Shown: piece after piece, positions 1 through 6,080 of the stretch
Numbering within the stretch: position 1 is the first letter of the stretch
Layout of the letters: each line of letters opens with the position of its first letter
Source: a virus
Taxonomy: Duplodnaviria; Heunggongvirae; Uroviricota; Caudoviricetes
Length of the DNA stretch: 6,080 nt
Direction: 5' to 3' (one strand)
Virus record (IMG/VR): IMGVR_UViG_2713896775_000008
Translations under genes and position numbers: made by a program
Notes under the pieces: generated by a model
Told to the model about the DNA's origin: nothing
Seen by the model: the letters and a program-made list of their open reading frames with translations, nothing else
The model's database searches: none

Positions 1-87
1 ATTTCTGATGCTGAATCAATGATGTCTGCCATCTTCCATTAATCCCTGAATTGTTGGTTAATACGCTTGGGGGTAAATGCGAGCAAT

Positions 88-108
88 AAAAAAGGAGCCT
101 GTAGCTCC
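88..108 (-). terminator. putative Rho-independent terminator for the leftward small-ORF transcript
   Basis: On the minus strand a GGAGC-TACAG-GCTCC stem-loop (plus coords 94-108) is followed directly by TTTTTTATT (plus-strand A-run 88-93), 23 nt downstream of the stop of the 131-346 ORF. The stem is short (5 bp, 6 with a G-U pair). Confidence 0.45.
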
Positions 109-130
109 CTGATAATTTTGCTTTTCATGT

Positions 131-346
131 TCATCGTTCCTTAAAGACGCCGTTTAACATGCCGATTGCCAGGCTTAAATGAGTCGGTGTGAATCCCATC
201 AGCGTTACCGTTTCGCGGTGCTTCTTCAGTACGCTACGGCAAATGTCATCGACGTTTTTATCCGGAAACTGCTGTCTGGCTTTTTTGATTTCAGAATTAG
301 CCTGACGGGCAATGCTGCGAAGGGCGTTTTCTTGCTGAGGTGTCAT
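131..346 (-). CDS. small hypothetical prophage protein (71 aa from MTPQQENALRSIARQ...)
   Basis: Open frame on the minus strand ending in TGA at 131-133. I chose the ATG at 346 (GGGG about 9 nt upstream); the ORF track gives an alternative start at 412 (93 aa), only 10 nt after the upstream ORF stop but with no Shine-Dalgarno. Size, orientation and pairing with the 63-aa ORF resemble the small proteins of the lambda exo-xis region, but I cannot verify homology without a search. Confidence 0.45.
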   Translation of the reverse strand: MTPQQENALRSIARQANSEIKKARQQFPDKNVDDICRSVLKKHRETVTLMGFTPTHLSLAIGMLNGVFKER

Positions 347-422
347 TGAACAAGCCCCATGTCGGCAAGCATAAGCACACAGAATATGAAGCCCGCTGCC
401 AGAAAAATGCATTCAGTGGTTG

Positions 423-614
423 TCATACCTGGTCTCTCTCATCTGCTTCTGCTTTCGCCACCATCATTTCCAGCTTTTGTGAAAGGGATGCGGCTAACGT
501 ATGAAATTCTTCGTCTGTTTCTACTGGTATTGGCACAAACCTGACTCCAATTTGAGCGAGGCTATGTGCCATCTCGATACACGTTCTTAACTCAACAGGA
601 GATGCTTTGTGCAT
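423..614 (-). CDS. small hypothetical prophage protein (63 aa, MHKASPVELRTCIEMAHSLAQIG...)
   Basis: Minus-strand ORF of 63 aa with a G-rich stretch (GGGGGG) 4 nt upstream of the ATG, transcribed in tandem with the 131-346 ORF. It is acidic and helical-looking. Possibly a lambda orf63-like exo-xis region protein; unverified. Confidence 0.5.
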   Translation of the reverse strand: MHKASPVELRTCIEMAHSLAQIGVRFVPIPVETDEEFHTLAASLSQKLEMMVAKAEADERDQV

Positions 615-732
615 ACAGCCCCCCGTTTATTATTTATCTCCTCAGCCAGCCGCTGTGCTTTCAGGGGATTTCTGATAACAGAAAGGCCGGGAAATACCCA
701 GCCTCGCTTTGTAACGGAGTAGACGAAAGTGA

Positions 733-957
733 TCGCACCTACCGGAAACAACGCGCGGCGCTCTTTACTCGTTCGTCTATAACGTGGGCGCAGGCAATTT
801 CAGAACATCTACTCTTCTTCGCAAAATAAACCAGGGCGATATCAAGGGCGCATGTGACCAGCTACGTCGCTGGGCATACGCTGGCGGTAAGCAATGGAAA
901 GGCCTGATGACTCGTCGTGAGATTGAGCGTGAGGTCTGTTTGTGGGGGCAACAATGA
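733..957 (+). pseudogene. endolysin (phage lysozyme) 3' remnant, 5' two-thirds missing
   Basis: The frame reads [74 protein letters not shown], which matches from memory the C-terminal ~75 aa of P21-type lambdoid endolysins. An in-frame TGA lies at 730-732 and there is no start or lysozyme-like sequence upstream. The stop TGA (955-957) overlaps the Rz start in ATGA, the classical R-Rz junction. Confidence 0.75.
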
Positions 958-1418
958 GCAGGGTAACCGCGATTATCTCCGCTCTGGTTATCTGCATCAT
1001 CGTCTGCCTGTCATGGGCTGTTAATCATTACCGTGATAACGCCATTACCTACAAAGCCCAGCGCGACAAAAATGCCAGAGAACTGAAGCTGGCGAACGCG
1101 GCAATTACTGACATGCAGATGCGTCAGCGTGATGTTGCTGCGCTCGATGCAAAATACACGAAGGAGTTAGCTGATGCGAAAGCTGAAAATGATGCTCTGC
1201 GTGATGATGTTGCCGCTGGTCGTCGTCGGTTGCACATCAAAGCAGTCTGTCAGTCAGTGCGTGAAGCCACCACCGCCTCCGGCGTGGATAATGCAGCCTC
1301 CCCCCGACTGGCAGACACCGCTGAACGGGATTATTTCACCCTCCGGGAACGACTGGTAATGATGCAGGCCCAACTTGAAGGTGCTCAGCAATACATAACC
1401 GAGCAGTGTTTAAAGTAA
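954..1418 (+). CDS. Rz: Rz i-spanin (inner-membrane spanin subunit)
   Basis: 154-aa product [60 protein letters not shown]..., near-identical over most of its length to lambda Rz as I recall it. It has an N-terminal transmembrane segment and a coiled-coil periplasmic domain. The ATG at 954 overlaps the endolysin remnant stop. Confidence 0.9.
1174..1359 (+). CDS. Rz1: Rz1 o-spanin (outer-membrane lipoprotein), nested in the +1 frame of Rz
   Basis: 61-aa product [61 protein letters not shown] with a lipobox (VVVGC) and proline-rich mature region. A strong AAGGAG Shine-Dalgarno lies at 1161-1166, 7 nt before the ATG. It is wholly embedded in Rz, as in lambda, and corresponds to rzoR-type genes of Rac-like prophages. 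Confidence 0.85.
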
Positions 1419-1439
1419 AATCTTAACTACAATATGATT

Positions 1440-1540
1440 CATTTTGATGATTGTTTCATAAGGAACAGTGAAGTAAGATCTAAGAGGAGTTAAATTTTAT
1501 ACAGTATAATCATAATATTGCAGCAAGGTGGTTATAATTG
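1440..1540 (+). promoter_or_regulatory. AT-rich putative promoter region upstream of trkG
   Basis: AT-rich intergenic tract with two TATAAT hexamers (1505-1510 and 1533-1538) and an AAGGTGG Shine-Dalgarno at 1525-1531. I could not pair either -10 hexamer with a good -35 at 16-18 bp, so the exact promoter is not defined. Confidence 0.3.
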
Positions 1541-1555
1541 AAAGAATATTTAGAT

Positions 1556-3013
1556 ATGAATACATCTCATGTAAGAGTTGTTACTCATATGTGTGGGTTC
1601 CTGGTTTGGCTCTATAGTCTTTCAATGTTGCCACCAATGGTTGTAGCATTGTTTTATAAAGAAAAAAGCCTGTTCGTTTTCTTTATAACTTTCGTTATAT
1701 TTTTTTGCATTGGTGGCGGAGCGTGGTATACAACTAAGAAATCTGGCATTCAATTACGTACCCGTGATGGGTTTATTATAATTGTAATGTTTTGGATTTT
1801 GTTTTCTGTTATTAGTGCATTCCCTTTATGGATTGACTCAGAACTTAATTTAACGTTCATTGATGCTCTGTTTGAAGGGGTTTCTGGAATAACAACAACA
1901 GGAGCAACTGTAATTGATGATGTTAGTTCATTACCTCGGGCATATTTGTACTATCGGTCACAGTTAAATTTTATAGGTGGTTTAGGAGTTATTGTTCTGG
2001 CGGTTGCTGTATTGCCATTATTGGGTATTGGTGGTACAAAGCTTTATCAGTCAGAAATGCCGGGGCCATTTAAGGATGACAAACTCACTCCCCGCCTGGC
2101 CGATACGTCACGGACACTGTGGATAACTTATTCTTTATTAGGTATTGCTTGTATTGTCTGTTATAGACTTGCAGGAATGCCTTTGTTTGATGCTATTTGT
2201 CACGGGATTTCCACAGTTTCGCTTGGTGGTTTCTCAACTCATAGCGAGAGTATCGGATATTTTAATAACTATTTGGTTGAGCTGGTGGCTGGTTCTTTTT
2301 CCCTGCTATCGGCTTTCAACTTCACTCTTTGGTATATTGTTATTAGCAGGAAAACGATAAAACCTTTAATCAGAGATATTGAACTTCGTTTCTTTCTGTT
2401 AATAGCCTTAGGGGTGATCATTGTTACCTCTTTCCAGGTCTGGCATATAGGTATGTATGACTTGCATGGAAGTTTTATTCATTCGTTTTTTCTTGCCAGC
2501 TCCATGCTCACTGATAATGGTTTAGCTACGCAGGATTATGCAAACTGGCCCACGCACACGATAGTGTTTTTGCTGTCGTCAAGTTTCTTTGGGGGATGTA
2601 TAGGTTCAACTTGTGGTGGAATTAAGTCACTTCGATTTCTTATACTTTTCAAACAAAGCAAACACGAGATAAATCAGCTTTCTCATCCCAGAGCGTTGTT
2701 GAGTGTAAATGTAGGAGGGAAGATAGTTACAGATCGTGTAATGAGGTCTGTATGGAGTTTCTTTTTTCTTTATACTCTCTTCACGGTGTTTTTTATACTG
2801 GTGTTAAATGGTATGGGATATGATTTTCTTACATCATTTGCAACAGTGGCTGCATGTATTAATAATATGGGATTAGGTTTTGGGGCTACTGCATCGTCAT
2901 TCGGAGTGCTTAATGACATTGCAAAATATTTAATGTGCATAGCTATGATTCTTGGTCGCCTTGAAATTTATCCTGTTATTATATTGTTTTCAGGTTTTTT
3001 TTGGCGCTCCTAA
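1556..3013 (+). CDS. trkG: Trk-system K+ uptake protein TrkG (TrkH/KtrB family membrane transporter)
   Basis: 485-aa polytopic membrane protein starting MNTSHVRVVTHMCGFLVWLYSLSMLPP..., with repeated glycine-containing selectivity-filter-like segments typical of TrkH-family proteins (e.g. TTTGATV, LGVIVLAVAVLPLLGIGG). It matches E. coli TrkG, which is known to reside in the Rac prophage. GC content is markedly lower than the flanks. An alternative TTG start at 1538 sits 6 nt after the AAGGTGG Shine-Dalgarno and would add 6 aa (MKEYLD). Confidence 0.93.
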   Translation: MNTSHVRVVTHMCGFLVWLYSLSMLPPMVVALFYKEKSLFVFFITFVIFFCIGGGAWYTTKKSGIQLRTRDGFIIIVMFWILFSVISAFPLWIDSELNLTFIDALFEGVSGITTTGATVIDDVSSLPRAYLYYRSQLNFIGGLGVIVLAVAVLPLLGIGGTKLYQSEMPGPFKDDKLTPRLADTSRTLWITYSLLGIACIVCYRLAGMPLFDAICHGISTVSLGGFSTHSESIGYFNNYLVELVAGSFSLLSAFNFTLWYIVISRKTIKPLIRDIELRFFLLIALGVIIVTSFQVWHIGMYDLHGSFIHSFFLASSMLTDNGLATQDYANWPTHTIVFLLSSSFFGGCIGSTCGGIKSLRFLILFKQSKHEINQLSHPRALLSVNVGGKIVTDRVMRSVWSFFFLYTLFTVFFILVLNGMGYDFLTSFATVAACINNMGLGFGATASSFGVLNDIAKYLMCIAMILGRLEIYPVIILFSGFFWRS

Positions 3014-3099
3014 TATATGGCTGATTTATAATTGTGAGTTTAATATTATATTGACTCACTCATTGATCCAATACCTAACTTTACCAGCAACACCTCCGC

Positions 3100-3134
3100 C
3101 CCCAGTAGCACTGGCTGCTGGGGTGCGTTTTATT
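3100..3134 (+). terminator. putative terminator downstream of trkG
   Basis: Imperfect stem CCCCAGTAGC (3100-3109) / GCTGCTGGGG (3114-3123) with loop ACTG and one mismatch, followed after TGCG by TTTTATT (3128-3134). The U-tract is not directly adjacent to the stem. Confidence 0.4.
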
Positions 3135-3150
3135 CATAAAGCAAGGCTGT

Positions 3151-3582
3151 ATGAGCGAGAAATTAAAGATAGTCTATCGCCCATTACAAGAATTGTCACC
3201 GTATGCGCACAACGCCAGGACGCACAGTACTGAGCAGGTGGCACAACTGGTAGAAAGTATTAAGCAATTCGGCTGGACTAATCCGGTGCTGATTGACGAA
3301 AAGGGCGAAATTATTGCGGGTCACGGTCGTGTTATGGCGGCTGAAATGCTCAAAATGGATTCTGTTCCGGTCATTGTTCTGTCTGGCCTGACGGATGAGC
3401 AGAAAAAGGCGTACCGCCTGGCAGATAATCGCCTACCGATGAATGCTGGCTGGGATGAAGATCTGTTGCGGATGGAGCTGTCGGACCTAATCAATGCTGA
3501 TTTTGATGTCTCCCTGACAGGCTTCGGCCCGACAGAAATTGATGAACTGTTGACGGATGTTTTGCCCGGTATCGGGCCTTAA
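3151..3582 (+). CDS. ParB-like nuclease-domain protein (ParB N-terminal/sulfiredoxin fold), possibly a truncated ParB-methyltransferase
   Basis: 143-aa ORF with AAGG 4 nt upstream of the ATG. The N-terminus (KIVYRPLQELSPYAHNARTHS...GEIIAGHGRVMAA) carries the hallmark ParB N-terminal domain motifs seen in standalone ParB-like proteins and in phage ParB-DNA methyltransferase fusions. It ends where the methyltransferase domain would start in such fusions. Confidence 0.75.
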   Translation: MSEKLKIVYRPLQELSPYAHNARTHSTEQVAQLVESIKQFGWTNPVLIDEKGEIIAGHGRVMAAEMLKMDSVPVIVLSGLTDEQKKAYRLADNRLPMNAGWDEDLLRMELSDLINADFDVSLTGFGPTEIDELLTDVLPGIGP

Positions 3583-3585
3583 TTT

Positions 3586-4113
3586 TTACTCTGGTTTTTG
3601 TGGCCATTCAGGATTTGCCGTATCCACACGGCTGACCAGAACACTGTAGCGTTCCCATGCTTCCAGTCGTGTGCGTTCCTCGTCTGTTGCCATATTCAGC
3701 CTGACAGCGCGTTCCAGCGGTTGGATGACTGATTCAGCTTCGGAAAGCAATGCGGCCTTTTGTGATTCGGCCTGTTGTTGTTGCTCGTCTGCCGTATAAA
3801 TCCGTTTAACCACAGCTCCGTCCCTAAACATCCACTTACTGGAATCATCAGCGCAGCGGTTGGCTGTAATATCTGGAACCTCAACGACGCTATAACCTTC
3901 AGGGTTAAGCGTGGAGGCATCTTTGGTGATGGCGACAATAATATTATTTGCATCGTAAACAATCTTTATTGTGTCTGGCTGAAAGTTTTTCACTTCCTCA
4001 TACCAGTTTTTTCCGTCTTCGGACCATAACCAGATAACATCAAAATTCTTTGTTAGCTGATATTGTTCTTTTGTTTTTGGATTTCCAGACTTAATATTTT
4101 TTAAATGCTGCAT
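3586..4113 (-). CDS. tfa: phage tail fibre assembly protein (Tfa chaperone)
   Basis: 175-aa minus-strand ORF. Its C-terminal region ([30 protein letters not shown]) matches the conserved C-terminus of lambda/e14/Rac Tfa proteins as I recall them. An AGGTG Shine-Dalgarno sits 6 nt upstream of the ATG, and the gene starts 3 nt after the tail-fibre cassette stop, the usual stf-tfa coupling. Confidence 0.88.
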
Positions 4114-4116
4114 AAA

Positions 4117-5121
4117 TTACACCTGTACGACGTTATACCATGTGCCATTGATGTATTTTTGTATTGGTCTGAATACTGCCGGATCATCGCCATCAACTGC
4201 ACCGATAATGCCAAGCCCCGTAATTGCATGACCTGATTTCTCATACATCACGCCTTTTTGCATAGTCTGAACAACACGTGTACCAAGTCGGACATCTCTC
4301 ACATAACGTGAGTCAAAATTACCATAATTGCCGGGAATAACTTGCGCACCGCAAAGCCAGTTGCCATTGTTGTCCATGTACGCCTGACCATCGGTGCCAT
4401 TGGCTGTCCTTGAGTTATTAATCATGTAGATGCCAAATTGCTTATTCCCCAGTCCACCAATCATAAATTTGCGATCAGCGTGGTCCTGACGAAGTAATGC
4501 CTGCGCACCATCGGTGGATACCGCATTGCGTCCCAAAATAACATTCTGGTCACGCATATGAATCCACATGCCGGTACTACTGTTAATTGCAAAACGGTTT
4601 GCAAATATATCCCCTGTAACATCAAGACCATGCCCCATGCTTATCCGACCAGTTCTGAGATTAAGCGTAAAGGGGCGTAGTGGCCCTATATCACCATTTT
4701 CTCCCTCATTCTCTCGTGTAGGGATGATATGCAGGCATTCTTCAGAACGACGAAAAATAGCACCAAAAGATGAATTAAATATCCTCAGTGCATTGACTGT
4801 CGATATTTTTACTTCACTGCTGAAAAGGGCTTTAACAAGGACAGACAAAGCATCCCATTTAAGAGTCATCAGGTCTTTTGTTGTGGTGCTCTGGCGGCTT
4901 CTCCATTTGAAATATTCATTGCCGTTGTCGCCTGTTTCAAACCACATGTATGAATCAGTGTCGCTGTCGGCATTATTTTTAAAACCAATCTTTGCCCAGT
5001 CAGTATTTCTAATCCAGGCAAGGATTGAGTCGTTTTCAAAAGTAAGCCCACCGGACAAGGTATCGCCATTCTTTTGCACGGCGTTCCTGGCCCTGTTTAC
5101 CGTTTCCTGTAAACCGAGGTT
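4117..5121 (-). CDS. stf: tail fibre C-terminal (receptor-binding) variable cassette, partial and start-less
   Basis: Minus-strand open frame of about 334 codons with tail-fibre-like composition (Gly/Asn/Thr-rich, ...GDTLSGGLTFENDSILAWIRN...GTWYNVVQV), immediately followed by tfa. The frame is open from just after an in-frame TAA at 5122-5124 inside the crossover site. It has no ATG or Shine-Dalgarno; the ORF-track start at 5079 is an internal GTG. This is the expected structure of the silent variable half of an invertible tail-fibre segment. Confidence 0.78.
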   Translation of the reverse strand, partial: NLGLQETVNRARNAVQKNGDTLSGGLTFENDSILAWIRNTDWAKIGFKNNADSDTDSYMWFETGDNGNEYFKWRSRQSTTTKDLMTLKWDALSVLVKALFSSEVKISTVNALRIFNSSFGAIFRRSEECLHIIPTRENEGENGDIGPLRPFTLNLRTGRISMGHGLDVTGDIFANRFAINSSTGMWIHMRDQNVILGRNAVSTDGAQALLRQDHADRKFMIGGLGNKQFGIYMINNSRTANGTDGQAYMDNNGNWLCGAQVIPGNYGNFDSRYVRDVRLGTRVVQTMQKGVMYEKSGHAITGLGIIGAVDGDDPAVFRPIQKYINGTWYNVVQV

Positions 5122-5129
5122 TTAGATAA
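5104..5129. other. gix/pix/cix-type 26-bp crossover site for a serine DNA invertase
   Basis: TTCCTGTAAACC-GA-GGTTTTAGATAA: two 12-bp half-sites in imperfect inverted symmetry around a central GA dinucleotide. From memory it differs from the phage Mu gix site at about one position. It lies 55 bp upstream of the invertase start and at the 5' boundary of the tail-fibre cassette. Confidence 0.75.
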
Positions 5130-5183
5130 TGGCGGTTTCTGGCCTGCATGGCATGATTTGTGCTTTTGGACGGGAGATTCAGC

Positions 5184-5292
5184 GTGCTGATTGGCTATGT
5201 AAGGGTATCAACAAATGACCAGAATACAGACCTGCAACGAAACGCTCTTGTTTGTGCAGGATGTGAACAAATATTTGAAGATAAATTAAGCG
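5184..5292 (+). pseudogene. pin: Gin/Pin/Cin/Hin-family serine DNA invertase, N-terminal 37 codons only (interrupted by IS26)
   Basis: The frame from GTG 5184 reads [37 protein letters not shown], the diagnostic serine-recombinase N-terminus with catalytic Ser in the YVRVSTxDQ motif, matching Pin/Gin as I recall them. The reading frame runs straight into the IS26 inverted repeat at 5293. Alternative in-frame starts are GTG 5160 and TTG 5166. Confidence 0.85.
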
Positions 5293-5306
5293 GGCACTGT
5301 TGCAAA
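5293..5306 (+). repeat. IS26 left terminal inverted repeat (14 bp)
   Basis: Exact GGCACTGTTGCAAA. The 8 bp immediately outside (ATTAAGCG, 5285-5292) would be the target-site duplication if this was a simple insertion, but the right flank is not in the window. Confidence 0.85.
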
Positions 5307-5355
5307 TAGTCGGTGGTGATAAACTTATCATCCCCTTTTGCTGATGGAGCTGCAC

Positions 5356-6060
5356 ATGAACCCATTCAAAGGCCGGCATTTTCAGCGTGACATCATTCTG
5401 TGGGCCGTACGCTGGTACTGCAAATACGGCATCAGTTACCGTGAGCTGCAGGAGATGCTGGCTGAACGCGGAGTGAATGTCGATCACTCCACGATTTACC
5501 GCTGGGTTCAGCGTTATGCGCCTGAAATGGAAAAACGGCTGCGCTGGTACTGGCGTAACCCTTCCGATCTTTGCCCGTGGCACATGGATGAAACCTACGT
5601 GAAGGTCAATGGCCGCTGGGCGTATCTGTACCGGGCCGTCGACAGCCGGGGCCGCACTGTCGATTTTTATCTCTCCTCCCGTCGTAACAGCAAAGCTGCA
5701 TACCGGTTTCTGGGTAAAATCCTCAACAACGTGAAGAAGTGGCAGATCCCGCGATTCATCAACACGGATAAAGCGCCCGCCTATGGTCGCGCGCTTGCTC
5801 TGCTCAAACGCGAAGGCCGGTGCCCGTCTGACGTTGAACACCGACAGATTAAGTACCGGAACAACGTGATTGAATGCGATCATGGCAAACTGAAACGGAT
5901 AATCGGCGCCACGCTGGGATTTAAATCCATGAAGACGGCTTACGCCACCATCAAAGGTATTGAGGTGATGCGTGCACTACGCAAAGGCCAGGCCTCAGCA
6001 TTTTATTATGGTGATCCCCTGGGCGAAATGCGCCTGGTAAGCAGAGTTTTTGAAATGTAA
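5356..6060 (+). CDS. tnpA: IS26 transposase Tnp26 (DDE transposase, IS6 family)
   Basis: 234-aa ORF MNPFKGRHFQRDIILWAVRWYCKYGISYRELQEMLAERGVNVDHSTIYRWVQRYAPEMEKRLRW...LVSRVFEM, recognised as the IS26 transposase. The ORF-track start at 5338 adds 6 unlikely residues; the ATG at 5356 gives the canonical length. Confidence 0.95.
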   Translation: MNPFKGRHFQRDIILWAVRWYCKYGISYRELQEMLAERGVNVDHSTIYRWVQRYAPEMEKRLRWYWRNPSDLCPWHMDETYVKVNGRWAYLYRAVDSRGRTVDFYLSSRRNSKAAYRFLGKILNNVKKWQIPRFINTDKAPAYGRALALLKREGRCPSDVEHRQIKYRNNVIECDHGKLKRIIGATLGFKSMKTAYATIKGIEVMRALRKGQASAFYYGDPLGEMRLVSRVFEM

Positions 6061-6080
6061 GGCCTTTGAATAAGACAAAA

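Follow-up and report, generated by a model that had tools for sequence, protein, structure and literature searches.

A deletion scar between a ParB-like gene and tfa in a Rac prophage fragment, and the recurrent left breakpoint at which it begins

Genes and features of the locus

The stretch of DNA analyzed here (the window, 6,080 nt) is homologous to Rac prophages as far as position 5293, where IS26 begins. Its main features are as follows.

1556–3013 (+): trkG, the K+ transporter cargo gene of the Rac prophage, upstream of the ParB-like gene (Pfam TrkH, E 8.9e-144; PGAP annotation in identical loci)
3151–3571 (+): native part of the ParB-like (ynaK-family) gene, codons 1–140 of 263
3586–4113 (−): tfa, tail fiber assembly, in the retained half of an e14/Mu-type invertible segment (Caudo_TAP, E 4.8e-37)
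4117–5118 (−): variable C-terminal part of a tail fiber gene (Sv'), lacking the N-terminal constant part (Gp34_trimer domain; PGAP "phage tail protein, missing N-terminus")
5104–5129: single Pin/Gin-type crossover site, TTCCTGTAAACCGAGGTTTTAGATAA, the sole match in the window at ≤3 mismatches
5184–5293 (+): pin' invertase stump of about 37 codons, truncated by IS26 (PGAP "recombinase, missing C-terminus")
5293–6080 (+): IS26, with left inverted repeat GGCACTGTTGCAAA and transposase at 5338–6060 (DDE_Tnp_IS240, E 2.5e-48)

A Chi sequence (GCTGGTGG) lies inside trkG at 2281–2288, in the correct orientation. To the right of the ParB-like gene, the window retains what an earlier note on this DNA had described as an inversion segment with half of it missing, a description that the annotation bears out. 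The order of this region is the canonical one of the invertible tail fiber segments in Mu (G/Gin), P1 (C/Cin), and e14 (P/Pin), with tfa, a variable fiber C-terminus, a crossover site of 26 bp, and, next to it, an invertase gene. Unlike those segments, the region consists of one half-segment with one crossover site and a 37-codon invertase stump, whose 49-aa ORF covers positions 2–44 of the 145 of the Resolvase N-terminal domain. Both hallmarks of a Gin/Pin-type invertible segment (two inverted crossover sites and an intact serine invertase gene) are missing, and with one half-segment, one crossover site, and an invertase cut by IS26, the switch is frozen.

Up to position 3571, the window is colinear with the Rac loci L001, L002, and L007 at 98.6%–99.1%; the closest relative found differs from it by 0.9% in the left arm. 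The ParB-like ORF (3151–3582, +; 143 aa) encodes a ParB_N domain (PF02195; residues 23–90; E 3.4e-7, 30.7 bits against a cut-off of 26.3), and Spo0J/ParB N-domains in the PDB match residues 7–93 of a full-length relative. The window protein is a truncated form of a 263-aa protein: the length is 263 aa in L001, L006, and L007 but 87 aa in K-12, and the undeleted gene is present in about 950 (943–960) of 5,426 complete E. coli genomes. The full-length protein is 40% identical to proteins of Lactobacillus phages over residues 2–259 and to a Haloarcula virus homolog over residues 13–252; at 143 aa, as opposed to about 260 aa, the window protein is not a full-length member of this ynaK/ParB-like phage family.

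It had been proposed that the ORF ends just where the methyltransferase of a ParB-methyltransferase fusion would begin. Residue ~139 is indeed a real domain boundary in homologs, but the ancestral protein was no such fusion. When a methyltransferase domain was sought in the 263-aa protein with Pfam, ParB_N was the sole match and the C-terminal 123 aa had none; the gene that follows the full-length ParB-like gene encodes a separate TET-associated glycosyltransferase (TAGT, PF20691). Together, these two results rule out a ParB-methyltransferase ancestor. The likeness to the fusions of phages and plasmids is thus confined to the N-terminal ParB/Srx domain and to a homologous module ending near residue 139; the full-length relative differs from them in lacking a methyltransferase and in having its partner encoded by a separate glycosyltransferase gene.

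The junction between the ParB-like gene and tfa

According to the ORF listing, only 3 bases (3583–3585) separate the stop codon of the ParB-like gene from that of the convergent tfa ORF (3586–4113, −; 175 aa), so the very tight junction that had been pointed out is real. Alignment with related Rac prophages recovered both parental sequences and placed the breakpoints to the base. By BLAST, window positions 740–3571 correspond to L001 3641–6472 and positions 3564–5293 to L001 7296–9025, the two segments overlapping. On the left, the ParB-like gene is broken after ORF nucleotide 421, at codon 140 (…TTTTGCCCGGTA, with the break after window position 3571). On the right, the parent is the loop of a terminator hairpin between two convergent tfa genes, with GGCCCGCTA before the break and TCGGGCC after it. 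The suspected deletion scar was therefore correctly recognized, but not as a joining of two gene 3' ends: the deletion runs from the middle of the ParB-like gene into an intergenic terminator hairpin. The following features make up the junction.

3564–3571: junction microhomology, left parent GCCCGGTA versus right parent GCCCGCTA, a 7/8 match within the overlap of the BLAST segments
3572–3585 (+): DNA from the parental tfa–tfa intergenic terminator, identical to L001 7304–7317 and L002 7454–7467
3564–3587 (+): chimeric hairpin with a 5-bp stem (GCCCG-GTAT-CGGGC) and a T-run, what remains in weakened form of an intrinsic terminator with an 8-bp stem

The G at position 3569 marks the left parent, and the crossover must consequently lie within the TA at 3570–3571. 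Codons 141–143 (I-G-P), the TAA stop codon at 3580–3582, and the 3-nt spacer are all hairpin-derived. Both parents of the junction can be identified, and they share a short identical stretch at the crossover, as is the case for microhomology-mediated deletions. These alignments show the junction to be the scar of a deletion, within what is now a decayed fragment of a Rac prophage. The deleted DNA comprised the C-terminal half of the ParB-like gene, the glycosyltransferase gene TAGT, the genes for packaging, head, and tail, and the second half of the invertible segment. Relative to intact Rac, the deletion amounts to at least 20 kb, or to 824–974 bp if the parent had already been shortened (PK8568- or Combat13F7-like).

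The arrangement could, in principle, be ancestral, with the 143-aa protein a natural full-length product and tfa always its convergent neighbor. PGAP does call the 143-aa CDS intact in some genomes, and the natural domain boundary at residue ~139 of homologs would suit such a protein. However, the 143-aa form occurs in just 21 of 20,395 records, all of them one mobile composite, whereas the 263-aa form occurs in the roughly 950 genomes noted above and in distant phages. Furthermore, the tfa–tfa intergenic hairpin matches the final three codons and stop of the ORF exactly. The mapped parental sequences refute an ancestral arrangement, to which we attach virtually no credence.

The junction has a single origin and is carried by an IS26/plasmid-associated composite. 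Its type was found in 21 records (one-piece matches), every time within the same IS26/plasmid-borne composite, which is present in a plasmid and in a chromosome; identity to TC24 is 100%. IS26 lies 1.7 kb from the junction and has truncated pin, so an adjacent deletion mediated by this element might be suspected. Yet there is no IS end at the junction, Rac DNA with microhomology lies on both sides of it, and IS26-free chromosomal copies of Rac have the same left end. The junction sequence and these IS-free chromosomes exclude IS26-mediated deletion for all practical purposes.

The deletion shortened the stem of the terminator from 8 to 5 bp. The remaining hairpin (3564–3577), which is followed by CTTAATTTTT, is picked up by a terminator scan (a simple pattern), but at −10.4 kcal/mol on the plus strand (z −0.94) it is no stabler than shuffled sequence, as opposed to the clearly stable parental hairpin at −20.6 kcal/mol (z −4.18). 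The parent resembles other intrinsic terminators between convergent genes, having AAGGCCCG-CUAU-CGGGCCUU and then a U-run between both tfa stops. The window differs from these in that its 5' arm is coding sequence that pairs by chance for 5 bp, and in that its stem and U-run are now separated by the stop codon of the truncated ORF. The hairpin and T-run previously read as a weak plus-strand terminator are there, but as the damaged remnant of a strong terminator with an 8-bp stem between two convergent tfa genes.

Taken alone, the window junction is an ordinary case of prophage decay, documenting the loss of late genes from one Rac fragment on an IS26/plasmid composite. The left end at which it begins carries more weight.

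Recurrence of the left breakpoint

3560–3571 (+): site 1, TTTTGCCCGGTA, the recurrent left breakpoint, with the break after 3571

The left end at site 1 is joined to about 30 different right partners, located in terminase, coat, tail, lom, stf, tfa, and sitA sequences, and the continuations after GGTA differ among L002, L005, L008, L009, L010, L011, and L013. In 23 distinct mapped junctions the left end is nucleotide 421 of the ORF and in one more it is nucleotide 420, with the right parents scattered over the prophage; minor neighboring left ends occur at 420–426. At the protein level, clusters diverge at residues 140 (n = 31), 141 (n = 8), and 142 (n = 5), compared with about 16 over the next 120 codons, although this census, ranked on the 143-aa query and clustered at 90% identity, captures too few of the breakpoints before codon 140 and of the late ones. 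In IMG/VR, 9 of 117 left-arm loci are non-native, of 8 distinct kinds. None of 80 right-arm loci has a foreign left partner. Junction types at site 1 occur on at least three left-flank haplotypes, each of which is also found in undeleted relatives. The left flank is identical over 2 kb in three of the junction types, which may mean that a single lineage went through some of the events one after another. The left end is nonetheless non-random, exactly the same terminus having been reused in independent E. coli lineages.

Deletions extend from site 1 only in the direction of the structural genes. The microhomology abutting the terminus measures 1–5 nt (at least 2 nt in 17 of 19 mapped junctions and at least 1 nt in all); one partner has no terminal microhomology in the available allele. 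Nearly all junctions share the TA, and two share only 1 nt. The right parental sites also resemble the left arm farther from the terminus: over positions −8 to −3, they agree at 2.75 of the 6 positions compared with 1.55 ± 0.24 for random TA sites (P < 5e-5), as expected if annealing guides the choice of partner. Selection for in-frame fusions was considered and dropped, given that 2 of 6 fusions are in frame, which is the chance expectation.

An explanation that needs no special break is one-off slipped mispairing at the 7/8 direct repeat GCCCG(G/C)TA, perhaps aided by the complementary arm TCGGGC, which would draw the two ends together. The left end shared with other lineages would then be a coincidence, or would reflect a thermodynamic preference for GC-rich microhomology. 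In its favor are the 7/8 microhomology at the window junction itself, the complementarity of right arms to the left arm (3.35 versus 2.79 ± 0.20, P = 0.008), and a loop of merely 824–974 nt if the parent was of the shortened kind. But about 30 partners, including some 2–25 kb away, meet a single terminal nucleotide, and one of them is the partner without terminal microhomology. A GC-rich block as the driver predicts crossovers scattered around CCCGG instead of a constant end after TA, and other GC-rich microhomologies of the ParB-like gene are not recurrently used. On balance, we consider slipped mispairing improbable.

A second recurrent breakpoint, site 2, lies 449 bp downstream from site 1, between L007 positions 20870 and 20871 (GCTGGCTA to the left, TACCGGGAAAA to the right), and is an inverted copy of TTTTGCCCGGTA present in intact Rac. 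It forms the left end in PK8568 and OHT76-1, with differing partners and alleles, and the right end of a palindromic junction of site 1 with site 2 in 37 contigs. The inverted repeat may explain this 449-bp palindromic deletion. As a structure in its own right it is unexceptional, since 800 bp of sequence contain nine pairs of similar quality, this one included.

We also considered what might single out site 1. There is no strong local hairpin of note at the site, nor any Ter-like sequence or Chi within 1.2 kb. The Ter core GTTGTAAC has no match with ≤1 mismatch within 1.5 kb, and the closest weak match to the 14-mer lies 1.2 kb away. Ter/Tus arrest and Chi-defined ends were rejected because such sequences are lacking near site 1. 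A nuclease specific for the heptamer CCCGGTA is weakly disfavored, since the prophage has 8 copies and the one in rrrD shows no pile-up of breakpoints, albeit with sparse sampling.

The serine invertase Pin could conceivably act on quasi-sites, recombining a pix-like sequence at site 1 with pseudo-sites so that 2-bp (TA) crossovers and deletions result. The TA common to nearly all junctions fits this scheme. So does the fact that the 9 nt from the site-1 TA onwards (TACAGGAAA) are part of the pix half-site GGTTTACAGGAAA, as does a recurrent stf partner that lies at the position occupied by the Sc/Sv crossover site in invertible fibers and resembles pix at 13 of 22 positions in a hand alignment. 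The register of the 9 nt, however, would put the cut after TTTTGC, 6 nt leftward of the end actually observed, where no junction ends, and with TA as the center neither half-site is pix-like. In addition, the retained sides of the right partners have little sequence in common, two junctions have just the 1 nt in common, and the minor ends at 420–426 are unfit for site-specific exchange. The displaced cut and the partner sites without a retained-side motif led us to reject Pin-mediated exchange, which we regard as very improbable.

A proposed fixed 3' end, and comparison with known systems

A left breakpoint that recurs with single-nucleotide precision points to an unrecognized site-specific DNA end in Rac, and we infer that a DNA strand repeatedly gains a 3' end at site 1. 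This end (…CCCGGTA-3') would form through a site-specific cut or nick, or through arrest of a rightward replication fork. Its last 6–8 nt could then anneal to an imperfectly matching downstream sequence and be extended or ligated, by microhomology-mediated joining or template switching, with loss of everything between the 3' end and the annealing site. Taken as a whole (a deletion scar, a non-random left end, and a fixed 3' end rescued by microhomology joining), we think this reading probably correct.

A specific version of the fixed-end explanation is a packaging-type cut. Site 1 would coincide with, or lie within, a pac/cos-like site, the terminase would cut the unexcised prophage and spool rightwards, and the left end would be rescued by microhomology joining to a sister copy. 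Site 1 belongs to the late operon and precedes terS by 1.5 kb, and the deletions follow the packaging direction. TerS belongs to the Terminase_2 family, which includes SPP1-type small terminases, and SPP1 makes a precise pac cut. Moreover, in the records of Lactobacillus and Yersinia phages, the homologous ParB-like gene adjoins the terminase genes at the very beginning. Against such a cut, TerL is of the T4 type (Terminase_6N/6C), which is usually linked to headful packaging, cells that reach packaging normally lyse, and a second, inverted recurrent site would be unexpected for a pac site. No viral contig starts or ends at site 1 among the 117 IMG/VR stretches, a weak test given that most of them are prophage predictions from genomes, and the phage records used are in silico prophages without measured ends. 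Overall, packaging seems to us an unlikely source of the break.

More broadly, and still only tentatively, we suggest that Rac-like prophages may have a built-in sequence-specific cleavage or arrest site, TTTT[G]CCCGGTA^, of which two copies, in inverted orientation, bracket the ParB-like gene's 3' half together with the beginning of TAGT. This could be a packaging-initiation site or a target of the ParB-like/TAGT module, and its repeated breakage in unexcised prophages would lead to one-sided loss of structural genes, a programmed-looking domestication as opposed to random decay. Our literature searches on ynaK, Rac/terminase deletions, TAGT with ParB, and deletion hot spots found nothing relevant.

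Models of prophage inactivation usually assume that deletions strike at random and are then filtered by selection. In Rac, one of the best-known cryptic prophages, a large fraction of the independent deletions begin at one nucleotide and run one way, which implies a specific molecular event (a cut, a nick, or fork arrest). Should site 1 prove to be a packaging site or a target of the ParB-like/glycosyltransferase module, a phage function would be tied directly to prophages turning defective. If true, this would also account for the numerous chimeric ORFs that carry a "ParB/Srx N-terminal domain" annotation in E. coli genomes.

The closest parallels to the window junction itself are the scars of cryptic lambdoid prophages in K-12 (ynaK–ydaY in Rac, nohA–stfQ in Qin), where internal deletions at microhomologies of a few bases (TAA for nohA–stfQ) have likewise produced chimeric ORFs from pieces of late genes. 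The ynaK of K-12 (87 aa) and the ParB-like gene of the window are one gene, truncated in K-12 at a different point (window position 3404). The window differs in that its left end is the recurrent site 1 and not the K-12 point, and in that its right end is a terminator hairpin and not a coding region.

For the recurrent breakpoint, a parallel is offered by the plasmid deletion hot spots at terB/Tus replication arrest sites that Bierne, Ehrlich, and Michel reportedly described in EMBO J in 1991 and 1997. In both cases, the deletions share one endpoint at a defined position, and short homology decides where the other, variable one falls. Unlike the terB/Tus hot spots, site 1 has no Ter-like sequence nearby, and arrest is hypothetical here; the orientation of the motif at sites 1 and 2 is easier to reconcile with cleavage at the edge of the motif than with a roadblock bound to it.

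The joint between the convergent genes

Outside the ParB-like/tfa pair, the window is the rest of a Rac-prophage fragment. The features needed here, the two genes of the pair taken from the ORF listing, are:

131-412 and 423-614, minus strand: DUF1382 and DUF1317 ORFs (lambda-like early-left)
3151-3582, plus strand: ParB-like ORF (ynaK family), 143 aa, Pfam ParB_N at residues 23-90
3586-4113, minus strand: tfa ORF, 175 aa, Pfam Caudo_TAP
Elsewhere in the Rac fragment: trkG, and a tail-fibre C-terminal fragment on the minus strand
5104-5129: Gin/Pin-type crossover site, the sole one in the window
5184-5306: pin/IS26 region, with the pin invertase 5' stump (first ~37 codons), then IS26

The two stop codons are three bases apart, as tight a convergence as the earlier note described. 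The joint was mapped at base level by aligning the window against the PK8568 locus (L001). Window 740-3571 corresponds to L001 6472 at its right end and 3641 at its left, and window 3564-5293 to L001 7296-9025; by these coordinates 824 bp are gone relative to PK8568 and 8 bp are common to both sides. With the bar marking the break, the left parent reads …GATGTTTTGCCCGGTA|CAGGAAATGAGG…, the right parent …GAGAAGGCCCGCTA|TCGGGCCTTAATTTTTAC…, and the window …GATGTTTTGCCCGGTA|TCGGGCCTTAATTTTTAC…. Given that both parents are mapped to the base, the earlier suggestion of a deletion holds, and the ParB-like/tfa junction is almost certainly a deletion scar. It does not join two 3' ends, as had been proposed: the right parent is an intergenic hairpin, flanked by the minus-strand tfa that the window keeps and by a second tfa on the plus strand.

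That parental hairpin (8-bp stem AAGGCCCG-CUAU-CGGGCCUU, -20.6 kcal/mol, z -4.2) is a true terminator, lying where convergent genes meet. In the deletion, its 5' arm was swapped for coding sequence that pairs by chance over 5 bp. The weak plus-strand terminator suggested earlier is thus present as a hairpin (3564-3577) followed by a T-run in the terminator scan, but as a damaged remnant with a stem of 5 rather than 8 bp, and its plus-strand stability does not exceed that of shuffled sequence (z -0.94). The hairpin also supplies the stop and the last three codons (I-G-P) of the ParB-like ORF.

Other rearrangements are visible nearby. The left inverted repeat of IS26, GGCACTGTTGCAAA, begins at 5293 and truncates pin after about 37 codons, so the remaining half of the tail-fibre switch is frozen. 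At window 131-745 there is another scar, where the lambda-like early-left genes adjoin a lysozyme gene lacking its N-terminus; identity with Rac loci begins at window 740. Chromosomal relatives (L001 8916-9233; L002 9066-9383) carry a further one: a 64-aa pin stump runs into the final ~90 nt of a K-12-type tfaR, with pinR next in line, so several nested rearrangements have built up in the fibre region of one Rac lineage. Separately, AT content is markedly higher in trkG and its flanks (window 1430-3060) than in the phage genes around them, which fits a cargo gene.

Distribution of the junction and the native gene

Among 5,426 complete E. coli genomes, the junction region is covered in only 24 records, three of which (PK8568, SZQ1, Combat13F7) match as two segments separated by an additional 0.8-1 kb. 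A stretch of the TC24 chromosome matches the window at 100% identity, and plasmid pABWA45_1 departs from the window by one mismatch and one single-base indel; trkG is annotated as frameshifted in pABWA45_1, and the window's trkG lacks that frameshift. Both have the Rac fragment in the order 'rrrD-rzpD-trkG-ParB143|tfa-'stf-pix-pin', with a lambda-like int/xis arm on the left and IS26, a Tn3 remnant and plasmid repA on the right. Because chromosome and plasmid have the same flanks, the window's junction appears to have arisen once and to have travelled with a mobile composite. The nearest undeleted relatives differ at 25 of 2,832 bases in the left arm (PK8568) and 2 of 1,721 in the right arm, so the direct parent is not among the relatives found. 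From an already shortened parent the loss would be 824-974 bp; from an intact Rac it would be at least 20 kb.

The ParB-like ORF runs on to 263 aa in PK8568, in GD33 and in a nearly intact Rac (L007, phage record ON470595), and this form with the start of the next gene occurs in 943-960 genomes of the complete E. coli set. The protein has 40% identity to Lactobacillus phage proteins over residues 2-259 and to a Haloarcula virus protein over residues 13-252. The idea that it had lost a fused methyltransferase was wrong: its C-terminal 123 residues have no Pfam match, and the next gene encodes a TET-associated glycosyltransferase (TAGT; PF20691). In intact Rac, Pfam places terS (Terminase_2), terL (Terminase_6N/6C) and a portal gene after that. 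A 196-aa Yersinia phage homologue keeps 61% identity as far as residue 137-139 and bears no relation past an acidic linker, which makes residue ~139 a real module boundary. The native pair (L007 20001-21717) has a counterpart in Lactobacillus phage annotation, where a ParB-like gene is followed by a "glucosyltransferase". Lying just upstream of the terminase genes, it looks like a putative DNA-modification-type module; we found no description of the pair in the searchable literature. K-12 YnaK (87 aa) is the same gene, broken elsewhere (window 3404; L004 4131|4132) and fused to ydaY, which in the intact prophage lies 11 kb downstream (L007 31817). MG1655 ynaK and ydaY are therefore two sides of one deletion scar.

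A recurrent left end

The left breakpoint, right after window 3571 (ORF nucleotide 421; site 1), recurs. In Combat13F7 this end continues in frame into the interior of a tail-fibre variable region, and in strain B19 into the coat gene, again in frame. In a sample from complete genomes, 4 of 9 truncated alleles end exactly at site 1, with partners including sitA and two different stfR points. A metagenome scan in which the left arm could precede any base except the native C returned two further partners and two window-type junctions, and in IMG/VR 9 of 117 left-arm loci are non-native, of 8 kinds, one breaking 6 nt further right. A protein search with the 143-aa product found dozens of clusters 98-100% identical up to …DVLPG, with tails that are fragments of Lom, Tfa, tail protein L, terminase, coat or other frames. 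They diverge at residue 140 (n=31), 141 (n=8) or 142 (n=5), with ~16 spread across the next 120 codons, in a list that was ranked on the 143-aa query and clustered at 90% identity and hence under-samples breakpoints before codon 140 and very late ones; the comparison inside codons 140-190 is unaffected by the ranking.

When these tails were placed on DNA of K-12 and intact Rac, 23 distinct junctions had a left parent ending at nucleotide 421, and one more at 420. Distances to the right parents in the phage record run from 365 bp to more than 18 kb downstream; others lie farther out, in K-12 tail-fibre genes, and one is on the opposite strand of the early region. This last junction (P0013) runs into DNA left of the gene (L007 about 7361, minus), which implies an inversion-type rearrangement, not a simple deletion. 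Counting all sources, one left terminus is common to about 30 different right partners, and we are confident that the hot spot is real. Junction types fall on at least three left-flank haplotypes, each also found in undeleted relatives (the window with PK8568; L009 with GD33; L002, L005 and L010 with ON470595), and the events appear independent on this evidence, from separate haplotypes. There is no sign of selection for reading frame: in-frame fusions (2 of 6) equal chance expectation.

Deletions from site 1 are one-sided: among 80 right-arm loci, none shows a foreign left partner. Microhomology of at least 1 nt is present at every mapped site-1 junction, and of at least 2 nt at 17 of 19 (mostly TA, up to 5), always abutting nucleotide 421; elsewhere in the gene, microhomology at junctions spans the same range (0-8 nt), but the left ends are scattered. 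Beyond the contiguous microhomology, parental right sites match the left arm at 2.75 of 6 positions (-8 to -3), against 1.55 +/- 0.24 for random TA sites (P<5e-5), and there is modest complementarity between the left arm and the retained side (P=0.008). The choice of partner therefore resembles annealing by the final 6-8 nt of a strand that, like a primer terminus, would need its end bases paired.

A second break position (site 2) lies 449 bp downstream of site 1 in intact Rac, at GTGCTGGCTA|TACCGGGAAAATTTT, with an inverted copy of TTTTGCCCGGTA. At both sites the cut falls directly after CCCGGTA on the motif-bearing strand. Site 2 is the left end of PK8568's own deletion (partner, the interior of the plus-strand tfa), the left end of a different allele in OHT76-1 (partner, stf), and the right end of a palindromic site 1/site 2 junction, CCCGGTA|TACCGGG, known from one metagenome contig and from a protein cluster on 37 contigs, one a 4.7-Mb chromosome. 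The metagenome contig (L013) has also lost 8 kb in a second deletion, which begins in the TAGT gene and ends beyond the coat gene (L013 606-610 of the right arm; L007 21480|29431).

Site 1, site 2 and the K-12 Qin nohA|stfQ scar all have one stf position (…GGTCGGGTAA|CCGCGC…) as right partner (L019, MG1655 1635838 region; L020 3000|3001; L009 5150|5151; L018 4147|4148), so that this scar shares its stf nucleotide with two independent Rac deletions having different left ends. This position is 316 aa from the fibre C-terminus and corresponds to the Sc/Sv boundary of invertible fibres, where their crossover site sits; its likeness to the pix site is loose (13 of 22 positions in a hand alignment).

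Possible origins of the end, and known systems

Our suggestion is that a DNA strand acquires the end …CCCGGTA-3' again and again, and that this 3' end would anneal downstream and then prime or be ligated. That a site-specific break or arrest fixes the end has, in our judgment, about an even chance. No Tus/Ter or Chi sequence lies within 1.2 kb of site 1, and there is no local hairpin of note at the site. The bare heptamer is a less likely cut signal, with 8 copies in the prophage and no pile-up at the rrrD copy (1.7% of genomes with partial matches, versus 13.5% around site 1, few partial matches having been sampled). The site 1/site 2 inverted repeat is unexceptional as a structure, with nine such pairs in 800 bp, and IS26 is excluded as the agent, since IS-free chromosomes show the same left end.

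The Pin serine invertase is a very unlikely agent. In undeleted alleles the 9 nt from the TA of site 1, TACAGGAAA (L007 20420-20428, against window 3570-3578), equal part of a pix half-site, which reads GGTTTACAGGAAA on the strand complementary to window 5104-5116; in this register a serine invertase should cut 6 nt to the left, where there is no junction. A packaging cut seems unlikely to us. In its favour are the location of site 1 (upstream of terS), the way the deletions run and a small terminase of the SPP1-type family; contig ends lend it no support, and a second, inverted site is unexpected for a pac site. A fixed 3' end that anneals to its partners is our working proposal.

We found no description of a recurrent breakpoint in Rac in the searchable literature. 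Deletion scars of prophages are familiar from K-12 (ynaK|ydaY and nohA|stfQ), and the window's junction, by itself, is an ordinary member of that class. Bierne, Ehrlich and Michel reportedly described a deletion hot spot at terB, where a fixed endpoint is joined to partners by short homology; site 1 likewise has one fixed endpoint and variable partners, but no Ter site. A breakpoint that is precise to the nucleotide, one-sided and reused many times is not ordinary, and it is directly testable.

Follow-up and report, generated by a model that had tools for sequence, protein, structure and literature searches.

A probably inert remnant of a Mu G-type invertible host-range segment: the invertase-proximal half, from the stf end of a lambdoid prophage

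The window analysed here, a 6,080 nucleotide stretch of phage DNA taken at its full length, carries a Rac-type trkG/ParB block followed by the parts of a tail fibre switch. In brief, these are a tail fibre chaperone gene (tfaB), the C-terminal part of a tail fibre gene (cassette B), one crossover site and the stump of an invertase gene, which ends at an IS26 element. Every part could be identified directly.

The tfaB gene (3586-4113, minus strand) is an intact tail fibre assembly (chaperone) gene of the Mu U type, encoding 175 amino acids. Its product matches the Pfam family Caudo_TAP (PF02413) with 127.5 bits (cut-off 22.1, E 5e-37), and its residues 1-175 align to residues 1-175 of Mu U (PDB 5YVQ_B, E 1e-106), with 93% identity across all 175 residues. 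Read from the sequence, tfaB starts with an ATG that has its own AGGTG Shine-Dalgarno sequence. Its sequence is the same as that of tfa in the intact YJ6 prophage. No promoter was identifiable for tfaB, although the gene itself is intact.

Cassette B (4117-5121, minus strand) encodes the C-terminal 334 codons of a Mu S-type tail fibre and has no ATG of its own. The open frame spans 4120-5121 and ends with a stop codon at 4117-4119. Upstream, it is closed by a TAA at 5122-5124, located within the outer half of the crossover site. Residues 1-332 match residues 169-502 of Mu S (PDB 5YVQ_A, E 3e-149) with 70% protein identity, and the first aligned residue, 169, is exactly the annotated boundary of the G segment. 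At the DNA level the cassette is 77-91% identical to the fibre genes of P2, P1, P7, D108 and SfMu. The initial annotation stated that the cassette has neither a start codon nor a ribosome binding site. This was too strict, since there is an in-frame GTG at 5077-5079 with AGGA ahead of it. This GTG is unlikely, though possible, as the cassette's own start: a promoter scan gave no promoter-like site on the minus strand upstream of cassette B, and RefSeq lists the cassette as "phage tail protein, incomplete, missing N-terminus", a pseudogene. Over 3400-5450 the scan returned one consensus match, where 4.2 are expected.

The crossover site (5104-5129, plus strand) is a single 26 bp gix-type site, TTCCTGTAAACCGAGGTTTTAGATAA, that agrees with both Mu gixL and Mu gixR at 25 of 26 positions. 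It consists of 12 bp half-sites around a 2 bp core, TTCCTGTAAACC-GA-GGTTTTAGATAA; sites of this type read NNNNNNNAAACC-GA-GGTTTNNNNNNN. Of the two half-sites, the inner is part of the cassette, and the outer lies on the pin side. With up to 3 mismatches allowed, the site occurs once in the window and in none of 200 shuffled sequences. The same sequence is the pin-proximal site of two-site segments in four related loci (L009, L010, L012 and L013), where it pairs with an inverted partner, TTCCTGTAAACCGAGGTATTCGATAA. The next best matches in the window, 17/26 and 16/26, are at chance level (0.2 expected per window). The heptamer ACCTCGG at 1933-1939, noted previously as a partial core match, is real and lies below 16/26, and the view that the window has no second site stands. 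At megablast sensitivity the same is true of the replicons that carry the exact window sequence. A partner site elsewhere in the same prophage had been named beforehand as speaking against an orphaned half, and none was found: a megablast search, based on a 28 nt exact word that a strongly diverged site would escape, found a single place matching 3540-5292 on each of them.

Inversion by the Gin/Hin family needs two sites on one supercoiled molecule together with Fis and the enhancer, and the outcome is exclusively intramolecular (PMC3798978). In the Hin system approximately 100 bp separate hixL from the proximal Fis site (PMC3798978). By this distance a Fis-bound enhancer, expected within the 5' region of the invertase gene, would fall near 5217-5290 in the window, abutting the IS26 junction at 5293.

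The invertase gene is reduced to a stump of 37 codons (5184-5293, plus strand) of a serine invertase of the Pin/Gin family. We place its start at the GTG at 5184, not at the mechanical ORF start at 5160. Aligned with intact invertases of 195 and 184 amino acids (the latter PinE), the stump keeps the catalytic serine motif YVRVSTNDQ, while the remaining catalytic domain and the DNA binding domain are missing; of the 145 positions in the Pfam Resolvase profile, only 2-44 are matched. The invertase is thus dead, and no inversion can be driven in cis, even given a partner site. Relatives without IS26 carry an older stump, pin', of 64 codons. The left end and transposase gene of IS26 occupy 5293-6080 (plus strand), cut by the window end, with the right end outside the window. 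The assignment comes from Pfam (DDE_Tnp_IS240, E 2e-48) and from RefSeq, which has an IS6-like element IS26 family transposase (WP_001067855.1) at the same position. The repeat GGCACTGTTGCAAA at 5293-5306, read from the sequence, is recognisable as the terminal repeat of IS26. Strain E2 is an example of the same locus with no IS26 in it.

On the other side of tfaB lies a truncated, ynaK-type ParB-like ORF (3151-3582, plus strand; Pfam ParB_N, 30.7 bits). It encodes 143 amino acids, compared to 263 in strain PK8568 (L002), and the two diverge after codon 140. The last 3 codons and the stop are foreign and stem from the far side of a deletion junction at 3564-3577, GCCCGGTA, which has an imperfect 8 bp microhomology at 3564-3571 and was mapped by aligning the window with both flanks in L002 and with the locus of strain 2018-02-2CC (L009). 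BLAST places window positions 740-3571 and 3564-5293 on L002 with breakpoints at 9572 and 10396. The junction lies inside a G+C hairpin, GCCCGGTATCGGGC, which is terminator-like and in intact relatives is found between the convergent genes tfaA and tfaB. The deletion, which ends at 3564-3571, fused the ParB-like gene at codon 140 with this hairpin and took away tfaA and cassette A. The initial annotation had noticed that a ParB-like gene and trkG stand in place of the opposing half of the segment; the ParB-like gene is moreover itself truncated by the same deletion.

We found the exact junction in 21 complete records, each with one matching place on the replicon. That the single-cassette arrangement could be original, and never invertible, is suggested by the stops of the ParB-like ORF and of tfa, which are 3 bp apart and could resemble those of a natural convergent pair. 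Yet the end of the ParB-like ORF comes from across a mapped junction, and full segments are known that have both sites and the identical cassette. Nor is the junction an assembly artefact, since it recurs in 21 independent complete assemblies. We give practically no credence to either of these explanations.

The difference between the window and the L002 form is exactly 823 bp. A complete relative gives no exact size for the deletion, because the attLambda prophage of strain C2 lacks the trkG/ParB block; only the L002 difference is exact. The direct precursor could be of the L002 type, with a deletion of 823 bp, or a complete prophage, with a deletion of more than 25 kb. The remnant is a chimera of Rac and attLambda parts, as seen from the missing trkG/ParB block in the complete C2 prophage.

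Complete segments were found in strains C2 (NZ_CP010117.1), YJ6 (NZ_AP023235.1) and 2018-02-2CC (NZ_AP027873.1). C2 and YJ6 (L012 and L013) harbor complete lambdoid prophages at attLambda, with the gene order J, lom, Stf (constant part and cassette A) and tfaA, followed by tfaB and cassette B on the opposite strand, the site and pin'. The 3.05 kb segment is complete, with both sites and an intact Stf of 945 amino acids, and is in the orientation of the window; window positions 3564-5293 are 99.9% identical to it. Taking all three strains together, tfaB, cassette B, the site and the 5' end of pin are 99.6-99.9% identical to the window. They differ from it in keeping J, lom, the constant part of Stf, the outer site, cassette A and tfaA, in having the 64 codon pin' without IS26, and in having head and tail genes where the window has the Rac-type trkG/ParB block. 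The constant part that the intact relatives have comes from a side tail fibre (Stf) of the lambda type and spans about 625 residues; it is not the N-terminus of the S protein of Mu or P1. Two further loci have decayed in other ways. L002 has cassette B, the site and pin' and keeps the 3' part of tfaA, and L003 has the same three elements with a fragment of J fused to a truncated tfaB.

The prophage of strain 2018-02-2CC is a precise inversion isomer. Its segment of 3,087 bp is collinear, both flanks are reversed, and the breakpoints lie within the sites. Here cassette B reads through the site in frame and makes up residues 626-959 of an uninterrupted Stf ORF of 959 amino acids; RefSeq splits this intact gene. 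The complete segment is thus seen directly in both orientations. The complete segments, the isomer and the junction in related genomes bear out the initial annotation in describing an orphaned invertase-proximal half. What was described as lost, namely the constant region, a partner site and an opposing pair of cassette and tfa, is missing from the window, and the relatives have all of it. The cassette was also correctly said to need fusion to a constant region that is missing from the window: its frame is shut by the TAA at 5122-5124, and the relatives fuse it in frame.

Among prophages that share the same dead 64 codon pin', the intact segment occurs in either orientation. This makes inversion in trans testable.

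It could be argued that the switch in the window is still live, with a degenerate partner site at 3064-3089 or elsewhere on the replicon and an invertase acting in trans that flips the DNA in between. Proposed sources of such an enzyme are e14 Pin, P1 Cin, Mu Gin or a P2-like Pin in another prophage. The two isomers with a dead pin' are compatible with flipping in trans, and the spacer between trkG and ynaK does contain an inverted 17/26 match to the site at 3064-3089 (minus strand; 18/26 to the Stf-proximal variant). However, chance alone would give 0.2 matches of at least 17/26 per window, the core of this pseudo-site is TA, not GA, the inner ACC is altered, and the same sequence is found in the Rac prophage of E. 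coli K-12, where no cassette is adjacent. A query with a synthetic inversion junction found none among 5,426 genomes that covered the predicted junction, the replicons with the exact locus gave no second match to 3540-5292, and the enzyme family is limited to two sites on the same molecule (PMC3798978). A live switch thus seems extremely unlikely, and we do not accept 3064-3089 as a second site.

Among known systems, the G segment of phage Mu is the nearest. The site, Tfa and the cassette resemble gix, U and S as given above, with cassette B corresponding to S 169-504, and the order tfa, cassette, site, invertase is that of U'-S'-gix-gin in Mu. The DNA identity is 80% to Mu, 85-87% to SfMu and D108 and 91% to PhiR68_1 and P88. 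Unlike the Mu segment, the window has one half only, without a second site, the constant part of S and the opposing pair, and its invertase is a stump. Furthermore, the constant part in relatives is the lambda-type Stf of about 625 residues, compared to the 168 residue N-terminus of Mu S, and the window derives from a lambdoid prophage, whereas Mu is a transposable phage.

The C segments of P1 and P7 (Sv-U/U'-Sv', with cix and cin) are 84-88% identical in DNA over tfa and the cassette, and the annotation of the region that matches is the invertible C segment, with the variable part of S and U. These are complete two-site switches with an intact cin in phage-plasmids, and their constant part is that of P1 S.

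The P segment of e14 (stfP-tfaP/tfaE-stfE, with pinE) is likewise an invertible tail fibre segment stranded in a defective prophage, in E. coli K-12. We compared the gene orders, as the initial annotation had proposed, and that of e14 matches: stf, tfa, then tfa and stf' on the opposite strand, and pin. The N-termini of the invertases are 88% identical over the first 37 residues. On the other hand, PinE is full-length and neither site has been lost from e14. Compared with the window, 8-9 of 26 positions differ in these sites, whose core is AA. The cassettes and tfa genes of e14 have no DNA similarity to the window; only the 5' end of pin matches (78%). The Mu-type segments are much closer, and e14 is not the closest relative. 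The earlier assignment to a type comprising Mu G, P1 C and e14 P is right as to type, with Mu G and not e14 as the nearest member.

The left part of the window resembles the K-12 Rac prophage (rzpR-trkG-ynaK ... stfR-tfaR-pinR). Positions 974-3404 are 99.3% identical to rzpR-trkG-ynaK, and Rac too is deletion-ridden and has a truncated ParB-like ynaK and an invertase family gene next to tail fibre genes. It differs in having full stfR and tfaR, no invertible segment or gix-type site, and a ynaK that is cut earlier, at 87 amino acids.

Based on these observations, we suggest, with a probability of roughly 92%, that positions 3586-5292 are what is left of an invertible host-range segment of the Mu G type, namely its invertase-proximal half, now inert and derived from the stf end of a lambdoid prophage. 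No observation speaks against this reading. The locus represents ordinary decay inside an E. coli prophage, of an already known kind, and no new system. With a site that lacks a partner, a dead recombinase, and a cassette that has no start or promoter and a stop upstream, the switch would neither flip nor express the cassette.

We infer the following order of events, with the biochemical mechanism taken from the literature on Mu and Hin. In the ancestor, a serine invertase of the Gin/Pin family and host Fis would have flipped the 3.05 kb segment between two inverted 26 bp sites. The orientation would have set which cassette, A or B, was joined in frame to the constant part of approximately 625 codons of Stf, and the fused cassette would have been co-transcribed with the matching chaperone gene, tfaA or tfaB. 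In the lineage of the window, cassette B was probably left in the OFF position, beside the invertase gene. The deletion that begins after codon 140 in the ParB-like gene and ends at the tfaA/tfaB hairpin would then have removed the packaging, head and tail genes, or their remains. Lost with them would be cassette A, tfaA, the outer site and the constant region of Stf. By then the invertase gene presumably had only 64 codons left, and IS26 later cut it to 37. The remnant has previously been called a molecular fossil. It is indeed a leftover half, but a young one: judging from the sequences, it arose by deletion and IS insertion only, and decay by point mutations is absent. Cassette B differs from intact copies by 0-1 nucleotides, and by none from those of C2 and YJ6, which allows no inference on selection.

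An alternative explanation is that cassette and tfa are retained through being expressed and useful to the host or the plasmid, from an IS26 hybrid promoter or a read-through promoter and the GTG at 5077-5079, possibly as a truncated receptor binding fragment plus chaperone. Neither tfaB nor cassette B has a disabling mutation, tfaB has a Shine-Dalgarno sequence and an ATG, the GTG of the cassette is preceded by AGGA, and plasmids have brought the locus into Klebsiella and Enterobacter. The ends of IS26 can provide an outward-facing -35 element, and the terminal repeat, as read from the sequence, has an outward TTGCAA followed 16 nt on by TATCTT. Against this, zero differences from intact prophages leave no time for selection, and the intactness of tfaB and cassette B is thus uninformative. 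The putative hybrid promoter scores 8/12 only and was not among the hits of the promoter scan, and since the locus is also known without IS26, as in strain E2, we reject this promoter. A fibre tip without the N-terminal attachment part of Stf has no virion to be attached to, with all head and tail genes gone, and the spread on plasmids is explained by hitch-hiking in an IS26-bounded segment. Retention by usefulness is therefore very unlikely. Low-level expression of a truncated fibre tip and Tfa is possible, given the GTG at 5077-5079 and the outward -35 of IS26.

We also considered whether the orphan half, with its undamaged receptor binding cassette and chaperone of the Mu S/U type, is a mobile spare part and no dead end. 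In a related reading, the two-site segments would still be flipped in trans by foreign invertases of the Gin family, despite having only a 64 codon stump of pin. The flanks of cassette and tfa, that is a 42 bp conserved site region and the 3' end of tfa, are common to many tail fibre genes of the Mu, P1, P2 and lambda types, and conjugative plasmids of E. coli, Klebsiella and Enterobacter carry the locus within segments bounded by IS26. A phage that infects such a cell, or already resides there, could gain the cassette by homologous recombination, or by site-specific recombination following cointegration. We regard this as speculative and unlikely; if true, plasmids would be vectors of phage host-range modules across genera.

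The biological novelty is small, and the value of the locus lies in being a clean, fully reconstructed case of a phase-variable host-range switch that decays in a prophage. The route of decay would be that one orientation is frozen, the outer site and the expressed half are lost in a deletion associated with microhomology, and the invertase suffers two truncations. For annotation, the 143 amino acid "ParB/Srx protein" is a deletion chimera and the "phage tail protein" a cassette without a start. The locus is also a marker for tracing a 9.4 kb E. coli prophage remnant that was moved by IS26 onto plasmids in Klebsiella and Enterobacter.

The locus at 3586-5292 is the remnant of a functional invertible tail fibre switch, and the evidence for this is direct. 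The parts of the window were identified by ORF listing and by Pfam and PDB comparisons. In brief, lambdoid early-left genes (1-751, minus strand) are followed on the plus strand by a 5'-truncated endolysin gene (739-957), Rz with embedded Rz1 (954-1418), trkG (1556-3013) and a ParB-like ORF (3151-3582). The minus strand then encodes tfa (3586-4113) and a start-less tail fibre C-terminal cassette (4120-5121), and a single 26-bp crossover site (5104-5129), a 37-codon invertase stump (5184-5293) and IS26 (from 5293) follow on the plus strand. The chromosome of E. coli TC24 is 100% identical across all 6,080 bases, and plasmid pABWA45_1 differs by one mismatch and one gap; trkG is frameshifted in pABWA45_1 but lacks that frameshift in the window. 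An Rz1-type lipoprotein ORF (1174-1359, plus strand) lies out of frame inside the Rz gene, comparable to rzoR/rzpR of Rac.

The initial annotation described 3586-5292 correctly, as its parts could be matched. All 175 residues of the tfa product align with Mu U (PDB 5YVQ_B; E 1e-106, 93% identity), and the cassette product resembles residues 169-502 of Mu S (PDB 5YVQ_A; E 3e-149, 70% identity), starting at the G-segment boundary residue marked in the Mu record. A TAA (5122-5124) inside the outer half-site closes the cassette frame one codon upstream of this start. The cassette was described as start-less, but a start codon is not literally absent, since an in-frame GTG (5077-5079) is preceded by AGGA. 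The invertase start is corrected to 5184. RefSeq already annotates the locus as incomplete genes. The crossover site, TTCCTGTAAACCGAGGTTTTAGATAA, differs from either Mu gix site by a single base and occurs only once in the window (0 occurrences in 200 shuffles). The next best matches in the window, 17/26 and 16/26, agree with the earlier statement that it holds no second site; 0.2 matches of at least 17/26 are expected per window by chance.

The Mu G segment, with 25 of 26 site positions shared and the protein identities given for Tfa and the cassette, is the nearest characterized system. The related P1/P7 C segments and P2 H/G fibres have 77-91% DNA identity with the locus. The e14 element is more distant than Mu G; its sites have 8-9 mismatches in 26 positions, and its match at the DNA level is limited to the 5' end of pin. 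The reading as a half segment of the e14, Mu and P1 type is supported, with Mu rather than e14 as first comparator. Of six features of a functional switch, four are missing (two sites, an intact invertase, the constant region and two cassette pairs) and the crossover site sequence is present; the sixth is the enhancer.

To place the locus in context, 5,426 complete E. coli genomes were searched, and complete precursors were found. In strains C2 and YJ6 attLambda is occupied by a complete lambdoid prophage. At the end of its late region lie J, lom, the gene for a 945-aa side tail fibre (Stf) and tfaA; tfaB and cassette B come next, encoded on the other strand, and then a crossover site identical to that of the window and a 64-codon invertase stump. 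The window keeps the B pair; 3564-5293 matches these prophages at 99.9%, and the cassette shows 0 nucleotide differences. Because of this perfect identity, the intactness of the cassette is uninformative on selection. The second site, TTCCTGTAAACCGAGGTATTCGATAA, is inverted, lies inside stf and is 3,053 bp from the first. Strain 2018-02-2CC represents the inversion isomer: its 3,087-bp interval from site to site runs collinear with C2, both flanks are reversed, and the breakpoints lie within the sites. Here cassette B is read across the site and supplies residues 626-959 of a 959-aa Stf whose frame is uninterrupted. From this and the complete C2/YJ6 segments it follows that the window cassette is a genuine alternative C-terminus for a Stf of the lambda type, caught OFF.

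In RefSeq the 959-aa ORF (10532-13411, minus strand, of L009, the 2018-02-2CC locus) is split at the invertible junction, by an annotation artefact, into a 'missing C-terminus' pseudogene and a CDS of 276 aa named 'phage tail protein'. AttLambda prophages with the same 64-codon stump and a common downstream junction (99.4% over 973 bp) carry the complete 3.05-kb segment in both orientations (L009 8466-11544 and L013 7488-10566, relatives of 3564-5293). Of the two junctions, pin-cassette A is found in 135 genomes and pin-cassette B in 225. Two isomers beside one dead stump suggest that another Gin-family invertase flips the segment in trans or that the stump has spread via homologous recombination.

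The deletion that orphaned the half could be mapped. Strain PK8568 (locus L002) has 823 bp that are missing from the window: the alignment of 740-3571 ends at L002 9572, and that of 3564-5293 starts at L002 10396. In the alignment the junction falls on an imperfect 8-bp microhomology (left, GCCCGGTA; right, GCCCGCTA). It is located in the left arm of a G+C hairpin, which in intact copies stands between the convergent genes tfaA and tfaB. The ParB-like ORF has 263 aa in L002; the window copy departs from it beyond codon 140 and has its stop three codons later. The ParB-like gene of the initial annotation is thus present, but is itself truncated, and since it ends at the deletion junction only 3 bp separate its stop codon from that of tfa. 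L002 retains the 3' 369 bp of tfaA, and in ETEC O6:H16 strains (L003) a J fragment is fused to a 3'-truncated tfaB. These two are distinct deletions, each of which eliminated the outer site; cassette B, the crossover site beside it and the truncated invertase gene (pin') were retained.

Among complete records, 13 chromosomes and 8 plasmids (21 in all) share the exact window junction. A megablast search found no second place matching 3540-5292 on any record that matches the window across the IS26 junction, TC24 included, so that at this sensitivity these replicons hold no similar partner site. Together with the precursors, the inversion isomer and the mapped junction, this supports the reading that the half is orphaned and its partner site gone.

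A degenerate inverted sequence in the trkG-ynaK spacer (3064-3089, minus strand) matches the crossover site at 17/26 and its Stf-proximal variant at 18/26. That it serves as partner for inversion is extremely unlikely, as this match is at chance level, its core is TA, it is also found in K-12 Rac (L008 5291-5316) and a synthetic inversion-junction query was covered by 0 of the 5,426 genomes; we rejected it. Autonomous expression of the cassette and tfa is also very unlikely: the minus strand upstream of the cassette has no promoter-like site, and a candidate IS26-hybrid promoter matches only 8 of 12 consensus positions.

In relatives without IS26 the homology of the 64-codon stump to an intact 195-aa invertase stops at approximately nucleotide 191, followed by a tfa 3' remnant; in the window IS26 shortens the stump further, to 37 codons. 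Both stumps have lost most of the catalytic domain and the entire DNA-binding domain. Inversion by Hin requires two sites on one supercoiled molecule and a Fis-bound enhancer approximately 100 bp from one site, and only intramolecular products result (PMC3798978). Having a single site and no enzyme, the locus is predicted to be unable to flip.

Strain S43 has IS26 at the same stump junction in opposite orientation. Downstream of IS26 we found a Tn3-family transposase fragment and plasmid genes instead of the remainder of pin (window 5293-6080; comparison loci L001 11294-12154 and L005/L006 14294-15113), which points to IS26-mediated rearrangement after insertion. At the Rac attachment site of PK8568 (L002 12016-13021), the same block of cassette B, the site and the 64-codon pin' adjoins a tfaR 3' remnant of 96 bp, beyond which a full-length pinR is encoded on the other strand, so that two invertase family genes or remnants are neighbours. 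The same pin'/tfa-remnant junction is found at attLambda.

The prophage remnant is a chimera of Rac and an attLambda prophage (739-3404). Positions 974-3404 are 99.3% identical to rzpR-rzoR-trkG-ynaK of K-12 Rac; in the complete attLambda prophage of C2 the Rz-to-terminase interval is occupied by KilA-N and DUF1398 genes and lacks trkG/ParB. Another deletion, with its junction at approximately 740, joins a DUF1317 early gene to the 5'-truncated endolysin gene.

A 9,375-bp remnant, from the attL side of int to nucleotide 110 of pin' (L005 4919-14294, L006 4920-14294, L004 1920-11294), is 99.96% identical between the E2 chromosome (attLambda, beside ybhC) and IS26-flanked plasmid copies, where int adjoins Dps/ArsR/FAD-oxidoreductase genes. 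The window-type locus with IS26 is also present on Klebsiella michiganensis and K. quasipneumoniae plasmids, and on an Enterobacter kobei plasmid the locus extends as far as the IS26 junction. The TC24 chromosome appears to contain an integrated plasmid-like block. Through IS26 the remnant has moved onto plasmids that occur in E. coli, Klebsiella and Enterobacter. The locus at 3586-5292 is an ordinary part, decayed recently, of a type of system that is well known.

Follow-up and report, generated by a model that had tools for sequence, protein, structure and literature searches.

The 26-bp sequence TTCCTGTAAACCGAGGTTTTAGATAA, on the plus strand at positions 5104-5129 of a 6,080-nucleotide stretch of caudoviricete DNA (IMG/VR record IMGVR_UViG_2713896775_000008; the whole stretch analysed is hereafter called the window), is with a probability of about 90% the invertase-proximal, right-end site of a DNA inversion switch of the Mu G or Shigella B type, surviving as a fossil within what extensive deletion has left of a Rac-like prophage. 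The locus itself is not a functional invertible switch: the three features that define such a system, a second site, a complete invertase and a constant tail-fibre part (Sc) served by two cassettes, are absent. The switch is inert for want of one site, of the recombinase and of the expressed part of the gene; the site is unable to promote inversion at this locus and is without current function. The survivors are the right-end site, one silent in-frame cassette, its chaperone gene and, probably, the recombinational enhancer. The first-pass annotation had interpreted the 26-mer as an invertase crossover site, which our analysis supports, and had missed the defunct state of the system. The features of the window are collected in Table 1.

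Table 1. Coordinates of the crossover site and of the other features of the window.
Feature	Position	Strand	Basis or remark
Early-region prophage genes	up to ~750	-	Pfam scans and RefSeq annotation of identical genomes
Lysozyme gene, 5'-truncated	~739-957	+	Pfam scans and RefSeq annotation
Rz	954-1418	+	Possible nested Rz1 ORF at 1174-1359
trkG	1556-3013	+	In AT-rich block, 31-41% G+C
ynaK (ParB-like)	3151-3582	+	
Deletion joint, Rac-type ynaK region / tfa 3' end	3564-3571	.	Two-block alignment to L003
Tail-fibre assembly (chaperone) gene, U/Tfa type, intact, 175 aa	3586-4113	-	Pfam Caudo_TAP E = 4.8e-37; so annotated in matching genomes
Silent tail-fibre C-terminal variable cassette (Sv, Mu S / G(+)-type)	4117-5121	-	Pfam Gp34_trimer E = 5e-11
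DNA-invertase crossover site, bixR allele, 26 bp	5104-5129	.	Exact sequence and matches to published sites
Inner half-site, cassette side	5104-5115		
GA crossover dinucleotide	5116-5117		
Outer half-site, invertase side	5118-5129		
Spacer, 54 nt, from site to invertase GTG (5184)	5130-5183	+	
5' fragment of Gin/PinB-type serine invertase gene, 37 codons	5184-5293	+	Pfam Resolvase N-terminal domain E = 6e-08
Inferred Fis-dependent recombinational enhancer	5202-5273, approximate	.	Homology to P1 cin enhancer region
IS26 (terminal inverted repeat GGCACTGTTGCAAA from 5293; transposase 5356-6060)	5293-6080, runs past window end	+	Pfam DDE_Tnp_IS240 E = 2.4e-48; annotated IS6-like element IS26 family transposase

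Written as two halves around its core, the site reads TTCCTGTAAACC-GA-GGTTTTAGATAA, and its architecture of 12-bp imperfect inverted half-sites with a 2-bp core, as first described, was confirmed exactly. The left half-site and the reverse complement of the right one (TTATCTAAAACC) are the same at 7/12 positions, and the inner AAACC/GGTTT around the GA core form a perfect palindrome. The sequence occurs once in the window, where no second match was found at ≤3 mismatches on either strand, and 0/200 dinucleotide shuffles of the window gave a match to the site. Within the outer half-site, a TAA on the minus strand (5124 to 5122) lies in frame with the tail-fibre cassette, the minus-strand translation from 5133 to 4117 reading AII*NLGLQETVNRARNAVQKNGDTLSGG... 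This stop stems from the bixR allele: position 21 of the site is A in the window and G in Mu, hence the TAA where Mu gixR has CAA (Gln). The first-pass annotation had noticed the stop, which is real, and had called it expected for the unexpressed orientation; as a trait of one allele it is compatible with a silent position, and it does not correspond to any general expectation of silent cassettes.

The B segment of Shigella boydii and Shigella sonnei is reportedly acted on by PinB, with bixR as its invertase-proximal site, in work said to be that of Tominaga et al. from 1991. The site sequences of the Din family, including that of bixR, the neighbour of pinB in the invertible B segment of Shigella (D00660), are compiled in Table 3 of PMC3241671, and the window 26-mer is identical to bixR as tabulated there at 26/26 positions. 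The agreement amounts to 25/26 with gixL/gixR, 24/26 with bixL, 22/26 with hixL, 20/26 with cixR, 18/26 with cixL and with pixL, 17/26 with pixR and 15/26 with hixR. The Mu, P1 and e14 sites were also confirmed directly in annotated records: both annotated boundaries of the Mu G segment carry a gix 26-mer with 1 mismatch to the window site, the annotated cixL and cixR of P1 differ from it by 8 and 6 mismatches, and the e14 sites by 8-9. SfMu, a functional Shigella phage, carries the very same 26-mer 54 nt upstream of gin.

As a chance baseline, 300 random Markov sequences of the size and composition of the window were compared with the known sites, and their maxima were 20/26 for bixR and 21/26 for the whole set of nine sites. 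Chance is thereby excluded as the source of the match, and the idea of a fortuitous partial palindrome with no tie to invertases, for which nothing speaks except that short AT-rich partial palindromes are common, retains a vanishingly small probability; it would also have to account for flanks that are homologous on both sides to the Mu, SfMu and P1 switches, and for the 70 independent occurrences of the 26-mer described below, all of which adjoin an invertase gene. To judge from these identities, the 26-mer is a crossover site of the Din family (Hin/Gin/Cin/Pin/PinB), within the gix/bix subgroup. The earlier wording of a "near-canonical" gix/pix-type site was right about the Din class and understated the match, which is complete for both the published bixR and the right-end site of SfMu. 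The sequence of the site and its biology are thus already known, the site being identical to a published one and the system a textbook one.

The exact 26-mer was found in 70 IMG/VR contigs. All 70 loci share the layout of the window, in which a 54-nt spacer is followed by a GTG-initiated invertase open reading frame; the recurrence in unrelated contexts that the first-pass annotation had named as a refutation was thus looked for and not seen, 70/70 copies being invertase-adjacent. The invertase is full length (193-199 aa) in 36 of these loci and stops at codon 60-65 in 22, while the remaining frames run off the contig end (5) or are otherwise truncated (7). With a partner defined as an inverted copy at ≤4 mismatches, 30/70 loci carry one on the cassette side, 2.9-3.3 kb off: the published bixL (TTCCTGTAAACCGAGGTATTCGATAA) in 21 of them, a gix-type site in 2 and other variants with 1-4 mismatches in 7. 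In the intact relative L055, bixL lies 3053 bp from bixR. Two IMG/VR contigs show unusual arrangements. One of them (L061) has two exact 26-mers in direct orientation (5181-5206 and 6380-6405), 1.2 kb apart; a truncated invertase gene comes after one of them and a full-length one after the other, so that the module of site and invertase forms a tandem duplication there. In the other (L030; sites at 544-569 and 3496-3521), invertase genes stand at both ends of the segment.

Among complete E. coli genomes, the 253 bp around the site (window 5040-5292) were matched by megablast in 824/5426, and among the matches listed these sequences fall under a tail-protein and/or recombinase annotation, with the exception of one partial match. 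Neither the exact 26-mer nor a degenerate gix/bix pattern had any match in the GTDB species-representative genomes, a zero that says nothing about range since such sites occur in strain-specific prophages.

Comparison with the well-studied switches shows what this locus has kept and what it has lost. It shares all 26 bp and the GA core with bixR of the B segment, but it lacks bixL, the constant tail-fibre part and a complete pin gene, and its carrier is a Rac-like lambdoid remnant disrupted by IS26. The spacing of 54 nt to the invertase start is equal to that of Mu gix and of the right-end site of SfMu, the start of Mu gin is identical to the whole invertase fragment of the window and the S/U genes of Mu are homologous to its cassette; the Mu and SfMu switches are, however, complete and working, whereas that of the window is not. 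The pixL/pixR sites of e14, inverted by PinE and also by PinQ, agree with the window in class, architecture and 54-nt spacing, and e14 is likewise an E. coli cryptic prophage, yet their core is AA instead of GA and the e14 switch is complete and demonstrably active. The cix sites of P1 (Cin) and the hix sites of Salmonella (Hin) again measure 26 bp around a 2-bp core, and the invertase genes hold a Fis-dependent enhancer in their 5' part, but Hin controls a flagellin promoter and not tail fibres, and in P1 it is cixL that overlaps the 3' end of cin instead of preceding its 5' end. The position of the site had been likened to that in Mu, P1 and e14; a boundary between cassette and invertase it is, at the 54-nt distance of Mu and e14, while P1 makes a poor analogy.

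On the invertase side of the site, little of the recombinase is left. The fragment begins with GTG and matches the start of Mu gin at every position; this homology ends at 5293, the terminal repeat of IS26, which interrupts the gene after codon 37. It keeps Ser9, the catalytic serine of Gin (PMC3575834), and is devoid of the rest of the catalytic domain and of the DNA-binding domain, so that a complete serine invertase (~190 aa, with catalytic domain and helix-turn-helix) is absent. The stub is annotated as an incomplete recombinase family protein in matching genomes. A simple scan of 4950-5400 for sigma-70 consensus promoters found none, including for the invertase. The enhancer has probably fared better: the P1 record places the Cin enhancer at cin +19..+90, which aligns with window 5202-5273, and IS26 begins beyond this predicted element. 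By this homology, the Fis-dependent enhancer in the 5' coding region of the invertase is probably retained intact. For comparison, the Hin enhancer measures 65 bp and lies ~100 bp from hixL (PMC3798978).

On the other side, the cassette lacks the constant N-terminal part and a genuine start, and its frame is closed upstream by the TAA in the site. Its DNA is ~88-92% identical to the S/U genes of Mu, D108, P1, P7 and SfMu, and in the PGAP annotation it is a phage tail protein with an incomplete N-terminus. The intact relative L055 carries a cassette 100% identical to that of the window, as does L039 over at least the first 346 nt, where its contig ends. When the L055 segment was inverted in silico at the central dinucleotides, both sites were regenerated and an open tail-fibre gene of 819 aa resulted, with the cassette in frame with Sc; the inverted junction reads ...AAVIEY|LGLQETVNRARNAVQKNGDTLSGG..., and 333/333 compared residues after it are those of the window cassette. 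Since the flipped L055 gives this fusion, the window cassette is a bona fide in-frame alternative C-terminus in the silent position.

It could be the cassette, and not the site, that is under retention, the promoterless Sv and its chaperone being expressed alone with a function for the host, such as a block to phage adsorption, and the site a passenger. We regard this as very improbable indeed. Both reading frames are undamaged and have identical counterparts in the cassettes of intact switches, and the fragment is common, being found in the 824/5426 complete E. coli genomes given above and at ≥99% identity in 155 records; a precedent is offered by StfE2, a chimeric tail fibre of a cryptic prophage that inhibits phage T2 and is reported to block adsorption (PMC12529663). 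The cassette has, on the other hand, no start-codon context, promoter or constant part, its frame is shut by the TAA, the promoter scan was negative, and 100% identity to the cassettes of intact switches fits recent decay as well as selection.

The lost partner site was searched for at several levels. In the window, there is no partner at ≤8 mismatches, and an inverted-repeat search of the whole window returned no repeat that involves the site. One candidate, TGCTGGTAAAGTTAGGTATTGGATCA at 3064-3089 on the minus strand between trkG and ynaK, was rejected as a chance match: it agrees with bixR at 17/26 positions and with cixR at 19/26, and random sequences equal the former score against bixR in 25% of cases and the latter, against one of the nine sites, in 6%. 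The same sequence is present in the Rac prophage of K-12 (L008 4291-4316). Read as TGCTGGTAAAGT-TA-GGTATTGGATCA, it lies where the AT-rich trkG block ends on the right, and its outer half matches cixR at 11/12 positions while the whole stays at chance level. Chance also seems to explain a 16/18 match to the inverted repeat of IS26 at 2836-2853, within trkG.

The search was then a replicon-wide one. Twelve E. coli records, comprising chromosomes (e.g. that of strain TC24) and plasmids, match the window at 100% identity, and the query 5040-5310, in which the IS26 junction serves as an anchor, was run against all complete E. coli genomes. The TC24 chromosome contains 1 matching place at E ≤ 1e-5 and 3 at E ≤ 10. 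The match counts were the same on all 12 carrier replicons when the 26-mer was scrambled in the query; because the counts persist after scrambling, the weak extra places in TC24 are not copies of the site. A second copy was thus detected on none of the 12 replicons with this junction, in a search that a partner with fewer than ~20 contiguous matches would escape. The inverted copy that the first-pass annotation had proposed looking for was accordingly detected neither in the window nor on these replicons.

How the partner was lost is indicated by a relative at the Rac locus. The window aligns to this relative (L003) in two blocks, 740-3571 and 3564-5293, which have 8 bp of the window in common; in L003 they are separated by an additional 824 bp, which include a fragment of the second chaperone gene. 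In the window ynaK abuts the stop codon of tfa and, because of the joint at 3564-3571, its open reading frame counts 143 aa vs 87 aa in K-12. L003 and another relative, L004, are themselves deletion derivatives that have lost the left site along with the constant tail-fibre part, and in both the adjacent invertase frame ends after 64 codons. The deletion at 3564-3571 took away what remained of the invertible segment and, with it, the partner site. Sc with its promoter and the second Sv/chaperone cassette are absent, and only one cassette (3586-5121, minus strand) is left. The locus and its relatives show the decay of a switch step by step, from a nonsense mutation to deletions and then to the hit by IS26. 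The site marks the exact right boundary of the lost invertible segment, which explains both the "incomplete" N-terminus of the tail fibre and the 37-codon recombinase stub. Beyond such a correct annotation, its significance is small, as a textbook site published decades ago is here a non-functional relic.

The steps of inversion have been established for Hin and Gin (PMC3575834, PMC3798978) and can be transposed to the ancestor of this locus. In an intact switch, an invertase dimer would bind each of two inverted 26-bp sites, and both dimers would join the Fis-bound enhancer at the 5' end of the invertase gene. Ser9 would then cut all four strands at the central GA, the breaks being staggered by 2 nt, after which one subunit pair would turn by 180 degrees and the DNA would be religated. 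The ~3-kb segment would thereby flip, fusing either C-terminal cassette, accompanied by its chaperone gene, in frame to the constant N-terminal part. The exchange of tail-fibre C-terminus and chaperone would switch the host range. This locus would formerly have been the right end of such a switch.

Relatives of the window show that the same allele does recombine. Three pairs of contigs (L029/L071, L039/L055 and L053/L020) are orientation isomers, with collinear flanks and an inverted interior, whose switch points fall inside the two 26-mers. Because these breakpoints lie within the 26-mers, strand exchange at the identical site takes place in nature in these relatives. Near-identical segments (99.5% for L039/L055) occur in both orientations even in lineages whose adjacent invertase stops at codon 64; in L003, the invertase (10276-10470) is cut by a CGA-to-TGA change after codon 64. 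The presence of both orientations beside a 64-codon invertase stub suggests that inversion in these relatives was catalysed in trans. PinQ and PinE both invert the e14 P segment, and prophage invertases act in trans (PMC12529663); relatives found in both orientations with a truncated adjacent invertase bring comparative support for such activity of cryptic-prophage invertases. Intact pinR genes are found a few hundred bp off in the Rac-locus relatives L003, L004, L010 and L046.

The same observations raise the possibility that the orphan site of the window is itself still recombinogenic. A Din invertase provided in trans, by a resident Pin or by an infecting phage of the Mu/P1 type, would pair it with a distant gix/bix/pix-like or quasi site with the help of the retained enhancer, and large inversions or deletions of the replicon would follow. 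The perfect site, the seemingly intact enhancer region, the inversion of the e14 P segment in trans by PinQ and PinE (PMC12529663) and the occurrence in both orientations of relatives with the codon-64 stop all speak in its favour. Din invertases, however, require two inverted sites on one supercoiled molecule (PMC3798978), and a second copy was detected on 0/12 replicons with this junction. The arrangement is moreover the same in all records of 100% identity, and the TC24 chromosome has no other gin- or pinE-like 5' region at E ≤ 1e-5. We therefore consider recombination in trans at this site very unlikely. The broader proposal, that the orphan bixR and its enhancer, moving with IS26 on multiresistance plasmids of several enterobacterial genera, form a live target for invertases that resident Pin-type prophages or infecting Mu/P1-like phages supply in trans, whereby the carrier replicon would now and then undergo inversion, deletion or fusion at quasi-sites, or else that the promoterless cassette has its own host function, is given equally little credence. 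A fossil right end remains our preferred reading of the site.

The remnant seems to have travelled in association with IS26. This element occupies the same position of the invertase in E. coli strains S43 (L001) and TC24 (L002), in opposite orientations and with different DNA beyond, which fits an IS26-mediated rearrangement after a single insertion. In S43, the prophage element adjoins ybhC and possesses an integrase and an excisionase, and close trkG-pin relatives are located at the classical Rac locus near ompN. In TC24, the remnant lies in the chromosome beside plasmid genes (repA, parDE, parG). The whole remnant (trkG, Rz, tfa, stf', site, pin' and IS26) is also present on the Citrobacter freundii plasmid pA18-1 (L079, IncA), where Tn5403 also splits stf'. 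Plasmids of E. coli, Enterobacter kobei, Klebsiella michiganensis and K. quasipneumoniae carry the 253 bp around the site at 100% identity. A cryptic-prophage piece from E. coli that contains a K+ transporter gene seems to travel with IS26 resistance regions.

The left part of the window bears other marks of rearrangement. The rrrD-type lysozyme gene (window ~728-957) is without its 5' part and abuts the opposite-strand early genes DUF1317 and DUF1382, which points to the loss of a large stretch inside the prophage, between early-left region and lysis cassette. The trkG block (window 1420-3060) has 31-41% G+C vs ~46-53% in its flanks; an AT-rich block of this kind between the lysis genes and ynaK is typical of a foreign insertion.

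Follow-up and report, generated by a model that had tools for sequence, protein, structure and literature searches.

An IS26 copy as the probable recombination boundary between a defunct prophage invertase remnant and plasmid DNA in Escherichia coli

RESULTS

The window (the whole 6,080-bp stretch of tailed-phage DNA that was analysed) ends on its right within a copy of IS26. With high confidence this copy was deduced to be a recombination boundary and not a clean insertion, joining the defunct gin/pin remnant of a decayed prophage of the lambda attachment site (att-lambda) to plasmid DNA. The flank on its right is conserved and older, the flank on its left is unique, no target duplication surrounds it, and no reciprocal product was found among 5,426 complete genomes; together these features fit IS26 replicative transposition. 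The features of the window are collected in Table 1.

Table 1. Positions of genes, sites, and the insertion sequence in the window
Feature	Position	Strand	Basis or remark
DUF1317 early-left gene	587-751	-	Overlaps rrrD'
rrrD', lysozyme gene truncated N-terminally	739-957		
Rz gene (rzpD)	954-1418		Embedded Rz1 lipoprotein ORF at 1174-1359
trkG, full-length TrkG potassium transporter	1556-3013 (as annotated)		Pfam TrkH, 8.9e-144; as in the Rac prophage
ParB-N, ynaK-like gene	3151-3586 region		Abuts U' at 3582/3586
U'-type tail fibre assembly gene	3586-4113	-	Pfam Caudo_TAP, 4.8e-37
S'v-type variable C-terminal tail-fibre segment	4117-5118	-	Pfam Gp34_trimer, 4.5e-11; pseudogene
gix/pix-type 26-bp crossover site, TTCCTGTAAACCGAGGTTTTAGATAA	5104-5129	+	Sole match in the window at ≤3 mismatches
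5' fragment of Gin/Pin-type serine DNA invertase gene	5184-5292	+	Pfam Resolvase N-terminal domain, 6e-8
Homologue of the Fis-dependent recombinational enhancer	5205-5268		Fis-site homologues at 5205-5220 and 5253-5268; alignment with Salmonella hin
Target octamer, ATTAAGCG	5285-5292		Adjoins IS26 left end; no duplicate at the other end
IS26, first 788 of 820 bp	5293-6080	+	Left inverted repeat at 5293-5306; tnp26 at 5356-6060

The IS26 element and its flanks

The initial annotation had named the element as IS26, and this was borne out by 100% nucleotide identity over 788 bp, the element length of 820 bp, the terminal repeats, and the presence of Tnp26. At least 5,000 plasmid records were found to carry IS26 with all 788 of these bases identical. 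The bases also form positions 1-788 of a complete 820-bp copy in the chromosome of E. coli AREA_C483 (NZ_CP123310.1), which holds the entire 6,080-bp window as an exact substring and has a copy of the inverted repeat at the end of the element. Since the window holds 788 of the 820 bp, IS26 ends at the window-equivalent position 6112, 32 bp past the window, and the right inverted repeat, which had been predicted at about this distance, was found there in NZ_CP123310.1. The left inverted repeat (14 bp, GGCACTGTTGCAAA) occurs once in the window, at 5293. The transposase ORF (234 aa) matched Pfam DDE_Tnp_IS240 (2.4e-48) and is annotated as the IS26 transposase WP_001067855.1.

An 8-bp target-site duplication was absent around this copy, the left flank being ATTAAGCG and the right flank TTCAACAG; the latter was read directly in three loci (L001, L002, and L014). 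A matching 8-bp duplication was likewise found for 0 of the ~25 IS26 copies examined in these loci. Most IS26 copies are without a target duplication (He et al. 2015, PMC4471558), so its absence here is no argument against the identity of the element, while it does argue against simple insertion. The initial annotation had proposed looking beyond the right end for a direct repeat of the octamer and for the rest of the invertase. In place of the repeat TTCAACAG was found, and in place of the invertase a tnpA fragment followed by repA, and from the lack of both it was deduced that the structure is not that of a simple insertion.

Records sharing the junction

The junction between the truncated invertase gene (pin') and IS26 was base-identical in 12 complete E. 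coli records, comprising four chromosomes (AREA_C483, TC24, LR536431, and 1218KP) and eight plasmids (the IncF plasmid pABWA45_1 of 145 kb, six plasmids of 303 kb, and one of 454 kb). In every one of these records a complete IS26 leads through TTCAACAG into an N-terminally truncated Tn3-family tnpA (1,944 bp) and then repA, with the next 2.2 kb in common to 12 of 12 and 3.2 kb in common across IS26. In the three records whose annotation was inspected, repA is followed by parDE and parG, with further IS26 copies nearby; IS26 is abundant throughout, with 8-19 matching places per junction-bearing record. The E. coli carrying the junction come from wastewater, cattle, and humans in several countries.

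It had been suggested that the copy might mark an IS26-driven rearrangement or an adjacent resistance region. The rearrangement was substantiated, as the DNA beyond the element is plasmid DNA (tnpA, repA, parDE, and further IS26 copies). The resistance region was not, as the annotation of the ~11-20 kb on the right (the length varying from record to record) contains no resistance gene.

IncA plasmids of Citrobacter freundii and Klebsiella quasipneumoniae were also found to carry the same unit of IS26, TTCAACAG, and tnpA, without pin and with CCTTTTCG and CGGAATTT as the left flanks of IS26. Since the unit occurs with other left flanks, the right flank is the older side of the junction, and since the IncA plasmids differ on both outer sides of the unit, it was concluded that the unit travels or recombines as a module. 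On the IncA plasmids the unit extends 1,983 bp to the transposon end (loci L012 and L013, 8335-11137). The reciprocal junction, in which an IS26 end adjoins ATTAAGCG and the remaining part of pin, GAATAAGGACAGG, was searched for with chimeric queries in either orientation and was seen in none of the 5,426 complete genomes.

The invertase fragment, crossover site, and enhancer

The invertase frame opens with a GTG start at 5184, and 109 nt (36 codons plus 1 nt) remain up to IS26. The codon for Gly37 is restored by the first two G residues of IS26, after which the frame reads HCCK and stops. The initial annotation had placed the cut after about 37 codons. The frame does run into the IS26 repeat at 5293 as described, the exact count being 36 codons and 1 nt that read as 37 residues. 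The YVRVSTNDQ catalytic motif is kept, residues 1-37 agree at every position with Mu Gin (PDB 4M6F, 193 aa), and the 109 nt are 100% identical to the 5' end of SfMu gin. With ~37 of 193 residues (19%) remaining, this is a fragment and not a domain. The C-terminal helix-turn-helix DNA-binding domain is absent: the frame ends in IS26, nothing invertase-like was found beyond, and the domain is missing in the IS26-free allele too. To say that the gene was "decapitated" is therefore the wrong word, since it is the N-terminal head with the catalytic serine that stays and the body that is missing. The automated PGAP annotation already has an incomplete recombinase beside the IS26 transposase.

The crossover site is identical to the gin-proximal site of SfMu and aligns with Salmonella hixL. 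A second site was not found at ≤6 mismatches, either in the window or in the surrounding loci of 11-45 kb that were searched; the same search in intact SfMu, used as a positive control, returned both sites, inverted and ~3.05 kb apart. With one crossover site, and with Sc, Sv, U, and the second site absent, the segment cannot invert.

For the enhancer, Salmonella hin and hixL were found in genomes by means of a peptide-derived degenerate pattern and were then aligned with the window. The hin enhancer spans 65 bp, with a Fis site at each end and the AT-rich stretches ATTTA and TAATG between them, ~100 bp from hixL (PMC3798978). The starts of the two Fis-site homologues are 48 bp apart in the window and also in hin. 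They lie 101 and 149 bp past the first base of the crossover site in the window, compared with 111 and 159 bp past hixL in hin. The enhancer homologue is also 100% identical to SfMu gin. By homology, positions 5205-5268 are therefore taken as an intact enhancer homologue in the 5' part of the invertase gene, with two putative Fis sites. A literature search with the hin Fis-site strings returned unrelated papers only. IS26 begins 24 bp beyond the distal Fis-site block, leaving the enhancer homologue whole and on the side of the crossover site. The idea that the insertion may have split or displaced the enhancer was thus set aside, as the homologue lies wholly upstream of IS26.

The prophage remnant in the window

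The gene order of the remnant, as found in IS26-free relatives, is int-xis...rrrD'-rzpD-trkG-ynaK-U'-S'v-gix-pin'. Many genomes match the window only from position 740 on, and an internal deletion near 739/740 seems to have deprived the prophage of its immunity, replication, Q, and holin regions. The U' region showed ~90% DNA identity to the Sv'/U' region of SfMu, D108, and P7, and positions 3586-5292 as a whole matched the U'/S'v half of the invertible segment at ~90% identity in SfMu and D108 and at ~89% in P7. The S'v segment is homologous to the "Sv prime" of P7 and is labelled by PGAP as "phage tail protein, missing N-terminus", the constant N-terminal part for fusion being absent. The surviving U' and S'v are half of a Mu G-segment-like invertible region.

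Because the ynaK homologue directly abuts U', nothing is left of the constant tail-fibre part, of the first variable cassette and its assembly gene, of the left crossover site, or of any tail gene. The stop codon of U', which lies on the opposite strand, is 3 bp beyond the end of the ynaK-like gene. This boundary is a deletion scar that marks the loss of all tail genes together with the left half of the segment. At the same boundary PK8568 keeps ~1 kb extra, including a fragment of the other assembly gene. A hybrid promoter directed outward from the left end of IS26 into the antisense S'v/U' genes was also considered; a consensus scan of positions 5000-5420 returned no promoter-like site, and the idea was dropped.

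The locus before IS26

The state of the locus before IS26 was deduced from relatives that have no IS26 at this position. Of these, E2 is 100% identical to the window over positions 1-5292, while 027_SK3, ABW_S38, and I4 are 99.9-100% identical over the same range, each with the E2-type continuation (100% identical) directly abutting. In E2 the invertase ORF is 64 aa long and ends at codon 65, which reads TGA where CGA is expected by comparison with Gin. About 12 codons past this stop, a deletion fuses the invertase to the 3' end of a tail-fibre-assembly gene (tfa). The E2 remnant is located at att-lambda, between ybhC and the genes DGC (diguanylate cyclase)-ybhB-bioA, with the tfa fragment preceding DGC. 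The stump protein (WP_001378636.1) is present in many other genomes, and because the stump is found in more than one prophage context, the allele was concluded to be old. The prophage beside ydfK-uspF-ompN in PK8568 (locus L008, 8276-9281) has both the stump and, ~200 bp away, a divergent pinR gene that is intact (196 aa).

Judged from these sequences, the switch was already frozen before IS26, with its recombinase, partner site, and target gene lost. The initial annotation had held that the insertion locked the switch. This was contradicted by the relatives: in the IS26-free allele, otherwise identical, the invertase is already reduced to a stump of 64 codons and the partner site and the constant part are gone, so that IS26 is not what locked it, and the loss of the tail genes likewise predates the element. 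IS26 cost the dead ORF no more than 27 further codons and left both the enhancer homologue and the crossover site untouched.

Genomic location and the attachment core

In the junction copies inspected, the gene to the left of int is not ybhC; a Dps-family gene, an ArsR regulator, an FAD oxidoreductase, a methyltransferase, IS5, and IS5708 were found there. A block of ~37 kb is common to the AREA_C483 chromosome, the 303-kb plasmid of 0H26, and, in large part, pABWA45_1. It consists of the prophage fragment and plasmid maintenance genes, is bounded by insertion sequences, and is assembled on a plasmid in 8 records and within a chromosome in 4. The description of the element's host as a chromosomal prophage, as first given, is accordingly doubtful, since the remnant lies off its native att-lambda site in plasmid-type mosaic DNA. 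The chromosomes of the AH04 type were also considered as a 0H chromosome combined with its 303-kb plasmid, a combination that would have directly evidenced integration, and this was rejected on size, the 0H26 chromosome being 4.99 Mb and that of AH04 4.89 Mb.

The native and plasmid-type copies cease to be homologous precisely at the lambda att core, where GCTTTTTTATACTAA precedes GTTGGCATT in the former and AAATTTTTATAATAA precedes GTTGGCATT in the latter. The break falls at ~3013-3036 of locus L001, left of int and beside the Dps-family gene, and corresponds to 1916-1930 of the native copy (L009); int and xis are intact. This break on the left suggests that the remnant may have been moved by Int-mediated recombination with a secondary attachment site. 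In PLSDB, no plasmid was found to carry the right-hand part of the remnant (the rest of pin, tfa', DGC, and attR), nor was a right-hand junction matching the att break found there. A joint reading, in which the remnant would have reached plasmids by lambda Int at a secondary att site and would then have been trimmed by IS26, with the pin stump next to the enhancer DNA as a preferred IS26 target in view of the two junctions 41 bp apart in opposite orientations, is put forward tentatively and is itself rather doubtful.

A second IS26 junction near the stump

In S43, AH02, AH04, and CT01 an IS26 copy in the opposite orientation was found 41 bp further into the stump, after CTTTAAAG. In the S43 (L004) and AH04 (L005) loci this second junction is at 14326-15153. 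In S43 it adjoins the same Tn3-family tnpA, which is here 840 bp longer; beyond this lies an integrated region of IncHI2 type that contains trh genes. Two junctions only 41 bp apart hint at a more complex, possibly stepwise history. An IS26 hot spot in pin was considered and rejected, as two other IS26 copies near pin-like genes, in AVS0947 and Ec-U4, are located not in pin but within the S' tail-fibre fragment that unrelated prophages carry. With these two excluded, the S43-type second junction alone remains as a further IS26 near pin.

DISCUSSION

Origin of the junction

The proposed mechanism would begin with an IS26 copy that already had the Tn3-family tnpA fragment on its right, and the left end of this copy would have reacted with the octamer ATTAAGCG in the pin stump. 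This could have occurred by cis-deletion within a plasmid or cointegrate, or by fusion of replicons with the far junction lost later. Either route would leave the right flank unchanged, no 8-bp duplication, and a partial gene, which is the pattern observed here. In IS26 replicative transposition, both IS copies lack a flanking duplication, and the leftover partial gene is the tell-tale sign (He et al. 2015, PMC4471558). The end product would be the ~37-kb mosaic block that is now on several plasmids and inside four chromosomes. As a rough estimate, the cis-deletion falls a little short of an even chance, and the replicon fusion with later loss of the far junction is possible, on the unlikely side. 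We infer this order of events from relatives living today, no intermediate having been found.

The same present-day structure would result from a two-step origin, which is a variant of the mechanism above. A simple IS26 insertion at ATTAAGCG, with an 8-bp duplication, would have been followed by recombination with a plasmid IS26 carrying tnpA, whether by RecA-dependent homologous recombination or by the conservative IS26-by-IS26 reaction of Tnp26, so that the right flank was swapped and the replicons were fused. Such a history is made easier by the very numerous IS26 copies in the junction-bearing records, by the IS26-tnpA junction that pre-exists on other plasmids, and by the published preference for IS26-by-IS26 cointegration (PMC4676283). 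It requires one more step, however, and it predicts a surviving junction of IS26, ATTAAGCG, and the rest of pin, for which the count was 0 of 5,426 genomes; it was therefore considered distinctly unlikely. A clean insertion into the working invertase of a chromosomal prophage, locking a functional switch and splitting its enhancer, is what the sequence immediately upstream, with its catalytic motif, crossover site, and alternative tail-fibre cassette, would at first seem to indicate. It was deemed very improbable, given that there is neither a duplication nor any of the gene after IS26, that the identical IS26-free allele is a stump, that the partner site and the constant tail-fibre part are absent, that the enhancer homologue ends 24 bp before IS26, and that the fragment is off its native attachment site.

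Virtually no weight was given to a repeat-induced chimera at the IS26 copy, a case of the sequencing or assembly artefact that the initial annotation had named among the findings that would overturn its reading. IS26 is indeed a high-copy repeat, and the same block is on a plasmid in some assemblies and in the chromosome in others. Nevertheless, 12 complete assemblies, obtained in several countries and from several sources, agree on the junction to the base and have the 3.2 kb in common, and the left side of the junction lies in unique sequence that is independent of repeat resolution.

Significance

The junction in the window is an ordinary IS26 replicative or recombinational junction of an already-understood kind in a pseudogene. 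Since the ORF that was cut was already a pseudogene in a prophage unable to make tails, no phenotype is expected from it. The analysis corrects the tempting inference that an insertion sequence locked the switch. Together, the unique junction of pin' with IS26 and the shared junction of IS26 with tnpA provide a tracer of the ~37-kb block on IncF and 300-450-kb plasmids and in four chromosomes, and the locus is a clean textbook case of an IS26 copy without target duplication. If the joint reading with lambda Int were true, the window junction would mark a minor path for turning prophage cargo into plasmid cargo.

Comparison with known systems

As an element, the IS26 copy (IS6 family) agrees with IS26 as known in its 820-bp length, its 14-bp inverted repeats, and its canonical Tnp26. 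Its junction resembles those that He et al. (2015, PMC4471558) describe for deletion of adjacent DNA and for fusion of replicons, in having no duplication and a partial gene, in a flank that is common with the IS26 of unrelated plasmids, and in the many IS26 copies around it. The mechanism is the same, the difference being that the target here is a prophage invertase pseudogene and not a resistance gene or transposon. A further likeness is seen to the IS26-mediated chromosomal integration of large plasmids such as IncHI2 (for example PMC9019673): in S43 an IncHI2-type trh region is joined to the pin remnant via IS26. That junction differs from the one in the window in lying 41 bp downstream with IS26 in the opposite orientation.

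Among invertible segments, a likeness is seen to the G segment and Gin of Mu-type phages: SfMu has the very same crossover site and first 109 nt of the invertase gene (100% identity), and U'/S'v is ~90% identical to SfMu and D108. Salmonella hin has the same 48-bp Fis-site spacing, with the enhancer 111 bp from the start of the site compared with 101 bp here. In contrast to Mu G/Gin, P1 and P7 C/Cin, e14 P/Pin, and hin, only half a segment is present in the window, namely one site, U', S'v, and 19% of the invertase. The module rrrD-rzpD-trkG-ynaK-tail fibre-invertase is the same as in the Rac- and Qin-type lambdoid remnants with trkG and ynaK. The remnant differs from these in its lambda-type int and xis and in its location, which is att-lambda (between ybhC and bioA) in the IS26-free relatives and plasmid-type DNA in the records that bear the junction.
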